Source: a virus
Length of the DNA: 64,000 nucleotides
Virus record (IMG/VR): IMGVR_UViG_3300027714_000004
Location: 1-64,000 of that record
Strand: one strand, 5' to 3'
Part shown: piece by piece, positions 1 to 64,000 of the stretch
How the letters are laid out: the number at the start of each line of letters is the position of its first letter
Numbering within the stretch: the stretch's first letter is position 1
The notes under the pieces: model-generated
The model's database searches: none
What the model saw: the letters and a program-made list of their open reading frames with translations, nothing else
Told to the model about the DNA's origin: nothing
Translations under genes and position numbers: made by a program

Positions 1-2673
1 GGTTCTATTCCGCTAGTCCAAACGGCAAGTTATGGTGTAGATGACACACTATTTGCTACCAAAACATATGTTGATTCTGGTTACACTGATACTTCAGGTA
101 TGAATTCAGCGATTGCTGTTGAAACTGCTGCTAGAACTGCTGCTATCGCCGCAATTCCTGCAACTGACTTAACTCCATACTCAACTACTGCACAGATGGA
201 CTCATCTATTGCTGTTGAGACTGCTGCTAGAACTGCTGCTATCTCTGCTGAGACTTCATCTAGAGAAACTGCTATCTCTGCTGAGACTTCATCTAGAGAA
301 ACTGCTATCTCTGCTGAGACTTCATCTAGAGAAACTGCTATCTCTGCTGCTATCTCTGCTGAGACTTCATCTAGAGAAACTGCTATCTCTGCTGAGACTT
401 CATCTAGAGAAACTGCTATCTCTGATGCTATCTCTGCTAGTGCAACTGCTGCACAGGGTACCAAAGCAGATACTGCGGTTCAACCGAGTGATCTAACAAA
501 CGTTGCAGGTTCTACTGTAAGTACAGGTCTATCGAATGATAAAACTACAGCGGTAGTCTGGTCTGGTAATGATATCCCTTGGTCAGATAATGTTAGTCGA
601 ATCGAGTCTGGTTTTGATTATGACCTTGGACATCGTAGAAATCAGATTTCTGTAGGTACTAACTACTGGGCTGCAATTAATACTACTACTTGGACTACAG
701 GCACTTCAGTATTGAAGGTGTATAACAACTCTGACGATTCAGAAGCATTTAGTACTGTTCTACCTACCGAGCACTTTGGTCAGGTTTCTCCAACAATCGC
801 TGATGCAGTTTTTGTATCTGGTGACTATGTTGTAGTGTTACAGTATGCTAACTCTAGTTACGATATGATTTATGCTATTGGTTATCATATCCCGTCTGGT
901 ATTCAGCAGTACAAGCACGTGTATGCTAATATCGATGCTAATGCTTGTAGTGTGTTCGAAGACCAAATTATATACGTTCAGAAAGATTCTAACTGGTACA
1001 CTACAGGTGTAATGAGAGCTAGAGCTTCGGACGACTATATTTTAGGTAGTGTAAACTTCGAAGGAACTACATCACCAGATAGTAAATCAGGGTGTGTACG
1101 ATTCAACGGTTCTTACTATATTAGTGCGGAATATCATGGAAACGCTAATGTTGGAGTACAATCTGGCCAGGTTACTGTATATGATTCTACTGGTTATATG
1201 GTTCATGAGTTAATTAATCCTAACTTTGCTGGTGATGCTGATTACGATAGATTCGGTTTCGACACCAATTTCTATGGAACTACTCAGGTAGTTGGTCTAA
1301 CATATAAAGATACAGACGGTACCGGATCTAACCATCCTGGCCACTTGAGTCTCTTTGACCTTACTACTGGTCTGATGCAAAAAACTTTCGATATCCCTAA
1401 AGGTGATCGAGACTTTGAAGCATCAAGCTTCAACGGCCCACTAGTAGTTGATGGTGAGTGGATCTTTGCTGGTGGTTGGCAGTCTAATGCGCCTACAACC
1501 GACTATAAGGGCGGTTTGATTCATTGTTACAACCCTATATCGAATAGTTCATTCAATCTGGTAGGTTATACAAGTTCGGAAGAAGCTAAGACTGCACACA
1601 GTGCTCTCGGAATATCTGATGCAGACTTCGGTACTATTGATTTCGCTCGTTCATTCGACGTTAGAGATGGAAAACTTGTATTAAAGACGGCATCAGATGC
1701 CGGTGTGATCGCTAATGGTGGTGTCAACGGAGATAACGTTTCTGTACTATACACGTTTACTGCTCTGGTTGCACCTCGAAACCTATTATCTATCGATGAA
1801 AATCATATTGCGACAAGAGCATATGCTTTAGAAGTAAGTCGAAATGCAAAAGAAGATGCACAGACTTATGCTGATCAAGCTGTTGTTACTGCTGTTGCTA
1901 ATGTGGTTGATGCTGCTCCTGCTTCGTTGGATACTTTAAACGAACTTGCTACTGCTCTAGGTGACGATGAAAACTTTGCGGTTACTGTAACAACTAACCT
2001 TGCTGGTAAAGCAACTATTGCCTCTGTCAGTACTTCTAGACAAGAAGCGATTGATGCTGCTGCTCTTGACGCAACTGCTAAAGCAGATGCTGCTCAAGCT
2101 GCTGCAATACTACAAGCATCTTCTGATGCAACTGGTAAAGCAGAAGCTGCACGAATCGCTGCCGCAGCTGATGCAACTAGTAAAGCAAATGCTGCTCAGT
2201 CTATTGCAATCTCTACTGCAAGTGATGATGCAACTAGTAAAGCAGAAGCTGCACGTATCGCCGCAGAAATTGCTGCTGCTTCTGATGCAACTAGTAAAGC
2301 AAATGCTGCTGAATCTGCTGCTGCACTAGATGCTGCTACTAAAGCAGCTGCTGCTCAAGCTGCTGCAATCGCTGCCGCAGAATCTGATGCTACCGCAAAA
2401 GCAGAAGCTGCTAGGATTGCTGCTGAATCTGCTGCTGCACTAGATGCTGCTACTAAAGCAGAAGCTGCTAGGATTGCTGCTGAATCTGCTGCTGCACTAG
2501 ATGCTGCTACTAAAGCAGATGCTGCTCAAGCTGCTGCTCAAGCTGCTGCTGCACTAGATGCTGCTACTAAAGCAGATGCTGCTCAAGCTGCTGCTGCACT
2601 AGATGCTGCTACTAAAGCAGATGCTGCTCGTATCAACATCTATGATGTAACTGGTGTTCTTATCAACAACTAA
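1..2673 (+). CDS. Tail fibre / virion fibre protein, 5' truncated by window edge
   Basis: Frame 1 is open from base 1 into the ORF at 100. It carries the common phage tail-fibre motif VVDAAPASLDTLNELATALGDD, N- and C-terminal coiled-coil repeats and a central beta-rich region, and lies just before gp13. Confidence 0.7.
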   Translation, partial: GSIPLVQTASYGVDDTLFATKTYVDSGYTDTSGMNSAIAVETAARTAAIAAIPATDLTPYSTTAQMDSSIAVETAARTAAISAETSSRETAISAETSSRETAISAETSSRETAISAAISAETSSRETAISAETSSRETAISDAISASATAAQGTKADTAVQPSDLTNVAGSTVSTGLSNDKTTAVVWSGNDIPWSDNVSRIESGFDYDLGHRRNQISVGTNYWAAINTTTWTTGTSVLKVYNNSDDSEAFSTVLPTEHFGQVSPTIADAVFVSGDYVVVLQYANSSYDMIYAIGYHIPSGIQQYKHVYANIDANACSVFEDQIIYVQKDSNWYTTGVMRARASDDYILGSVNFEGTTSPDSKSGCVRFNGSYYISAEYHGNANVGVQSGQVTVYDSTGYMVHELINPNFAGDADYDRFGFDTNFYGTTQVVGLTYKDTDGTGSNHPGHLSLFDLTTGLMQKTFDIPKGDRDFEASSFNGPLVVDGEWIFAGGWQSNAPTTDYKGGLIHCYNPISNSSFNLVGYTSSEEAKTAHSALGISDADFGTIDFARSFDVRDGKLVLKTASDAGVIANGGVNGDNVSVLYTFTALVAPRNLLSIDENHIATRAYALEVSRNAKEDAQTYADQAVVTAVANVVDAAPASLDTLNELATALGDDENFAVTVTTNLAGKATIASVSTSRQEAIDAAALDATAKADAAQAAAILQASSDATGKAEAARIAAAADATSKANAAQSIAISTASDDATSKAEAARIAAEIAAASDATSKANAAESAAALDAATKAAAAQAAAIAAAESDATAKAEAARIAAESAAALDAATKAEAARIAAESAAALDAATKADAAQAAAQAAAALDAATKADAAQAAAALDAATKADAARINIYDVTGVLINN
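232..426 (+). repeat. 33-nt coding tandem repeat (11-aa unit SAETSSRETAI)
   Basis: GAAACTGCTATCTCTGCTGAGACTTCATCTAGA is repeated about 5 times in frame. Confidence 0.9.
2041..2630 (+). repeat. Ala-rich coding repeats (AALDAATKA / AEAARIAAE)
   Basis: Near-identical GCTGCTGCACTAGATGCTGCTACTAAAGCA units recur in frame. Confidence 0.85.
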
Positions 2674-2695
2674 TCTTAGATTTTATCCAAGATAT

Positions 2696-2723
2696 AAGGG
2701 GGGACTTCGGTTCCCCCTTTTTT
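2696..2723 (+). terminator. Rho-independent terminator
   Basis: G-run stem, CTTCGG loop, C-run stem, then a T-tract, after the fibre gene. Confidence 0.9.
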
Positions 2724-2737
2724 ATATTTAATTTTAA

Positions 2738-2757
2738 TATAAATAAACGTATAAATA
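2738..2757 (+). promoter_or_regulatory. Tandem T4 late promoters
   Basis: TATAAATA at 2738-2745 and 2750-2757, upstream of gp13. Confidence 0.85.
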
Positions 2758-2784
2758 GTACTTAACCAATATTGGACTATAGTA

Positions 2785-3552
2785 ATGTATTCAACAAGTA
2801 AAGAAGAATTGATTGATTATTGCCTACGTGCCTTGGGGCATCCGGTAGTTGAAGTCAATATAGACGAAGAGCAACTAGACGATCGTATTGACGAGGCGCT
2901 ACAGTGGTTCCGTGAAAATCATCCGGACGGTTCTAAGAGATATTATCTGAAACATCAATTGACTCAAACTGATATTGATAATCAGTATGTCGATTTTGGT
3001 GATGACTTGGATCTCACGGCAGTAGTTCGTATGGTTCCGGTGAGTCTTGGAGGAGTAGGTTCTGGTTGGTTTAGTGACGCATGGCAAGTAATGGCTCATA
3101 CTGTTACTGACTTCTCTAATAGTTCTATTCTAGGAGACCTTGCTCATTACGAACAAATCCAACAACACTTGTCTCTATTAGATATGAAACTCGGTGGGCA
3201 ACCACAGATTACTTTCGATAGACAATATAATCGCATAAATCTATATGTTTCGAAAACACATTTACAAGTAGACGATTTTGTACTATTTGAGGTTTATGGT
3301 ATTCGGAATCCCGACAACTCGATTAACGAATATAACTCTCTATGGAACCACAAGTTTCTAAAAGAATATTCGACTGCACTGATTAAACGTCAGTGGGGTA
3401 CTAACCTAATTAAATTTGACGGTATGACACTGCCTGGCGGTGTTACGGTCAATGCACGTTTGATCTATGAAGATGCTCTTGCAGACATCGACAGACTCAT
3501 GGAAAAATTTCGTAACGAAGAAGATGAAGGGCCTATGTTCTTCATAGGGTAA
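2785..3552 (+). CDS. gp13: Neck protein gp13
   Basis: ELIDYCLRALGHPVVEVN and KRQWGTNLIKFDGMTLPGGV motifs; synteny. Confidence 0.92.
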   Translation: MYSTSKEELIDYCLRALGHPVVEVNIDEEQLDDRIDEALQWFRENHPDGSKRYYLKHQLTQTDIDNQYVDFGDDLDLTAVVRMVPVSLGGVGSGWFSDAWQVMAHTVTDFSNSSILGDLAHYEQIQQHLSLLDMKLGGQPQITFDRQYNRINLYVSKTHLQVDDFVLFEVYGIRNPDNSINEYNSLWNHKFLKEYSTALIKRQWGTNLIKFDGMTLPGGVTVNARLIYEDALADIDRLMEKFRNEEDEGPMFFIG

Positions 3553-3555
3553 GTG

Positions 3556-4431
3556 ATGGCAACTAATCCATATATAAGTCAAAAATACAGACCAGAACAG
3601 AATCTTTACGAAGATATTCTTATTGAAGCGATCCAGTTCTACGGACAGGACGTTTATTATCTCCCACGAGAAATCGTAGAAAGAGAAGATATCTTCCTTG
3701 ATAGTATTCAGTCACAGTTCTCTGACGCCTATAAAGTAGAAGTGTATATTGAAAACACTGAAGCATTTGATGGTGAGGGAGACCTATTCACTAAGTTTGG
3801 TATTGAACTCCGAGATCAATCGACCTTTGTCATTGCTCGTCGCAGATGGCGACAGCTTGTAGGTGATCGTCTTGCGGATAACCAGTTCCGTCCCAGAGAA
3901 GGTGATGTCATCTATCTCCCATTATCCGAATCTCTATTCGAGGTAAAGAAGGTCGAGACAGAAACTCCATTCTACCAGTTATCTCAACTACCACTATTCC
4001 GTATGCAATGTGAGTTGTTCGAGTACTCTGATGAAGACTTCGATACAGGTATTGCGGGAATTGATCAGGTTGAAGCAGAATCTGCATTCCAGTACGAACT
4101 TGTTATGGAAACTTCTGGAAGTGAGTTCTTCTACACGCCAGGCGAAACAGTAACTCAGACGTTTGACGACTACGTTATTGAAGGTGAAGTTACCACATTC
4201 AACTCAGAGACTCGTCTACTGAAAATTGCACACACTGGGGCTGACGATGGTAACTATCATCTGTGGGCAACAGACCGACCAGTCGTGGGAAGTAACGCAT
4301 CTCTCACTCCAGCATCCTCGGACGAGGGTGTGAATGAAATTCAACCACTTTCTCAGAATGTAATATTCGACGACTTTGCTAATGATTTCGTAGACTTTAC
4401 TGAGTCCAACCCATTTGGAGATATGCCGTAA
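3556..4431 (+). CDS. gp14: Neck protein gp14
   Basis: IQFYGQDVYYLPR, FTKFGIELRD and RPREGDVIYLP motifs; ends in NPFG. Confidence 0.92.
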   Translation: MATNPYISQKYRPEQNLYEDILIEAIQFYGQDVYYLPREIVEREDIFLDSIQSQFSDAYKVEVYIENTEAFDGEGDLFTKFGIELRDQSTFVIARRRWRQLVGDRLADNQFRPREGDVIYLPLSESLFEVKKVETETPFYQLSQLPLFRMQCELFEYSDEDFDTGIAGIDQVEAESAFQYELVMETSGSEFFYTPGETVTQTFDDYVIEGEVTTFNSETRLLKIAHTGADDGNYHLWATDRPVVGSNASLTPASSDEGVNEIQPLSQNVIFDDFANDFVDFTESNPFGDMP

Positions 4432-5207
4432 TGATGGGAAGTCACTTCTATCACAAACGTGTCCGTACTTGCGTTGCCGTATTCGGTTCTATGTTTAATA
4501 ACTTACACGTTTTGAGAACAGACTCGGCAGGTAAGGTATTATCACAGGTCAAGGTGCCGTTATCATACGCACCAAAGAGATCTTTCATAGAACGTCTAGC
4601 AGAGATGAGTAATGGAGAAGACGCAGAACGTAGAGTTGCCATTAAACTTCCGCGTATGTCGTTTGAAATTACTTCTATTGCATATGATGCAGCACGTCAA
4701 TTACCTAAAGTAAATGGGTTCGGTGGTATTGTTTCGGAAGACAACACCTCAAGACGTAAAGTATATGTGGGTGTTCCTTATAATGTATCATTCTCTTTGT
4801 CAGTATATGCTAAGACTCAGGATGATGCATTGCAAGTCGTAGAGCAAATCATACCTTACTTTGCTCCACAGTACACTCTTACAGTAAAACCTTTTGCAGA
4901 CCAACCAGAGATCAAAGAAGATGTCCCTGTAGTTCTCACGGGTTTAGACTTTCAAGATGATTTCGAAGGCCCATTGGAACAGAGACGTACTATTATATAC
5001 ACTCTCAACTTCGAGATGAAAGTTAACTTCTATGGCCCAGAGTCAATTTCTCCGGTAATTAGGGAGGTTAATACAAACCTAAATCTAGTAGTCCCCGAAG
5101 ATGATGAAGAGTATCTAATAGAAACTATAAATACTACTCCTGATCCTATTGATGTGAGTCCAGACGGTGACTATGGGTTCAATACCGAGATAATTTTCCC
5201 AGAATAA
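4431..5207 (+). CDS. gp15: Tail sheath stabiliser/terminator gp15
   Basis: KVPLSYAPK, LPRMSFE and QVVEQIIPYF motifs; synteny. Confidence 0.92.
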   Translation: MMGSHFYHKRVRTCVAVFGSMFNNLHVLRTDSAGKVLSQVKVPLSYAPKRSFIERLAEMSNGEDAERRVAIKLPRMSFEITSIAYDAARQLPKVNGFGGIVSEDNTSRRKVYVGVPYNVSFSLSVYAKTQDDALQVVEQIIPYFAPQYTLTVKPFADQPEIKEDVPVVLTGLDFQDDFEGPLEQRRTIIYTLNFEMKVNFYGPESISPVIREVNTNLNLVVPEDDEEYLIETINTTPDPIDVSPDGDYGFNTEIIFPE

Positions 5208-5221
5208 TTTGGTGATATATA

Positions 5222-5617
5222 ATGAGAGATTCAAGTAAGCCGCCTGCTATCTTCGATGATAGTCAGAAGAAGAATGTCGTACACGAACAAGATTATGAAT
5301 ATTCCCGTGAGACCTATTATGACCTAATTGAGAAGGGTCGTGAATCTCTAGAACTAATGATCGAAGTTGCTCGTGAGAGTGAACACCCCCGTGCATTCGA
5401 AGTTCTGTCTGGTATGATTAAGGGTATCTCAGATGTCAATGACAAGTTGATGGATCTTAATAAGAAACATAAAGAACTTAGTCGTGACGATAGTCCAACA
5501 GAATCCGCTTCTGGTGGTACCACCAATAATCTATTCGTAGGTTCTACTACAGACCTTCAACGTATGTTGTTAGGTGCAGCTGATGAGAAGGTAATCGAAC
5601 AAGACTCGGACGAATGA
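5222..5617 (+). CDS. gp16: Terminase small subunit gp16
   Basis: DYEYSRE, ESEHPRAFEV and NNLFVGSTTDL motifs. Confidence 0.92.
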   Translation: MRDSSKPPAIFDDSQKKNVVHEQDYEYSRETYYDLIEKGRESLELMIEVARESEHPRAFEVLSGMIKGISDVNDKLMDLNKKHKELSRDDSPTESASGGTTNNLFVGSTTDLQRMLLGAADEKVIEQDSDE

Positions 5618-5790
5618 AAAAGCAACCGAAGATTAAGATGAAGGGTAGTGCTGAATGGGACGCTCTGTCTAGAAAGGCAAGAGGGTTATATTGTTACCTC
5701 GACAAATCTAAGATTGTGAAGAAGATTAAACGTGGTTATAACAAGCGATTCCGACAGGAAGGCAAAAAGGACTGTGACATCATCGATTAA
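5614..5790 (+). CDS. Small basic hypothetical protein (58 aa, not in ORF track)
   Basis: ATGA overlap with the gp16 stop; MKKQPKIKMKGSAEWDALSRKARG...KRGYNKRFRQEGK fills the gp16-gp17 gap. Confidence 0.7.
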   Translation: MKKQPKIKMKGSAEWDALSRKARGLYCYLDKSKIVKKIKRGYNKRFRQEGKKDCDIID

Positions 5791-5808
5791 GATGATAGAG
5801 ACTATAGT

Positions 5809-7416
5809 ATGACATCTTTTACTAAGAATTCCTATCTAGGAAATCCCCAAGTTAAGCGTGACGGTGTTGCGGAAGAGTGGGATAAGAAGAAACTCCGCGA
5901 ATACCGTAAGTGTATGAACGACCCAGCTTATTTCTGTAGGAAGTATGTTAAAGTCGTGCACCTTGATAGGGGTCTGGTACCTTTTAAGTTATACGATTAT
6001 CAAGAGAAGATGTTTGAACACTTCAATGATAATCGATTCTCCATCGTTCTTGCTTGTAGACAGTCCGGTAAATCTATATCTTCAGTAGGATACCTTCTAT
6101 GGTATTCTTTATTCCATCCGGAAAAGACTATTGCTATCCTTGCTAACAAAGGTGCGACTGCACGTGAGATGTTATCTCGTGTAACACTCATGTTAGAGAA
6201 CCTCCCATTCTTCCTACAGCCAGGATGTAAAGCACTTAACAAAGGGTCTATAGAGTTCTCTAATAACTCCCGCATCATCGCTGCAGCTACGTCTGGGTCT
6301 TCTATTCGTGGTATGTCGGTCAACCTATTGTTCCTAGATGAGTTCGCATTTGTAGAGAATGCGGCAGAGTTCTACACCTCTACTTACCCTGTAATCTCAT
6401 CTGGTAAAGACACGAAAGTTATCATAACAAGTACTGCTAACGGTATCGGTAATACTTACCAAAAGATATGGGAAGGTGCAGTACAGAAGGTTAATGAGTA
6501 TAAACCGTTCCGTGTTGACTGGTGGGATGTGCCTGGCCGAGATGACAAGTGGAAAGCACAAACTGTTGCAAACACTTCTCAGTTACAGTTTGACCAAGAG
6601 TTTGGTAACACATTCTTTGGTACTGGTAATACTCTTATTGAGGGTCAAGTACTTCTAGACTTACGTGCTAGAGAACCTTCTAGGAGATTAGAGGGTGGTG
6701 ACTTATTGGTCTATGAGGATGTGATTGAAGAGCATCAGTATATCATGACAGTAGATGTTTGTCAAGGGCGTGGACAGGATTATTCTACATTTACAGTCTT
6801 TGATGTCTCGGTACAACCGTTCAGACAGGTGTGTGTATATCGTAACAACATGATATCCCCGATACTATACCCTAACATAATATATAAATACGCTACAGCA
6901 TACAACGAAGCGTATGTTGTTATCGAGAATAATGATCAGGGTATGGTCGTGTGCGTAGGACTATACCAAGATTTAGAATATGAGAACATCCACCTAGAGT
7001 CTGCTATCCGAGCTGATGCCATCGGTATTCGCATGGACAGAAAGGTAAAGCGGATGGGATGTTCGTCGATTAAAGACATTATCGAAAACCATAAGTTAGA
7101 TCTGGTTGATGAAAATACCATCATGGAGGTGTCTACATTCGTCTCTAAGGGTACTTCTTACGAAGCTTCAGTAGGTAACCACGATGACTTAATGATGAAT
7201 CTGGTGATGTTTGGATACTTTGTCGGGACACAATCCTTCGGGGATATGACTAACGTCGATATCAAACAGATGTTATTTGATCAACGCATGAAAGAGATTG
7301 AAGATGATTTACCACCGTTTGGTATTATAGACGATGGTACAGAGTATGCTTCTACTACCGACTTATCAGACCCTTATAGTATGGACTGGACGAACTATGA
7401 ACCCGATGGTTGGTAA
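5809..7416 (+). CDS. gp17: Terminase large subunit gp17
   Basis: Walker A CRQSGKS, Walker B LFLDEFAF, ITSTANG, and nuclease residues (GQDYS, HDDL). Confidence 0.97.
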   Translation: MTSFTKNSYLGNPQVKRDGVAEEWDKKKLREYRKCMNDPAYFCRKYVKVVHLDRGLVPFKLYDYQEKMFEHFNDNRFSIVLACRQSGKSISSVGYLLWYSLFHPEKTIAILANKGATAREMLSRVTLMLENLPFFLQPGCKALNKGSIEFSNNSRIIAAATSGSSIRGMSVNLLFLDEFAFVENAAEFYTSTYPVISSGKDTKVIITSTANGIGNTYQKIWEGAVQKVNEYKPFRVDWWDVPGRDDKWKAQTVANTSQLQFDQEFGNTFFGTGNTLIEGQVLLDLRAREPSRRLEGGDLLVYEDVIEEHQYIMTVDVCQGRGQDYSTFTVFDVSVQPFRQVCVYRNNMISPILYPNIIYKYATAYNEAYVVIENNDQGMVVCVGLYQDLEYENIHLESAIRADAIGIRMDRKVKRMGCSSIKDIIENHKLDLVDENTIMEVSTFVSKGTSYEASVGNHDDLMMNLVMFGYFVGTQSFGDMTNVDIKQMLFDQRMKEIEDDLPPFGIIDDGTEYASTTDLSDPYSMDWTNYEPDGW

Positions 7417-7428
7417 ATTTACGATAAG

Positions 7429-7436
7429 TATAAATA
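7429..7436 (+). promoter_or_regulatory. T4 late promoter
   Basis: TATAAATA upstream of gp18. Confidence 0.8.
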
Positions 7437-7502
7437 GATACATTGAAAGAACACTCCGTATTATGATTAACTTATTATACCTTAACTAAGAAGGACACTA
7501 CC

Positions 7503-9086
7503 ATGACTCTTTTATCTTCAGAGTCGCCATCCGTAACAGTACGAGAAATTGACTTAACAGGTATCGTACCTGCCGTCACTTCTACTACTGGTGCAATTGT
7601 AGGCGACTTTAATTGGGGCCCAGTAAACACACCTATTCTAATCGGTAACGAATCTGAACTGGCGTCTACTTTCGGTTCTCCACTATCAGGAAATGCATAT
7701 GCTGGCGATTTTCTATCCGCTTCATACTTCCTGAAATACTCTTCAAGCGCATTTATAATTCGTGCAGCTCGACCAACCATTCCAGCAGTTCCAGCAGTTC
7801 TAGATTCGGACTTAATCGAAGTAACTCCAGAAGTCCCAGAATATCCAGGCCATACAAAATCAACAGCCGGTGTTTTCACAGGGAAATATGAAGGTGCTCT
7901 CGGTAATACAATTACTGTAGCCGTAGCAGACGCAACATCTTTTCCTACTTGGGACTTTGAAGGTTACTTCACATCAGCTCCAGTAGGTGATGAACTTCAT
8001 GTTGTTGTCACACTTGGATATGTTTCAGGATCTGAATTAGGAAACATTGTCGAAACATACGAATTTGTTTCTACTGACGTTAATGCTAAACTTCCAAACG
8101 GTTCTAACAATTTCGCCAATGACGTTATTACTAAAGAATCTTCTTGGGTCGATGCTTCTGGCGTTCCAGCAGCAGGATTGTTCACGTTGGCAGGTGGTTC
8201 TGATGGAACTCCACTCCAAACTAGAGCGGATTACGTAAGTGCATATGACGGTTTCTTAAACAAAGAAGCTATCCAGTTAGATTTCCTAATTCCACCAGCG
8301 GGTGGTCAAGACGTAGCGGCAACCGTACATCAGAAACTTGTTACAGTTGCTACATCTCGTAAGGACTGTGTTGCAGTTATTTCCCCAACTTCAGGTGATG
8401 TCGATCATATGATATCATATGTTGGTACTCTTGCTCAAGATTCATCTTACTTGGTTATTGACGGAAACTGGTTTAAGGTTTACAACAAGTACCAAGATAA
8501 GTACGAGTTCATTCCAGCGGCATCTTCAACAGCAGGCGTTATGGCAGCTGCGGACGCAGTCTCTGCTCCTTGGTTCTCACCAGCTGGTTCACGTCGTGGA
8601 CAGTATCTAGGTGTTACCGAACTGTTGGTCAATCCTAGCAAAACAGAGCGTGATAAACTATACAAGAACGGAATTAATCCAGTTGTTAGTATCCCTGGCC
8701 AAGGTGTGATGTTATATGGTGACAAGACTCACCAATCACGTCCATCTGCATTTGATCGTATCAATGTTCGTCGACTATTCTTAGTCATCGAAAGAGCGAT
8801 CAGTAAAGCTGGTGAAAACGTAATGTTCGAATTCAACGATGAGTTTACTCGTGCAGAATTCGTAAACATCGTAGAACCATTCCTACGGGAAATTCAGGGT
8901 CGTCGCGGTATTACTGACTTCCGTGTTGTTTGTGATGCTACAAACAATACAGCAGAAGTCGTTGATCGCAACGAATTCATCGCAACTTGCTTCATTAAAC
9001 CAGCACGTTCAATCAACTACGTAACTTTAAACTTCGTAGCGGTAAGAACTGGTGTTGAGTTTGAAGAAGTCGTCGGTACAGTATAA
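7503..9086 (+). CDS. gp18: Tail sheath protein gp18
   Basis: SPSVTVREID, PWFSPAG, FDRINVRRLF and IKPARSINYV motifs. Confidence 0.97.
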   Translation: MTLLSSESPSVTVREIDLTGIVPAVTSTTGAIVGDFNWGPVNTPILIGNESELASTFGSPLSGNAYAGDFLSASYFLKYSSSAFIIRAARPTIPAVPAVLDSDLIEVTPEVPEYPGHTKSTAGVFTGKYEGALGNTITVAVADATSFPTWDFEGYFTSAPVGDELHVVVTLGYVSGSELGNIVETYEFVSTDVNAKLPNGSNNFANDVITKESSWVDASGVPAAGLFTLAGGSDGTPLQTRADYVSAYDGFLNKEAIQLDFLIPPAGGQDVAATVHQKLVTVATSRKDCVAVISPTSGDVDHMISYVGTLAQDSSYLVIDGNWFKVYNKYQDKYEFIPAASSTAGVMAAADAVSAPWFSPAGSRRGQYLGVTELLVNPSKTERDKLYKNGINPVVSIPGQGVMLYGDKTHQSRPSAFDRINVRRLFLVIERAISKAGENVMFEFNDEFTRAEFVNIVEPFLREIQGRRGITDFRVVCDATNNTAEVVDRNEFIATCFIKPARSINYVTLNFVAVRTGVEFEEVVGTV

Positions 9087-9097
9087 GGAGTATAACA

Positions 9098-9622
9098 ATG
9101 TCATTAAGAGTAGACGATTTTAAAGCAAAATTAAAAGGTGGTGGTGCACGTCCTAATTTATTCCGTGTAACCGTAAACTTCCCTGCGTACGCGGGTGGTG
9201 ATGCAGAACTAACTTCATTTATGTGTAAAGGCGCACAGTTACCAGCATCAACAATTGCTGCTATCGACGTTCCTTTCCGTGGCCGTCAGTTAAAGATTGC
9301 CGGAGACCGCACATTTGAAGATTGGTCAGTTACTGTAATCAACGACACTGGTTTCGAAGTTCGTAACGCAATGGAACAGTGGATGAACGGTATCAACGGT
9401 CACACTGCAAACACTGGATTCACTAACCCTGTTGCATATCAAGCAGATCTTATTGTAGATCAACTTGATAAGAATGGCGACTCACTGAAGACATATAACT
9501 TCCGTGGTGCATTCCCTAACAACATTAGTGCCATCGACCTATCATACGATACAACTGACACGGTAGAAGAGTTTGAAGTGGCGTTCTCAATTCAATATTG
9601 GGAGTCAAATACCACTAGTTAA
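9098..9622 (+). CDS. gp19: Tail tube protein gp19
   Basis: GGARPNLF and FRGRQLKIAGDRTFEDW motifs. Confidence 0.96.
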   Translation: MSLRVDDFKAKLKGGGARPNLFRVTVNFPAYAGGDAELTSFMCKGAQLPASTIAAIDVPFRGRQLKIAGDRTFEDWSVTVINDTGFEVRNAMEQWMNGINGHTANTGFTNPVAYQADLIVDQLDKNGDSLKTYNFRGAFPNNISAIDLSYDTTDTVEEFEVAFSIQYWESNTTS

Positions 9623-9643
9623 AGGTATTATAAGTACTTGAGT

Positions 9644-9670
9644 GGGGGTGGTTTCCACCCCCCCTTTTTT
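9644..9670 (+). terminator. Terminator-like hairpin between gp19 and gp20
   Basis: GGGGGTGG-TTT-CCACCCCC followed by a T-run. Confidence 0.75.
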
Positions 9671-9687
9671 ATTATTAAGAGGATATT

Positions 9688-11193
9688 ATGGCAGACAACA
9701 ATTTGTTTAAAGCATTTGGATTTGAATTAAAGAGATCTAAAACAGCAAACAAGGAAGAAGACAAAGCAACTTCTATTGTCCCTAAAGTGGATGAGGATGG
9801 TGCTGGGTATGTCACTGCCTCTGGTTCTTACTTCGGTCAGTATGTTGACATGGAAGGAACTGGTGCGAAGGATAACCAAGAACTAATCAAAAAATATCGC
9901 GGTATGGCTGAACACCCAGAGTGTGACGCGGCAATCGAAGATATCATCAACGAGTCAATCGTTTCTTCTGAACTAGAAAGTTCGGTATCAATCAACTTAG
10001 ATAAAGTTGAAGCCTCAGACAAAATTAAAAAAACCATAACCGAAGAGTTTGATGGCGTTGTTGCTATGTTGAACTTCGAAGAGTATGGCCACGATATTTT
10101 CCGTTCATGGTATGTTGACGGAAGACTCTATCACCACCTAGTAGTAAACGAATCTAACATGAAAGCGGGTATCCAAGAAGTTCGTCCCGTTGATGCAACT
10201 AAGATTCGTAAGGTGAAGGAAGTTCAATACAAAAAAGACACTAAGACAGGTGCGAAGGTTGTTGATACAACTAACGACTTTTACATCTATCAAGAACGCG
10301 CTGGAGCAAACAACGGTGTTAAACTAACACCTGATTCTGTCTCCTATGTCACTTCAGGTCTTCTAGATAGTAGTAAGAAACGCGTACTATCGTATCTACA
10401 GAAGGCAATGAAACCTGTAAATCAATTACGTATGATGGAAGACTCTCTCGTAATCTATCGTATGGCTCGTGCACCAGAACGTCGAATCTTCTATATTGAC
10501 GTGGGTAACTTACCCAAAGGTAAAGCAGAGCAACATCTTAAAGACATCATGTCTCGTTACCGCAATAAGATTGTCTATGACGCAAACAGTGGTGAGATTA
10601 AAGATGGTCGCAAACACATGTCGATGCTCGAAGACTTCTGGTTACCTCGTCGAGAAGGTGGTCGTGGCACAGAGATAAGTACATTACCTGGCGGTGAGAA
10701 CTTAGGACAGATTGATGATATCATCTATTTTCAAAAGAAGTTATATCGGTCACTTAATGTTCCGTTGAACCGTCTAGAGCAAGAGTCACAGTTCTCTATA
10801 GGTCGTTCAACAGAAATCAATAGAGACGAAATAAAGTTCCAAAAGTTCATTGACCGTCTACGAGCAAAGTTCTCTCACCTGTTCTTGGGTATTCTCAAGA
10901 AGCAACTTATACTTAAAGGTATATGTACAGAGCAGGATTGGGAATCTTGGAAGAGTCAGCTCCAAGTAGATTATAGTAGAGACAACCACTTCTCTGAGAT
11001 GAAAGATGCAGAACTTCTGCGAGAACGTCTACAGACTATGGATCAAGTCTCTAGTTATGTCGGTGAATACTTCTCACGTGAGTGGGTAATGAAAAACGTA
11101 ATGATGTTTAATGATGCCGACATCGAAGAGATGTCAAAACAAGTTGAAGCCGAGAATGTTCAAGGCGGAGACGATGAAGAGGAAATTGAATAA
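9688..11193 (+). CDS. gp20: Portal protein gp20
   Basis: RAPERRIFYIDVGNLPK and EDFWLPRREGGRGTEI motifs. Confidence 0.97.
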   Translation: MADNNLFKAFGFELKRSKTANKEEDKATSIVPKVDEDGAGYVTASGSYFGQYVDMEGTGAKDNQELIKKYRGMAEHPECDAAIEDIINESIVSSELESSVSINLDKVEASDKIKKTITEEFDGVVAMLNFEEYGHDIFRSWYVDGRLYHHLVVNESNMKAGIQEVRPVDATKIRKVKEVQYKKDTKTGAKVVDTTNDFYIYQERAGANNGVKLTPDSVSYVTSGLLDSSKKRVLSYLQKAMKPVNQLRMMEDSLVIYRMARAPERRIFYIDVGNLPKGKAEQHLKDIMSRYRNKIVYDANSGEIKDGRKHMSMLEDFWLPRREGGRGTEISTLPGGENLGQIDDIIYFQKKLYRSLNVPLNRLEQESQFSIGRSTEINRDEIKFQKFIDRLRAKFSHLFLGILKKQLILKGICTEQDWESWKSQLQVDYSRDNHFSEMKDAELLRERLQTMDQVSSYVGEYFSREWVMKNVMMFNDADIEEMSKQVEAENVQGGDDEEEIE

Positions 11194-11444
11194 TGAGTGA
11201 TTTAGATTTAGCAGTAGAAACCCCAACAATGGATTTTGTTAGTGCGTTACAGAGCGGAAACTTCAATGATGCAGAAGAGCTCTTCAAAGACATTCTAGGT
11301 GACAAAGTACAACAGTCTCTAGACGCAGAGAAGGTTTCTGTTGCAGACCAGATGTTCAATGGTGTTGAACCTGTGGAACTAGAAACAGAGATGGACGACG
11401 AAGAAGTAGACGCTATACTAGATACTGTCTCAGAAGACGAATAA
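11193..11444 (+). CDS. gp67: Prohead core protein, gp67-like
   Basis: Small acidic ORF between the portal and gp68/gp21; call rests on synteny. Confidence 0.65.
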   Translation: MSDLDLAVETPTMDFVSALQSGNFNDAEELFKDILGDKVQQSLDAEKVSVADQMFNGVEPVELETEMDDEEVDAILDTVSEDE

Positions 11445-11451
11445 GAATCGG

Positions 11452-11475
11452 TATAAATACTTTTTTGTATAAATA
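11452..11475 (+). promoter_or_regulatory. Tandem T4 late promoters
   Basis: TATAAATA at 11452 and 11468. Confidence 0.8.
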
Positions 11476-11495
11476 CTCCTAAAAGGGGACTTATT

Positions 11496-11693
11496 GTGAA
11501 AAAATTCAGAGATTTGCGGGAAGCGAAAGATAAAGTAGTCTTTAATAAAAAGATGTCCGGATATCCTGTTGTTATCACAAAAACCGATAAAGGTTTTCAT
11601 CTAACTATAGATGGAGATTCGGTTGACGCATTTAAGTCACAGAAAGAAGCGGAAGTAACCGCGAAACAAGTCCTCAAAGACTTAGGAAAATAA
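11496..11693 (+). CDS. Prohead core protein, gp68-like
   Basis: Position before gp21; N-terminus MKKFRDLRE resembles a capsid-targeting sequence. Confidence 0.55.
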   Translation: MKKFRDLREAKDKVVFNKKMSGYPVVITKTDKGFHLTIDGDSVDAFKSQKEAEVTAKQVLKDLGK

Positions 11694-11694
11694 A

Positions 11695-12354
11695 ATGAAA
11701 CTGATTAGCGAATACGTAGAGAACGATGTACAATGCATTGTAGAAGCCAAAGATAATGGTGAGAAGAGTTACGTTATTGAAGGTGTATTTGCACAAGCAG
11801 ATCAAAAGAATAGAAACGGACGTATTTACCCAAGAGCCATTATGGAGTCTGCGGTAAATAAATATGTTGAAGACCAAGTTAGCAAGAAACGCGCCGTGGG
11901 TGAATTGAATCATCCTGAAGGCCCTACAGTTAACTTGGATAAAGTTTCTCACCTCATCACTGACCTTAGATTAGAAGGCAATGATGTGGTAGGAAGGGCA
12001 CAAATATTAGATACTCCTATGGGTAAGATCGTAAAAGGTCTCTTAGAAGGTGGTGTTCAATTAGGCGTGTCAACTCGTGGTATGGGAAGTCTTGAGACAA
12101 GAAATGGCGTAAACTACGTCAAAGAAGACTTTATTCTTAGTACAATTGATATTGTGCAAGATCCAAGTGCACCTGAAGCTTTCGTTAATGGGATTATGGA
12201 AGGTGTAGACTGGGTATGGAATAATGGAATTTTACAACCTCAAGTCATTGAAGAGATAGAGACTGAAATCAAACAAGCAACTGAAGCACATCGTCCAGAA
12301 GTGCAGATTCGTGAGTTTAAGAATTTCCTCTCGTTAATCAAATCTAAACTATAA
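11695..12354 (+). CDS. gp21: Prohead protease gp21
   Basis: NRNGRIY, GELNHP, GVSTRGMGS and DIVQDPSAP motifs. Confidence 0.96.
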   Translation: MKLISEYVENDVQCIVEAKDNGEKSYVIEGVFAQADQKNRNGRIYPRAIMESAVNKYVEDQVSKKRAVGELNHPEGPTVNLDKVSHLITDLRLEGNDVVGRAQILDTPMGKIVKGLLEGGVQLGVSTRGMGSLETRNGVNYVKEDFILSTIDIVQDPSAPEAFVNGIMEGVDWVWNNGILQPQVIEEIETEIKQATEAHRPEVQIREFKNFLSLIKSKL

Positions 12355-12363
12355 GGAGTCACT

Positions 12364-13410
12364 ATGACTGATTTAAATAAGACAGACAGTGAAATCCGCG
12401 ATACAGATGTTGAAACTAACGAAATCGTGGAGGGAACTCTCGAAGAAGCAAAAGCCCCTGCAGCTACAGGCGTAACGACAGACGGACAAGAAGTATCAGA
12501 GCCAGAGTCAATCGCATCAGTAGACAAAGCGGCAAAATCTACTTCTAAGGCGACACTACCTAAAACTAAAGCTGGTATGATCAATGCGATGTATCAGAAA
12601 ATGAACAAGATGAAGAAAGAAGATCTAACTTCTTCTTATTCAAAAATGTTCGAAGGTATTGACCTAGAAGACTATGTTGCAGAACAAACTGATTCTCAGT
12701 CTGAACTTGCGGCAATCGTTGAAGGCGAAGCAACTCTATCTGAAGAGTTCAAAGAAAAGACATCACTAATTTTTGAAGCAGCTGTTAAGTCAAAGTTGTC
12801 CGAAGAAGTTACTCGTCTTGAAGAGCAGTATTCAGAAGAACTTGCTGAAGAAGTATCTTCAATTAAAACCGACTTGGTAGGTAAGGTAGATTCTTACCTA
12901 AACTATGTAGTTGAATCTTGGATGGAAGAGAACAAGTTAGCGATCCACTCCGGTCTACGTACCGAAATCGCTGAAGGGTTCATGGACAAGATGAAGGATC
13001 TATTCGTAGAGTCTTACATCGACGTTCCAGAGTCTAAGGTAGACCTAGTTGACGAATTAGCATTGCAAGTAGAAGAGTTAGAAGAAAAACTAAACTCAAC
13101 TACTGGTGACGCAATTTCACTTGCTGAAGAACTAGAAACTTACAAGCGTGATTCAATCATCGCTGAAGCTTCTCGTGGATTAGCAGACACACAAGCCGAA
13201 AAGTTAAAAGGACTTCTCGAAACAGTTGAATTTGAAAGTGAAGAGACATTCACTGCAAAAGTAACTACTGTTAAAGAGTCATACTTTTCAAAAGAAATCC
13301 CTGAGCAACTCGAAGAATCAGCCGTCACAGACGATGCTGAAGAAGAAATCGAAGTATCTTCTATGATGGAAGGTTACATCTCTGCTCTAAGAAAAACCTC
13401 TAAGAAATAA
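12364..13410 (+). CDS. gp22: Prohead core scaffold gp22
   Basis: LSEEFKEK..IFEAA and VDSYLNYVVESW motifs; acidic coiled coil. Confidence 0.93.
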   Translation: MTDLNKTDSEIRDTDVETNEIVEGTLEEAKAPAATGVTTDGQEVSEPESIASVDKAAKSTSKATLPKTKAGMINAMYQKMNKMKKEDLTSSYSKMFEGIDLEDYVAEQTDSQSELAAIVEGEATLSEEFKEKTSLIFEAAVKSKLSEEVTRLEEQYSEELAEEVSSIKTDLVGKVDSYLNYVVESWMEENKLAIHSGLRTEIAEGFMDKMKDLFVESYIDVPESKVDLVDELALQVEELEEKLNSTTGDAISLAEELETYKRDSIIAEASRGLADTQAEKLKGLLETVEFESEETFTAKVTTVKESYFSKEIPEQLEESAVTDDAEEEIEVSSMMEGYISALRKTSKK

Positions 13411-13422
13411 GGAATCTAAAAA

Positions 13423-14730
13423 ATGAATAATTCATACGACACATTGATTGAAAAATGGTCTCCAGTACTAAACGAAGAATCAGCTGGTAAGATCACAGAT
13501 CATCACCGTAAAGCAGTTACTGCTGCTATCCTAGAAAACCAAGAACGCGCAATGATCGAAGAACGCGCTGCTTCACAGGGTTTCCTAGCAGAATCTCCAA
13601 CTAACGCAACTGGTTCTGCCGTTGCTAACTGGGATCCAGTTTTGATCTCTCTAGTACGCCGTGCAATGCCTAACCTAATGGCATATGACGTATGTGGCGT
13701 TCAGCCAATGTCAGGCCCAACTGGTCTTATCTTTGCAATGAAAGCAAAGTATACTTCACAGACTGGTGATGAAGCACTATTCAACGAAGCAAACTCTGCA
13801 TTCTCTGGTACTGGTACACAAACTGCTGAATCATCAGGTATGTCTGGATTCGACGAGGCCACTGGTCTTGGTCGTGAGCTAGATGCTGCTGGTCGTCCAA
13901 TCGCTACTTCAGCTGCTGAAGCACTCGGTGAAGCTGGTGGTACTGACTTCGCAGAAATGGGTTTCTCAATCGAGAAGCAATCTGTTGTTGCTAAGTCACG
14001 TGCACTTAAAGCAGAATACTCTCTAGAACTTGCACAAGATCTTAAAGCAATCCACGGCCTTGACGCAGAAACAGAATTGGCAAACATCTTGTCAACTGAG
14101 ATCCTAGCAGAAATCAACCGCGAAGTAATTCGTACAGTTAACACTCAGGCAGTTCTAGGTGCTCAACAAGCATCAATCGCGAACGCTGGTGTTTTCGATC
14201 TAACTTCAGACGCAGACGGACGTTGGTCAGCAGAGAAGTTCAAGGGTCTAGTAATTCAATTGGATCGTGAAGCGAACGAAATTGCTAAGACAACTCGTCG
14301 TGGTAAGGGTAACATCGTAATCTGTTCATCAGACGTTGCTACTGCACTTGCTGCTTCTGGTCAGTTGGACTATCAAGTAGGCGCTGGTCTACAGGTAGAC
14401 GATACTGGTAATACTTTTGCTGGTACTCTAAACGGTCGTATGAAAGTCTATATCGATCCATACGCCTCAATCGACTACTGTACTGTTGGTTATAAGGGTT
14501 CTAACGCTTATGACGCAGGTGTGTTCTACTGCCCATATGTTCCATTACAAATGGTTAAGGCAGTATCTGAAGATACTTTCCAGCCTAAGATTGGTTTCAA
14601 GACGCGTTACGGAATGGCTGCAAACCCATTCGTTACTAGCGCTAATGCTAATCAGGATATCTCATCGAGCAAGGGCGTTAACACTTACTACCGCATCTTC
14701 CGTGTCGATAACCTAATGGTTACTGTATAA
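13423..14730 (+). CDS. gp23: Major capsid protein gp23
   Basis: GVQPMSGPTGLIFA, ELAQDLKAIHGLDAE and QPKIGFKTRYG motifs. Confidence 0.98.
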   Translation: MNNSYDTLIEKWSPVLNEESAGKITDHHRKAVTAAILENQERAMIEERAASQGFLAESPTNATGSAVANWDPVLISLVRRAMPNLMAYDVCGVQPMSGPTGLIFAMKAKYTSQTGDEALFNEANSAFSGTGTQTAESSGMSGFDEATGLGRELDAAGRPIATSAAEALGEAGGTDFAEMGFSIEKQSVVAKSRALKAEYSLELAQDLKAIHGLDAETELANILSTEILAEINREVIRTVNTQAVLGAQQASIANAGVFDLTSDADGRWSAEKFKGLVIQLDREANEIAKTTRRGKGNIVICSSDVATALAASGQLDYQVGAGLQVDDTGNTFAGTLNGRMKVYIDPYASIDYCTVGYKGSNAYDAGVFYCPYVPLQMVKAVSEDTFQPKIGFKTRYGMAANPFVTSANANQDISSSKGVNTYYRIFRVDNLMVTV

Positions 14731-14769
14731 GATACATAAAAAATAGAACTAGGTATACCTAGTCGTTTT

Positions 14770-14796
14770 AAGGGACTCTTCGGAGTCCCTTTTTTT
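14770..14796 (+). terminator. Rho-independent terminator after gp23
   Basis: AGGGACTC-TTCG-GAGTCCCT followed by a T-run. Confidence 0.93.
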
Positions 14797-14801
14797 ATGC
14801 A

Positions 14802-14809
14802 TATAAATA
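14802..14809 (+). promoter_or_regulatory. T4 late promoter
   Basis: TATAAATA directly after the terminator. Confidence 0.75.
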
Positions 14810-14902
14810 ACTACATGGAAGATGTTCTGTGTATCAAGTGATACGCACTCTAACCGTGAGACATGGAACCCACAACCGGAAGTACTTAATAAGGAGAGAC
14901 CT

Positions 14903-15112
14903 ATGCGCATTCTAATGATTGCAGCGATGGTACTTCTGTCTGCCTGTTCTACAGTCGATGCAACAATTGACGGAACGGGAGGTATCATCAAAGGTGTCGG
15001 TTCTGATGTCTTTGGTGTGACCGCAGGTGTCCTTGACGTAACATCTAACCTCATTAAAGATGTTGCTGTAAAAACTGGCACTGACGCGACAGCACCCGAA
15101 GAAACAAAGTAA
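14903..15112 (+). CDS. Small lipoprotein (entericidin-like)
   Basis: AAGGAG SD, then MRILMIAAMVLLSA|CSTV (signal peptide II with lipobox), followed by an amphipathic Gly-rich helix. Confidence 0.7.
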   Translation: MRILMIAAMVLLSACSTVDATIDGTGGIIKGVGSDVFGVTAGVLDVTSNLIKDVAVKTGTDATAPEETK

Positions 15113-15151
15113 GTAAGGAGTTCGATGGCCATGGATGGCACTTATTACCCG

Positions 15152-15159
15152 TATAAATA
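15152..15159 (+). promoter_or_regulatory. T4 late promoter
   Basis: TATAAATA upstream of gp3. Confidence 0.8.
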
Positions 15160-15180
15160 CAGTGAACCAGAGGATATATC

Positions 15181-15648
15181 ATGGCAATAACTGAAAACAA
15201 GAATTTTTTACAACCTACCGGATTCCGCGTCATTGTAGAACGCGAGCACTATGGTAACTTAGAATTCTTCGCACAGACAGTTCAACATCCCGGCACAACA
15301 GTTTCTGCCGCAGAGGTTTCTAATCCTAGACTCCAATCTGGACTACCAGTAGCTGGCGACTCTATAAACTACGGGGAACTGTCACTCAGTCTAATTCTAG
15401 ACGAAGACTTAACTGCATACAAAGAAGTTCAGAAATGGTTGGAAGACGGGGTCTTCACCGAAGAATCTCCGTACCATGATATAACTGTCATAGTCCTAAC
15501 AAGCCATAATAACTTTTGTGCGAAGATCCAGTATAAGAACTGCATACCTACACAGTTGGGTGCAATTGAATTTGCATCAACAACAGGTGATGTTACGTAT
15601 ATTAACTTTGATGCTACCTTTAGATTTAGTGAATTCATCATATCATGA
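15181..15648 (+). CDS. gp3: Tail completion / tube terminator gp3
   Basis: NFLQPTGF N-terminus and LILDEDLTAYKEV; position after gp23 and before uvsY. Confidence 0.8.
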   Translation: MAITENKNFLQPTGFRVIVEREHYGNLEFFAQTVQHPGTTVSAAEVSNPRLQSGLPVAGDSINYGELSLSLILDEDLTAYKEVQKWLEDGVFTEESPYHDITVIVLTSHNNFCAKIQYKNCIPTQLGAIEFASTTGDVTYINFDATFRFSEFIIS

Positions 15649-16292
15649 GTCTAAGCAAGTTTACCATCAAGAATAAAAATGTTCTGAATATTCTTGAGGA
15701 CTTTCGATATACTTACCGAGAGTTGTATCAACCAGAGATTACCAACAACTGCCTATTCACTGAAATGAAAGGTATGGGGGATCACTATACGGGTGAAGAT
15801 GAGATGCACCGTATTATTGATATGGGTGAAGATCACGATGGATCCGCTTCGAATTCATTTTGCTATGCTATAAAACCTTCTCATTATAATGGTACTCACC
15901 CAGAAGAATATGCTAAGACTTGGCATAATTTAAACAATGGGTTGACCGAGGAGTTGGGTGTTCATAATAGTGCACTATCAACCCTATACCCATCTGGTGG
16001 ATTTATCGGTTGGCATAATAATGCAAATGCCTCTGCATACAACCTAATATTTACTTGGTCAGAGCATGGTGATGGTTGGTTTAAGTACGTAGACCCAAAG
16101 ACTCAAGAGGTGGTGACCATTCAAGACGATAAAGGATGGAACCTCAAGGCCGGTCATTTTGGTGAATATGGGTCTGGAGATGTTGTGTATCACTCCGCAA
16201 AGACTAATTGCTACCGGATGACCCTCAGTTATGTTCTAGGGCATGACGAAGATTATTGGAAAGATTGTATTGATTTTATAACAAATCCGTGA
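15645..16292 (+). CDS. 2OG-Fe(II) oxygenase-like (cupin/DSBH) protein, paralog A
   Basis: YPSGGFIGWHNN ... VYHSA..CYRMTLSY; paralogous to 39987-40667. Confidence 0.55.
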   Translation: MSLSKFTIKNKNVLNILEDFRYTYRELYQPEITNNCLFTEMKGMGDHYTGEDEMHRIIDMGEDHDGSASNSFCYAIKPSHYNGTHPEEYAKTWHNLNNGLTEELGVHNSALSTLYPSGGFIGWHNNANASAYNLIFTWSEHGDGWFKYVDPKTQEVVTIQDDKGWNLKAGHFGEYGSGDVVYHSAKTNCYRMTLSYVLGHDEDYWKDCIDFITNP

Positions 16293-16334
16293 TATAATGA
16301 ACATATAAGTACTACTTGAATTGAAGGATATTTT

Positions 16335-16781
16335 ATGATTGATTTGGACTCCGTTCTTAAAGAATGGCAGGAAGACTGTCCCATCTCCCAACATCAGTTG
16401 GATGAGGTGTCTAGACAAACCCCATCATTACACGCAAAATACTTGCAGTATCTGGCACTCGCCAAGTTGCAACTCAAACGTTCTGAAAACATCCAGAAGA
16501 CGTTACTCAAACAAAAGTTCTTATACTACAACGGAAAGATGTCTCAAGAAGAGGTCTTAGCGACTGGGTGGGATTTAGACCCATTCAATGGTCTGCGCAT
16601 GTTGAAGGGTGAAATGGAATACTACTATGATGCTGATCCTGAGATTCAGAAATCTGAAGAGAAGGTAATCTATCACAAAACACTTATCGATACCCTGACT
16701 AATATAGTCGACACTCTGAAGTGGAGACACCAGACAATTAGAAACATGATATCGTGGCGTCAGTTCGAAGCCGGTGGTTAA
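16335..16781 (+). CDS. uvsY: Recombination mediator UvsY
   Basis: PSLHAKY, YYNGK, YYDADPEI and W..FEAG motifs. Confidence 0.9.
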   Translation: MIDLDSVLKEWQEDCPISQHQLDEVSRQTPSLHAKYLQYLALAKLQLKRSENIQKTLLKQKFLYYNGKMSQEEVLATGWDLDPFNGLRMLKGEMEYYYDADPEIQKSEEKVIYHKTLIDTLTNIVDTLKWRHQTIRNMISWRQFEAGG

Positions 16782-16825
16782 GGAACATATAAGTATATCT
16801 ATAAAGGTAAGACGGTGATATTGAA

Positions 16826-16978
16826 ATGTATGATGAACAGGATCTAAAGAAAGCAGAACAACTGCATTTTCTAGGACATAAAATTGATATAGAAGTTATT
16901 GAGTTAGCAAAGATTATTTATGAGCGTAGACAACAAGATTCGAATCAGGATGGTCAACCACAGTTACTTCGCGGTTGA
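16826..16978 (+). CDS. Small hypothetical protein (50 aa) overlapping the uvsW start
   Basis: ATG after GGTG; MYDEQDLKKAEQLHFLGHKIDIEVIELAKIIYERRQ... fills the uvsY-uvsW gap. Confidence 0.45.
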   Translation: MYDEQDLKKAEQLHFLGHKIDIEVIELAKIIYERRQQDSNQDGQPQLLRG

Positions 16979-18449
16979 AGCACATCCAGCACAGGAACAG
17001 GAGTTAAGAGAATACTTTTCTTTCTTCGTGCCTGGCTATAAGTTTATGCCCGCTTTCAAGTCTCGACACTGGGACGGTAAGGTTAAACTTTATAACATGG
17101 TTTCGAAACAAATGAATGTGGGTCTGTATACTCACCTTCGTCGTTTCTGTGCAGATCGTTTTTATCAATTAGAGATACTTGAACATGAGGTGTACGGAAT
17201 ACCCTCGTTTAAGGAAGATATCGACCACCCCGCTCTAATTGACTTCTTGTCGGTTTTGGACGTTCCTTTCAAACCTAGAGACTATCAATACAAGGCTATC
17301 GCGCATGGAGTCGAGAACAGACGATGTCTTCTGTTGAGTCCTACGGGTAGTGGTAAGTCTTTCATTATATACAATCTTCTCCGGTATTGCTATGAAGTGA
17401 CCGAAGGGAAGATATTGGTCATTGTCCCAACCACCTCTCTGGTTGAACAGATGTACAAAGACTTTTCCGACTACGGTTATGACGTGGATGAGTTCTGTCA
17501 TAAGATCTACTCTGGTAAGGAGAAGGTTACTGATAAGAGGGTTATCATCTCTACATGGCAGTCAATCTATAAGTTTGGTAAAGAGTGGTTCGAACAGTTC
17601 AACACAGTCTTTGGAGATGAAGTACATCTTTTCAAAGCAAAGTCTCTCTCTGGTATGATGGACAAGTGTACAGAAGCACAGTATAGATTTGGTCTTACTG
17701 GTACGCTTGACGGTACTGAGACTAACAAGTTGGTACTAGAAGGTTTATTCGGGCCTACGTTTACGGTGACACGCACCGTGGAATTGCAGAAAGCTAAACA
17801 GCTTGCAGAATTAGACATATCAATTCTGCTGTTAAGGTATCATAGTGATATCTGTAATATGATGAGGGATAAAAACTATCAAGAGGAACTTGATTATATC
17901 GTCACATATGAACCACGTAATAAGTTTATAAGTAAGATAGCAATAGATCAAACGGGTAATACTTTAGTTATGTTTCAGTTTGTTGAGAAGCACGGTAAGG
18001 TGTTATATGAGATGATCAAGTCTATGGCAGCTGAGGGACGTAAGGTGTTTTATGTTTCTGGTGAGGTAGACGCTACTGATCGCGAACGTATACGAGGTAT
18101 CGTAGAAAAAGAACATGACTCTATTATTGTTGCTTCTCTTGGGACTTTCAGCACTGGCATCAACATCCGCAACTTGCACAATATTGTATTTGCGACTCCA
18201 TCCAAATCTCAAGTTAAAGTCCTCCAATCAGTTGGGCGTGGTCTGCGCCAGTCTGATGATGGTAGGACTACTAAGCTTATTGATATCGCTGATGATCTCC
18301 ATGTCAACTCTCATAAGAATTTTACTCTGAGACATAGCGCCGAAAGGATTAAGATATATACTAAGGAAGGATTTAATTATAAAGTATATCCTATCGACCT
18401 AAAACCTATATTATCAAAGGATACTGATACAAATGAGTACTTCGATTAG
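16920..18449 (+). CDS. uvsW: SF2 helicase UvsW
   Basis: PTGSGKS, DEVH and LQSVGRGLR motifs. Confidence 0.96.
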   Translation: MSVDNKIRIRMVNHSYFAVEAHPAQEQELREYFSFFVPGYKFMPAFKSRHWDGKVKLYNMVSKQMNVGLYTHLRRFCADRFYQLEILEHEVYGIPSFKEDIDHPALIDFLSVLDVPFKPRDYQYKAIAHGVENRRCLLLSPTGSGKSFIIYNLLRYCYEVTEGKILVIVPTTSLVEQMYKDFSDYGYDVDEFCHKIYSGKEKVTDKRVIISTWQSIYKFGKEWFEQFNTVFGDEVHLFKAKSLSGMMDKCTEAQYRFGLTGTLDGTETNKLVLEGLFGPTFTVTRTVELQKAKQLAELDISILLLRYHSDICNMMRDKNYQEELDYIVTYEPRNKFISKIAIDQTGNTLVMFQFVEKHGKVLYEMIKSMAAEGRKVFYVSGEVDATDRERIRGIVEKEHDSIIVASLGTFSTGINIRNLHNIVFATPSKSQVKVLQSVGRGLRQSDDGRTTKLIDIADDLHVNSHKNFTLRHSAERIKIYTKEGFNYKVYPIDLKPILSKDTDTNEYFD

Positions 18450-18837
18450 ACATTTTAAGTTAGTTACTGGTGAAGAAGTTATATGTGAAGTACTTGAAGA
18501 GACTGGAGATACTATTGTAGTTAACAATGCAATGAGTCTTATGCAGAATACTTTAAAGAATGGTGATAAGTTTTTTACTTTTAAAACTTACATGGTGTAT
18601 CAAGATACTCCTATGAATGTCATAGTCATTTTTACTGATAAGATTATGTCTCTAGCAACACCTGCCAAAGAGATGTTAGATCAGTACTCTATGGCAATTA
18701 AGGAGATGGCTAAATATATCGAAGAGACTTACAAAGATAGTTCTGATGAAGAAATGTCTTTAGATGAATTTTTAGATGATATGGATAAAGAAACTAGACT
18801 GTTAGACTCTGATGTAACAGGAATGTTATCCAACTAA
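18433..18837 (+). CDS. Conserved T4-like hypothetical protein (Sm-like N-terminus)
   Basis: FKLVTGEEVICEV N-terminus; occupies the uvsW-gp55 slot. Confidence 0.65.
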   Translation: MSTSIRHFKLVTGEEVICEVLEETGDTIVVNNAMSLMQNTLKNGDKFFTFKTYMVYQDTPMNVIVIFTDKIMSLATPAKEMLDQYSMAIKEMAKYIEETYKDSSDEEMSLDEFLDDMDKETRLLDSDVTGMLSN

Positions 18838-18870
18838 TTTAGTATATACCCCTCTGGGACTACAAGCTAG

Positions 18871-18899
18871 ATTATACACTATAAAACACCATCTGTCAA
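18871..18899 (-). promoter_or_regulatory. Antisense sigma70 promoter
   Basis: Minus strand reads TTGACA-17 nt-TATAAT. Confidence 0.7.
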
Positions 18900-18924
18900 G
18901 ATAAAAAGAAATTATATTTAAGCA

Positions 18925-18953
18925 TTGACACATCGTGGTAAATGTAGTATAAT
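18925..18953 (+). promoter_or_regulatory. Sigma70 promoter for gp55
   Basis: TTGACA-N17-TATAAT. Confidence 0.88.
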
Positions 18954-18981
18954 AAGGGTTAAATTAATCGAGTGATATATC

Positions 18982-19563
18982 ATGAAACCAAAAGAAAAAC
19001 CGCATTACGTAAGCAATAGAGATTTCTCTAACGCCGTAGTAGAATACTGCACCACCGTTAAGGAAGCAGAAGCTGAAGGTAATTCACGTCCTGTAGTTAC
19101 TAACTATATCGCTTCTTGTTTCTTAAAGATTGCAGAAGGTCTTTCCCATAAAGGCAATTTCGTTCGTTACACCTATCGTGAAGAGATGGTGATGGACGCA
19201 GTAGAGAATTGTCTTAAAGCAATTGAAAACTATGATATTGAAGCTGCAACTCGATCAGGTAAGCCAAATGCATTCGCATATTTCACCCAGATATCATGGT
19301 ATGCCTTCCTCCGAAGAATTCAAAAAGAAAAGAAACAACAAGACATCAAAATGAAGTATATTGCTGAAGCAGACATCAGCGCATTCATGGATGGTGACGG
19401 TGAAGGTTTCTTTCAACAATCTCCCTTTGTAGATACTCTACGTCAACGTATTGATGTTGTTAAGAATGCAGATGACGACTTCAAACAGTATACGAAAGAT
19501 GAGAAGAAAAGAAAGAGACGAGCAGTAAACGTTGACTCTGATTTAGCAGGATGGATTGAATAA
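18982..19563 (+). CDS. gp55: Late sigma factor gp55
   Basis: HYVSN, KIAEGLSHKGNF and NAFAYFTQI..YAFLRRIQKEK motifs. Confidence 0.96.
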   Translation: MKPKEKPHYVSNRDFSNAVVEYCTTVKEAEAEGNSRPVVTNYIASCFLKIAEGLSHKGNFVRYTYREEMVMDAVENCLKAIENYDIEAATRSGKPNAFAYFTQISWYAFLRRIQKEKKQQDIKMKYIAEADISAFMDGDGEGFFQQSPFVDTLRQRIDVVKNADDDFKQYTKDEKKRKRRAVNVDSDLAGWIE

Positions 19564-19571
19564 TAAAAGAC

Positions 19572-19600
19572 TTGACACAACCCCCATATTGTAGTATAAT
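19572..19600 (+). promoter_or_regulatory. Sigma70 promoter for gp47
   Basis: TTGACA-N17-TATAAT. Confidence 0.88.
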
Positions 19601-19630
19601 AGCTGTCATACGAATTGAGTTGAGTCTTTT

Positions 19631-20689
19631 ATGAAAATCGCCATACTAAATGATACCCACTGTGGGTGTCGAAACTCCTCTGATATCTTCATGGATTATC
19701 AAGAGAGGTTTTACACAGAAGAGTTTTTTCCTTATCTCCTAGAGAACGGTATTACCCAGATTCTACATTTGGGTGACTACTATGATAATCGAAAAACCAT
19801 CAACCTCAAAGCGTTGAACCATAATCGTCGTATCTTCTTAGATAGGCTGCGAGAGTATAATATCCATATGGATATAATTCCCGGCAACCATGACGTATAC
19901 TTCAAGAATACTATCGAACTAAACTCCTTGAAAGAGTTAATGGGTCACTACATCAATGAGGTAGACATCCTAATGGATCCTATCGTCCGTGATTATGGTG
20001 GTGTTAAGTTTGGTCTTGTACCTTGGATTTGCCCAGAGAACGAGAAAGAGATTCTAACTTTCTTAGAGAACTGTGGTGCCGATGTCATTGGTGGCCACTT
20101 CGAACTCGCAGGATTTGAGATGGATAAAGGTATTGTCTGTCACACTGGTATGGATCCAAAACCTCTAGAACGTTTTGAAACTGTGTTGTCCGGACACTTC
20201 CACACTAAATCTAGCAAGGGTAATATCACTTACCTTGGTGCGCAGATGGAATTCTTCTGGAACGATGCTCATGACCCCAAGTACTTCCACATCTACGATA
20301 CAGAAACTCGTGAGATGACCCCAGTACAGAATATGGTCACACTATTTCATAAAATATATTATGATGAAGACACTATTAATTACTTCGAAGATCTATCTTA
20401 TCTGAATGGTAAGTTTGTCAAGTTGATTGTTTCTAATCGATCTGATATGCAGAAGTTTGAGAGATATGTTGACAAGATTCAGTCGCAAAAGATCCACGAA
20501 CTGAAGATTGCCGAAGACTTCAAAGAATTCCGAGGAGAAAATGTCTCGGATGCTGATATAACTATTGACGACACCGAAACTTTAGTGTATAATTATATCC
20601 AAGAAGTAGAAACAGACTTAGACAAAGAACGCATTAAGGCTGTGGTATCCGAACTAATGATTGAAGCACAGAGTGTCGAAATTGCATGA
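19631..20689 (+). CDS. gp47: Recombination endonuclease gp47 (Mre11-like)
   Basis: DTH, LGD, GNHD and SGHFH metallophosphoesterase motifs. Confidence 0.95.
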   Translation: MKIAILNDTHCGCRNSSDIFMDYQERFYTEEFFPYLLENGITQILHLGDYYDNRKTINLKALNHNRRIFLDRLREYNIHMDIIPGNHDVYFKNTIELNSLKELMGHYINEVDILMDPIVRDYGGVKFGLVPWICPENEKEILTFLENCGADVIGGHFELAGFEMDKGIVCHTGMDPKPLERFETVLSGHFHTKSSKGNITYLGAQMEFFWNDAHDPKYFHIYDTETREMTPVQNMVTLFHKIYYDEDTINYFEDLSYLNGKFVKLIVSNRSDMQKFERYVDKIQSQKIHELKIAEDFKEFRGENVSDADITIDDTETLVYNYIQEVETDLDKERIKAVVSELMIEAQSVEIA

Positions 20690-22410
20690 TTAAATTTGAA
20701 ACGTTACGTTGGAAGAATTTTCTATCCACAGGCAACTATTTTAATGAAATAAACTTTCTGGACAGTTCTACTAACTTAATTGTTGGTGAGAACGGTGCAG
20801 GAAAGTCGACGATGCTCGATGCATTGTCGTTTGCTCTGTTTGGTAAGGCTCATCGTAAGATTACTAAAAATCAGTTGGTCAATACGATCAACAATAAAGA
20901 TTGTGTATCTGAGGTAACCTTCAGTGTAAACACCGTAAAATATCGTGTGGTGCGGGGTATTAAACCTGCTAAGTTTGAAATCTGGAAAGATGGTAGTATG
21001 ATCAACCAGAGTTCACATGCGAGAGAGTATCAAGATATTCTTGAGAAGAACGTCTTTCAGATGTCTCACAAGAGTTTCCACCAGATTGTTGTTCTAGGCT
21101 CGTCGTCTTTTGTTCCGTTCATGCAACTCAACTCCACCTCTCGGCGTGACGTGATCGAAGACCTTCTTGACATTAACATTTTCTCAAAGATGAATATGTT
21201 ACTCAAGGAGAAAACCTCCATCCTTAAAGGCGAGCTTGAGAACAACACCCATTCTATTGAAGTGGTTAAGACTAAGATCAATGCACAGAAGAAGTATATC
21301 CGTGATCTAACTGCTATCAATACTCAACAGCGTAAGGATAAAGAGAGTGATATCTCTGAACTCCAGTCTGAGATCGAAGAACTCAATGCGACAAACGGTA
21401 CGTTATCTGAGACGGTCAGTACACTGTTACCTGTCATTACCGATAGTTTGTCTACTGTCCGTGCAAACAAACAGAAATTAGACCAGTACTATGCACAATT
21501 TAAGAATCAGGTAAAGACTGTAGTCAAGGAAGCAAAGTTCTTTGATGATAATGAACATTGTCCTACGTGTGACCAAGATATCGCAGAAGAGTTGCGTCAA
21601 GAGAAAAAGAACTCTGCGACTACTAAAGCGAAAGAACTCAAGACCACTATGGATGAGGCAGAAGTTCAACGCAAAGTATATGAAGATGAGATAGTATCTC
21701 TAGAGTCTCGGATGTCAGAATGTCTTGCTGACCAGAATACTCTGCATAATAATAACCAGACCATCATTCGACTTCAGAGGTCTGTTGATAAACTTCGTTC
21801 TGATCTAGATGGTATGGCTGCTAGTTCTGGTGATATGGGTCAAGCGAATACTGATTTGACTACTTTAGATACCGAACTTCACGAGAAGACCGACGAGAAG
21901 TATGTCCTCAATGAGAAGGCATCTTATAATCGTATCGCAGCCGAGTTACTCCGTGATACTGGTATCAAGACCAAGATTATTCGTCAGTATATTCCGGTCA
22001 TTAATGAGTTGACCAACAAATACTTGCAGATTCTGGACTTCTTTGTGCACTTTGAACTGGATGATAGTTTTAATGAAACCATCCGGTCACGATACCGCGA
22101 CACGTTCTCTTATGACTCGTTCTCTGAGGGTGAGAAACAACGTATCGATTTGTCCCTATTATTTACTTGGCGTCAGATCGCCAAGATGAAGAATTCGGTG
22201 TCAACTAACTTGTTGATACTTGATGAAACGTTCGACTCTTCGTTGGACGGTGAGGGTGTAGATAATCTTATGAAGATCATCGACACACTGAAAGAAGATA
22301 CGAACGTATTCGTAATCTCTCACAAGACTGAATTGGAGGATGCTCACTTTGAACGTAAGCTAACCTTCGTTAAAGATAAAAACTTCAGTCGAATGAAAGA
22401 AAGTACTTGA
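20686..22410 (+). CDS. gp46: Recombination ATPase gp46 (Rad50-like)
   Basis: GENGAGKS, CPTC hook, FSEGE and ILDE motifs. Confidence 0.96.
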   Translation: MIKFETLRWKNFLSTGNYFNEINFLDSSTNLIVGENGAGKSTMLDALSFALFGKAHRKITKNQLVNTINNKDCVSEVTFSVNTVKYRVVRGIKPAKFEIWKDGSMINQSSHAREYQDILEKNVFQMSHKSFHQIVVLGSSSFVPFMQLNSTSRRDVIEDLLDINIFSKMNMLLKEKTSILKGELENNTHSIEVVKTKINAQKKYIRDLTAINTQQRKDKESDISELQSEIEELNATNGTLSETVSTLLPVITDSLSTVRANKQKLDQYYAQFKNQVKTVVKEAKFFDDNEHCPTCDQDIAEELRQEKKNSATTKAKELKTTMDEAEVQRKVYEDEIVSLESRMSECLADQNTLHNNNQTIIRLQRSVDKLRSDLDGMAASSGDMGQANTDLTTLDTELHEKTDEKYVLNEKASYNRIAAELLRDTGIKTKIIRQYIPVINELTNKYLQILDFFVHFELDDSFNETIRSRYRDTFSYDSFSEGEKQRIDLSLLFTWRQIAKMKNSVSTNLLILDETFDSSLDGEGVDNLMKIIDTLKEDTNVFVISHKTELEDAHFERKLTFVKDKNFSRMKEST

Positions 22411-22435
22411 CATACGGGTCGTATTGTTATATAAT
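22407..22435 (+). promoter_or_regulatory. Sigma70 promoter for gp45
   Basis: TTGACA-N17-TATAAT overlapping the gp46 stop. Confidence 0.85.
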
Positions 22436-22462
22436 GGTCACCTACTAATAAGGAATAACACA

Positions 22463-23140
22463 ATGGAATTATCTAGTCGCACGGTCGAGATTCTGCGTAA
22501 CTTCTCGACAATCAATCCAAACATTGTAGTCAATGGCGGTAACGTCCTAAAGACTATGTCGATAGCAAAGAATATAGTCTCTCGTGCAGAGATCGAAGAA
22601 ACCTTCCCGAATACTTTCGGTATATATGATCTCTCAGAATTCCTATCTGTGCTATCATTGGTGGATCGTCCATCAATCACTTTCGGTGATAACTTCTGTA
22701 CCGTATCAGACGGTAGTGGATTATCATCCGTGAAATACTTCTACTCTGATCCAGAGATGCTTTCTGCACCTAAGAAAGATATCGTTATGCCAGAGTGTGA
22801 AGTAAAGTTCTTGCTTACTAACGAAACCCTAAGTAAGATCAAACGCGCATCTTCTGCACTTGGTTACGATAATATCTCTATCAAACCAAACGGAAATGCT
22901 ATTGAGATTAGCGTAATTGACTCAAATGACTCTACTTCTAACTCATACTCTGTATTGGCTGAAGGTAATTTCCCTGAAGGGACTGACTTCAACTTCATTA
23001 TGGGCGTGTCTAACATGAAGTTGCTTGGTGAAGACTATGAAGTTTCGGTCTCTACTAAATTAATCTCACACTTTAAATCAATAAATTCAGAGACGCAATA
23101 CTTTATTGCTCTTGAAAAATCATCTACTTATGGAGTCTAA
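22463..23140 (+). CDS. gp45: Sliding clamp gp45
   Basis: MELS..T..ILRNFSTIN, FGIYDLSEFL and YFIALE motifs; ATG at 22463 after AAGGA. Confidence 0.95.
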   Translation: MELSSRTVEILRNFSTINPNIVVNGGNVLKTMSIAKNIVSRAEIEETFPNTFGIYDLSEFLSVLSLVDRPSITFGDNFCTVSDGSGLSSVKYFYSDPEMLSAPKKDIVMPECEVKFLLTNETLSKIKRASSALGYDNISIKPNGNAIEISVIDSNDSTSNSYSVLAEGNFPEGTDFNFIMGVSNMKLLGEDYEVSVSTKLISHFKSINSETQYFIALEKSSTYGV

Positions 23141-23141
23141 C

Positions 23142-23360
23142 ATGACTGAAGAACAAAAGAACTTAAATGACCTAGCAAACCGCGTTGCACGATCCTGTGT
23201 AGCTGTTGTAGACACCATTGTAACTCGTGGTGGTTTTAAAGGTGAAGAGTTGACTACTATTGGTCAACTACGTGATCAAGCAATCCAAGTGGTTGCACTC
23301 TATGAAGGTGTCGCAAAGGCACATGCAGAAGAATCAGAAAAGACTGCTAAGAAGAAGTAA
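23142..23360 (+). CDS. Conserved hypothetical protein
   Basis: VVDTIVTRGGFKGEELTTIGQL helical protein starting right after the gp45 stop. Confidence 0.7.
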   Translation: MTEEQKNLNDLANRVARSCVAVVDTIVTRGGFKGEELTTIGQLRDQAIQVVALYEGVAKAHAEESEKTAKKK

Positions 23361-23368
23361 CCCCCCTT

Positions 23369-23454
23369 TGGTCTCTTGAATCATAATGTCTTTGCCCAAG
23401 ATATGATTTGAATTGAACTTATATATAGTATGCCTTATTTGATTCAAGAGACCA
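23369..23454. repeat. Perfect 15-bp inverted repeat with 56-nt spacer
   Basis: TGGTCTCTTGAATCA (23369-23383) and TGATTCAAGAGACCA (23440-23454). Confidence 0.85.
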
Positions 23455-23460
23455 CCCTAA

Positions 23461-23700
23461 TTGTTAAAGTTAAACCCCAATATTGCTAAAGAGTCCGCAG
23501 TACATGTATTGACTGGGGCATTGATCAATTACCCTCTCAACATATTTTTTCTGTGGTTAATTATAGAAAGGTGGGGGATAACAGATCCGTTCTGGATTAC
23601 TAACATAATCACTTTTTGGTTCTCAATTACTGCTTTCACTCGCATATATATAATAAGGTCATATGCAGAAAAACGTAAGTTAAAGAAAAATAGAAAGTAA
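23461..23700 (+). CDS. Small two-TM membrane protein
   Basis: Two hydrophobic segments, F..TRIYIIRSY and a basic tail; start uncertain (TTG). Confidence 0.6.
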   Translation: MLKLNPNIAKESAVHVLTGALINYPLNIFFLWLIIERWGITDPFWITNIITFWFSITAFTRIYIIRSYAEKRKLKKNRK

Positions 23701-23702
23701 AC

Positions 23703-23778
23703 GCCCTCTTAGCTCATTTGGTAGAGCAGCACACTTGTAATGTGCAGGTGATCCGTTCGAATCGGATAGAGGGCTCCA
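23703..23778 (+). tRNA. tRNA-Thr(UGU)
   Basis: Cloverleaf, anticodon loop CTTGTAA, TTCGA T-loop, CCA end. Confidence 0.95.
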
Positions 23779-23809
23779 TTTCTTTTATTAAAAATATATA
23801 CCTTTACTC

Positions 23810-23838
23810 TTTACATGAGAGGACAAGTGTAGTATAAT
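23810..23838 (+). promoter_or_regulatory. Sigma70 promoter for gp44
   Basis: TTTACA-N17-TATAAT. Confidence 0.8.
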
Positions 23839-23876
23839 GTCCTCATTGATTAATTATTATATTATGGAGTTCCAAC

Positions 23877-24821
23877 ATGAGCAATGAGTTTCTGTGGGTT
23901 GAGAAGTATCGTCCTAAAATGGTGTCCGAGACTATCCTTCCGGATGAGTTAAAGACCACCTTTCAAAACATCGTAGACGGCGGAGAAATCCTAAACATGA
24001 TGTTTACTGGCAGTGCCGGTACTGGTAAGACAACAGTCGCTAAGGCGATCTGTCAAGAATTAGACCTAGATTACATCGTGATCAACGGGTCGGAAGAAGG
24101 TAACATCGACACTCTGCGCGGCAAGATCCGTCAGTTTGCATCATCGGTCTCTCTGTCTGGTGGTTACAAAGTGGTCATCCTAGATGAGGCTGACTATCTA
24201 AATCCCCAATCAACGCAACCTGCTCTCCGTGGGTTTATCGAAGAGTTCTCTAACAACTGTCGTTTCATTATGACTTGTAACTTCGAGAACAAGATCATCG
24301 AACCTCTTCACTCAAGATGTTCTAAGTACGCCTTTAACTTTGATAAGAAGACCATGCACTCCTTATGTGGTGGGTTCATGGATAGACTTCAAGGAATCCT
24401 TGATAAGGAAGGTGTTGCGTACGACAAGAAAGTTGTCGCAAATATCATCATGAAACATGCTCCGGATTGGAGAAGAGTCCTCAACGAATGTCAGAAGGGT
24501 TCTGTCTCTGGTACACTAAATGTTGTGGGTAACCTCAGTGTAGATATCTCTGATGCCTACACCCAGTTGTTCACTGCACTCCGAGAGAAGAACTTCAAGA
24601 AGATGAGATCGTGGGTAGTTAACAATATTGATGTTGAACCCGCCACAATCTTTCGTGGGATCTATGACAAGATGTATGATCATGTCGCCCCAAATAGTAT
24701 CCCTCAGTTAGTTCTTATCCTTGCAGACTACCAGTATAAGAACGCATTTGTCGCAGATCATGAATTAAATCTGGTCGCATGTATGACCGAAGTGATGGCT
24801 AACGTAGAGATCAAACCTTAA
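23877..24821 (+). CDS. gp44: Clamp loader large subunit gp44
   Basis: WVEKYRP, GSAGTGKT, ILDEAD and SRC motifs. Confidence 0.96.
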   Translation: MSNEFLWVEKYRPKMVSETILPDELKTTFQNIVDGGEILNMMFTGSAGTGKTTVAKAICQELDLDYIVINGSEEGNIDTLRGKIRQFASSVSLSGGYKVVILDEADYLNPQSTQPALRGFIEEFSNNCRFIMTCNFENKIIEPLHSRCSKYAFNFDKKTMHSLCGGFMDRLQGILDKEGVAYDKKVVANIIMKHAPDWRRVLNECQKGSVSGTLNVVGNLSVDISDAYTQLFTALREKNFKKMRSWVVNNIDVEPATIFRGIYDKMYDHVAPNSIPQLVLILADYQYKNAFVADHELNLVACMTEVMANVEIKP

Positions 24822-25225
24822 TGTCTGGCGCAAAGTCTAAGAGATTAAGTCCGTTTGACTTTCTAAAGACTATTAATGACACTAAGATCAACCTTATTGA
24901 TATGGATGAGAGCAACGCTAAAGCCTATAATGGATTTATGGTTAACAGATCTCTCTCTTATTTTTCAGATACTGTAATTATTTCTAATGAAATGAACAGA
25001 TTACATCACATTGATAGTAAGATGCAATACGATTTTCTTATAAATATTATAAGGAAAAGGAAGCGATTCTCTAAATGGAACAAACCTGATCTAAGAGTTG
25101 ACATGGAATGTATCAAGGAATATTTTGGGTACAGTGAACAGAAGGCTAAGCAAGTCATCGGACTCTTAACGGAATCACAAATACAAACTATCAAACATAA
25201 GGTTGGCAAAGGTGGAAGAGAATAA
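24821..25225 (+). CDS. gp62: Clamp loader small subunit gp62
   Basis: FMVNRSLS, MQYDF and RKRKRFSKW motifs; follows gp44. Confidence 0.92.
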   Translation: MSGAKSKRLSPFDFLKTINDTKINLIDMDESNAKAYNGFMVNRSLSYFSDTVIISNEMNRLHHIDSKMQYDFLINIIRKRKRFSKWNKPDLRVDMECIKEYFGYSEQKAKQVIGLLTESQIQTIKHKVGKGGRE

Positions 25226-25622
25226 TCTTGTTCAATGGAACTCTGATATGATGCTAGAAATTAGTCTATCAGAACCAGATGATTTCCTGAAAGTCAGAGA
25301 AACATTAACACGTATAGGTGTAGCGTCTAGGAGAGACAATACTCTATATCAATCATGCCACATCTTGCATAAGCAAGGTAGGTACTTTATCGTACATTTC
25401 AAGGAACTATTCTTGTTGGACGGTAAGAAGTCAAATCTAGAAACGTCAGATATGGAAAGACGCAACACTATCGCCACTCTGCTTGCAGACTGGGGACTAG
25501 TTGGAATCGTTAACAAAGAAGTAGCTCGTGATTGCGCTCCAATGAGACAAATCAAAATTATTTCATTCCGTGACAAGTCCGAATGGACATTACAACCGAA
25601 GTATAATATTGGAAATAGTTGA
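25203..25622 (+). CDS. regA: Translational repressor RegA
   Basis: DDFLKVRETLTRIG and QSCHILHKQGRYFIVHFKELF motifs. Confidence 0.96.
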   Translation: MAKVEENNLVQWNSDMMLEISLSEPDDFLKVRETLTRIGVASRRDNTLYQSCHILHKQGRYFIVHFKELFLLDGKKSNLETSDMERRNTIATLLADWGLVGIVNKEVARDCAPMRQIKIISFRDKSEWTLQPKYNIGNS

Positions 25623-26167
25623 AAAGTATGTCAGTGAATTATGGTATATTTGAAGGTAAAGAAGATAATATAAGAACGAAGACCCCATTTGTAGGTCGAC
25701 TTCCATTTGATATGGGGTCGACCTACAACTGGAACCAATTCATGCATATGATGGATTCTCATCCCAAAGATCTGTATGATCGAAATTCGGATAAAATGCG
25801 TATCGGATTAAACTCTTTCCACAGTCGCGGTAGTGCACCGGACTTTGCCAGAGGGATTTATGAAGAGATGCAAGATGTATTTACCCTACACGCCAACAAG
25901 ATCACTAACATTGCGTTCAGTGGTTTTGGACGTGACAGTGGATCTTACCCTTGGCATAAAGACGGAATGGATGTCTTCTTAGTTCAGGTCATCAGTACCG
26001 TAGGACTAAAGGTTGAGGGTATTGACAATAATGAAATGTTTGACTTTGAGCCAGGCATGTATGCTTACCTACCGCGTGGTACGCATCATCAAGTATTTCC
26101 ACGCGAATCTAGAGTATCCTTCTCATTCGGTGTAGAAGGTGATCCAGACCCATCAATTTATTACTAA
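25619..26167 (+). CDS. JmjC/cupin 2OG-Fe(II) oxygenase
   Basis: PWHKDGMDVFLVQV (HxD) and YLPRGTHH, typical of Cupin_4/JmjC enzymes. Confidence 0.75.
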   Translation: MKSMSVNYGIFEGKEDNIRTKTPFVGRLPFDMGSTYNWNQFMHMMDSHPKDLYDRNSDKMRIGLNSFHSRGSAPDFARGIYEEMQDVFTLHANKITNIAFSGFGRDSGSYPWHKDGMDVFLVQVISTVGLKVEGIDNNEMFDFEPGMYAYLPRGTHHQVFPRESRVSFSFGVEGDPDPSIYY

Positions 26168-26226
26168 ACCATATCGAATATAATAAAATAAAGTGTTAAT
26201 AATTCACTTTACATTTTTATACTTTG

Positions 26227-26300
26227 TATAAATAGTACCGGATGTGCCGATGGTCGGGCATCCATTTTAAAACTTGCTAACTAATTTAGGAGTTAACAGC
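26227..26300 (+). promoter_or_regulatory. Late promoter plus ROSE-like RNA thermometer leader
   Basis: TATAAATA at 26227; hairpin at 26240-26263; SD hairpin AACTTGCTAA/TTAGGAGTT at 26271-26294 with the UUGCU motif opposite AGGAG. Confidence 0.7.
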
Positions 26301-26798
26301 ATGACAATAACAGCAAAACAACTGTTTCCACGTTCAGCATTTGTCGGTTTTGATACCATGATCGACGAATTAGACCGTATCTCAAGGCGCTCGGGTGACA
26401 TATTCCCTCCGCACAATATATTGAAGACGGGTGAGGATCAATACCTAATCGAACTCGCGATCGCTGGTTTCAGCGAGGATGAATTAGAAATCGAAGTAAA
26501 GAACCGAACACTGACCATTCGAGGACAGCACAAAGATAACGGAAGAGAGTATATCCATAAAGGGATATCTACAAAACAGTTCGAGCGGCAATTTAGGCTG
26601 TCGGAGTATGTTGAAGTAATAGGAGCTGATTTCAGTCAAGGACTACTTGCCATTAATTTGGAAGTCATAATACCTGATAATCATCGGCCTCGTAAAGTTG
26701 AAATTAACGGGTCTCAAACATTGAGTCCTCAACTATTAAACGAGGAGATCGTAAATGAATCAAAAAAGAGTTCTACATCATCTAAAAAGTCATCATAG
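26301..26798 (+). CDS. hsp20: Small heat-shock protein (Hsp20/IbpA-like)
   Basis: FVGFD, FPPHNI, IELAIAGF, YIHKGIS and GLLAINL motifs. Confidence 0.95.
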   Translation: MTITAKQLFPRSAFVGFDTMIDELDRISRRSGDIFPPHNILKTGEDQYLIELAIAGFSEDELEIEVKNRTLTIRGQHKDNGREYIHKGISTKQFERQFRLSEYVEVIGADFSQGLLAINLEVIIPDNHRPRKVEINGSQTLSPQLLNEEIVNESKKSSTSSKKSS

Positions 26799-26886
26799 AC
26801 ACTTTAGATTCGAAGATGTAAGCTTGACTTTGGCGATAGTAGGAGTATGTTATACCATGTTCCTATGTTTATTGCCATTGATCTAG
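26755..26886 (+). CDS. Small His-rich membrane peptide (43 aa, not in ORF track)
   Basis: Strong SD GAGGAG; MNQKRVLHHLKSHHRHFRFEDVSLTLAIVGVCYTMFLCLLPLI; terminator follows. Confidence 0.6.
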   Translation: MNQKRVLHHLKSHHRHFRFEDVSLTLAIVGVCYTMFLCLLPLI

Positions 26887-26896
26887 ATAGATAAAT

Positions 26897-26923
26897 AAGG
26901 GGGAGTCAAATCCCCCTTTTTTT
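26897..26923 (+). terminator. Rho-independent terminator
   Basis: AGGGGGA-GTCAAA-TCCCCCT followed by a T-run. Confidence 0.88.
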
Positions 26924-26932
26924 GTGAGCGAT

Positions 26933-27733
26933 ATGAAAGCAATACAAATTGTAATGAAAGGAGACGAACGGTCGGAAGAGTACGCACATCTTTCTAGACG
27001 TTCTTTCCAACGTGCCATCGATGATGGTTACATCGACTCCATCGAAACCTTCGATGCGATTACCCCCCAATCAGAAGACTTCCAAGACCATGTAGATAAG
27101 TACACGTGGGATAAGAGTCTGATGACCCTAGACCTAAACTCCCCTAATACAAAAGACGATCACTCACCTTCCGAGAAGGCTGGGATGTGTTCTCATTGGG
27201 AACTTATGCGTCAACAAGGAGAGTCTGACGATAAGTTCTGGATTATGGAACACGACACTTGGTTGATAGAAGAACGTTATGAAGCGTTTAAACTTCTCTC
27301 TGAGTACTCTGAGAACACTCTCTATGCAAACATCGGACTATTCATGGGTATGTACTCTATGGATAGGGGTTTCGCCCACTGGAGTCACCACATGATGACT
27401 ACCAGACAATTCCCTATCAACTGTGGCCCATACTGCGTTCTACAACGTCTTTTCAGAACATACACAACTGACCACCTTACTCGTCCAGAAATTAATTATT
27501 ACGGAATCCGCAATACCGCCTTGCATCCTTGGTCTGGATGTGATACAATAGGCGTAGGTCGTGACATTGGAATTTACTTCAATGAGCAGGACAGACATAA
27601 GACTGGCATCCCAACACCAACGACTCAGTTGATTTCAAAACGTCTGAGTGTGACTCAAGACCATCATGGTTATAATGACAGTCACCAACAAGAGCCTTGG
27701 ACTAGACATAAATTCTTTAAAGTTGTAGATTAG
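26933..27733 (+). CDS. Glycosyltransferase family 25-like protein
   Basis: FDAI, AGMCSHWELMR and WIMEHDT resemble the GT25 F.AV / GCxxSH / ILEDD motifs. Confidence 0.55.
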   Translation: MKAIQIVMKGDERSEEYAHLSRRSFQRAIDDGYIDSIETFDAITPQSEDFQDHVDKYTWDKSLMTLDLNSPNTKDDHSPSEKAGMCSHWELMRQQGESDDKFWIMEHDTWLIEERYEAFKLLSEYSENTLYANIGLFMGMYSMDRGFAHWSHHMMTTRQFPINCGPYCVLQRLFRTYTTDHLTRPEINYYGIRNTALHPWSGCDTIGVGRDIGIYFNEQDRHKTGIPTPTTQLISKRLSVTQDHHGYNDSHQQEPWTRHKFFKVVD

Positions 27734-27736
27734 GGG

Positions 27737-27765
27737 TTGACACATAAGGCTATATACTGTATAAT
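27737..27765 (+). promoter_or_regulatory. Sigma70 promoter of the DNA-modification cluster
   Basis: TTGACA-N17-TATAAT. Confidence 0.88.
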
Positions 27766-27791
27766 GTCTATTAAACAGTGAAAGGTGTATT

Positions 27792-28940
27792 ATGAGTTAT
27801 CAACCATATAATCTACAAGATGTCTACGATGCGGCATCACAGAAGAAATTTCAAGTCATCTCGACCTTTGCGGGTGGTGGTGGATCGTCCACAGGTTACC
27901 GTCTTGCTGGTGCAGATATTCTAGCAATTAACGAGTTTGTCGAAGAAGCACGGATAACCTATAAAGAAAACTATCCAGATACTCCTATTCTCCCTGACGA
28001 TATCAAACAGCTGTCCGGTCAAGACTTTCTAGATCTCACTGGTCTCAAGAAAGGTGAACTTGATATCCTTGATGGCTCTCCTCCTTGCTCTGCCTTTTCT
28101 GTTTCGGGTAAACTCTCTCATGCATCTGATGGTAAACACTCGGATGGTTGGGGTCAAACCAAATCTTATTCTGACGGCAAGATCGTAGAAAATATCGAAG
28201 ACTTGTTCTTTGAGTTCTTACGCGTAGCCAAAGAAATCTCCCCCAAGGTAATCATCGCAGAGAATGTTAAAGGTCTGACCATTGGTGAGGCAAAAGAATA
28301 TTACAACCGCATCCTGAATGAATTCGAGAACATCGGATATGAAGTTGTCTCTGAAGTATTAGATTCCCGTTACTATGGGGTGTCCCAAACTCGCAATCGA
28401 GTAATCTTTATTGCAGTACGACAAGATGTTGCTGATGAAGTTGGTCTAAACTTCTTGACTATGAATCACTTGTTTCCAGAACCTTCTCGTACTGCTATCC
28501 CATTGAAAGATGCGTTGGTAGGACTAGAGTACGACGACGAAGAAGTCAAATATTTAACGGAGAAGTTTGAGAATACCGCATACTGGAAACAGACTGGATC
28601 CATGATGGAGAAGTTTCCTAAGAAGGTATTGTCCGGTACGGATTACCATCCCAAGGGTCACCACTTCAACCTCAAGCGAGTTTCTCTTGAAGTCCCTGCA
28701 CCAACCCTCACTGCTATGGGTAACGGGGATACGACAGCTGGTGCGTTCCATTGGAGTGAATCAAGAAAGTTGACACTAGGGGAATTAAAGCGTATAATGT
28801 CACTTCCGGATGACTTTAAACTAACGGGTAAGTGGAACCAGAAAGCAGAACGCATTGGTCGTATGGTTCCTCCATTGATGATGAAGAAGATCGCAGAGTC
28901 GGTCTATGATAACGTATTGAAGGTATACAATGAAAGATAG
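27792..28940 (+). CDS. C5-cytosine methyltransferase-fold enzyme, predicted DNA cytosine carboxymethyltransferase (CmoX-like)
   Basis: Motif I FAGGGG, IV GSPPC, VI ENV, VIII QTRNR; motif X is IGRMVPP instead of the canonical IGNAVPP. Confidence 0.85.
   Translation: MSYQPYNLQDVYDAASQKKFQVISTFAGGGGSSTGYRLAGADILAINEFVEEARITYKENYPDTPILPDDIKQLSGQDFLDLTGLKKGELDILDGSPPCSAFSVSGKLSHASDGKHSDGWGQTKSYSDGKIVENIEDLFFEFLRVAKEISPKVIIAENVKGLTIGEAKEYYNRILNEFENIGYEVVSEVLDSRYYGVSQTRNRVIFIAVRQDVADEVGLNFLTMNHLFPEPSRTAIPLKDALVGLEYDDEEVKYLTEKFENTAYWKQTGSMMEKFPKKVLSGTDYHPKGHHFNLKRVSLEVPAPTLTAMGNGDTTAGAFHWSESRKLTLGELKRIMSLPDDFKLTGKWNQKAERIGRMVPPLMMKKIAESVYDNVLKVYNER
28770..28798 (+). promoter_or_regulatory. Internal sigma70 promoter upstream of the cmoA-like gene
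   Basis: Perfect TTGACA-N17-TATAAT inside the MTase coding sequence. Confidence 0.65.
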
Positions 28941-29643
28941 AGAGCAGTATAAAGACTTTACATTTGGTCACCGCAAAGAAGGTTTCGATAATCATATCGA
29001 TGCTTCTATTCGACACTATTCCACACTACATGATGACGTGGTAAATCTATCTCGTTACTTTGTAGAGAACGATACCAAGGTTGTTGATATCGGTTGTAGT
29101 ACTGGTAAGACCGTCGAAGCCATGATCGAACAGAATCATGCGACTGCTCCTAATGCACATTACTGTGGTGTTGAGTATGCTCCTGTATTCCAAGAAGAGA
29201 TGGATACCCGACAGAAGAGACTTAATGAAGAAGGTCATCACGTCTGTTTCCAAAACAAGAACATCATCCACCACTCATTCGCTAACTGTTCTCTGGTAAC
29301 ATCTATCTTTACGTTGCAGTTCATGCAGCCATTGTGGAGACAAAGAGTTCTAGAGAACATCTACGAGGGTCTGAACGAAGGTGGTGCATTTATCTTTGCC
29401 GAGAAGACTTATGCGGAGAACTCACGTATCCAAGATATGATGACCTCGACTTTCTATGAGTATAAGGCACAGCACTTTACCTATGAAGATATTATGGAGA
29501 AAGAGAAGACTCTCCGAACTATGTTGAAACCTATGACTTGGAATGACCTTGTCGGTCTACTGACTTCAGTTGGTTTCGATTCAACTAAGATTCAACCTTT
29601 CTGGATGAACCACCTATTTGTCGGAGCAATCGCAATAAAGTAA
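28930..29643 (+). CDS. cmoA: CmoA-like carboxy-SAM synthase
   Basis: FDNHIDASIRHY, DIGCSTG, FTLQF and LNEGGAFIFAEK match E. coli CmoA blocks (F.DMI.RSVPGY, DLGCSLG, FTLQF, LNPGG.LVLSEK). Confidence 0.8.
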   Translation: MKDREQYKDFTFGHRKEGFDNHIDASIRHYSTLHDDVVNLSRYFVENDTKVVDIGCSTGKTVEAMIEQNHATAPNAHYCGVEYAPVFQEEMDTRQKRLNEEGHHVCFQNKNIIHHSFANCSLVTSIFTLQFMQPLWRQRVLENIYEGLNEGGAFIFAEKTYAENSRIQDMMTSTFYEYKAQHFTYEDIMEKEKTLRTMLKPMTWNDLVGLLTSVGFDSTKIQPFWMNHLFVGAIAIK

Positions 29644-29662
29644 ATTATTTAGCTATAAGCCC

Positions 29663-29691
29663 TTGACACTGGGTACCAATCTTGGTATAAT
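29663..29691 (+). promoter_or_regulatory. Sigma70 promoter
   Basis: TTGACA-N17-TATAAT followed by a hairpin-containing leader. Confidence 0.85.
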
Positions 29692-29787
29692 GTCACCTGT
29701 AGTCATCAATGACAGTAGTCAGACTACAAAATAAACCTAATAGTCCCGTGGACTAAAAACCAATCCTAAAAGAAAAGGAAATTTACC

Positions 29788-30780
29788 ATGAATATTCAAT
29801 TTGATTTAGATGAAATAAAGAAAAACCAAAATCCCGAAGTTATCTTCGCAAACAAAGCTGGTATCGTACACAAAAAAAGAGTAGTTGTCAAACGTTCCAG
29901 TATTGATTGGAGTGGTAGTAAGTGGCAGATTCGTGAGGGAGTGTATGATGAAAAAAACGTAGCTGAGATATTTACTTCTCTTAAACACTATGGGTACTTG
30001 ACTAGCGAAAAACCACAAGTGGTAATCCGAGCACCAGCGGGCCATCTTACGGAATTTATAGGTATCGCTGGATTCAACCGAGACGCAGCGCAACAAATGT
30101 TAGAGTGGGAGACTACTGTAGTTGATGTAGTAGAATTCCAAAATCCTATCGATCTACGAGTATTATCTCATAAAACAAATCATAAGATGACCCCTTCAGC
30201 ACCCTGTACTACAGGTGATTTTATAAAGTCTGTCCAAGCAGCAATAGAGTTTAATGAAATAGGTGGAACCGAAAAGGAAGTCATAGAACTTGTTGAGTCA
30301 ATTGTAGAACCACATCGAAAGAGCGTTATCAAAGCAGTTATTAAAACTGTTATTTCTAATATAGAATATGGTAATTCTCTACATCGTCCTTTTGATGGAG
30401 CCCTTGCTAATAAATTCGCCAAAGATGAATTTGGTATTCATACTGGTAAAGCTCACTGTGCGTTTATAAGACCTAATGGTGTGTCAAAAACTACTTTTTT
30501 TGACGGTATGAAAGCTAGTCTAGCTTTTAGTAGTGATATTACCATATATGGGTACATTGACCAACCTAAACCTGCTACTCTAAACAAAAAGCGTCAGGTA
30601 TGGATGAACGAGTTCAATAGTCTCGGAAAGTTTTGGCAGGAGGTTGTTCAGGCTGGTTCTGGGATAAGACCTCCTGTAGAGAATTGTCCGTTCGTATTTG
30701 GTGGATTCTTACCACAGAATGAGACTCCTGATCCAACTAAAGGCGGATCACCTACAGAAACCGAATTAGTTTTCATTTAA
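29788..30780 (+). CDS. Hypothetical protein with ParB/Srx-like N-terminal domain
   Basis: QIR...SLKHYG..EKPQVV...IAGFNR resembles ParB N-domain boxes (GxxR). Confidence 0.5.
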   Translation: MNIQFDLDEIKKNQNPEVIFANKAGIVHKKRVVVKRSSIDWSGSKWQIREGVYDEKNVAEIFTSLKHYGYLTSEKPQVVIRAPAGHLTEFIGIAGFNRDAAQQMLEWETTVVDVVEFQNPIDLRVLSHKTNHKMTPSAPCTTGDFIKSVQAAIEFNEIGGTEKEVIELVESIVEPHRKSVIKAVIKTVISNIEYGNSLHRPFDGALANKFAKDEFGIHTGKAHCAFIRPNGVSKTTFFDGMKASLAFSSDITIYGYIDQPKPATLNKKRQVWMNEFNSLGKFWQEVVQAGSGIRPPVENCPFVFGGFLPQNETPDPTKGGSPTETELVFI

Positions 30781-31646
30781 TGATTAGAGAGATTCTCTCT
30801 GACCACATAACAGGAAAGGTGCCGCACGATAAGGTTGCGGTACTTCTTTCTGGTGGTGTTGACAGTATCAGTGTGGCAATCGCTGCACAGGATGCTGGGA
30901 AGACTGTACACGCGTATAGTTTCCATCTCGAAGGACAACCATCTTATGATCATGCGAAGGCAAAAGAAGTCGCAGAAATCATGGGGTGGGAGTTCACCAC
31001 TATTATTGTCCCTACTGATAACCTAGTTGAAGACTGGCACCGACTAGTCAAACATGGTTGTCGCAAGAAATCCCACTACGAAGCCGCAGTGTTTCCCTTT
31101 CTCTATTGTTATGAAAACATGTCGGAAGACTACTGTATTACTGGATGGGGTGCAGACGCCTACTTCGGTTGCAGTAAGAAAGCAATGATACGATACTCTT
31201 CTTTTAAAAAGAAGCGCAACTACGTCAAGTACTGTAAAGAGAACAACCAGACGAGAGTTAACTGGAATGAGTTCCGTAATTCCTATCTAGACGGAGACTG
31301 TGCAGGACTACAGCAACACACCAATCTCGCAGAGAAGCATGGTAAGGTGCATGTCACTCCATATCTAGACCCACGCGTACGCGAGTTCTTTATGAAGTTT
31401 TCGTGGGAAGACCTCAACAGACCAAAACAAAAGAATATAATCCGTGAAGAATTTAATATTGAAGATCTGTTTGGGAAAGTCAAGCCCCATATCAATCTTC
31501 AGTTGGGTAGTGGTATTGATACACTATTCGAGACTCTTCTGGATAATCCGGAGGTAAACTATAAAAGAAGACAGAGAGTAATGGATATGTGTCGCGACTG
31601 GCACTCCGAAAATACTACTATAGATCTTTCTGAATTTATGTCTTGA
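30780..31646 (+). CDS. Asparagine-synthetase-like ATP-dependent amide ligase (CmoY-like), no glutaminase domain
   Basis: PP-loop LLSGGVDS, ITGWGADAYFG, TPYLD and KNIIREEF motifs. Confidence 0.75.
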   Translation: MIREILSDHITGKVPHDKVAVLLSGGVDSISVAIAAQDAGKTVHAYSFHLEGQPSYDHAKAKEVAEIMGWEFTTIIVPTDNLVEDWHRLVKHGCRKKSHYEAAVFPFLYCYENMSEDYCITGWGADAYFGCSKKAMIRYSSFKKKRNYVKYCKENNQTRVNWNEFRNSYLDGDCAGLQQHTNLAEKHGKVHVTPYLDPRVREFFMKFSWEDLNRPKQKNIIREEFNIEDLFGKVKPHINLQLGSGIDTLFETLLDNPEVNYKRRQRVMDMCRDWHSENTTIDLSEFMS

Positions 31647-31709
31647 CATACTCTCCCAATCTAGGTATAATAGCCTCATGAGACATACTCTCCCAATCTA
31701 GGTATAATA
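31643..31709 (+). promoter_or_regulatory. Sigma70 promoter for gp43, with a 28-bp direct duplication
   Basis: GACATACTCTCCCAATCTAGGTATAATA at 31645 and 31682; only the first copy has a TTGACA -35. Confidence 0.85.
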
Positions 31710-31714
31710 TCACC

Positions 31715-34192
31715 ATGACAAAATTTTACTCTTCTGCTATCCGTATGGGTAAGCACATTCTATATCGCGGTTACGAGAATGGCCTACAGGTCAAGAAACG
31801 TATCCCATTCAAACCTAAACTATATGTCACCACTAATAACGAATCTGAATGGAAGACTCTAGACGGTGTCCCTGTGCACGAGTGCGTACTAGACTCTATG
31901 TCTGATGCGACTGACTTTCTCAAGAAGTATGCCGACGTACACAACTTTAAAGTTTACGGTAACAATAACTATGTTTCGCAGTATATCGGTCAGAAATTTC
32001 CTAATAAGATCGAATTCGATCGTGACCTAATTCGAGTCGCCAATATCGACATCGAGGTTTATAGTAAGGAAGGTTTCCCAGAGCCAGGCAAGGCTGCATA
32101 TCCTGTGACCTCAATTGCAATGCGCAAGAACGATGGTTCCTACTGGGTGTGGGCATGTGGTGAGTACAAAACTACTCGTGACGAAGTGGTCTATATCAAA
32201 TGCGACCACGAGATGGATCTTCTCCGCAAGTTTATTGAGCACTGGTCTCACTATTCCCCTGATATCCTGACGGGTTGGAACAGTCGGTTCTTCGATATTC
32301 CCTATATCGTTAACCGTTGCGTTAACCTCTTTGGTGATGACACGTTGTTGAAACGACTATCTCCTTGGGGTGCGGTACGTGAACGTAATGTAACTATTCA
32401 AGGTCGCGCCAATCAGGAATACGTGATTGAAGGTGTCGAGCACCTAGATTACATTGAAATCTTTAAGAAGTTCACACTCAACACTCTGGGTCAACAAGAA
32501 TCCTATCGTCTAGACCATATCGCCCACGTTGTCTTGGGTGAACGCAAGTTGTCCTATGAGGAGCACGGAAACCTCCACGCTCTTTATGAAAACGACTTCC
32601 AGAAGTTTATTGACTATAACATCAAAGACGTGGAGCTGGTGCACAAGATCGATGAGAAACTCGACTTGATTACTCTGGTACTCACTATGGCGTATCGTGG
32701 TGGTGTGAACTATGGCGACACTCTTGGTACTACTAATATCTGGGACAGCATCATTTACCGTATGCTGAACAAGATGAAGGTAGTTGTCCCTTCCAAATCC
32801 GAGAAGCCTAAGACTTCATATCCGGGCGGTTATGTTAAAGAACCTCAAGTTGGGTCACACGACTGGGTCACCTCTTTCGACTTGAACTCCCTGTATCCAA
32901 ACATCATTGTGCAATACAACATGTCCCCTGAGACTGTTATGGACGGTTTCCATAATGGTGTTAGCGTCGATAAGTTCCTTGATGGGTCGTACAAGGTCTC
33001 TGAATCTAACGTCTCTATCGCGCCAACTGGGGTCGCTTTCTCGCACGACCGTGTGGGTGTTATCCCTACGGTGATTAAACAATATTACACTGAACGTCGA
33101 GTTATTAAGACCGAGATGCTGAAACTCCAGCAGGAATATCAGAATGCTCCGACTAATGCTTTGGCATATAGGATATCCTCCCTAGACAACCAACAGATGG
33201 CGATCAAGATTCTGATGAACTCCCTCTATGGTGCGCTGGGTAATCGATACTTCCGTTACTTCGATCAACGTGTTGCAGAGTCAATTACTCTTGCAGGGCA
33301 ACTTGCAATCAAATGGGCAGAGAGGGCCGTTAATAATGAGATGCAGAAACTTCTTAAAACGGATGAAGACTACGTTGTGGCAATTGACACCGACTCTCTT
33401 TATATTCGTATGGCTGCCCTTGTTGATAAGTTTTCTCCTAAAGATCCTGTTAAGTTCCTAGACAAGATTTGCTCCGAGCACTTCGAGAAAGTTTTGGAAA
33501 CATCTTATGCGGAGATGGCACTCGTCACTGGTGCGTATGAGAATCGTATGGAGATGGGTCGTGAGGTAATCGCAGACCGTGGTATCTGGATGGCGAAGAA
33601 ACGATACATCCTGAACGTGCATAATAACGAGGGTGTCCAGTACGCAGAACCTAAACTCAAGATGATGGGTATCGAGGCAATCAAGTCCTCGACTCCTTCG
33701 GTTGTCCGTGACAAGATGAAAGAAATCTTCCGCGTCATTGTAGAAGGTACCGAGGAAACCACCCAGAGATTTATCCGTGAGTTCAAGACTCTGTTTAATA
33801 CATTGCCTCCCGAAGATATTTCATGGCCCCGTGGTATCTCTAACCTCGATAAGTGGAAAGACCGAGAGACTATTTTTAAGAAGGGTACTCCCATACACGT
33901 TCGCGGTGCGTTATGTTATAACAATCTAATCAAGGAGAATAATCTTGGTAATAGATATGAACTGGTCAAGCCAGGCGAGAAGGTAAAGTTCGTCTATCTA
34001 AAAGTACCGAATCGTCTGGGTGAAAACGTTGTGGCATATCCTCAACATCTCCCCGAAGAACTGGGCCTGGGTAAGTATATCGATTACGACTTAATGTTCA
34101 GTAAGACTTTCATTGACCCTCTCGAACCAATTCTTGACGCAGTCGGTTGGTCTTCAGAACCTCGTGCCACACTGGAAGACTTCTTCGGTTGA
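31715..34192 (+). CDS. gp43: Family B DNA polymerase gp43
   Basis: DIE exonuclease motif, [26 protein letters not shown] and C-terminal clamp peptide LEDFF. Confidence 0.98.
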
Positions 34193-34217
34193 CAGACACC
34201 AAACTTTATGATATAAT
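34189..34217 (+). promoter_or_regulatory. Sigma70 promoter
   Basis: TTGACA-N17-TATAAT overlapping the gp43 stop; the ATG is only 6 nt downstream, so possibly leaderless. Confidence 0.8.
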
Positions 34218-34223
34218 AGCCAC

Positions 34224-35165
34224 ATGAATTACGAATTAACTATATTTAAAAATCAGTTCGATAACAAGACCCATCGCCATATGGTTCTTGACGATTGGGA
34301 TAAGTTCGTAAATGTCCTGAAAAACATGTATAAAGAGAAAGGAGAAAAAGGTGGAAATAATTCTAGTCCTCTTATTAGTCCTGCTGTTTTCGAAGTGGGT
34401 AAGACGCGTAGTAATAAATCTACTGGTTATTGGGGTGGGTGGTGCTGCGTTGATGTTGACGATCATACTTTTTCTAGAGATGTTCGAGTCCTTAACCAAG
34501 AGTTGCACGAACTCTTTAGGGAATACGACTACGTTGTGTACAACACTGCATCAAGTCGAGACGAGAATCTCAAATTTAGGATCGTATTTCGATTAGATGA
34601 ACATATTGAAAACGAGCGAATCAAGGCATTTTGGTTTGCACTGAACACTAAACTGGGTGAACTAGGAGATCCACAGACCAAAGATCTCGCACGTATGTAC
34701 TATGTCCCCGCTCAGTATCCTAATGCGACTTCGTTCTTTTTCACCAATCAAGGGACTTCTATTAACACGTCTGAGTTGATGGCGAAATATCCGTATCACG
34801 AAAAGACTGGTAATTCCTTCTTAGATAGACTACCCCCAGAGATGCAACAGGCAGTTGTCGCACATCGTAAGAACAGTCTAAATAATACCGACTTCTCGTG
34901 GTCATCGTACCGAGACTGTCCCTTCTGGCCAAGAAGGTTAGGTGCAGAGTATCAGCAGATCAGTGATGGTGGTTGGTACTCCCAGATGTATAAGATTATG
35001 CTTGCGATAGCAGGTAACGCGTATTCGAAAGGATACCCAATAACCGCTTCTCAAATCTCTGTTATGTGTCAAGAGTTTGATCGAGAGACTGGTAATTGGT
35101 ATGAGAATCGTCCCCTGACCGTAGAGGCGGACAGGGCATTAGAATATATTTACAGGAATAGTTAA
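34224..35165 (+). CDS. AEP-superfamily primase / primase-polymerase
   Basis: VDVDD, YNTAS, KFRIVF and KDLARMYYVP motifs plus a helical C-domain. Confidence 0.65.
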   Translation: MNYELTIFKNQFDNKTHRHMVLDDWDKFVNVLKNMYKEKGEKGGNNSSPLISPAVFEVGKTRSNKSTGYWGGWCCVDVDDHTFSRDVRVLNQELHELFREYDYVVYNTASSRDENLKFRIVFRLDEHIENERIKAFWFALNTKLGELGDPQTKDLARMYYVPAQYPNATSFFFTNQGTSINTSELMAKYPYHEKTGNSFLDRLPPEMQQAVVAHRKNSLNNTDFSWSSYRDCPFWPRRLGAEYQQISDGGWYSQMYKIMLAIAGNAYSKGYPITASQISVMCQEFDRETGNWYENRPLTVEADRALEYIYRNS

Positions 35166-36107
35166 ATGAAGAAAGTATTAGTAACGGGTGCTGCCGGATT
35201 CATCGGGTCTCAGCTCTCAAAGCGTCTAATGAATCGTGGACTCCATGTAAAAGGAATTGACAACTTTAACGAGCACCTGTATACTCCTAGATTAAAAGTA
35301 GACCGAATGAATCACTTTGTTCTGGATATCTGGGGATGTGATTTACGAGATGAAGTTAAACTGGAAGCACTATTAAGAGACTTCCAACCAGATACTATCG
35401 TCCACCTTGCCGCAATGGCAGGGGTTCGTGACTCTATGGGTAAAGAGAAGAGTTACCACGAGAACAACATTGACGCGACCCAAAACCTTATTGACATCTG
35501 CAAAGAACATTTACCGGAAACTCGTATAGTATATGCGTCGACCTCTTGTGTATATGCTGGTTCTCCTGTTCCGTGGACTGAAGGTCAGGAGTCAGGTAAG
35601 CAGTTAAACGCATATGGTTACACCAAGTGGGCGAACGAATGTCAGATGCAGTCCTCTGGTCTTAACAATATCGGTCTGCGATTCTTCACAGTCTATGGCC
35701 CATGGGGTCGACCTGACATGGCGTTGTTCGATTTCACCAAGAATATACTTGACGAGAAGGAAATAATCGTGTATAATTATGGTGATATGAAACGTGACTT
35801 TACTTACGTGGACGATATTCTTGACGGTATTGAGGTTGTCCTAGACAACACTGAAATCCCATCTAATGAGATCTTTAACATCGGTCGCGGTGAACAGGTC
35901 GCGTTGATGGACTTTATTGGAGAAATCGAGAAGAATACTGGGAAAGACGCGATCAAGAAACTTGCTCCTAAACATCCTGCGGATACTCTAGAGACTTGGG
36001 CAAACACTTCCAAGTTGCAAGCCCTAGGTTATAAACCAAAGGTGGATATTGCGGAAGGTGTTGAGCATTTTTATGAATGGTATAAAACTTATAATGGAAT
36101 TAAATAA
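35166..36107 (+). CDS. NAD-dependent epimerase (UDP-glucuronate 4-epimerase-like)
   Basis: TGAAGFIG, HLAAMAGVR, YxxxK (YGYTK) and RFFTVYGPWGRPDMA motifs. Confidence 0.9.
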   Translation: MKKVLVTGAAGFIGSQLSKRLMNRGLHVKGIDNFNEHLYTPRLKVDRMNHFVLDIWGCDLRDEVKLEALLRDFQPDTIVHLAAMAGVRDSMGKEKSYHENNIDATQNLIDICKEHLPETRIVYASTSCVYAGSPVPWTEGQESGKQLNAYGYTKWANECQMQSSGLNNIGLRFFTVYGPWGRPDMALFDFTKNILDEKEIIVYNYGDMKRDFTYVDDILDGIEVVLDNTEIPSNEIFNIGRGEQVALMDFIGEIEKNTGKDAIKKLAPKHPADTLETWANTSKLQALGYKPKVDIAEGVEHFYEWYKTYNGIK

Positions 36108-37093
36108 TGTCTGATACAACACAGGAAGGTGGAATCTCTAGATTCCGAATAGGTATCGTAGGTCATGGTTTTGTCGGTCAGGCAGTGGAGTATGCATTTA
36201 ATCACCCTCTGGTAGACTTCAATTACTATGACCCAAAATATGAAACTAGTCTAGACACTCTCGGTGATTTCTCTGCTGATCGACATCCTAGATGTTTCTT
36301 TATATGCGCTCCTACTCCCTCGAATGATGATGGGTCGGTCAATTCTAGTATAGTGGAATCTGCGGTCATGGAGTGTTTGACCCAGACCGATGCCTTAGTT
36401 GTTGTCAAATCAACGATTACACCGGAATCTATTGACAGCCTTTATGCAGGAATGAGCAGAGAACAAACTAATCGTTTCGTCTATAACCCTGAGTTTCTAA
36501 CGGAGAAGAATGCTAAGTCAGATTTCGTGAATGCTAAGTTTCATGTCATCGGTGGTATGCCAAATCCCGCACAGGAACTTATTGATATCTATGAAATCTT
36601 TGGTGGGTGTCAGTCTGATGACTATCACCGTATGACTGCGTATGAAGCATCCTTTGTGAAATATACTATCAATTCATTCCTAGCAACCAAGGTAACCTTC
36701 TTTAATCAGTTGTATGATCTGGTTAATATGTACGGTTGCAACTATAATAATATCGTCCGAGCAGTAGGTAAGGACGATAGAATAGGTATGGGTCACACCC
36801 GTGTGCCGGGCTTTGATGGTAAACGAGGATTTGGTGGCGCATGTTTACCCAAAGATACACGGGCATTCTTAGACTTTTCAACACATGAGTTTGCTGACGG
36901 AACTATGACTAGTTTCGATTTATTGGAAAAAGTACTTGACATCAATGGTGCTTATCGTGTACAATATGACCTTGATGAAAGAGAAAGAATTAATAATATA
37001 ACATTTGTAGATTTTGGAGGCAAGAATGAGCATAATGGACAAACTAAAGAAGAACTCGAAGATAAAGGAAACAGCGATACTATCGACGAGTAA
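36107..37093 (+). CDS. UDP-glucose/GDP-mannose 6-dehydrogenase family, lacking the C-terminal domain
   Basis: GHGFVG, APTP, KST, NPEFL and GFGGACLPKD motifs. Confidence 0.88.
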   Translation: MSDTTQEGGISRFRIGIVGHGFVGQAVEYAFNHPLVDFNYYDPKYETSLDTLGDFSADRHPRCFFICAPTPSNDDGSVNSSIVESAVMECLTQTDALVVVKSTITPESIDSLYAGMSREQTNRFVYNPEFLTEKNAKSDFVNAKFHVIGGMPNPAQELIDIYEIFGGCQSDDYHRMTAYEASFVKYTINSFLATKVTFFNQLYDLVNMYGCNYNNIVRAVGKDDRIGMGHTRVPGFDGKRGFGGACLPKDTRAFLDFSTHEFADGTMTSFDLLEKVLDINGAYRVQYDLDERERINNITFVDFGGKNEHNGQTKEELEDKGNSDTIDE

Positions 37094-38072
37094 ATTCTTC
37101 ACAGAGAAAGATATGGTACCTACTGACGTTCCTATGGTGAATGTCGCGTTGTCCGGTACCGTAGATGGTGGTGTCGCGCCAGGACTTACAGTTCTAGCAG
37201 GGCCATCTAAACACTTTAAGACATCGTTTGCATTATTAATGGCAAGCGCATATCTTAATGCTAAACCCGATGCAGTGATGCTGTTCTATGATTCCGAGTT
37301 TGGATCTCCTCAGTCATACTTCACCCAGTTCGGTATTGATACTAGTAGAGTGTTACATACACCTATTGCTAACGTCGAAGAACTGAAGTTTGACCTGATT
37401 AATCAGTTAGAGGCCCTAGATCGTAGTGATGATGTTATTATCGTTATCGATTCTATTGGTAACCTTGCGTCTAAGAAAGAACTTGACGATGCACTGAACG
37501 AGAAGGGTGTTGCCGATATGTCTCGTGCGAAAGCACTTAAAGGTCTATTCCGTATGTCGACTCCGTATCTGGCGATGAAGAATATCCCGATGCTTGCAAT
37601 CAATCACACTTATAAAGAGATTGGTTTGTTTCCGAAAGATGTAGTTAGTGGTGGTACTGGTATCTATTACTCTGCCGACAATATCTGGATTATCGGTCGT
37701 CGACAGAATAAGACTGGTACTGAGATCATGGGTTATGATTTTGTGATCAAGGTCGAGAAGTCACGATTTGTCAAAGAGCAGTCTAAGATCCCTATTACCG
37801 TCTCTTGGGATGGTGGTGTTGAGAAAAACTCTGGTCTACTTGAAGTTGCATTGGCTGGTGGATATGTTATCAAACCAAGTAATGGTTGGTACTCACGTTG
37901 TCACGGTACCGAAGCAGAAGATAAGAAGTTCCGTACTAAGGATACTTTGTCCAATGAGTTCTGGGCTCCTATTTTCGAAACAAGTGACTTTGCTACATTC
38001 CTACAGAAGACTTATCAGATAGGATATAAAAGCGAGATCAACCCTGAAACCTTTGTCGAGGAGGCATTGTAA
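37026..38072 (+). CDS. uvsX: RecA-like recombinase UvsX
   Basis: AGPSKHFKT, FYDSEFG and DSIGNLASKKE motifs. Confidence 0.96.
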   Translation: MSIMDKLKKNSKIKETAILSTSKFFTEKDMVPTDVPMVNVALSGTVDGGVAPGLTVLAGPSKHFKTSFALLMASAYLNAKPDAVMLFYDSEFGSPQSYFTQFGIDTSRVLHTPIANVEELKFDLINQLEALDRSDDVIIVIDSIGNLASKKELDDALNEKGVADMSRAKALKGLFRMSTPYLAMKNIPMLAINHTYKEIGLFPKDVVSGGTGIYYSADNIWIIGRRQNKTGTEIMGYDFVIKVEKSRFVKEQSKIPITVSWDGGVEKNSGLLEVALAGGYVIKPSNGWYSRCHGTEAEDKKFRTKDTLSNEFWAPIFETSDFATFLQKTYQIGYKSEINPETFVEEAL

Positions 38073-38434
38073 TGAAAGAATTGAATTTGGATAAACCATC
38101 CGAGAATCTAGACTATAAACTAGTACCTGTTGTCTTAGAAGGAGTGGAGGGTTGGAATGTCGACCTTCTACGTGCTCCTTATGAAGATGTGACCATTCGT
38201 TTTAATAACGTACGTGTCAATGGTGATGAACAAAATATAACTTTTAACTTCGATGTTGTTGACACGGACGAGCCAAACGTGTATAATATAGACAATAACG
38301 ACCTACAAGGGTTTGTGGGTGAAGTTTTAACTGATATTTTAGAATCAGCAATTGAGACTGGTTCAGTAGACATTAAGGATTCAAATGACGGAAATCAATC
38401 TGGAACAAACGATTCTACGGAATCTTCTGACTAA
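38072..38434 (+). CDS. Hypothetical protein, gp40 (head vertex assembly chaperone) position
   Basis: Lies between uvsX and gp41 as T4 gp40 does; call rests on synteny only. Confidence 0.5.
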   Translation: MKELNLDKPSENLDYKLVPVVLEGVEGWNVDLLRAPYEDVTIRFNNVRVNGDEQNITFNFDVVDTDEPNVYNIDNNDLQGFVGEVLTDILESAIETGSVDIKDSNDGNQSGTNDSTESSD

Positions 38435-39785
38435 CGATGCCTACATGAGGAAGGTCGCCCCCTTCCTCGCTCCTGAATACTTTGAAGGTGCTTACAAAAG
38501 TATCTTCAAAGAGTTCAATGCATACATTGCAAAGTATAACAATCTTCCGTCCAAAGAGGCTCTCAAGATCGAGATCGACTCTGAGGGTAGAATGTCTGAC
38601 GAGCACTATCGTCATACTATGGACATCCTACCGGACATCTTCACATATGCCGAAGAAGACCTTACGTGGTTACTAGAACGCACTGAGAAGTGGTGTCAAG
38701 ACCGTGCGGTATTCAATGCAGTGATGGAGTCTATTACGATCATTGACGGTAAGCACCAAGAACTGTCCAAGAACGCAATCCCCGAAGTACTGTCTAAGGC
38801 ACTGTCGGTATCGTTTGATACTAACATTGGACACGACTATCTGGAGAATGTCGATTCTCGTTGGGACTTCTACACTATGGACGAGGAGAGAATGCCTTGG
38901 GACTTGGATTACTTCAACCGTATTACTAAAGGCGGTTTGCCCAATAAGACCCTGAACATTGCTCTTGCAGGAACTGGTGTTGGTAAGTCTTTGTTTATGT
39001 GTCACGCTGCGGCAGCTGCGATGAGTCAGAATAAGAATGTTCTGTATATCACTCTAGAGATGTCCGAAGAACGTATTGCAGAAAGAATCGATGCCAACTT
39101 ACTGAACGTCCCTATTGACCAGTTAGAGCATCTCACCAAAGATATGTTTGCAAGTCGTGTTAAGAAGGTGGCAGATAAAACTACGGGTAAACTTATTATT
39201 AAGGAATACCCGACTGGTAGTGCGCACTCAAACCACTTCCGTGCTCTTCTAAACGAGTTGAAACTAAAGAAGAAGTTCACTCCAGATATCATCTTTGTCG
39301 ACTACCTGAACATCTGTTCGTCGTCTAGGATGAAGGCTATGGGTGGTGCTATTAACTCATACACTTATATCAAGTCTATCGCAGAAGAGTTGCGCGGTCT
39401 TGCTGTTGAGTTTGATGTTCCGGTAGTATCTGCGACCCAGACTACACGTTCTGGTTATAGTAATGATGATGTTGGTCTAGAAGATACTTCGGAATCCTTT
39501 GGACTACCTGCTACTGCTGACCTTATGTTTGCTCTGATTAGTAATGATGAACTGAACGCGCAGGGTCAGATAATGGTCAAGCAGTTAAAGAATAGATATA
39601 ATGATATCGGTCAGAACCAAAGATTCGTTGTAGGTATTGACCGAAGCAAGATGAGATTGTTCGACGTAGACCAAAATGATTCTCCCCTAAATAAAGAAGT
39701 AGATCATGGCCCAGTATTTGATAAATCTAACTCAGGCCAACGAATTTCTTCTGAGAAGATGAACTTTGACGGTTTTACTTTATAA
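38385..39785 (+). CDS. gp41: Replicative helicase gp41
   Basis: AGTGVGKS, TLEMSE, DYLNIC and SESFGLPATAD motifs. Confidence 0.97.
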   Translation: MTEINLEQTILRNLLTNDAYMRKVAPFLAPEYFEGAYKSIFKEFNAYIAKYNNLPSKEALKIEIDSEGRMSDEHYRHTMDILPDIFTYAEEDLTWLLERTEKWCQDRAVFNAVMESITIIDGKHQELSKNAIPEVLSKALSVSFDTNIGHDYLENVDSRWDFYTMDEERMPWDLDYFNRITKGGLPNKTLNIALAGTGVGKSLFMCHAAAAAMSQNKNVLYITLEMSEERIAERIDANLLNVPIDQLEHLTKDMFASRVKKVADKTTGKLIIKEYPTGSAHSNHFRALLNELKLKKKFTPDIIFVDYLNICSSSRMKAMGGAINSYTYIKSIAEELRGLAVEFDVPVVSATQTTRSGYSNDDVGLEDTSESFGLPATADLMFALISNDELNAQGQIMVKQLKNRYNDIGQNQRFVVGIDRSKMRLFDVDQNDSPLNKEVDHGPVFDKSNSGQRISSEKMNFDGFTL

Positions 39786-39795
39786 GGAGTCCACT

Positions 39796-39984
39796 ATGGA
39801 TCCATACGCACATACAATCATCGCCTTGGCATTACTATTTATTTCCCATGTCGTAGGAAAGAAAATAGGAAGACAAGAAGGAATAACTTCGGCAGTCAAC
39901 TATCTCATGGAAATGGGCGCCCTCAATGAAGCAGATCTGAAAAGAGCGAATGAAAAGTTTGCTGAAAATGAGGAAGACCTTTAG
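39796..39984 (+). CDS. Small membrane protein
   Basis: AAGGAG SD and an N-terminal hydrophobic helix. Confidence 0.65.
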   Translation: MDPYAHTIIALALLFISHVVGKKIGRQEGITSAVNYLMEMGALNEADLKRANEKFAENEEDL

Positions 39985-39986
39985 TA

Positions 39987-40667
39987 ATGAGTGAAGTTAA
40001 TATTAGGAATAAAGAATTCCTTAGTGTCCTGAATAGTTTCTCTGATGAGATGTTATCAAAACCTTCTTACAATGATGAGAAGTATTGGTCATATTTTAAT
40101 CGTGAAGATATCTATAAAGGAAAAGAATATACTTCTAGAGAGTATCTAGACGAATGTCTTTCCAGATATCCTCAGTTAGTAGGTGCACCAGACAGATTTT
40201 TTGCACAAGCTATTTCTAAGATGGTTCGTATAGATCCTGATATGTGGGGAGACTTTATGCAGAAGGTCAAGTATGACTTCGCTGCGGAGATTGGAGCACA
40301 CACATCTGCATTACTCTCCTATTACCCGCCTGGCGGTTATGTCGGATGGCATACTAACTACAATGCGAATGCTTATCAGGTCTTATTCACGTGGTCAGAG
40401 ACCGGAGATGGGTACTTCCAGTACTATGATAAGAAGACAGACAAGATAGTCCGTATCCAAGATGTTGCGGGATGGCAATGCCGACACTATTACTTTGGTG
40501 CGGAACATGAAAAAGATTTGCACTGTTGGCACTCTGCTTACGCAGGATGTCAACGCATCACCCTAGCATACAAGTTCGTTAATGGTGGTAGTGTGAATAA
40601 CCCTGAAGACGCGCAAGCGAGAGCAATGCGTGATATGTTAATTGATGAAATAGAGAGTGAAGAATGA
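39987..40667 (+). CDS. 2OG-Fe(II) oxygenase-like protein, paralog B
   Basis: YPPGGYVGWHTN ... WHSA..CQRITLAY; paralog of 15645-16292. Confidence 0.55.
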   Translation: MSEVNIRNKEFLSVLNSFSDEMLSKPSYNDEKYWSYFNREDIYKGKEYTSREYLDECLSRYPQLVGAPDRFFAQAISKMVRIDPDMWGDFMQKVKYDFAAEIGAHTSALLSYYPPGGYVGWHTNYNANAYQVLFTWSETGDGYFQYYDKKTDKIVRIQDVAGWQCRHYYFGAEHEKDLHCWHSAYAGCQRITLAYKFVNGGSVNNPEDAQARAMRDMLIDEIESEE

Positions 40668-40942
40668 AGAAAAGTGATGTAGTAACAGTAGTGACAGTGA
40701 GTGGTGAGTATGTTGGTCGCCTAGATACAGTTCATAGTGATGGGGCAATTACCCTTAAAGACCCACGTATGTTGATCCACGGTGAGCAAGGTATTGGTTT
40801 TGCACGTGGTGTTTGCATGACCAGTAAAGAGAACCCAGAGAGTGTTAAATTTCAACAATACGTATTATGTACTGAGACGAACGATGACTTCTCGGCAGCA
40901 TGGTCAGAAGCAATTAGCGGATTAAAGTTGGTGGTGTCATAA
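40664..40942 (+). CDS. Sm/LSm-like conserved hypothetical protein
   Basis: DVVTVVTVSGEYVGRL...ITLKDPR, a beta-rich Sm-like pattern. Confidence 0.55.
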   Translation: MKKSDVVTVVTVSGEYVGRLDTVHSDGAITLKDPRMLIHGEQGIGFARGVCMTSKENPESVKFQQYVLCTETNDDFSAAWSEAISGLKLVVS

Positions 40943-41181
40943 TGATAGTTCAAGATAAAGAAAAAGTCGCAGCTGCGGTACGAGAAATGTCCGATAGTAT
41001 GTTGCGTATCGACGCAGAGAAAGAACTGATGAAAGACATCGTTGATGTTACTGCCGAGAAGTACGAGATTGACAAGAAGCAATTCCGTAAGATTGCTAAC
41101 ATCTTCCATAAGAGAAACCTCGAAGAAGCTCGTACTGAGACGAATGAGGTTTTTGAGTTGTACGAGGAACTTTTCAAGTAA
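40942..41181 (+). CDS. dsbA: T4 DsbA-like dsDNA-binding protein
   Basis: EMSDSMLRIDAEKELMKDI...FRKIANIFHK...ELYEELF pattern. Confidence 0.8.
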   Translation: MIVQDKEKVAAAVREMSDSMLRIDAEKELMKDIVDVTAEKYEIDKKQFRKIANIFHKRNLEEARTETNEVFELYEELFK

Positions 41182-41972
41182 TGTTATTAACTGCCGGTTG
41201 TAGTTTTGTCTGGGGGGATGAGTTAGAAGGATTTGATAACTCTCCCCCCACCCATTGGGATCTCACGTTTACGGCAATAACTGCTCGTGCGTTAGGCGTT
41301 GATTACGTAAACCGTGGTATTTGCGGTGCTTGTAATGAAAAGATCTTCCGTGAGGTTACGGACTTTCTCCACACGACCACTGAACCTGTCACCCATCTGG
41401 TGGTAATGTGGTCTGCGTGGCAACGAAAGGAACACGTCGAGTACATGCCAGAGATTGCGGAATTTAAACTCGGTAGACAAAATGATGTTACTCAATTTTC
41501 TTCACTGCGCACTAATGCTATACACGGCCGTGAGATGAGAACTTCGATGGAACATTGGTACTTTACTTCATATGATTCTAAGACTGATATTATGCACACT
41601 ATCAGTAATATGAAAGCACTAGAGATTATATGTGAAGCATCGGGAATCAAACTGATTCAAGGGGTGTTTCATAATAGGAACTGGTCTAACTTAATGTCTA
41701 TATTAAATGGACGACCTCCTCTTGACGCTACCAGAGATGCTAATGAAGATGAGATCTTTGATATAAACGATACCCCTGAATATAAGAAGTGGATTACTGA
41801 TTCTCTAGGGTCTCTCAAATCCACTAGTCGGGTAGGTCTCGGTAGGGGCAAAGATCTTTTCACAATAGGACTTGAATTACAGGACATACGAGAATTTGGA
41901 CATCCCGGCGAAAGAAGTCAGGAAGTCTTCTCTGAGTTTCTTTTGGAAACATTTGAAAACTCTAGTGATTAA
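41181..41972 (+). CDS. SGNH/GDSL hydrolase-like protein
   Basis: GCSFVWG, NRGICGACN and C-terminal GHPG motifs. Confidence 0.7.
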   Translation: MLLTAGCSFVWGDELEGFDNSPPTHWDLTFTAITARALGVDYVNRGICGACNEKIFREVTDFLHTTTEPVTHLVVMWSAWQRKEHVEYMPEIAEFKLGRQNDVTQFSSLRTNAIHGREMRTSMEHWYFTSYDSKTDIMHTISNMKALEIICEASGIKLIQGVFHNRNWSNLMSILNGRPPLDATRDANEDEIFDINDTPEYKKWITDSLGSLKSTSRVGLGRGKDLFTIGLELQDIREFGHPGERSQEVFSEFLLETFENSSD

Positions 41973-41976
41973 TAAG

Positions 41977-41984
41977 TATAAATA
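41977..41984 (+). promoter_or_regulatory. T4 late promoter
   Basis: TATAAATA. Confidence 0.75.
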
Positions 41985-42022
41985 CACTTATAATAATTGA
42001 CATTAATATTAGGAATAGTAAG

Positions 42023-42337
42023 ATGGGTATTGAATTGAATACGACAGATATAGTTTCTTTGGCTGTAGGAGGTATTGCTATATTACTTGCGGTTTACTGT
42101 ATTATAGGTGTATTGCGATGGCCGCCTGAGAAGAATGAATCGGCAGACACTACTACTCCAGACATTGAAGATACTTTCGAAGATCAACGAGTACAGTTTG
42201 ATAAAATGACCGTGCCTCAGTTAAAGAAGCACGTCAAAGAAAATAAAAATAAATTAGTCGAACCAATGGGACGTATGCCTACTAGGAAGGCAGATCTTGT
42301 TGAGACCTCTCTACGTATATGGACTCATGAAAAATGA
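42023..42337 (+). CDS. Membrane-anchored protein with Rho-N/SAP-like helical domain
   Basis: N-terminal TM segment; MTVPQLKK...RKADLV. Confidence 0.55.
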   Translation: MGIELNTTDIVSLAVGGIAILLAVYCIIGVLRWPPEKNESADTTTPDIEDTFEDQRVQFDKMTVPQLKKHVKENKNKLVEPMGRMPTRKADLVETSLRIWTHEK

Positions 42338-43005
42338 AACTACAATCTTTCAATTCCTTCTTGAACGAAGGTGTAAACGACCCAGCAATCTTTAAGGCAA
42401 TCTTCCTTGCAGGCGGGCCAGGCTCAGGTAAGTCGTTCATCGTCGGTAAGACGGGTCTGACTTCTATGGGTTATAAGGTGGTTAACTCTGATGATTCGTT
42501 TGAGAACGCTATGAAGAAAGCATCGATGGAAATGAATCCCGATAACATCTTCTCGGTCAAAGGTCAAGAACTCCGTGGTAAGGCAAAGAGTCTCACTGGC
42601 ACCAAACAAACGATGTACATCAAAGGTCGTCTAGGTTTGGTTATCGATGGTACTGGTAAAGACCCAAGTAAGATCGCAGCCCAAGCAAAGGAACTCAAGA
42701 AACTGGGTTACGATGTCGCAATGATTTTCGTTAACACCGATCTTGACACTGCAATCTCTCGTGATGCGCAACGTGCACGTACACTAGGTGCTAAAGGCGT
42801 TACTGAATATTGGAAAGCAGTACAGGCAAATATCGGTAAGTTCCAAACTATGTTCGGTAAGACGAACTTCCTAGTTGTGGATAACTCTGAAGGTAAGGAT
42901 TACCAGAAAGAGACACTACGCGCATATCGTGATGCTACCAAGTTCACCCAGTCACCTGTAGACAACTCTAAGGCAAAGAAGTGGATTGCCGGAGAAAAGA
43001 AATAA
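42334..43005 (+). CDS. P-loop kinase (PNK/zeta-toxin-like), probable capsid-internal protein
   Basis: LAGGPGSGKS, NSDD, VIDGT and R...R lid; N-terminus SFNSFLNE. Confidence 0.75.
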   Translation: MKLQSFNSFLNEGVNDPAIFKAIFLAGGPGSGKSFIVGKTGLTSMGYKVVNSDDSFENAMKKASMEMNPDNIFSVKGQELRGKAKSLTGTKQTMYIKGRLGLVIDGTGKDPSKIAAQAKELKKLGYDVAMIFVNTDLDTAISRDAQRARTLGAKGVTEYWKAVQANIGKFQTMFGKTNFLVVDNSEGKDYQKETLRAYRDATKFTQSPVDNSKAKKWIAGEKK

Positions 43006-43034
43006 TTGACATCCGTGGTACATTGTAGTATAAT
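43006..43034 (+). promoter_or_regulatory. Sigma70 promoter
   Basis: TTGACA-N17-TATAAT; a second promoter TTGACT-N17-TATAAT lies at 43118-43146. Confidence 0.8.
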
Positions 43035-43176
43035 AACTTCATTAATCAAATGAATTATAGGAACTGCAATGTACTACCATACCACCCCCCACCTCCCAAA
43101 CTTTCTTTACAATTCCCTTGACTTCTAACTAAAATACGTGTATAATACCTCTTTAGATACCACTTTGGAGAACTAC

Positions 43177-43701
43177 ATGGTACGTTTAGCAGCAGCACTG
43201 TCTTTACTTTGTTTCTTTGGTTACATCAGTATCGTTGATGCAGAAACCCCAGACATAACAAAGAATAATGATCTCGAATGTCTCGCCCTGAATATATATC
43301 ACGAGGCCCGAAGTGAGAGTCTCGCGGGTCAGTACGCAGTCGCAGATGTCACCCTCAATCGTGTACAAGATCGACGATACCCGTCCACCATATGTGGAGT
43401 AGTTAAACAGGCAGTATTAAGTCAATGGGGTTTAGACCGAGGTATGTCTATCCCAAGGAAAAATATGTGTCAGTTCAGTTGGTATTGTGACGGTCTCGCA
43501 GATGAACCAGTAGAAACGTATTCTTGGTTACGTGCACAGGACATAGCACGAGACATGATATTTGTCCGGAAGTACCGAGGAATAACCGAAGGGTCTACTC
43601 ACTATCATGCAAATTATGTTAACCCTAAGTGGAGTTCTCATGAAAGTATGCGACTGATAGGTAGAATAGGCGATCACATTTTCTATAAAGAGGAATACTA
43701 A
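43177..43701 (+). CDS. Cell wall hydrolase (SleB/Hydrolase_2)
   Basis: Signal peptide; CLALNIYHEARSE, CQFSWYCDG, THYHANYV.P.W and IGDHIFY motifs. Confidence 0.92.
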   Translation: MVRLAAALSLLCFFGYISIVDAETPDITKNNDLECLALNIYHEARSESLAGQYAVADVTLNRVQDRRYPSTICGVVKQAVLSQWGLDRGMSIPRKNMCQFSWYCDGLADEPVETYSWLRAQDIARDMIFVRKYRGITEGSTHYHANYVNPKWSSHESMRLIGRIGDHIFYKEEY

Positions 43702-43958
43702 TGCCTGTAGACTATGACTCAATACCGACCGGAAAGTTCCCTGAAGAAACTGACTTAGATCAAGTATATATATTATACGATCACATTGGCGGCATGATAG
43801 CCGTGTATGGTGACGGAGACCGAGCGATTGAACGTGCGGTCGATGAGATCACCAAAGACTATGACTACGACACCGTACATGTTGATATCTTTGATTGGGC
43901 TATCATGGTACGAAGTAATATTGGAGAGATCACAATATTAATTGAAAAAATATACTAA
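43701..43958 (+). CDS. Hypothetical protein
   Basis: TAATG-coupled ORF; no motif recognised. Confidence 0.6.
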   Translation: MPVDYDSIPTGKFPEETDLDQVYILYDHIGGMIAVYGDGDRAIERAVDEITKDYDYDTVHVDIFDWAIMVRSNIGEITILIEKIY

Positions 43959-43964
43959 AGGGTA

Positions 43965-43993
43965 TTGACACAACAAGTTTCTTTTGGTACAAT
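43965..43993 (+). promoter_or_regulatory. Sigma70 promoter for tRNA-Glu
   Basis: TTGACA-N17-TACAAT. Confidence 0.8.
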
Positions 43994-44005
43994 AACCACT
44001 TAAAT

Positions 44006-44081
44006 GTCCCGTTCGTCTAGAGGCCTAGGACACCGCCCTTTCACGGCGGTAACAGGGGTTCGACTCCCCTACGGGACGCCA
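44006..44081 (+). tRNA. tRNA-Glu(UUC)
   Basis: Cloverleaf, loop CTTTCAC, CCA end. Confidence 0.96.
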
Positions 44082-44105
44082 TTTTTAGTTAAAAGTCGTT
44101 TCTTG

Positions 44106-44113
44106 TATAAATA
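44106..44113 (+). promoter_or_regulatory. T4 late promoter
   Basis: TATAAATA before the fibre-like gene. Confidence 0.8.
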
Positions 44114-44143
44114 GTAGAAACACATTTATAATAGGAGGTCATT

Positions 44144-45766
44144 ATGTCTAATGATATCACAGCACCAAACGTTAGTAATAATGGCGAAACTAACGTCCCT
44201 ACTAATTTAGCACAGCAAAGCGGGTTACCCAATATGACAAGCACAAAAATATTCACCGTACAAACCGATATGATCGTCGAAGGTGACCTGTGGGCGACCA
44301 ACATCTTCGGGGCCGGCGGGGCCCCTCTTTCTACATATGCGATAAAGGTAGGATATAACCCCAGCGATCCTTCGGATCTTTCTTCTGTTCTATTAGATGC
44401 TGGTACTGACGGGACTGATGGTCAACTTACTATCACAAACATTACAGCAGACGGTACTGTAGACTTTACTGGTGCAACTTTAGTTGGCATTTCTGCTGGC
44501 GGAATTGACTTGAATGACCTTTCCGTATCTGTTGATGCAGCCGGTACCGCAAACCTTGCATACAATGACCTCACTGGTGTCTTTACATATACTCCACCCG
44601 ACCTATCATCTTACTTGACTGCAAGTAGTACAGATACTTTGACTAACAAGTCTGGTAGTAACTCTCAGTGGACTAATGACGAAGGTTTTACTACCAATAC
44701 TGGTACGGTTACTGATTCAAGCACCGATACTTTCACCAATAAATCTGGTAGTAACTCTCAGTGGACTAATGACGAAGGTTTTACTACCAATACTGGTACG
44801 GTTACTCCTTCTAGTACTGATGTGTTTACTAACAAGTCTGGTAGTAACTCTCAGTGGACTAATGACGAAGGTTTTACAACTAACACCGGAACAACTACAG
44901 CAGACAACGTTCAAACGTTTACTAACAAGTCGGGAAGCAATAGTCAATGGACTAATGACGAAGGTTTTACAACTAACGTAGGTGACATCACCGAAGTGGT
45001 TGCAGGAACCTCCTTATCAGGTGGTGCTACAAGTGGTTCAGCAACACTGGACGTAGCAAACGATGGTATTACTGCGACTCAACTTAGTGTAACAGGAAAC
45101 GGAAACGCTGGTCAGGTATTATCATCTGACGGAGACGGAACTTTCACTTGGATCGCTAGTGGCGCTGGTGGTGGCATATCCCTGACAGATCTGTCAGTAA
45201 CAGTTGCGGCTGTTGGTACTGCAAACCTTGCATACAATGGCCTCACTGGTGTTTTCACATATACTCCACCTGATCTGACAACTTACTTAACAGAAAGTAG
45301 CACATCGACTCTGACTAACAAGTCGGGAAGCAATAGTCAATGGACTAACGATGAAGGCTTTACTACCAATACTGGTACGGTTACTCCTTCAAGCACAGAC
45401 GTGTTTACTAATAAATCTGGAAGCAATAGTCAATGGACTAACGATGAAGGTTTTACAACTAACGTTGGTGACATCACAGAAGTAGTTGCCGGGACAGGTT
45501 TAACGGGTGGTGCTACAAGTGGTTCTGCTACTTTAGATATCGATTCTACCGTAGCGACACTAACGGGAGCACAGACTCTTACTAATAAAGCATTAACCTC
45601 TCCGGCTCTTACTACTCCAACTATTGAGGGTGGTACTAGTGATTGGCAGTTCTCTGTCTCTGGTGATGATCTCATCATTAGTTACGGTGGTGTCTCTAAG
45701 GCGAAGTTAACGACAACGGGTGACCTTGTTGTAGCAGGTAACCTAACAGCGTATGGTACTATCTAA
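44144..45766 (+). CDS. Repeat-rich fibre-like virion protein
   Basis: Thr/Gly-rich; six copies of TNKSGSNSQWTNDEGFTTN; GQVLSSDGDGTFTW and QTLTNK fibre motifs; late promoter. Confidence 0.7.
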   Translation: MSNDITAPNVSNNGETNVPTNLAQQSGLPNMTSTKIFTVQTDMIVEGDLWATNIFGAGGAPLSTYAIKVGYNPSDPSDLSSVLLDAGTDGTDGQLTITNITADGTVDFTGATLVGISAGGIDLNDLSVSVDAAGTANLAYNDLTGVFTYTPPDLSSYLTASSTDTLTNKSGSNSQWTNDEGFTTNTGTVTDSSTDTFTNKSGSNSQWTNDEGFTTNTGTVTPSSTDVFTNKSGSNSQWTNDEGFTTNTGTTTADNVQTFTNKSGSNSQWTNDEGFTTNVGDITEVVAGTSLSGGATSGSATLDVANDGITATQLSVTGNGNAGQVLSSDGDGTFTWIASGAGGGISLTDLSVTVAAVGTANLAYNGLTGVFTYTPPDLTTYLTESSTSTLTNKSGSNSQWTNDEGFTTNTGTVTPSSTDVFTNKSGSNSQWTNDEGFTTNVGDITEVVAGTGLTGGATSGSATLDIDSTVATLTGAQTLTNKALTSPALTTPTIEGGTSDWQFSVSGDDLIISYGGVSKAKLTTTGDLVVAGNLTAYGTI

Positions 45767-46374
45767 TGGCACTGCCTACGAGTGGTACTATAACACTGGA
45801 CGAAATCCACATTGAAGCTGGAGGTACTACTAGTACTCTAGCAACAATAAACGATGTGGATATTCGTGCGTTAATCGGCAAGGCAGCTGGTGTCGAGATG
45901 TCCTTTGATGAGTGGTATGCAGTCGCGGCACAATCCTTCACGGTAACTGAGGCCTCAGACCTATTCCTGACTACGTCATACTACGGTTTAAGAAATGGAG
46001 GTACCGCTGGATCTGCGTCTCCCACCAATATAACTGTTGCTGGTAATTCTCATCTGATAAAAGATTCTTTCCGAAGATGTGCTAGTTCAGCTGGTATCGA
46101 TGACGATACTACGTCAGCATTTTATTTCGGACTTTATTACACCGCTGCTGATGACCGACCTGCTGATAATTGGTTCACCTCACTTGACATTGATGCTACA
46201 GGGGGTACTATAAATATACCTCAATCGACTGCATCCATCTTCTTCACTGGTAGTGGGGCGACAGGATACAAAGAGTGGCGTTGGTTCTCTAGCGATTTCA
46301 CAACACAAGAACTCATTGACCTTTCATCTCAATGGGATGGTTCCGGTACTTCTGACGTAACAATAAACGAGTAA
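45766..46374 (+). CDS. Fibre-associated structural protein
   Basis: MALPTSGTITLDEI N-terminus typical of fibre-tip partner proteins; coupled to the upstream gene. Confidence 0.55.
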   Translation: MALPTSGTITLDEIHIEAGGTTSTLATINDVDIRALIGKAAGVEMSFDEWYAVAAQSFTVTEASDLFLTTSYYGLRNGGTAGSASPTNITVAGNSHLIKDSFRRCASSAGIDDDTTSAFYFGLYYTAADDRPADNWFTSLDIDATGGTINIPQSTASIFFTGSGATGYKEWRWFSSDFTTQELIDLSSQWDGSGTSDVTINE

Positions 46375-46379
46375 TAACA

Positions 46380-46574
46380 ATGGCTATCACTCTTACATAC
46401 GATACTCCTGTCACCGGACAAGATAGACTATCCGGTACGGTAACCTTTGATACAGGCACAGGTGAATTTTCCTGTCCTATTATCTACAATGCTGAGACGA
46501 TGGATCTGCCAGCAACCGAAGCAAGGATGACACTACATATACAGGAATCAACAGATCCTGAAACAACCCCTTAA
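46380..46574 (+). CDS. Hypothetical protein
   Basis: ORF in the fibre operon. Confidence 0.55.
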   Translation: MAITLTYDTPVTGQDRLSGTVTFDTGTGEFSCPIIYNAETMDLPATEARMTLHIQESTDPETTP

Positions 46575-46587
46575 TAGGAACTATATT

Positions 46588-46800
46588 ATGCCAATGAAGT
46601 ACCAAGAAGATATTGTAACTAAAGATCGTAAGACCCTTAGATTATCAACCCAAAGATTTTATATGCACACCCTTAGTACCCCATCTTTATGGGAAGAGTT
46701 TGGAAGATGCCGTACCCCCAAGATTAAGGCTAAGTTTCGTAATGAACTCGTGAAGCGTGGGTTTTCAGATCAAACAATATTATCTAGTCAGTCCTCTTGA
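46588..46800 (+). CDS. Hypothetical basic protein
   Basis: AGGA SD; KIKAKFRNELVKRG. Confidence 0.6.
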   Translation: MPMKYQEDIVTKDRKTLRLSTQRFYMHTLSTPSLWEEFGRCRTPKIKAKFRNELVKRGFSDQTILSSQSS

Positions 46801-46825
46801 CATAGAGGTCTAACTGTAGTATAAT
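46797..46825 (+). promoter_or_regulatory. Sigma70 promoter for the tRNA cluster
   Basis: TTGACA-N17-TATAAT. Confidence 0.85.
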
Positions 46826-46835
46826 ACAGTCTTAT

Positions 46836-46910
46836 TCCGAAGTAGCTCAGTGGTAGAGCAGTTGACTGTTAATCAATTGGTCGTTGGTTCGACCCCAACC
46901 TTCGGAGCCA
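46836..46910 (+). tRNA. tRNA-Asn(GUU)
   Basis: Cloverleaf, loop CTGTTAA, CCA end. Confidence 0.95.
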
Positions 46911-46914
46911 GAAT

Positions 46915-46999
46915 GCGGGTGTGGTGGAATTGGTAGACACGCTAGATTTAGGTTCTAGTGTCGCAAGACGTGGAGGTTCAAGTCCTCTCACCCGTACCA
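46915..46999 (+). tRNA. tRNA-Leu(UAG)
   Basis: Long variable arm, loop TTTAGGT, CCA end. Confidence 0.95.
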
Positions 47000-47023
47000 A
47001 TACAGTAATATTATGAGTGATAT

Positions 47024-47455
47024 ATGAAAATAAAACGAAGAATGTACGCGCACACTCCCCCATTCAGCTATGTCCGCCATAGCAATGAAGAAATTTATCC
47101 TGACCCTATCAGCGAGACTCTAGAGTTCGAAAGATACTCGGATGGCGTTTCTATGAAAGATGTAGAAGACGGTCTGGATCATATCGATTACAAGTTCAAT
47201 GAAGGCGAACTTATTCAAGAGTTTAAGGATTATATCGACTCTACATACAACGCACACTATTGTACTTCTGGGATTCAATCCAGTGAAGTCATTATTGATC
47301 GTGGGCATGGTATGGGTTTCTTTCTAGGTAATGTGGATAAGTATAATGCACGTTATGGAAACAAAGGTGATGTAGTAGATCACCGAAAAGACCTTATGAA
47401 GGTATTACATTATGCTTTATTAGCATTACACACACATGATTTGGAAAATACGTAA
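47024..47455 (+). CDS. DUF3310-like protein (T7 gp1.7 nucleotide-kinase-like)
   Basis: HY...GFFLGNVDKYNARYGNK...DLMKVLHY; start uncertain (possibly 47153). Confidence 0.65.
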   Translation: MKIKRRMYAHTPPFSYVRHSNEEIYPDPISETLEFERYSDGVSMKDVEDGLDHIDYKFNEGELIQEFKDYIDSTYNAHYCTSGIQSSEVIIDRGHGMGFFLGNVDKYNARYGNKGDVVDHRKDLMKVLHYALLALHTHDLENT

Positions 47456-47462
47456 AGAACGT

Positions 47463-47658
47463 GTCTGGTAACTCAGACTAGTAGTATGTTGTTCCTTCTA
47501 CGATGAGAATGAGGATTAGTTGCCTCAAATAGGAACACGACACCAAGTAGGTCGGTAACTGGTACCGTTAGTCAGAAGCGCTGGAGATCGTGCGCGTGAA
47601 TGGTTATAAAGATAGGTTATCTTTAACTAAGGTCAAGGAAGGGGTTATGGCACCAGAT
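47463..47658 (+). ncRNA. Candidate structured ncRNA A
   Basis: No ORF in the track; nested helices found by eye (see findings). Confidence 0.55.
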
Positions 47659-47665
47659 AAATTAT

Positions 47666-47742
47666 GGACTGGTAGTTCAGTTGGTTAGAATATCGGCCTG
47701 TCACGCCGAGGGTCGCGGGTTCGAGTCCCGTCCAGTCCGCCA
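47666..47742 (+). tRNA. tRNA-Asp(GUC)
   Basis: Cloverleaf, loop CTGTCAC, CCA end. Confidence 0.96.
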
Positions 47743-47759
47743 ATTAATGATTAAGGAAA

Positions 47760-48029
47760 ATGATGAAAGTCTTACATAATAATGTTTTAGTTACACAAGA
47801 TAAAGCAAAAGAATCCACAACAGCTAGCGGTCTGATTATCTCATCTGCAAAACCTACTGGACAAACTCCAGCCAAGGTAATTAGTATGAGTATCGAAGTT
47901 GCGTCAAAGAATACTATCGCAGCGGGTAACACCGTATACTTCGATTGGAGTAAGGCGATTGCAGTAGAACTGGACGGTATCCAGTGTGCAGTTATTGATT
48001 ATAACGACATTAAGTTGATTGTAGACTAG
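47760..48029 (+). CDS. groES: GroES-like co-chaperonin (gp31 analogue)
   Basis: KVLHNNVLV, TTASGLII mobile loop, and IDYNDI. Confidence 0.85.
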   Translation: MMKVLHNNVLVTQDKAKESTTASGLIISSAKPTGQTPAKVISMSIEVASKNTIAAGNTVYFDWSKAIAVELDGIQCAVIDYNDIKLIVD

Positions 48030-48127
48030 TAGTTACTTTGTGTCTATATATGACATGGTATATTCGAAGGGTCTGATTCCCCTTTAAAAATAACTGAATC
48101 AGTGGTGCCCAGTAGAGCATAGTTGTA

Positions 48128-48202
48128 TGGGGTGTCGCCAAGTGGTTAAGGCCTCGGGTTTTGATCCCGATATCGGAGGTTCGAATCCTCCCACCCCAGC
48201 CA
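48128..48202 (+). tRNA. tRNA-Gln(UUG)
   Basis: Cloverleaf, loop TTTTGAT, CCA end. Confidence 0.95.
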
Positions 48203-48221
48203 ATCTTTTTTTAAATAAAGG

Positions 48222-48250
48222 TTGACAAAGAGAAGTAATTAGTGTATCAT
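48222..48250 (+). promoter_or_regulatory. Sigma70 promoter for tRNA-Ser and the peroxidase
   Basis: TTGACA-N17-TATCAT. Confidence 0.75.
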
Positions 48251-48263
48251 ACGTAGTTGAAAT

Positions 48264-48351
48264 GGAGAGTTGGCAGAGTGGTCGAATGCACCTGACTTGA
48301 AATCAGACGAACCGCAAGGTTCCATAGGTTCGAATCCTATACTCTCCGCCA
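48264..48351 (+). tRNA. tRNA-Ser(UGA)
   Basis: Long variable arm, loop CTTGAAA, CCA end. Confidence 0.95.
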
Positions 48352-48380
48352 TTTTATATAATACATTGATGAGATATACT

Positions 48381-49817
48381 ATGAATACTAAAGTTTTACT
48401 ATTGCTATCCTCTATATTCCTAACTGCATGTGGTGGTGACGAGTCGTCCACAACTCCTTTAGAGTCTGTTGCCAATACTCCGTCCACACCAACTGTTGCA
48501 GAACCTACGGATTTAGAGATTGCGTTAGAAGATCTCCAAGATATCATGAACGCAACGTCTCCGACTGGTTCCTATGAGGGTTATATCCTCCCAGAGAGCG
48601 ATGACTTCCTCAACATCCCCCAAGACCCCAACAACCCAATTACTGCTGAAAAAGTAGCACTAGGTAAGCTGATATACCACGAAACTGGTATCACTTCTGA
48701 TGGTCTGGGTAAGACCGATATGGATAACACGTGGTCTTGTGCGTCTTGTCACAATGGACAGAACGGGTTTAAGTCTGGTATTCGACAGGGTATTGGTGAA
48801 GGTGGTGTTGGATTCAACCATCGAACTTTTGCCGAAGGTATGGAAGAACTTGCTGATATCCAACCTGTAACATCCCCTACTGTTCTTAATACCGCATATC
48901 AAGAAGTGATGTTATGGAACGGTCAGTTCGGTAATGTTGTGGGTGGTATCGTTAATGTTGGTATTGATCCAGAGAGACACTTTACCGAAGGTACTCCTAA
49001 AGGCGAGAACTTACGTGGATTTGCAGGACTTGAAACTCAAGCACTCGCTGGTTTAGTGGTTCACCGAATGAATGCAGCAGAACCGGACTCTATACTATCT
49101 ACTAATGAGAAGTATCAGATGATGTTTGAGGCGGCATACGGAACATCACGACCGAATGATATGTTAGAGGCAGCTGCTCTTGCGATTGCCGCATACGAAC
49201 GTACTATACTTGCAAACCAAGCTCCTTTTCAAAAGATGTTACGCGGTGACGCAAATGCATTATCTTTAGAAGAAGTTGAAGGTGCGAAGGTATTCTTCGG
49301 TAAGGGTGGTTGTGCGGGTTGTCATAATGGCCCTGCGTTATCTTCACCAGTTGGTTCCTTGGCAAGTGAAGTCTTTATGACACTGGGATTCAATGACTTG
49401 GATATGTGGGAAGATACAGTTGGAGAAGTCAACCAAGCGACAAAAGAAGGTCGTGCTGGATTTACGGGTGATGAGATGGAGAAGTATGCTTTCAAAGTTC
49501 CACCACTATATAACCTCAAAGATACGAACGTGTTTGGTCATGGTGGTTCATTCACCTCTGTAGCAGATGTTGTTAGATACAAGATCATGGCAGTGGCAGA
49601 ACACTCTGAAGTCGAAAGTACAAACCTAGACCATCGTTTCGTCCCTCTGGACTTGACTGATGAAGAAGTATCTAACTTGGTGACTTTCCTAGAAGACGGT
49701 CTACATGATCCGGATTTGATGCGGTATGTTCCTGAAGAACTTCCTAGCGGTAACTGCGTAACTAACAACGATGAACAGTCTAGAGAAGAATTAGGGTGTA
49801 CCAATAATGGTCAGTAA
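48381..49817 (+). CDS. Di-heme cytochrome c peroxidase / MauG-family lipoprotein
   Basis: Lipobox FLTA|CGG; NPITAEKVALGK, CASCH, CAGCH and FKVPPLYN...GHGGSF motifs. Confidence 0.92.
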   Translation: MNTKVLLLLSSIFLTACGGDESSTTPLESVANTPSTPTVAEPTDLEIALEDLQDIMNATSPTGSYEGYILPESDDFLNIPQDPNNPITAEKVALGKLIYHETGITSDGLGKTDMDNTWSCASCHNGQNGFKSGIRQGIGEGGVGFNHRTFAEGMEELADIQPVTSPTVLNTAYQEVMLWNGQFGNVVGGIVNVGIDPERHFTEGTPKGENLRGFAGLETQALAGLVVHRMNAAEPDSILSTNEKYQMMFEAAYGTSRPNDMLEAAALAIAAYERTILANQAPFQKMLRGDANALSLEEVEGAKVFFGKGGCAGCHNGPALSSPVGSLASEVFMTLGFNDLDMWEDTVGEVNQATKEGRAGFTGDEMEKYAFKVPPLYNLKDTNVFGHGGSFTSVADVVRYKIMAVAEHSEVESTNLDHRFVPLDLTDEEVSNLVTFLEDGLHDPDLMRYVPEELPSGNCVTNNDEQSREELGCTNNGQ

Positions 49818-49974
49818 GAACGATATCACCGGAGATGCGATTCGATCCAAAACTCTATCTCAACAAGGTAGGGACAATTGGGACAACATCTTCGGTAAGA
49901 AGGATAAGGTTGATACAATTATACCTGAAACGAAAAAAGAAATCGTTATAAATAAAGATAGTAAGAAAGTATAA
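49807..49974 (+). CDS. Small phage protein (55 aa, not in ORF track)
   Basis: MVSKNDITGDAIRSK...NWDNIFGKK, a pattern I recognise from small phage ORFs. Confidence 0.6.
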   Translation: MVSKNDITGDAIRSKTLSQQGRDNWDNIFGKKDKVDTIIPETKKEIVINKDSKKV

Positions 49975-49994
49975 ATATAATTAAGAAGTTCACT

Positions 49995-50070
49995 GGGGGT
50001 ATAGCTCAGATGGGAGAGCGTCGCCCTTGCACGGCGAAGGTCTGCGGTTCGATCCCGCATACCTCCACCA
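49995..50070 (+). tRNA. tRNA-Ala(UGC)
   Basis: Cloverleaf, loop CTTGCAC, G3-U70 pair, CCA end. Confidence 0.95.
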
Positions 50071-50073
50071 TAT

Positions 50074-50247
50074 TCCCCACCGTACGGGGCTCGGTACTAA
50101 AGAGATGAACCACGCGCCTTTCATCGCGCACTAACTTGATAACTGCGATCTCTCATAACGTGCATGTTAAAAATGCCAAGCAGTTGAGTTAAGGTTCTCC
50201 AACCATAATAGTACCATTAAGAGCCCCGTACTCGTGGGGATCTTTTT
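50074..50247 (+). ncRNA. Candidate structured ncRNA B
   Basis: Closing helix of 7+11+7 bp, inner helices, and a T-run at the 3' end. Confidence 0.65.
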
Positions 50248-50281
50248 GCCTAAAATAATGTAAAATAATTGATATAAGCCC

Positions 50282-50310
50282 TTGACAATACATTCGTATT
50301 GGGGTATAAT
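50282..50310 (+). promoter_or_regulatory. Sigma70 promoter
   Basis: TTGACA-N17-TATAAT. Confidence 0.85.
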
Positions 50311-50339
50311 ATAGTATATTAAATTGAATTGGATATATT

Positions 50340-51059
50340 ATGTTTGTACATGCTCCTGTGACCTTGACCGAAATGACTGCTGTTACTACTGACACTGGTC
50401 GTCAATACATGACACCCGAAGGTGTGAATCTACCTTCTATCACTACTGTTCTTTCTATTCTCTCTCGCGACTCCATTGCTAAATGGCGTGCTCGTGTCGG
50501 TGAGAAGGAAGCAAACCGCATCTCCTATCGCGCATCTACGCGTGGTACGTCAGTTCACGAAATCTGTGAGAAGTACGTAAACAACGATCCTGACTGGAAT
50601 AAGTACATGGCAATCAACCCTGATAATGGGGAAATGAAGATGACCAAACGTACTCCTGATTTAATCGATTCGTTCTTGAAGATGAAACCAATCCTTGACG
50701 AACGTTTGACTACTGTTTATGCTCAAGAAGCTCCACTGTACTCTACCCATCTGGGTGTTGCGGGTCGTGTGGATTGCGTTGGTATCTTCGATGGTAAGTT
50801 ATCTATCATTGACTACAAGACTGCTATGAAACCTAAACGTCTTGACTGGATCAAGAACTACTTCATGCAAGAGTCTGCATATGCGATCATGTGGGAAGAG
50901 CGTACAGGAATGCCTATCACTCAGTTGGTGACTATCATCTCTGTCGACAATCACGAACCTCAAGTATTTGTAGAACACCGTGATAACTGGGTGCGGCCAC
51001 TTCGTGATACTATTGCTCAATATAACGAAGAGAATTCCGCAAATTCATTTGACATATAA
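50340..51059 (+). CDS. PD-(D/E)xK exonuclease (T4-like phage exonuclease)
   Basis: PSITTVL, RGTSVH, AGRVDC, IIDYKT and YFMQ..AY motifs. Confidence 0.88.
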   Translation: MFVHAPVTLTEMTAVTTDTGRQYMTPEGVNLPSITTVLSILSRDSIAKWRARVGEKEANRISYRASTRGTSVHEICEKYVNNDPDWNKYMAINPDNGEMKMTKRTPDLIDSFLKMKPILDERLTTVYAQEAPLYSTHLGVAGRVDCVGIFDGKLSIIDYKTAMKPKRLDWIKNYFMQESAYAIMWEERTGMPITQLVTIISVDNHEPQVFVEHRDNWVRPLRDTIAQYNEENSANSFDI

Positions 51060-51077
51060 ATAGTATTATAATATACT
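51049..51077 (+). promoter_or_regulatory. Composite sigma70 and late promoter
   Basis: TTGACA-N17-TATACT with TATAAATA (51055-51062) in the spacer. Confidence 0.65.
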
Positions 51078-51102
51078 AACCGCATTGATTATGGGAAAAA
51101 TA

Positions 51103-52398
51103 ATGTTAAAATTTGCATCATATCTATCAGAAGCATCTCTAACCTTTGGTGAGATAACTCGTGAAGATAGAGAGTTTCGTCTGGAGTTGTTCTTGCGCAA
51201 ATACAAGAGCAACGAACCATTTGATCTGACTGACGGTGGACAAGTTATACTGAAGTATAATGCAGAGATTGAACGAGCGATGAAGTCAAGAGATTCTAAG
51301 CGTGCTACGGCAATTGGTTTAGAAACTATGGATGGTGACAAGATTTCTTTTGGTAAGCTTCTCAAGACTGGTGAGTTTGGTGGTGGTCGTGGTACTGGGG
51401 GTGGTTCTCTTAACACTCGTGCCACCGAGTCCGCGCAATGTGTCTATCTACAGGCAATTTGGGATAACCCCCAAACTAACTTCTCTCCTGATGAACTACG
51501 TACTGCATATACTAAAACCCATACGGACGCAACACTAGACGAAGTTCTATTGGGTGATGATGCGTGGATATCCTCCTCTATCAATGCAGCGAAAGTATTG
51601 CATAAGGTGTTGAAGAAGAAGCAATACTCTTTCCACCGTGGTTCTAATTGGGTTAGTATCCTTGATAATAAGTTTAAGGAAGTTAACAGAGAAGAGAAAC
51701 AGTTCTCTAATCTAAACAAATGGAATCCTTCTGACATATGGATGGTCGCAAAGGGTGCAGAGAACAAGTACGATATCGAAGGTGCTAAGACACTACAGTA
51801 CTTGAACAATGAGTTGCTCAAGGCATATGCCGCACGTGACATCATTGGAGTATCTCTGAAGAAGGTAGGTAAGAAGGCTAAACTCACTCAAGTGAATTAT
51901 AAGAAACCCTTTGCTTCCCCAAAATTCACCAAGGTGTCATACGGTAAGAGAGACTTCTTCAAGTCAAAAGATGGTTACCTAATGTACTCTGGTGGAGAAA
52001 TCCAGTTTAGAACATACCCAACATTCCAGTGTGAAATCATTGGTAGAGATGCAAAGCACGGTAAGCTGAGTCATGGCCCCATTGACGCTGCTTTATATGC
52101 GACCACTCGTAATATGACGGACAACCGAAAGAAACTAGAAACTATGATTAAGAGTGACCGAGATGGGTTCCTCAAAAAGTTCTATGGATTCTATGACGGT
52201 GCTGTTGACAAACCTGTGGACTATGATACATTTACCAAGAACCTAGAAGATAAGACCACCGAATGGTTGGTGTCAAAGTATTATGTGACATCAATATTTG
52301 TGATGGTTAAGGGAAGGGAACAACAGTTCTTGGAATATCTGTATAGAGGGGCAAAATCACAATCCAAACTTTCATCAGTTCATTTGAAAGTACAATAG
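51103..52398 (+). CDS. Probable capsid-internal protein with restriction-endonuclease-like domain
   Basis: N-terminus MLKFASYLSE; TESAQC, NKWNPSDIW and IGVSLKK (PD-(D/E)xK variant). Confidence 0.55.
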   Translation: MLKFASYLSEASLTFGEITREDREFRLELFLRKYKSNEPFDLTDGGQVILKYNAEIERAMKSRDSKRATAIGLETMDGDKISFGKLLKTGEFGGGRGTGGGSLNTRATESAQCVYLQAIWDNPQTNFSPDELRTAYTKTHTDATLDEVLLGDDAWISSSINAAKVLHKVLKKKQYSFHRGSNWVSILDNKFKEVNREEKQFSNLNKWNPSDIWMVAKGAENKYDIEGAKTLQYLNNELLKAYAARDIIGVSLKKVGKKAKLTQVNYKKPFASPKFTKVSYGKRDFFKSKDGYLMYSGGEIQFRTYPTFQCEIIGRDAKHGKLSHGPIDAALYATTRNMTDNRKKLETMIKSDRDGFLKKFYGFYDGAVDKPVDYDTFTKNLEDKTTEWLVSKYYVTSIFVMVKGREQQFLEYLYRGAKSQSKLSSVHLKVQ

Positions 52399-52417
52399 AA
52401 TAGGAGTATAACATACA

Positions 52418-53776
52418 ATGGCACAATTTAGTGTAGAGAGACAACAGAGTTTATTCAACGCAGACCTTCACGAGGTCAACTTATTGGCACGATCTGACGG
52501 GTATCCTATCAAAGAAGATAATTACCTGCACGTTGGTGAATATACTTCGAAGAACCGAATTAAGGTATCTGGATACGAGACAGTATTTTTCAACACATTT
52601 CAGTACGGTAAAGAGTCTGATGTTTGGGATGAAGCGACTTCTGGGGATGCTGACGCAACCCATAACCTTAACTCAAACATGGTTGCCCTACGTGTTGGCG
52701 GAACTGCTGGCGCATCGGTCTTTAGACAAACTCGAAATGTACAGAGATATATTCCTGGCCGACAGTCGCAGTTAACCTTTGCAATAAGAATGGAAGCTCC
52801 TGTTACTGGTATTCGTCGAAGATTTGGTTTGTTTGAAGAAAATAATGGTTTCTTCTTCGAGGATGCTGGCGTTGAGGTCGAGGGGATTCCTCAGTACAAC
52901 GTAGTCATTCGTTCTAAAACAAGTGGTTCTGTTGTTGAAACGCGAGTACCTCGCGAGGCATGGAACGGAGATAAGTTAGATGGTACTGGCCAGAGTGGCA
53001 TCATTGCTGATTCTACTAAACAACAATTAATATCATTTGATTATGAGTGGTATGGAGCAGGCCAAGTTAGAGTTCTATGGAACATTGGTGGGAGAAATAT
53101 ACTTATTCACACCTTCAATCATTCTAATATACTACCTGACGTTTGGTGCTCTACCCCATTCTTACCCATTAGAATGGAACTTGAATGTATCTCTACGATT
53201 GGTGGTGATCATTATATGTATCAAGGGTCAAACAGTTTGGTCAGTGAAGGTGATGGTGGATACGGACATAAGATCGGTATCGCAGAGAATGTTAGTTCTC
53301 CGATCACAGGCACTACAACTAGTTCTGCAAGCATATGGTATCCTATACTAAGTATTAGATTAAAACCTAATGATTTAAAGGGTGTCGTATTACCAACATT
53401 TTTTCAAGTAGCAACCGCTGATAACACTAACTTGTTCTATAGAGTTGTTCGCAATGCGGTGATACCCACTGAGGTTGTTGCTGGACAAGATGGGCCGCAA
53501 CCTTGGTTAAATCAAAGAGACGCTGATGCTTTCACCCAGTATCAAACCTACATTTCTCCTGTGGCAATCGCTGATAATACCGATCAAGGGGTTTCTATTG
53601 ACTCAGGATTCATTACTGGTTCGGGGGGTGATCGAATTTCTGTAGATCCCAATACTCAGTATCAACTCGGTAGAACAGGAATGGGTACTGTAAGTGATAC
53701 ATATACCATACTATGCGCAACAACAGGCTCAAATAAATCTGTTCTCGCGGCAATGACGTGGATTGAACAGAGATAA
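52418..53776 (+). CDS. Beta-rich hypothetical / virion structural protein
   Basis: RYIPGR, RRRFGLF and DYEWYGAG; beta-sandwich-like composition. Confidence 0.55.
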   Translation: MAQFSVERQQSLFNADLHEVNLLARSDGYPIKEDNYLHVGEYTSKNRIKVSGYETVFFNTFQYGKESDVWDEATSGDADATHNLNSNMVALRVGGTAGASVFRQTRNVQRYIPGRQSQLTFAIRMEAPVTGIRRRFGLFEENNGFFFEDAGVEVEGIPQYNVVIRSKTSGSVVETRVPREAWNGDKLDGTGQSGIIADSTKQQLISFDYEWYGAGQVRVLWNIGGRNILIHTFNHSNILPDVWCSTPFLPIRMELECISTIGGDHYMYQGSNSLVSEGDGGYGHKIGIAENVSSPITGTTTSSASIWYPILSIRLKPNDLKGVVLPTFFQVATADNTNLFYRVVRNAVIPTEVVAGQDGPQPWLNQRDADAFTQYQTYISPVAIADNTDQGVSIDSGFITGSGGDRISVDPNTQYQLGRTGMGTVSDTYTILCATTGSNKSVLAAMTWIEQR

Positions 53777-53784
53777 AATAAAGG

Positions 53785-53813
53785 TTGCATAACCACTAAC
53801 AGTATGTTATAAT
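53785..53813 (+). promoter_or_regulatory. Sigma70-like promoter
   Basis: TTGCAT-N17-TATAAT. Confidence 0.6.
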
Positions 53814-53842
53814 AACATATTCCTTACTAGATGGATAACATA

Positions 53843-55063
53843 ATGGAAAACTTCGCAGATTTCATAACGGAGCAAAAGAATACGCATATGACTCACATTG
53901 AGGACAAAGTCCTGTACGGTGGAGTTGATGGTACGCGTCAGGCTATTAATGCTCTGCGAAGTCTGCGAGATATGTTGTCCGGTAGTTCAAAGGGAAGCGT
54001 CTCAGTAAAGTGGGACGGTGCTCCTGCAATCTTTTGTGGCACCGACCCAAGTGACGGTAAGTTCTTTGTTGCTAAGAAAGGTATCTTCAATAAGAACCCA
54101 AAGGTCTATAAGACTAATGCAGACATCGACGATGATACGTCAGGTGACCTAAATGCAAAGTTAAAGGAAGCATTACTATATCTTCCTGAGTTGGGAATCA
54201 AGGGTGTAATTCAGGGAGACTTCCTGTTCGGTAAAGGAGATGTGTCCACTAAGAACATCGACGGACAGAAGTATACCGTGTTCCACCCAAACACTATTGC
54301 GTATGCAGTGCCGTACGACCAATCTAAAGAAGTGCGCGATGCTAAGATCGGTATCGTGTGGCACACTACCTATAAAGGTAAAGACTTTGAGTCAATGTCT
54401 GCTTCATATGGAGTGGATGTTTCTAAACTAAAGAAGTCTAGAAACGTATGGTCTCAGGACGCGATGTTGCGAGACGCGACTAAAGCAACAATGTCGGAAA
54501 AGGATACCAAAGAAGTCAATGGTCTGTTGACTCAGATAGGGTTGTTGTTCAAACAAACCTCTTCCACAACTCTACGTGCACTAGAGAGCAATCCCAAACT
54601 AGCGCAATCTATAGAGACATACAACAATTCCTTTGTTCGTGCGGGTGCATTACTTCCGGACTCAAAAAGGCATGTTAGCGGATTGATAAGTAATAGACAA
54701 GCTTACTACAAGAAAGAGATAGACAGTAAGAAGTCTGAACGTGGTAAAGAGACGTGGAAACAGAAATATGCCGATGAAATGGAGTTTTTCTCTCCTTCTA
54801 ACCGTGCTAATCTAGTTAAAATGTTCGAATTGCAAAAATTAATAGTTTTGGTTAAATTAAAACTTATAAATAGTTTAGACAAATTAAAGTTGATTGACAC
54901 TTTCGTGAAAACTTCTAAAGGTTATAAAGTGACTGGTGAAGAAGGTTATGTAGCAATTGACACACTTGGTGGTGACGCGGTGAAATTGGTTGACCGTATG
55001 GAATTTTCATACAACAACTTTTCGTCCGATATATTAAAGGGCTGGGACTCAGCTCGAAGATAA
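53843..55063 (+). CDS. Nucleic-acid-ligase-fold protein (DUF6267-like), probable capsid-internal
   Basis: MENFADFITE; motif I SVKWDG, III IQGDF, IV EGYV, V VKLV. Confidence 0.65.
   Translation: MENFADFITEQKNTHMTHIEDKVLYGGVDGTRQAINALRSLRDMLSGSSKGSVSVKWDGAPAIFCGTDPSDGKFFVAKKGIFNKNPKVYKTNADIDDDTSGDLNAKLKEALLYLPELGIKGVIQGDFLFGKGDVSTKNIDGQKYTVFHPNTIAYAVPYDQSKEVRDAKIGIVWHTTYKGKDFESMSASYGVDVSKLKKSRNVWSQDAMLRDATKATMSEKDTKEVNGLLTQIGLLFKQTSSTTLRALESNPKLAQSIETYNNSFVRAGALLPDSKRHVSGLISNRQAYYKKEIDSKKSERGKETWKQKYADEMEFFSPSNRANLVKMFELQKLIVLVKLKLINSLDKLKLIDTFVKTSKGYKVTGEEGYVAIDTLGGDAVKLVDRMEFSYNNFSSDILKGWDSARR
54865..54872 (+). promoter_or_regulatory. Internal T4 late promoter
   Basis: TATAAATA in the AT-rich 3' part of the ligase-like gene, upstream of 55097. 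Confidence 0.55.
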
Positions 55064-55096
55064 TAATGGGATAAACCAACAGAAGGATTATATGAC

Positions 55097-55468
55097 ATGT
55101 TGTCATTTAAAGATCTAGTAACGGAAGTACTCGACGTACAACAACGTCGAAAACTTGCGATGCGAATGAAAAGAAACAAATCTAGAATAGCAATTGCGCG
55201 TAAACGTTCTGAAAAGAAGATTGCTAACATGGACACGTTAAAGAAACGTGCACGTCGACAAGCACGTAGCGCAGTAATATCCAAACTCACTAAAGGTAAA
55301 GACAAGGGAGAGATGTCGATAGCTCGTAAGAAAGATATCGAGAAGAGACTAGAACGCCCTGCTTTACAATCCCGTATCGACCGACAAGCTAAGAAACTTG
55401 TGAAGGTAGTTCGTAAGCAAGAAATCGAACGCAAAAGAAACAGGTCTAGAGGCGGTGATAACAAGTGA
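55097..55468 (+). CDS. Highly basic probable internal head protein
   Basis: MLSFKDLVTE N-terminus; K/R-rich. Confidence 0.7.
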   Translation: MLSFKDLVTEVLDVQQRRKLAMRMKRNKSRIAIARKRSEKKIANMDTLKKRARRQARSAVISKLTKGKDKGEMSIARKKDIEKRLERPALQSRIDRQAKKLVKVVRKQEIERKRNRSRGGDNK

Positions 55469-57138
55469 TTAAGAATTTTAGTCAATATCTTATCGAAGAA
55501 GAACGCGAAGTCTACTTCACGTTTGGTCGTATGAATCCTCCTACGATTGGTCATGGTAAGGTAATGGATATGTTAGCGAAGAAGTCTGGGAAGTCAGACT
55601 ATAAAGTATTTGTGTCTCAGTCACAGGACGCGAAGAAGAACCCGTTATCATACTCCGATAAAATCAAGCACACAAGAAAGATGTTTCCGAAACATGCACG
55701 GAATATCATGGTGGATAAGTCTGTTAAAACAGCTATCAACGCCATGGTCGCATTACACGATCAAGGTTACCAATCAGTAACTATGGTTGTGGGTGACGAC
55801 AGAATTACAGAATTCGATGTACTATTAAAGAAATACAATGGTGCACAGGCCAGACATGGTTTTTATAACTTCAAGAGCATTAAAGTAGTATCTGCCGGTA
55901 AGAGAGATCCAGATTCTGCTGGTATTGAAGGTATGTCCGCATCCAAACAAAGAGAGAACGCGTCTAATAACGATTTCGTTTCTTTCTCCCAAGGTGTTCC
56001 TAAGACAATGTCAAATCCTGACACACGTAAGTTGTTTAATGACGTGCGTAAGGGTATGGGTCTGAAGGAAGCCAGTGAATTCCGTAATCACCTAGAACTA
56101 GAGATAGTATCTGAAACACGAGAGAAATTCGTGCAAGGAGAATTGTTCGAGGTAGGCGATATAGTAGTAATCAAAGAAAGTGAAGAGGTTGCTACTATAT
56201 CCGTCCTAGGTGCAAACTATGTCATCGTTGAAACTAACGATGGTAAGAAGATGCGTAAATGGTTAGAGTCTGTAGAGTTAATCTCCGAAGACGTGACCCA
56301 GAAGCAACTTAATGATCTAGAGAAGTTCGGTGACCGTCTATTGAAGAAGTTCAATATCGACATCGAGTTTACTCGACACTTCGCAGACCGTATGAATGAT
56401 ACCCGTAATAGTCCTGCTATTAAGGTAACGGAACTTCAACGTCTGTTTAAGAAGATTGCAAAGAACAAGGGCAAAGGCATAAAACAGCATGGGGATGCTG
56501 AGGCAGTACTGAAAGATATGCAGTCAGACCTAAATCTACCTGTCGTTGTAAACTATAAGGACGGTGAGTTCGAAATGGTTAACAAGACTATTATGCGTAA
56601 GAAGGGATTCAAGACTAGCAGTCCAGTCATCCAGTATGAAGGACAAGACCCTGATATCAAAGACCGCGAAGGTACTCAACCAGCACGTTATCACAAAGGA
56701 CTTGCGAAGTCCACCAAGGCAAAACGTGATGCGCACTTCAAAGCAAAGAAAGATGGCCCTGCGCCAGGCGATGCTAACGCAAAGACCAAACCTTCCAAGT
56801 ATACTAAATCCTTTAAGGACATGTATGACGAAGATTGTTGGGACGGTTACAAGCAAGTCGGTGTGAAAAAGAAAGGTGGTAAGACCGTACCGGATTGTGT
56901 TGCAGAAGAGAATAGTCAAGGTATTAACGAAGGGTTCATGGACACAGTAAAGTCTAAGACCATCAATAAAAAACAATACCAACATGCGTTGATGACTTTG
57001 AAGAATCTTCTGACTCGTAAGAGTGATGAGAATAACCTGACTCATAGTACAGAGTATTATGCACAGAAGGTCGCCAAAACATATTCGGGTATGGACACTA
57101 AAGTACTGCACCGTATGTTAGGGAATTGGAAACCATGA
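55465..57138 (+). CDS. HIGH-family nucleotidyltransferase (cytidylyltransferase-like) fused to extra modules
   Basis: FGRMNPPTIGH, KNPL, VVGDDR and MSASKQR motifs; extra C-terminal modules; N-terminus NFSQYLIE. Confidence 0.8.
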   Translation: MIKNFSQYLIEEEREVYFTFGRMNPPTIGHGKVMDMLAKKSGKSDYKVFVSQSQDAKKNPLSYSDKIKHTRKMFPKHARNIMVDKSVKTAINAMVALHDQGYQSVTMVVGDDRITEFDVLLKKYNGAQARHGFYNFKSIKVVSAGKRDPDSAGIEGMSASKQRENASNNDFVSFSQGVPKTMSNPDTRKLFNDVRKGMGLKEASEFRNHLELEIVSETREKFVQGELFEVGDIVVIKESEEVATISVLGANYVIVETNDGKKMRKWLESVELISEDVTQKQLNDLEKFGDRLLKKFNIDIEFTRHFADRMNDTRNSPAIKVTELQRLFKKIAKNKGKGIKQHGDAEAVLKDMQSDLNLPVVVNYKDGEFEMVNKTIMRKKGFKTSSPVIQYEGQDPDIKDREGTQPARYHKGLAKSTKAKRDAHFKAKKDGPAPGDANAKTKPSKYTKSFKDMYDEDCWDGYKQVGVKKKGGKTVPDCVAEENSQGINEGFMDTVKSKTINKKQYQHALMTLKNLLTRKSDENNLTHSTEYYAQKVAKTYSGMDTKVLHRMLGNWKP

Positions 57139-57407
57139 TTAATTTTAAGAAATACCTTGACGAGGGACGTTATTCAGTGTATGATACGCTTGAACTGGAC
57201 GAAGGCCCAGACGGTATTGCAGGAAAAGCAAAGAAGTCCGGTATCTCTTCGGAGGTATTGCAGAAAGTTTATAACCGTGGAGTTGCAGCATGGAAGACGG
57301 GTCACAGGCCCGGCACAACACCCCAGCAGTGGGGTCATGCACGAGTGAATGCCTTTATCGTTAAAAAGAAAAAGGGTGGTCTCAACCACGACAAAGATCT
57401 AGCATAA
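57135..57407 (+). CDS. Small conserved viral protein (DUF5824-like)
   Basis: MINFKKYLDE; VYNRGVAAW..GHRPG..QQWG.ARVN. Confidence 0.65.
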   Translation: MINFKKYLDEGRYSVYDTLELDEGPDGIAGKAKKSGISSEVLQKVYNRGVAAWKTGHRPGTTPQQWGHARVNAFIVKKKKGGLNHDKDLA

Positions 57408-57473
57408 GATCGCTAAATATTAATACTATTAACCGAGCACCTACTAAGGTGTTTCGCATCTAGAGGAAGTTAA

Positions 57474-58730
57474 GTGAAAAGTTTTAAAGATATACGACTA
57501 TCAGAATCTGTTGACCTAGACGAAGCCAAAGATAAAGACAACGACTATCGTAGAGTGTCTAAGGCTATAACCCAGACCCCTAAACATAAACGAGACAAGA
57601 AAGCAACCGATGCAACCCCTGCCAAGACAGACGCGAAAGCAGTTGCTCGACGCAAAGCGATTGAGAAGCACCAAGCACGATCGAAAGCGAAGAAAGATGA
57701 CTACTCATATGAGTCGGTTGAAGAAGACGCCTCTGGAATGACTGCTGCTCAGAAGAAGAAGTTCGATACCCTCTATAAAAAAATGGATGGTGGTAAAGAA
57801 CACAGGGCAATCAGACAAAAGATTCATAACCCAATCAAAGCAGACGATGCATTTCATGGTCTAGTCAAGAAGATGGCGATGGAATCTATTGACGAGAGTG
57901 CCAAAGGTCTGGTAGGTGGATTCACCGTAGAGATACCAAAGCAAACTATCTCTGGTAAAACAATCGGTGGTGGTAAAGGCGGAATCTTTGTTAAGGCGAA
58001 GACTGCTCGTCAAGCAATCAGCATGGCGGCAAAACGTCTGGGTGTTGATTTCATGATGCTTAAAGTCGGTAAGGTAGTTAAAGAAGGTGTCGAATCATTT
58101 TCTGAGTCGGTAAACCTTGAAGAAGGAAAAATGAAAGAGTTTCATGACTATATCGATCAAGGTAAATCTGCACAGTGGATTGCTAAGAAGATGGGTCTGG
58201 ACATGAAGACGGTAAAAGAATTGATGGCAGACATGAAAGAGTCTGTCGAACTTGACGAAGCATACCAACAATTCTTGGATAAGGCTCCTAACTGGGGTGA
58301 AGACAAGGCAATCTCTTATGGACGCAAGAAGGGTTACAAAGAGATTGGGGTATGTGGCCACGGTAATATAGATGGTATTGTATTGTTCGGTATGGATGCC
58401 GGTGACAAATCATATGTCGGTAAGGAAGCAAAGGTTAAGACTGGTCAAACAGTATTCCGTTATGCTACTAGACGTACTGTCGCAGGCGATATATTCCCTC
58501 TAGTTAAGATTGATGTTAAGAGAGGTATTCTATATAACCTGTCTCAGAAGTCTAGTGAAGGGGAGATTGAACACGCAGAGTTTGAGACTAAGGGAGTCAA
58601 GTTACGTTATCTTCGTCTTCTCGCTAGTGCTAACCTCCGAGACATTACTGGGTTCGATCCTGGCTTTGGTTCAATGAAAGAGTCTACTGCACTTAAAACT
58701 CTTAGCGATATCCGAGAAGCAAGATCTTAA
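57474..58730 (+). CDS. Modular probable internal head protein
   Basis: MKSFKDIRLSE; repeated ESV.LDE / MKES linkers. Confidence 0.65.
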   Translation: MKSFKDIRLSESVDLDEAKDKDNDYRRVSKAITQTPKHKRDKKATDATPAKTDAKAVARRKAIEKHQARSKAKKDDYSYESVEEDASGMTAAQKKKFDTLYKKMDGGKEHRAIRQKIHNPIKADDAFHGLVKKMAMESIDESAKGLVGGFTVEIPKQTISGKTIGGGKGGIFVKAKTARQAISMAAKRLGVDFMMLKVGKVVKEGVESFSESVNLEEGKMKEFHDYIDQGKSAQWIAKKMGLDMKTVKELMADMKESVELDEAYQQFLDKAPNWGEDKAISYGRKKGYKEIGVCGHGNIDGIVLFGMDAGDKSYVGKEAKVKTGQTVFRYATRRTVAGDIFPLVKIDVKRGILYNLSQKSSEGEIEHAEFETKGVKLRYLRLLASANLRDITGFDPGFGSMKESTALKTLSDIREARS

Positions 58731-59407
58731 TGAGAAGTTTTCGTTCTTTTATAACAGACAGTGTTGATGCCGAGAAAGAATATGGTGCGTCATTTGTCGC
58801 GTCTGCCAAGTCAGTTGGTGTGCAACGTAAGTTGACCAAAGAACTTGGTGTTAAACTCAAAGAGGTAGAGAAGTCTTTGGGTCATGGTGGTGGCGGTAAT
58901 GGACTTACGCCGGACAATGTGAAGTCGAACCCTAAGTGGAAAGCGGCAAAGAAAGCATTGGATGTCGCATTTAAGAAAGAACAACAAATGAACCAAGCGA
59001 TGTCAAAGGCGTTTGGTAAGCAGATGAAAGACTTCCGCAACAAAGATCGTAGAGGGTATATGTCTTTGTTTATCGGAGAGTCTACAGAAGTTTGTTGTGA
59101 AGACTGCGTAGAAGAACTCATCGTTGAAGACGGTGTATTCATCAACGAAGATGGTAAGAAAGATAACGTGAAACTTAACAATCCTACCCGTGGTGGTAGT
59201 AAGAAGTTTTACGTATATGTAAAGAACGAGAAAGGCAACGTGGTTAAGGTTTCTTTCGGAGATCCCAATATGGAGATCAAAAGAGATGATCCTGCACGTC
59301 GAAAGAGTTTCAGGGCAAGGCACAACTGTGCAGACCCTGGCCCGAAGTGGAAGGCACGGTACTGGTCATGTTATCAATGGCGAGCCGGTGCTAAAGTAGA
59401 TAATTGA
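58730..59407 (+). CDS. Probable internal head protein with conserved C-terminal domain
   Basis: MRSFRSFITD; KKFYVYV..VKVSFGD..RRKSFRARHNC..ARYWSC. Confidence 0.65.
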   Translation: MRSFRSFITDSVDAEKEYGASFVASAKSVGVQRKLTKELGVKLKEVEKSLGHGGGGNGLTPDNVKSNPKWKAAKKALDVAFKKEQQMNQAMSKAFGKQMKDFRNKDRRGYMSLFIGESTEVCCEDCVEELIVEDGVFINEDGKKDNVKLNNPTRGGSKKFYVYVKNEKGNVVKVSFGDPNMEIKRDDPARRKSFRARHNCADPGPKWKARYWSCYQWRAGAKVDN

Positions 59408-59412
59408 TAGAT

Positions 59413-59420
59413 TATAAATA
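59413..59420 (+). promoter_or_regulatory. T4 late promoter
   Basis: TATAAATA. Confidence 0.75.
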
Positions 59421-59533
59421 CACAAGTAACTTTTAACTAATAAGTCAACTAATATTATATTACTAATTATATCACTATATTAATAATTATATCAAGTAGG
59501 ACTTATATCATTCACACAATGGGCTGATCGAAA

Positions 59534-59842
59534 ATGGCAGATAATAACATATTACAAGACCATGTACAACGTGAAGAGTCTCGACTCGCAAGAATCGAAG
59601 ATAAGATTGACAAACTCTCGGATGCAATGATTGACCTTGCACGAGCAGAAGAAAAACTTATCAATATAGAGAAAGCAAACTCACAACATTTTGAACGAAT
59701 GAACCGTTTCTCCATGCGAATGGATGATATGGAAGATTCACTTCAAGAACAAGGAAAGACCGTTAAAGTTATGCAGTATATCATTACTCTAACTACTACG
59801 ATCTTTGCTGGTATAGTCGTCAAAGTTTTCTTTGACGCATAA
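59534..59842 (+). CDS. Coiled-coil protein with C-terminal TM helix
   Basis: RLARIEDKIDKLSDA heptads and a hydrophobic C-terminus. Confidence 0.7.
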   Translation: MADNNILQDHVQREESRLARIEDKIDKLSDAMIDLARAEEKLINIEKANSQHFERMNRFSMRMDDMEDSLQEQGKTVKVMQYIITLTTTIFAGIVVKVFFDA

Positions 59843-59859
59843 TATATTTAACGGAGACT

Positions 59860-60747
59860 ATGATGTCACACAGTACTACTAAAATTATGGAGGCTTACTT
59901 GTCAATGAAGGTCTCCGAGCAAGAAGCACTTGCCGAAGCTAAAAAGTTGGATGCAGTAGACGATAAGGCGAACGATAAGAAGTTCACTGATCGTAAAGAT
60001 AAAGATATAGATAACGACGGTGACGTAGATTCATCTGATGAGTTCTTACATAAGAAGCGTAAGGCAATCGACAACGAGATTGACGGTGGAGAGAAACCTG
60101 CTGACAATGCTAAACCTAAGAAGGGTGTTAATCCTTTCAAGAAGGAAGAAGTTGAGACTGACGAAGCACGTCAAATGAAAGATCCTAAGAAAGATTCTAT
60201 GGTCACTAAGGGTGGTAAGACTATCGTAATCGACAAGTCTAAGGAAGCAGAATACCTCAAGAAGGGTTGGACTCTATCCGAAGAAAAAGACGAAGAAGAA
60301 GATGATGTCGAGACTGATAAGAAACCTTTCCCACCTAAGAAGAAGAAGCCTGCAGATGTGGATGGTGATGTTGAAGAACCAGAAGCTGACGGAGATTCCG
60401 ATATTAAAAAGAATCCTAAGACTGCTGATAAGAAAGCAGAGATCTCTAAGATCGAAAGTGTAGATACTCGTTCTGCGTTTGAAAAGATGTGGACTGAGAT
60501 TGCTGAAGCAATGGACGCTAAGAAGGCTGCAAAAAATGCTACTGCACCGGATAAGTATGACGATACTGCTTCACCAAACGATAAGAAATTTATCGACATG
60601 CATAAGAAGTCTGACAAGAAGATCGAAGATGGCGAAGAAGCTGGACACGATGTGACCTTTAAAGCTGGTGGTAAGACTATGAAACAAGCCCCTGCTCGAA
60701 GTGGTGCAGACAATCTAAAGAACGGTGATACAAAGTCACCAAAATAA
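59860..60747 (+). CDS. Charged low-complexity protein with EF-hand-like loop
   Basis: DIDNDGDVDSSDEFL; K/D/E-rich. Confidence 0.7.
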   Translation: MMSHSTTKIMEAYLSMKVSEQEALAEAKKLDAVDDKANDKKFTDRKDKDIDNDGDVDSSDEFLHKKRKAIDNEIDGGEKPADNAKPKKGVNPFKKEEVETDEARQMKDPKKDSMVTKGGKTIVIDKSKEAEYLKKGWTLSEEKDEEEDDVETDKKPFPPKKKKPADVDGDVEEPEADGDSDIKKNPKTADKKAEISKIESVDTRSAFEKMWTEIAEAMDAKKAAKNATAPDKYDDTASPNDKKFIDMHKKSDKKIEDGEEAGHDVTFKAGGKTMKQAPARSGADNLKNGDTKSPK

Positions 60748-60766
60748 ATGATTAGGAATTGATGAC

Positions 60767-60997
60767 ATGTTTACTGATATTTTCCACTATGTTTTAAATC
60801 TATTTCGTCAGGATGATCCCACTAAAGTAGTTAGTGAAAAGACTCCTACGGCAGATACCAATCTTCGAATGATAGAAGATATGACCAAACGTGAACTAGA
60901 TGAACTAGGTAACGCTAATGGTTTGCACCTAGATCGTCGTCGTAAGAAGACTATCATGATTGCAAAACTACAGGAAGCTGGAATCCATCACGGATAA
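60767..60997 (+). CDS. Hypothetical protein (Rho-N-like helix motif)
   Basis: MTKRELDELG..GLHLDRRRKK..MI. Confidence 0.65.
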   Translation: MFTDIFHYVLNLFRQDDPTKVVSEKTPTADTNLRMIEDMTKRELDELGNANGLHLDRRRKKTIMIAKLQEAGIHHG

Positions 60998-61133
60998 TCC
61001 AGATCAGATCAAACGAACCACAGTCAGTATCGACCTTTGACTGTGGATTTCTTGTGTCTGTAGATATGTATTATCACGTCTTATCTTAGAACTAAATACC
61101 ATTTAATACTATTTAGTTTAAAGACCCCATACT

Positions 61134-61502
61134 ATGAAGTTAAATAAGAATAACCTTGTTATCTATGCTGCAAAGCACTACTACAACCCCACCCATATCG
61201 ATGGTGAAGAGTTCTTTGATGATCTCAAACGTTTTAAATACGTCAAGAGACTTGTCAATCGATATCAACTGAATGGTGACCTAGCGGAACGTCTCATTCT
61301 AAACCACCTCATTGTTATCTTCAATGTGTTTGGTCATGAGGCGGGAGTAGAGATGTTGGCATTAAAATTGCCGTTAGAACAGTGGCCAACAATCAAACCA
61401 TTCCTTGTATTTCTTCAGGCGATAAAAAATGAGGACATTACAGGTATTGATATGGATAAATACGTAGTAACCAAATTGAGAGAATTACGATGGGCATCCT
61501 AA
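61134..61502 (+). CDS. Conserved T4-like hypothetical protein
   Basis: YAAKHYYNP, EFFDDLKRFKY and RLILNHLIV.FNVFG. Confidence 0.8.
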   Translation: MKLNKNNLVIYAAKHYYNPTHIDGEEFFDDLKRFKYVKRLVNRYQLNGDLAERLILNHLIVIFNVFGHEAGVEMLALKLPLEQWPTIKPFLVFLQAIKNEDITGIDMDKYVVTKLRELRWAS

Positions 61503-62083
61503 AGTCTGCGGTAGACGTAGTATATACAATTAGATTTCTGAAACTACTCGTCACTAAGTTCGAGGATACAGGTGCGTTTAAAGCTGGTATCATTGATAAA
61601 GACGGGAAGAAAAACCCAGACTTCACTACCGATCGTATGGATGATCGCGAAGCATACCGCGAACACTATACCGCATTCCATCGTCTAGTGTTTAACCTAA
61701 AGAAGATCATGGCAAAGGCCCCTGGCGGTACTTCGGTAGTCGCTCGATATGGTGCTGCACTTGCATTGATTAAGGAACACGGAGACCTCTCGGACTCTAA
61801 TCTACAGAAGATTCATGAAGCGTCTGGTATAGATGTCATGGATATTCTAATGGAAAGTTCTCAGTGGTATGTACTGGAGAACGGGTGTGTTGGTCAGGGG
61901 GTGTACCGTATGCGTAATGACTCTATGACGACCTCTGCGGACGAACTAGTACGTAAGGGTGACCAGATCCGTATCGCGGAGGACAACCTATCACATGACG
62001 TTCTAGGCATCTCCATTTTTGAAGGAACCCACTTACGAACAGGTAGACGTGTACTGTTCTCTGCTAATGAGATAACGAAATGA
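61490..62083 (+). CDS. Conserved T4-like hypothetical protein
   Basis: RFLKLLVT.F..T.AFKAGIIDKDG and YTAFHRLVFNLKK. Confidence 0.8.
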   Translation: MGILKSAVDVVYTIRFLKLLVTKFEDTGAFKAGIIDKDGKKNPDFTTDRMDDREAYREHYTAFHRLVFNLKKIMAKAPGGTSVVARYGAALALIKEHGDLSDSNLQKIHEASGIDVMDILMESSQWYVLENGCVGQGVYRMRNDSMTTSADELVRKGDQIRIAEDNLSHDVLGISIFEGTHLRTGRRVLFSANEITK

Positions 62084-62262
62084 AAACCTACGAAGAATTC
62101 ATGAAACAGTTCGACGAAGAGATCACTAACAACACCACCGGAGTAGCTGGTGCAGGTGATAACCCAGAACAAATTGTCGTTGTACGCAAAAAACATGACC
62201 GTAAGAAGAAGCGCAAAGATGCTGCCGCTATACTCCGAAGAATATTCCCCGATAAATTCTAA
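62080..62262 (+). CDS. Small probable internal head protein
   Basis: MKTYEEF closely resembles the T4 internal-protein targeting sequence MKTYQEF. Confidence 0.65.
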   Translation: MKTYEEFMKQFDEEITNNTTGVAGAGDNPEQIVVVRKKHDRKKKRKDAAAILRRIFPDKF

Positions 62263-62334
62263 AAAAAATAGATTTACCCCTTTACAGAGTACTCATAATA
62301 CTATATAATCTATACCTACACTAAGGATTATATT

Positions 62335-62685
62335 ATGAAACTACTGCACCACGCTGACTACATGATAGTCATTCTCGAAAAGATGAATGATGTTGAAGAA
62401 GTTCTTGAAGAACTAGTTCCACACCAATTTTGTGAGAGCAATATAATCTATGTTGCTATGCAAGGTTACTCCGTTTTTGACAGAGTGTCCAAAGAAAGAT
62501 TCCTAGTACAAAATCCAGAGAGCCCGTTCAGTAATCATCTGATGTGGGAAGGACTCTTTGACTCCGCAGAACAGGAAGACTATATACAAAAGTGTTGCGA
62601 GAAGTTCTGGAACACTGGTAAGAAGATGGTTATCGAAGATTACGATTACCAAGAAGATGAACCTTTTTACGATTATAGCAAGTAA
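62335..62685 (+). CDS. Hypothetical acidic protein
   Basis: AAGGA SD; no motif recognised. Confidence 0.65.
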   Translation: MKLLHHADYMIVILEKMNDVEEVLEELVPHQFCESNIIYVAMQGYSVFDRVSKERFLVQNPESPFSNHLMWEGLFDSAEQEDYIQKCCEKFWNTGKKMVIEDYDYQEDEPFYDYSK

Positions 62686-62690
62686 AGGGG

Positions 62691-62719
62691 TTGACAAGTA
62701 GAGTCCCCTAGAGTATAAT
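62691..62719 (+). promoter_or_regulatory. Sigma70 promoter for nrdA
   Basis: TTGACA-N17-TATAAT. Confidence 0.85.
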
Positions 62720-62797
62720 ATAGCAGATCTACTACATAGAAGACATCACTAATAAAGATGTCCTGATATAACTTACACGCAATATAATGGAATAATA

Positions 62798-64000
62798 ATG
62801 ACAGTTGAAGTGAAATATGAACGGGACGAATTACTCACAGATTATGCTGTGGGTATGCTAAAAGACTTCTATATGGTCGACGGAGAGACCTCTCCTCAAG
62901 ATGCATATGCCAGAGCAGCGACTGCTTGGTCTATGTATAAAGGTCAGTTGGATGAAGTGTTGGCACGAAGACTGTATGAGTATGTTTCCAAGAAATGGTT
63001 CATGTTTTCCTCCCCCGTACTGTCAAATGCTCCGGTAGGTGATAAAAAATCTAAAGGATTGCCGATCTCATGTTTCCTTACATACGTACCTGATACGTTA
63101 GAAGGTTTAATCGAGCACTCTTCTGAGTTGCGTTGGTTGTCCGTGATGGGTGGTGGTGTCGGTGGCCACTGGGGTGACGTGCGTACGGTGTCTGACATTG
63201 CGCCTGGCCCGATTCCTTTCCTACACACAGTAGACGCAGACATGATTGCGTATCGTCAAGGGAAGACCCGTAAGGGGTCATATGCGGCATACCTAGATGT
63301 GCATCATCCAGACATTATAGAATTCCTAAATATACGTATCCCTACTGGGGACGTACAAAGGAAAGCATTGAACATTCACAATGCTATAAATATTACTGAT
63401 GAGTTTATGACCGCAGTAATAGGTAACACAGATTTTAACTTGCGTGACCCCAAAGATGGTTCAGTAAAAGAAGCTATCGATGCACGTAAGTTATGGGAAA
63501 GAATCCTTGAGGTTCGATTCCGTACGGGTGAACCGTACTTAAACTTTATTGACGCTGCGAATCGCGATCTCCCCCAACCTCTAAAGGATAAGGGACTAAA
63601 GATTCACGGGTCAAACTTATGTAATGAAATTCACTTACCGACATCAGAAGATAGAACTGCGGTATGTTGTCTGTCTTCCCTCAACTTAGAGTACTATGAG
63701 GATTGGAAGGACACCAACATTGTACGAGATATCGTCCGTATGTTGGATAACGTTCTTGAGTACTTTATTGAGAACGCACCGGACAGCATCTCTAGAGCAA
63801 GATACTCTGCGGAACGTGAAAGATCAATTGGATTGGGTGCAATGGGATTCCATTCACTCTTACAGAAACACTCTGTTGCTTGGGAGTCTGATAAAGCTCG
63901 GGAAATTAATAAAGTAGTTTTCGAGAATATTAAGAAACAAGCAGTAGAAGAGTCTTGGCTCCTTGCGAAAGAGCGAGGTGAATACTCGGACGGTTTAGGT
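62798..64000 (+). CDS. nrdA: Ribonucleotide reductase class I alpha subunit, 3' truncated (no ATP cone)
   Basis: Read by hand: FSSPVLSN, LPISCFL, GGGVG, RQGKTRKGS, GEPY, SNLCNEI and VCCLSSLN. Confidence 0.93.
   Translation, partial: MTVEVKYERDELLTDYAVGMLKDFYMVDGETSPQDAYARAATAWSMYKGQLDEVLARRLYEYVSKKWFMFSSPVLSNAPVGDKKSKGLPISCFLTYVPDTLEGLIEHSSELRWLSVMGGGVGGHWGDVRTVSDIAPGPIPFLHTVDADMIAYRQGKTRKGSYAAYLDVHHPDIIEFLNIRIPTGDVQRKALNIHNAINITDEFMTAVIGNTDFNLRDPKDGSVKEAIDARKLWERILEVRFRTGEPYLNFIDAANRDLPQPLKDKGLKIHGSNLCNEIHLPTSEDRTAVCCLSSLNLEYYEDWKDTNIVRDIVRMLDNVLEYFIENAPDSISRARYSAERERSIGLGAMGFHSLLQKHSVAWESDKAREINKVVFENIKKQAVEESWLLAKERGEYSDGLG

Follow-up and report, generated by a model that had tools for sequence, protein, structure and literature searches.

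A predicted CmoX-CmoA-CmoY cassette for cytosine carboxymethylation and amidation next to the DNA polymerase gene of a marine T4-like phage

The window analysed here is a stretch of 64,000 nt of the IMG/VR record IMGVR_UViG_3300027714_000004. The source phage is a marine, T4-like phage with a record of 145 kb, and its nearest isolate is C48C1, to which its gp43 DNA polymerase is 73% identical (about 46% to cyanophages). The cassette is also present in contigs assembled from other marine runs, and an RNA run yielded only scattered contigs of related strains. Our literature search found no host for C48C1, and there is a weak hint, no stronger, at Porticoccaceae as the host of the source phage. 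The layout described in an earlier note on this DNA, a C5-methyltransferase (C5-MTase) gene overlapping a CmoA-like gene and followed by a PP-loop ligase and then the polymerase, was confirmed together with its open reading frame coordinates (Table 1). The cmoX and cmoA reading frames overlap by 11 nt. Position 27737, the recorded start of the cassette, is the first base of a perfect TTGACA-17-TATAAT promoter, and a second promoter of this type within cmoX may raise the output of cmoA. Within the polymerase promoter region 37 nt are missing in one contig.

Table 1. Genes and predicted promoters of the cassette and its right border
Feature	Position	Strand	Remarks
Predicted sigma70-type (early) promoter, cmoX-cmoA	27737..27765	+	12/12 consensus, TTGACA-17-TATAAT; function inferred
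cmoX, predicted DNA cytosine C5-carboxymethyltransferase	27792..28940	+	382 aa; Cys99 nucleophile, Arg357 carboxylate-binding; 65% to SpCmoX
Predicted second sigma70-type promoter, within cmoX	28770..28798	+	12/12; 130 nt upstream of cmoA
cmoA, predicted carboxy-SAM synthase	28930..29643	+	237 aa; 52% to SpCmoA
Predicted sigma70-type promoter, inserted gene and cmoY	29663..29691	+	12/12 consensus
Accessory gene, N-terminal ParB/Srx-fold domain	29788..30780	+	330 aa; Foldseek, VIA, ESM Atlas
cmoY, predicted ATP-dependent amide ligase	30780..31646	+	288 aa; PP-loop SGGVDS; 46% to SpCmoY
Predicted DNA polymerase promoter with partial tandem duplicate	31643..31708	+	12/12 at 31643-31671, 10/12 at 31680-31708
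gp43 DNA polymerase	31715..34192	+	right border of variable slot; context gene

The earlier note had pointed to a comparable gene set from a Synechococcus phage; this set is real and is the CmoA-CmoX-CmoY pathway of phage S-B43 (Yang et al., Nat Commun 2025, PMC12783734; CmoX structure PDB 8YF3), all three genes being orthologous to those described here. In S-B43, SpCmoA makes carboxy-SAM (Cx-SAM), SpCmoX forms 5-carboxymethylcytosine (5cxmC) at GpC via Arg350 and SpCmoY adds a glycine amide; the family comprises 5,615 CmoX homologues, and anti-restriction was shown in vitro with HhaI only (PMC12783734).

CmoX of the source phage matches SpCmoX (PDB 8YF3) with 65% identity and an E value of 1.5e-154. 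Sequence and alignment agree with the earlier description of a C5-MTase with intact motifs I, IV (SPPC99), VI (ENV157) and VIII (R201, R203) and an Arg in motif X: the catalytic SPPC motif is S96-P97-P98-C99, and motif X, IGRMVPP, begins at residue 355, with a CGT codon (28860-28862) for Arg357. Its counterparts in the alignment are the motif X Asn of M.HaeIII and M.HhaI (N304) and the Arg of PDB 8YF3, and the cofactor residues F26, E48, F49, D70, C99 and R357 correspond to F25, E47, F48, D69, C98 and R350 of SpCmoX. The alignment check proposed earlier succeeded for M.HhaI and fell short for M.MpeI, whose match ends at residue 350, before N374; the equivalence of N374 to the motif-X Arg position is taken from PMC12783734. 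The engineered M.MpeI N374K resembles CmoX in that a basic residue at this position leads to use of Cx-SAM (PMC12783734), but it is man-made and CpG-specific, has Lys instead of Arg and lacks a dedicated Cx-SAM synthase or ligase. The target-recognition region of CmoX diverges from SpCmoX more than the rest of the protein, and six extra residues follow its TL motif. Among the motif-X matches of related loci the Arg is invariant. The three genes also co-occur in related phages, as had been expected: cmoA adjoins cmoX in 78 of 80 loci of relatives, the remaining two being cut contigs, and cmoY is present in 43 of the 80, while eight cmoX-cmoA-pol loci have no adjoining cmoY.

The homology of CmoA to SpCmoA (52% identity) is full-length and includes the DIGCSTG SAM-binding motif. 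Structures of E. coli CmoA (PDB 4GEK, 4IWN) are matched with an E value of 1e-18, and structure 1IM8 is matched too. Against TIGR00740, the NCBIfam CmoA equivalog that models the bacterial protein, CmoA scores 106.5 bits (E 1.6e-30), under the equivalog cut-off of 193.3. This shortfall is no mark against the phage family since SpCmoA is just 28% identical to E. coli CmoA and yet active. E. coli CmoA, which belongs to the cmo5U tRNA pathway, has its fold and family in common with phage CmoA; unlike the latter it supplies CmoB for tRNA, and its KRSML stretch is replaced by KEKTLR in phage CmoA and KEKELR in the active SpCmoA.

An alignment of 282 columns (E 6e-79) puts CmoY at 46% identity to SpCmoY, above the ~30% network threshold of PMC12783734. 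Its match to Asn_synthase is confined to the synthetase part and starts at the N-terminus of the ligase, which leaves no glutaminase domain and bears out the earlier view of a PP-loop asparagine-synthetase-like ligase devoid of one. Nearly all family-conserved residues are common to CmoY and SpCmoY, and by its sequence CmoY is of the SpCmoY type. The two differ near the active site by a 17-aa basic insert, YEAAVFP for FE-CTFP, and Gly127Ala.

The 330-aa protein encoded between cmoA and cmoY carries, according to structural comparisons, a ParB/Srx fold at its N-terminus. The domain (about residues 21-136) matches Noc with a Foldseek E value of 2.3e-5, many ParB and Noc chains are matched at 2e-5 to 5e-4, VIA aligns 98 residues with PadC (Z 9.1, rmsd 2.8), and the ESM Atlas gave a lead to ParB_N. 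At the position of the ParB GxxR stands GFNR, with G95 and R98 invariant, and only 13 homologues were found. Unlike members of the ParB/Srx superfamily with which it has this fold in common (Noc, PadC, ParB, sulfiredoxin; PF02195), the protein has no match in Pfam or PHROG and its gene is exchanged between strains. In near-identical strains it is replaced, with the joint running from 29668 to 30780 and 1452 other letters in between; the left breakpoint coincides with the -35 box of the promoter preceding the gene. The gene can be considered accessory because it is swapped out among such close strains.

Compared as a whole, the source phage and S-B43 share the three genes, the SPPC motif together with the motif-X Arg, a ligase without a glutaminase domain, a ParB-domain neighbour and a GpC-type footprint. 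They belong to different phage lineages, and the gene order X-A-(ParB)-Y right before gp43 contrasts with A-Y-X away from the polymerase in S-B43. The 17-aa insert distinguishes the source-phage CmoY from SpCmoY, and the CCNGG footprint described below, strong in the source phage, is absent from S-B43. The source IMG/VR identifiers are not among the entries listed in the consulted part of the PMC12783734 source data. The scope for novelty that the earlier note saw in host lineage, target site, amide substituent and inserted gene is narrow: the target again appears to be GpC, the ligase is of the SpCmoY type and the inserted ParB-fold gene is of a kind already described in PMC12783734.

We consider the cassette to be an orthologue of the S-B43 pathway, with its GpC modification and anti-restriction mechanism, at a probability of roughly 0.85 given the sequence evidence, and the formation of 5cxmC in the source phage is very probable. 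The annotations obtained are generic (DNA_methylase, tRNA methyltransferase, Asn synthase) and would also suit an ordinary SAM-dependent 5mC methyltransferase accompanied by a CmoA and a PP-loop enzyme with roles in tRNA or other metabolism. This is highly improbable, as wild-type SpCmoX takes Cx-SAM only (PMC12783734) and both Arg357 and the linkage to cmoA are practically invariant. Because R350N abolished both activities of SpCmoX (PMC12783734), an R357N mutant should lose activity altogether and not go back to using SAM. The identity of the amine is less constrained. CmoY falls into a sub-type of 285-290 aa in which residues 139-165 form an insert rich in Lys and Arg, the proteins nearest to it are altered beside the conserved Glu101 and Asp126, and ligase clusters with differing pockets are described in PMC12783734, so that with an unchanged CmoX/CmoA step the sub-type could join another amino acid or a polyamine and generate a new base. 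This seems unlikely, given that almost all family-conserved residues are kept and that the basic insert more probably binds DNA; glycine is the likely amine attached by CmoY.

A trace of the modification may be visible in the genome of the source phage (88% complete), where CCNGG sites were counted by script. In 59 of 60 cases a G precedes the site on one strand or both, so that the site overlaps GpC (13.7 expected, p 8e-37). Relative to a synonymous-codon shuffle, unflanked CCNGG is reduced to 1 against 120 expected, while G-flanked sites number 52 against 42. Pro-Gly necessarily creates CCNGG, and here Gly is encoded by GGC in 43 of 47 cases (9% elsewhere), the other four having a 5′ G. GGWCC, ACCGGT and GACGTC, in which C is never part of GpC, are absent from the genome. 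CTGCAG is depleted (5 versus 60 expected) despite its internal GpC; either a GpC at that place gives no protection or TGCA is a poor substrate for the modification. The overall depletion of GpC (raw rho 0.77) diminishes to a rho of 0.90 once codon use is controlled for and is weak evidence. In S-B43, the positive control, CCGG is kept only with a G flank (8/8, p 2e-6), a result that survives correction for the 512 tests made on each genome. Two others were lost upon correction, G|CACGTG (p 7e-4) in S-B43 itself and G|CGATCG (p 8e-4) in S-CRM01, and G|CAGCTG was left out for a possible Ala-codon effect. Unflanked CCNGG occurs as expected in S-B43 (57 versus 58). Other cmoX genomes follow the G-flank rule also at CCGG, CTGCAG and CCATGG, which argues against the flank preference of a single enzyme. 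The footprint was not seen in six control phages (syn9, Syn19, S-PM2, P-SSM2, S-ShM2 and S-CAM22).

We initially took the footprint as proof of GpC targeting by CmoX but retain it as support, since it also occurs without cmoX. Could CmoX have a narrower or different target, and the footprint stem from an inherited relic, from some other modifier of phage or host, or from a restriction enzyme disfavouring G-flanked sites? C48C1 (70/89) and P-HM1 (45/64) partly show it with neither cmoX nor the DruA-like gene discussed below, many relatives show it although the locus retrieved for them contains neither of the two genes, and the CTGCAG anomaly and the diverged recognition region of CmoX point the same way. 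On the other hand, the footprint is complete in the source phage and partial where neither gene was found, an N4/N6 MTase of P-HM1 could account for that phage's own, and the rule spans several unrelated sites with all four bases before GCC. In the source genome, as far as it is complete, a single C5-MTase was found, and nothing matched DruA, Mom, an N4/N6 MTase, TGT or QueD. Such other causes are therefore improbable, and GpC can be inferred as a highly likely target of CmoX; the footprint supports both this target and an anti-restriction role. Three further candidates were rejected. The source genome has no EcoRII-C or LlaMI family match, which speaks against a phage-encoded CCNGG nuclease of these folds. 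7-deazaguanine at GGC does not suit the G|CTGCAG rescue in relatives, and neither TGT nor QueD was matched, the sole QueC-like match being cmoY, though a diverged DpdA might have escaped these searches. Host GGCC methylation is at odds with GCCNGG being preceded by all four bases.

The scheme of carboxymethylation followed by amidation put forward earlier is supported by close orthology to the biochemically characterized S-B43 enzymes; all three reactions were shown for these orthologues only, and the present case is made from genes, residues, co-occurrence, footprint and insert exchange. Early in infection CmoA would use prephenate and the SAM of the host to make carboxy-SAM. CmoX would flip GpC cytosines in newly made phage DNA, Cys99 attacking C6, and transfer the carboxymethyl group held by Arg357 to give 5cxmC. 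CmoY would then adenylate the carboxyl with ATP and link it to an alpha-amino acid, glycine being the most likely one. This modification would shield sites overlapping GpC from host restriction, with a CCNGG cutter as the main visible pressure, and the ParB-fold gene would be an exchangeable passenger. The chemistry is known, and the cassette is one more among >5,000 family members. What the purging of CCNGG sites save those overlapping GpC, with a rare Gly codon forced in Pro-Gly, may add is evidence for anti-restriction in vivo, and the footprint provides a sequence-only readout of the targets of phage DNA-modifying enzymes.

Applied to the slot before gp43, this readout gives GpC as candidate target to the uncharacterised phage DruA/DUF4338 family, until now vaguely Mom-like. 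Relatives carry at this position a GNAT-fold DruA/DUF4338 (PF14236) gene, for a predicted acyltransferase unrelated to the cassette enzymes, instead of the cassette (cmoX and DruA-like occupants, 11 versus 4), and the two genes were never found in one record among those examined. At 59 DruA loci a G flank accompanies 290 of 301 CCNGG sites; the genomes are related, non-independent and known mostly from fragments, and the test is blind to which GpC base changes. The footprint is present without a C5-MTase in the complete genomes of S-SSM7 (84/88 sites G-flanked), whose DruA-like gene is ORF173, and S-CAM9, and absent from S-SM2, which has a DruA-like gene. The literature searched contained no report on the activity of the family; DUF4338 is termed GNAT in PMC10853773, and the S-SCSM2R homologue is annotated Mom-like in PMC12801897. 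The DruA-like protein aligns with a GNAT fold (VIA Z 8.4, 166 residues, tied with other GNATs), which it has in common with phage Mu Mom (PF25680, PDB 8BV8; PMC13219725). Mom, however, modifies adenine, whereas the footprint of the DruA-like family indicates GpC. These sequence data suggest that the DruA-like gene may encode a second, undescribed GpC-modifying enzyme. Chances are about even that the slot holds exchangeable GpC armour, in which the DruA-like enzyme replaces CmoX-CmoA-CmoY and modifies GpC, probably at cytosine and possibly with glycine from charged tRNA; tRNA-Gly does not divide the cmoX from the DruA groups within this clade. If true, this would be an undescribed DNA modification converging on GpC, within reach in the cultured phages S-SSM7, S-CAM9 and HTVC008M.

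The window methyltransferase finds its top structure match in PDB 8YF3 (E 1.5e-154), which is SpCmoX of Synechococcus phage S-B43 (PMC12783734). In that phage SpCmoA makes Cx-SAM, from which alone SpCmoX forms 5cxmC, solely at GC and via Arg350; SpCmoY attaches glycine, and the glycine amide occupies ~75% of GC sites in virion DNA (PMC12783734). The same work counts 5,615 CmoX homologues, with ParBc-domain neighbours frequent (PMC12783734). All named cofactor and catalytic residues of SpCmoX are retained in the window protein, and identity to the S-B43 enzymes is 65% for CmoX, 52% for CmoA and 46% for CmoY; the gene order is unlike that of S-B43. Among 80 related IMG/VR loci, cmoA adjoins cmoX in 78 and cmoY in 43. 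The earlier note had described the ORFs with overlapping cmoX and cmoA and an Arg357 codon, all of which we found as claimed (four ORFs, the overlap being 11 nt), and had read them as a three-gene cytosine hypermodification cassette. This reading is correct, and the system is already published (PMC12783734): judged by its sequence, the cassette is a further CmoX-CmoA-CmoY member.

Features of the cassette and its surroundings (window positions)
Feature	Position	Remarks
JmjC/cupin-like gene	25619-26167	after regA; PF08007, E 2e-5; conserved in clade
269-aa gene	26924-27733	upstream of cmoX; resembles GT25 by eye; unmatched in Pfam and PHROG
Perfect sigma70 consensus promoter	27737	
cmoX	27792-28940	
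Perfect sigma70 consensus promoter	28770	inside cmoX
Arg357 codon	28860-28862	
cmoA	28930-29643	
Perfect sigma70 consensus promoter	29663	
Inserted 330-aa gene	29788-30780	no Pfam, PHROG or NCBIfam match
cmoY	30780-31646	
Perfect sigma70 consensus promoter	31643	of gp43; partial tandem duplication over 31643-31713
Perfect promoter	34189	ahead of the next three genes
Primase-like gene (phrog_9765), nucleotide-sugar epimerase, UDP-glucose dehydrogenase	34224-37093	after gp43

The virus record, from marine metagenomes, is T4-like (145 kb, 88% complete, 41.9% G+C; the window is its first 64 kb). The perfect sigma70 promoters suggest early expression of the cassette; 37 nt of the duplicated gp43 promoter region are missing in one contig. 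The 269-aa gene lies outside the cassette because it is retained in relatives with nothing in the variable slot before gp43.

The residues invariant across the family are common to CmoY and SpCmoY, but CmoY carries an extra basic stretch of 17 residues and is altered locally at two places close to conserved acidic positions. Since it has no glutaminase domain, ammonia from glutamine is unlikely; the amine joined is probably glycine, our best guess. Eight relatives carry cmoX-cmoA before gp43 without cmoY (L003, L004, L007, L017, L018, L034, L037, L039; cmoX up to 94% identical), and there the pathway may stop at 5cxmC or the ligase may be encoded elsewhere.

The inserted gene has 13 homologues, and residues 21-136 of its predicted model align structurally with ParB, Noc and PadC. 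Close relatives have other genes or nothing in its place, and a near-identical strain contig has exactly 29668-30780 swapped for 1,452 other bases, with breaks at the same points in two further runs. This exchange between strains marks it as a passenger between promoter and cmoY rather than a pathway enzyme, at best guess a putative DNA-binding or NTP-sensing accessory.

Several restriction-like sites are avoided in the whole record. In 59 of its 60 CCNGG sites (13.7 expected), the first C is preceded by a G on one or both strands, which creates an overlapping GpC; the sole unflanked site has GC one base away. Against a synonymous-codon shuffle, unflanked CCNGG falls from 120 expected to 1 observed while G-flanked CCNGG stays at or above the neutral level. 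Pro-Gly, which always spells CCNGG, is halved (47 vs 93), its glycine codon being GGC in 43/47 vs 9% elsewhere and the other 4 preceded by G. Three sites in which GpC cannot arise from any flanking base, GGWCC, ACCGGT and GACGTC, are absent. S-B43, whose GpC target is proven (PMC12783734), retains CCGG solely with a G flank (8/8); other cmoX genomes follow the flank rule at CCNGG, CCGG, CTGCAG and CCATGG, and it was not seen in six cyanophages lacking a C5-MTase or DruA gene. The simplest reading of these counts is that a GpC mark would block host endonucleases even on one strand.

Some sites in the record fall outside this reading: CTGCAG, although it contains a GpC, occurs 5 times where 60 are expected; CTTAAG, which could take a G flank, is missing altogether; and CGWCG is T-flanked in 109/118. 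Our analysis found no restriction enzyme behind the avoidance. Partial footprints also occur without cmoX in P-HM1, which encodes an N4/N6 MTase, and in C48C1, the nearest isolate (polymerase 73% identical, syntenic, slot empty). In C48C1, 70/89 CCNGG sites are G-flanked and 17/18 of the others T-flanked; no C5-MTase, DruA, Mom or N4/N6 MTase was found there (L084-L086), and its footprint may be a decaying relic or the work of some other modifier. The motif-X Asn/Arg position is Leu or Met in the C5-MTases of Methylophilales phage Melnitz (L189:2501-3718) and locus L357:1425-2621; the Melnitz footprint at GpC is full (48/48). Some cmoX carriers among the relatives also encode a canonical Mom (PF25680; L089:11795-12604; genomes G027, G028), which suggests that adenine and cytosine modification could be stacked.

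Among loci related by their polymerase, 46 leave the slot empty, 11 fill it with a 378-aa DruA/DUF4338-like gene, 4 with cmoX and 3 with something else, and no record examined has both cmoX and the DruA-like gene. Carriers, with the gene in the slot or near gp43, include L117:7309-8445, L109, L103, L126, L282-L340 and S-SSM7 (ORF173, L184); a tRNA-Gly adjoins it in eight distant loci. The protein is modelled as a GNAT fold, and Mu Mom is one of several structures that tie for its best match; DUF4338 has been named a GNAT (PMC10853773), and a homologue is annotated, without tests, as Mom-like (PMC12801897). Across 59 carrier loci, 290/301 CCNGG sites are G-flanked (counts from related, non-independent genomes), as are 74/74 in genome G001 and 84/88 in S-SSM7; CCGG is G-flanked in 19/19 in S-CAM9, S-T4 has a weak footprint and S-SM2 none. 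HTVC008M (L167, L199-L203), with two DruA-type genes, has G|CCGG in 38/48 and a separate rule whereby survivors are solely GG/CC-flanked (GATC 83/83, GANTC 42/42), as are GATC survivors in Mosig (8/8); the second, longer DruA-type gene occurs in both and may have a different target. Our literature search found no published activity for the family, and we rate the chance that this candidate modifier acts on GpC as roughly even.

A sister phage contig (polymerase 70%, cmoX 87%) was binned in a Porticoccaceae MAG, a weak hint of the host because binning can misplace phage contigs; its cmoA (L383:10286-11166, G034 C1) aligns in two pieces, reflecting an insertion or a frame break. Elsewhere in the record (G000, contig C1), G000:C1:74377-75870 is by eye a carbamoyltransferase-like ORF with an annotated Nol-like counterpart in C48C1, and at least the first 55 bases recur near the record end (G000:C1:145100).

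Follow-up and report, generated by a model that had tools for sequence, protein, structure and literature searches.

The stretch of DNA analysed here, which we call the window, comprises the first 64,000 nucleotides of the virus record IMGVR_UViG_3300027714_000004, an IMG/VR virus contig of 145 kb that is 88% complete. The last tRNA of its tRNA cluster, tRNA-Ala(UGC), is followed after a spacer of 3 nt by a segment of 167 nt that is predicted to fold into a long rod carrying a branched domain, and this element is present in one copy in the source contig. The features of the locus are as follows.

49947..49954, plus strand: T4-type late promoter motif TATAAATA, distal copy (from the sequence)
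49970..49977, plus strand: T4-type late promoter motif TATAAATA, proximal copy, 17 nt 5' of the tRNA
49995..50070, plus strand: tRNA-Ala(UGC) with encoded CCA, last tRNA of the cluster (ARAGORN; Rfam tRNA model, 64.8 bits)
50074..50240, plus strand: structured RNA proper, 167 nt from the 5' strand to the 3' strand of helix P1a
50224..50247, plus strand: local terminator-like hairpin (50224-50239) and U-rich tail (50241-50247), from a terminator scan
50243-50247, plus strand: T-run (from the sequence)
50282..50310, plus strand: sigma70-type promoter TTGACA-17-TATAAT, matching the consensus at 12/12 positions
50340..51059, plus strand: PD-(D/E)XK exonuclease gene, the downstream neighbour (Pfam PF12705)

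The sigma70-type promoter lies outside the RNA and serves the next (early) unit. The hairpin at 50224-50239 is an alternative to the pairing of the rod and is followed by TCTTTTT, and the plus strand has no open reading frame of note over the element. An earlier note on this DNA had pointed out the AGAGAT at 50101, the ATCTCT at 50148, the T-run and the two copies of the late promoter motif, all of which are in the sequence.

Two neighbouring regions may be mentioned. A gene for a MauG-type protein, like di-haem cytochrome c peroxidases, occupies positions 48270-49817 just 5' of the late tRNA unit; it is found in the RNA-bearing genomes G001 and G003 and is missing from two complete relatives that have no RNA. 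Further upstream, a non-coding gap of about 200 nt lies 5' of tRNA-Asp (47455-47665); its fold energy is the same as that of shuffled sequences (z = 0.01) and Rfam gives no match to it.

Predicted fold and covariation

The minimum-energy fold of the element has a free energy of -65.1 kcal/mol, to be compared with -40.0 +/- 4.0 kcal/mol for 200 shuffled sequences (z = -6.25), none of which (0/200) reaches the stability of the native fold; the minus strand also folds stably (z = -4.98). All six helices listed in the earlier note are found where it had placed them and are reproduced by the minimum-energy fold, which contains two more, a GCGC hairpin (50114-50117 with 50126-50129) and an invariant hairpin (50160-50165 with 50173-50177). 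The resulting architecture is a closing rod of about 24 bp (P1a-c) that carries a branched domain (P2-P6), with the following parts.

50074..50099, plus strand: closing rod P1, 5' strand, partner 50209-50240; P1a, TCCCCAC 50074-50080 with GTGGGGA 50234-50240; P1b, GTACGGGGCTC 50082-50092 with GAGCCCCGTAC 50221-50231; P1c, GGTACTA 50093-50099 with TAGTACC 50209-50215
50107..50111, plus strand: P2 5' strand, GAACC, with GGTTC 50193-50197
50114..50129, plus strand: P3 hairpin, GCGC/GCGC, missing in a divergent subgroup (group B)
50132..50146, plus strand: 5' strands of P4 (TAACTT 50132-50137, with GAGTTA 50186-50191) and P5 (AACTGC 50141-50146, with GCAGTT 50180-50185)
50147..50159, plus strand: invariant unpaired loop GA-UCUCUC-A..AC, candidate working site (alignment and predicted folds)
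50160..50177, plus strand: P6 hairpin, G(U)GCAU/AUGCC, with an A/U-rich loop (alignment)
50180..50240, plus strand: 3' strands of P5, P4, P2 and P1c, P1b and P1a (fold and alignment)

A search for homologues anchored on the downstream PD-(D/E)XK exonuclease, which has 319 relatives in IMG/VR, and on a conserved core pattern recovered 41 plus 13 IMG/VR contigs and 40 metagenome contigs. The family covariance model R1 (176 positions, 50 pairs, nine helices modelled) scores 191.4 bits on the window at 50070-50245. Its matches occur exactly once per locus and once per genome, always 3' of a tRNA.

The earlier note had proposed covariation among homologues as a check. In an alignment of 43 distinct sequences fitted to R1, 92.8% of the cells hold a standard pair and 38 of the 50 pairs show compensatory change on both sides; in a control where the partners were slid by 1-3 columns, pairing falls to 33-48%. 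The count was repeated on a MAFFT alignment blind to structure, where 87.4% of the cells are paired and 18 pairs are compensatory; shuffles gave 7.3 +/- 2.0 such pairs, and slid controls 2-7. Compensatory changes occur in 11/11 pairs of P1b and 5/6 of P1c, and P2 (5/5), P4 (6/6) and P5 (5/5) covary in full. P3 is paired in 100% of the cells where it is present, and the stem of P6 in 99.5%. An all-against-all scan of the columns added one covarying pair, which lengthens P2 by one; the rest was clade-driven noise. A chance fold is excluded because the homologues covary, and the compensatory changes in the aligned sequences show that the fold has been maintained by evolution. In the solid helices, G-U and U-G pairs outnumber A-C and C-A pairs by 36 to 12 when read on the plus strand, and this threefold excess, together with the fixed orientation of the element, favours an RNA read from the plus strand.

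A large asymmetric loop holds the invariant GA-UCUCUC-A beside the near-invariant P6 (GYGCAU/AUGCC), whose stem hardly varies and whose loop ranges in length from 6 to 13 nt. The UCUCUC is invariant in 43/43 distinct sequences, and folding predicts it to be unpaired in the window and in most relatives. The junction CAUAA at 50204-50208 is semi-conserved. Some members have an optional extra hairpin between P5 and P4, variable in sequence and length, which has a single insertion site and its own complementarity. The earlier note had also suggested that AGAGAT and ATCTCT could form a pseudoknot or an alternative fold; this pairing is not conserved in group B, where the purine tract instead supplies the 5' side of helix P2.

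A search against Rfam 15 at the gathering score, and permissively at E<=10 over 49900-50400, returned only the tRNA and chance-level matches (ciona-mir-92, DUF2693, tmRNA_permuted). The idea that this is a structured RNA of no recognised family has thus held up: we are dealing with a real RNA gene whose structure is strongly conserved and whose family, a candidate new entry for Rfam, is absent from that database.

Phage lineage and conserved context

The genes of the source contig are T4-like. Its closest isolate is Phage C48C1, filed under Kyanoviridae, with 71% identity in the exonuclease, followed by Synechococcus myophages with about 44%; psbA was not found in the contig. Identical or related DNA is present in contigs from Tara Oceans and other marine metagenomes. 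When three variants of the family were compared by blastn with 50,697 phage records, C48C1 was the sole match, and the core pattern had 0 matches in 185,579 prokaryote genomes, hence no homologue in hosts and no copy in prophages of that set. The family is confined to one uncultured marine T4-like lineage related to Kyanoviridae, with Phage C48C1 as its only representative in GenBank.

RNA-bearing genomes encode 8-10 tRNAs each; two complete relatives, with terminal repeats and 1-2 tRNAs, have no copy of the RNA anywhere in the genome, and at loci that have no tRNA 5' of the exonuclease an ORF for a membrane protein takes that place. Since complete close relatives do without it, the RNA is accessory, a part of the expanded tRNA region. 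We profiled the presence and absence of the ORFs of G000 in two RNA-bearing and two complete RNA-less genomes. In this comparison of two against two, 26 ORFs co-occur with the RNA, those annotated being lysozyme, tail-fibre parts and chaperones, and the MauG-like haem protein, and none of the 26 is a candidate for an RNA-binding partner.

The surroundings of the RNA were compared in 31 distinct versions of the locus (86 loci). The structured RNA lies 3-20 nt 3' of a tRNA in 31/31 versions, and this tRNA is Ala-UGC in 30/31 versions and Asp-GUC in one clade. The late motif TATA[AT]ATA was found by script 7-40 nt 5' of the tRNA in 27/31 versions; three further versions have it between tRNA-Gly and tRNA-Ala, for a total of about 30/31. 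A U-rich tail of the form GGGGA-Y-Y-UU is conserved after the closing helix in all members, although the U-tract itself is weak (UUCUU) in many of them, and a sigma70-type promoter for the exonuclease unit lies 3' of the element in 22/31 versions. The order of the unit is thus late promoter, tRNA, structured RNA, U-tail and next early promoter. The conservation of the late motif just 5' of the tRNA fits co-transcription of the two from a late promoter, a link to the tRNA and to late promoters that had already been proposed from the window and that the relatives make more plausible.

Traces of rearrangement occur at several of these loci. In the Asp-GUC clade (locus L025 at 2257-2290, also L028, L029, L127 and L177), an incomplete repeat of the 5' arm separates tRNA-Asp from the RNA, an arrangement that suggests exchange of the tRNA by recombination. 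Locus L003 has a duplication scar at 2027-2500, the same in L011, in which a small unit has been inserted between flanks made up of a repeated, incomplete version of the RNA's 3' half (R1, 17.5 bits, 2248-2403), the promoter and the exonuclease's first codons. The inserted unit carries a TTGACT-17-TATAAT promoter of its own as well as a strong terminator, and it has no match in Rfam.

Other differences concern the interval between the RNA and the exonuclease. Many relatives have a conserved second hairpin, GTGACYA...TRGTCAC, 3' of the RNA's tail and 5' of the -35 box that serves the exonuclease (L004:2407-2450, L003:2027-2065, L013:2403-2445); it is missing from the window and may act as an operator or as an additional terminator. 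Between the early promoter and the exonuclease, some relatives have a small ORF whose product, probably a membrane protein, is about 47 aa long (L001:4270-4413, with equivalents in L080, L081 and L047); the window has none. In Phage C48C1, the annotated CDS0083 (L001:4170-4265), a 'hypothetical protein' of 31 aa, is contained in the 3' half of the RNA's counterpart there and is probably a misannotation.

Known RNAs and possible roles

The nearest parallels to this arrangement are RNA C and RNA D of phage T4, late RNAs whose function is described as unknown (PMC9697503, PMC3014915). RNA D (species 2) and RNA C (species 1) are stable RNAs other than tRNAs, encoded directly 3' of the last tRNA in the order tRNA-Arg, 1 nt, rnaD, 6 nt, rnaC. 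Like them, the marine RNA adjoins the last tRNA of its cluster on the same strand, and the late motif upstream of it makes a timing like that of the late T4 RNAs probable. The structures differ, however: in RNA C, a T arm like that of a tRNA is combined with a closure resembling an acceptor stem, whereas the marine RNA has a 24-bp rod and another branched core, and T4 has two such RNAs against one in the marine lineage. With filters off, R1 has no match on the stretch of T4 that holds rnaC and rnaD (L201:1909-2172). The marine RNA and the T4 RNAs are analogous, in position and in probable timing, and not demonstrably homologous. An unrelated RNA thus sits in the same niche, 3' of the last tRNA in a unit with a late promoter, which suggests that RNAs at the tail of the tRNA cluster recur among T4-like phages under selection and are more than an oddity of T4. 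The T4 RNAs have been known for decades and their function is still described as unknown (PMC3014915, PMC9697503); the strong covariation of the marine family, its invariant loop and the existence of natural genomes with and without the RNA provide a defined structure and concrete targets for mutation.

Other marine myophages, Melnitz among them, encode two-piece (permuted) tmRNAs (PMC9004378), which share with our presumably stable RNA a relation to tRNA-Ala and an occurrence in marine T4-like phages. The tmRNA_permuted model gives weak scores here, 14.8 bits at 50043-50092 (threshold 47 bits) and 17.1 bits in L003. A tmRNA was rejected, since these scores come solely from the T arm and acceptor end of a tRNA-Ala that is complete, anticodon included; ARAGORN calls a normal tRNA-Ala and no tmRNA. 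In addition, the rod has its C-rich strand 5' and its G-rich strand 3', the reverse of an acceptor stem. Sequences read by eye have no conserved tag reading frame, and the GCA-UGU-UAA in P6 of the window is not conserved among the relatives so read.

Our favoured explanation, which we consider probable, is a stable RNA of an uncatalogued family that is released from a late tRNA-RNA precursor and acts in trans, with the invariant loop as its working site. Late in infection, a promoter of the TATAAATA type would drive synthesis of the precursor. The nucleases that mature the 3' end of the tRNA would also make the 5' end of the RNA, and its 3' end would result from termination at the U-rich tail after the closing helix, perhaps with the help of the alternative hairpin there. 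Both ends would be shielded by the G+C-rich rod, and the single-stranded GA-UCUCUC-A loop beside P6 would bind a protein or a complementary RNA. We infer the discrete RNA species, its ends and its timing from the arrangement of these signals in the DNA.

The rod and its tail can also be read as a cis-acting element that ends the unit, a complex intrinsic terminator that would also stabilise or insulate the 3' end and would have no function in trans. Its task would be to bring the late tRNA unit to an end and to keep 3' exonucleases away from the tRNA precursor. As in intrinsic terminators, the unit finishes with a G+C-rich helix and, immediately 3' of it, a U-rich tail, which is conserved; the hairpin at 50224-50239 is itself terminator-like, and the element always stands between the late unit and the next early promoter. 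Yet an intrinsic terminator is a simple hairpin, whereas the 'loop' enclosed here is a domain of 120 nt with covarying internal helices, an invariant 9-nt unpaired loop and an invariant hairpin, all of which a terminator does not need, and the U-tract is weak in many members; we regard a purely cis-acting role as unlikely. A DNA-level element, for instance a cruciform or hairpin with a part in replication, recombination or packaging, would account for the good folding of the minus strand (z = -4.98), and the duplication scar of L003 and L011 tells that the region recombines. This idea is exceedingly improbable in view of the roughly threefold excess of G-U over A-C on the plus strand, the fixed orientation with respect to the tRNA, late promoter and U-tail, and a multi-branched architecture with covarying internal helices that is typical of RNA. 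The earlier note had considered a ribozyme, and invariant unpaired nucleotides on a structured scaffold next to a tRNA would suit a self-cleaving or otherwise catalytic RNA. No self-cleaving ribozyme model of Rfam is listed at E<=10, however, nor does any other known ribozyme family match at that threshold, and the scan for extra covarying pairs revealed no conserved pseudoknot, so that we give catalysis hardly any credence.

Two further alternatives specify what an RNA acting in trans might do. The note had raised the possibility of a 6S-like decoy, which would bind the sigma70 RNA polymerase. Its length of about 170 nt, the long helix that closes both ends, the asymmetric internal loop between P1c and P2 and the late promoter context recall 6S RNA (RF00013), and AsiA and MotA are not known from this phage group, a point counted in favour of the decoy. 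But 6S RNA has a single central bubble, whereas the marine RNA has a branched interior (P3, P4/P5/P6 and the optional hairpin), and in group B the 5' strand of the would-be bubble measures no more than about 3 nt; RF00013 has no match at E<=10 on 49900-50400 and none at the gathering score in the window. We deem the decoy very unlikely. Somewhat less remote, and still improbable, is a late riboregulator whose UCUCUCA loop would pair with UGAGAGA in the ribosome-binding region of early leaders driven by sigma70-type promoters, so that early messages would be shut off or destabilised late in infection, in an RNA counterpart of T4 RegA/RegB. The loop is predicted to be unpaired, the late motif lies 5' of the RNA, and 8 of the 15 plus-strand TGAGAGA sites in the genome of the window are in early-type leaders, 6-11 nt before an ATG; six of the leader sites follow an exact TATAAT-class -10 box by about 17 nt and one follows a GATAAT. 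Against this, the complementarity extends over only 7 nt and the flanks do not lengthen the duplex, the duplex energies with the leaders are about 2 sd better than average without being outliers, the leader motif is equally frequent in relatives that have no RNA, and the idea was found post hoc. If true, it would mean an RNA-based translational shut-off from early to late in T4-like phages, and a first lead to the role of RNAs encoded in tRNA clusters, T4 RNA C and RNA D included.

Two more specific ideas about the conserved parts were rejected: P6 as a decoy of an anticodon loop, given the variable length of its loop, and mimicry of an anti-Shine-Dalgarno sequence by the invariant loop, given that the motif enriched upstream of genes is AAGGA/AGGAG and not GAGAGA.

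Finally, many of the early genes of G000 between 67000 and 90000 that have sigma70-type promoters share a leader of regular form, TATAAT, about 17 nt, (U)UGAGAGAG, 6-11 nt and ATG, as at the starts 67070, 67281, 68097, 88128, 88821 and 89271. The (U)UGAGAGAG is a purine-rich ribosome-binding motif other than Shine-Dalgarno, and it recurs in related phages with the RNA as well as in those that have none; other genes have AAGGA/AGGAG.
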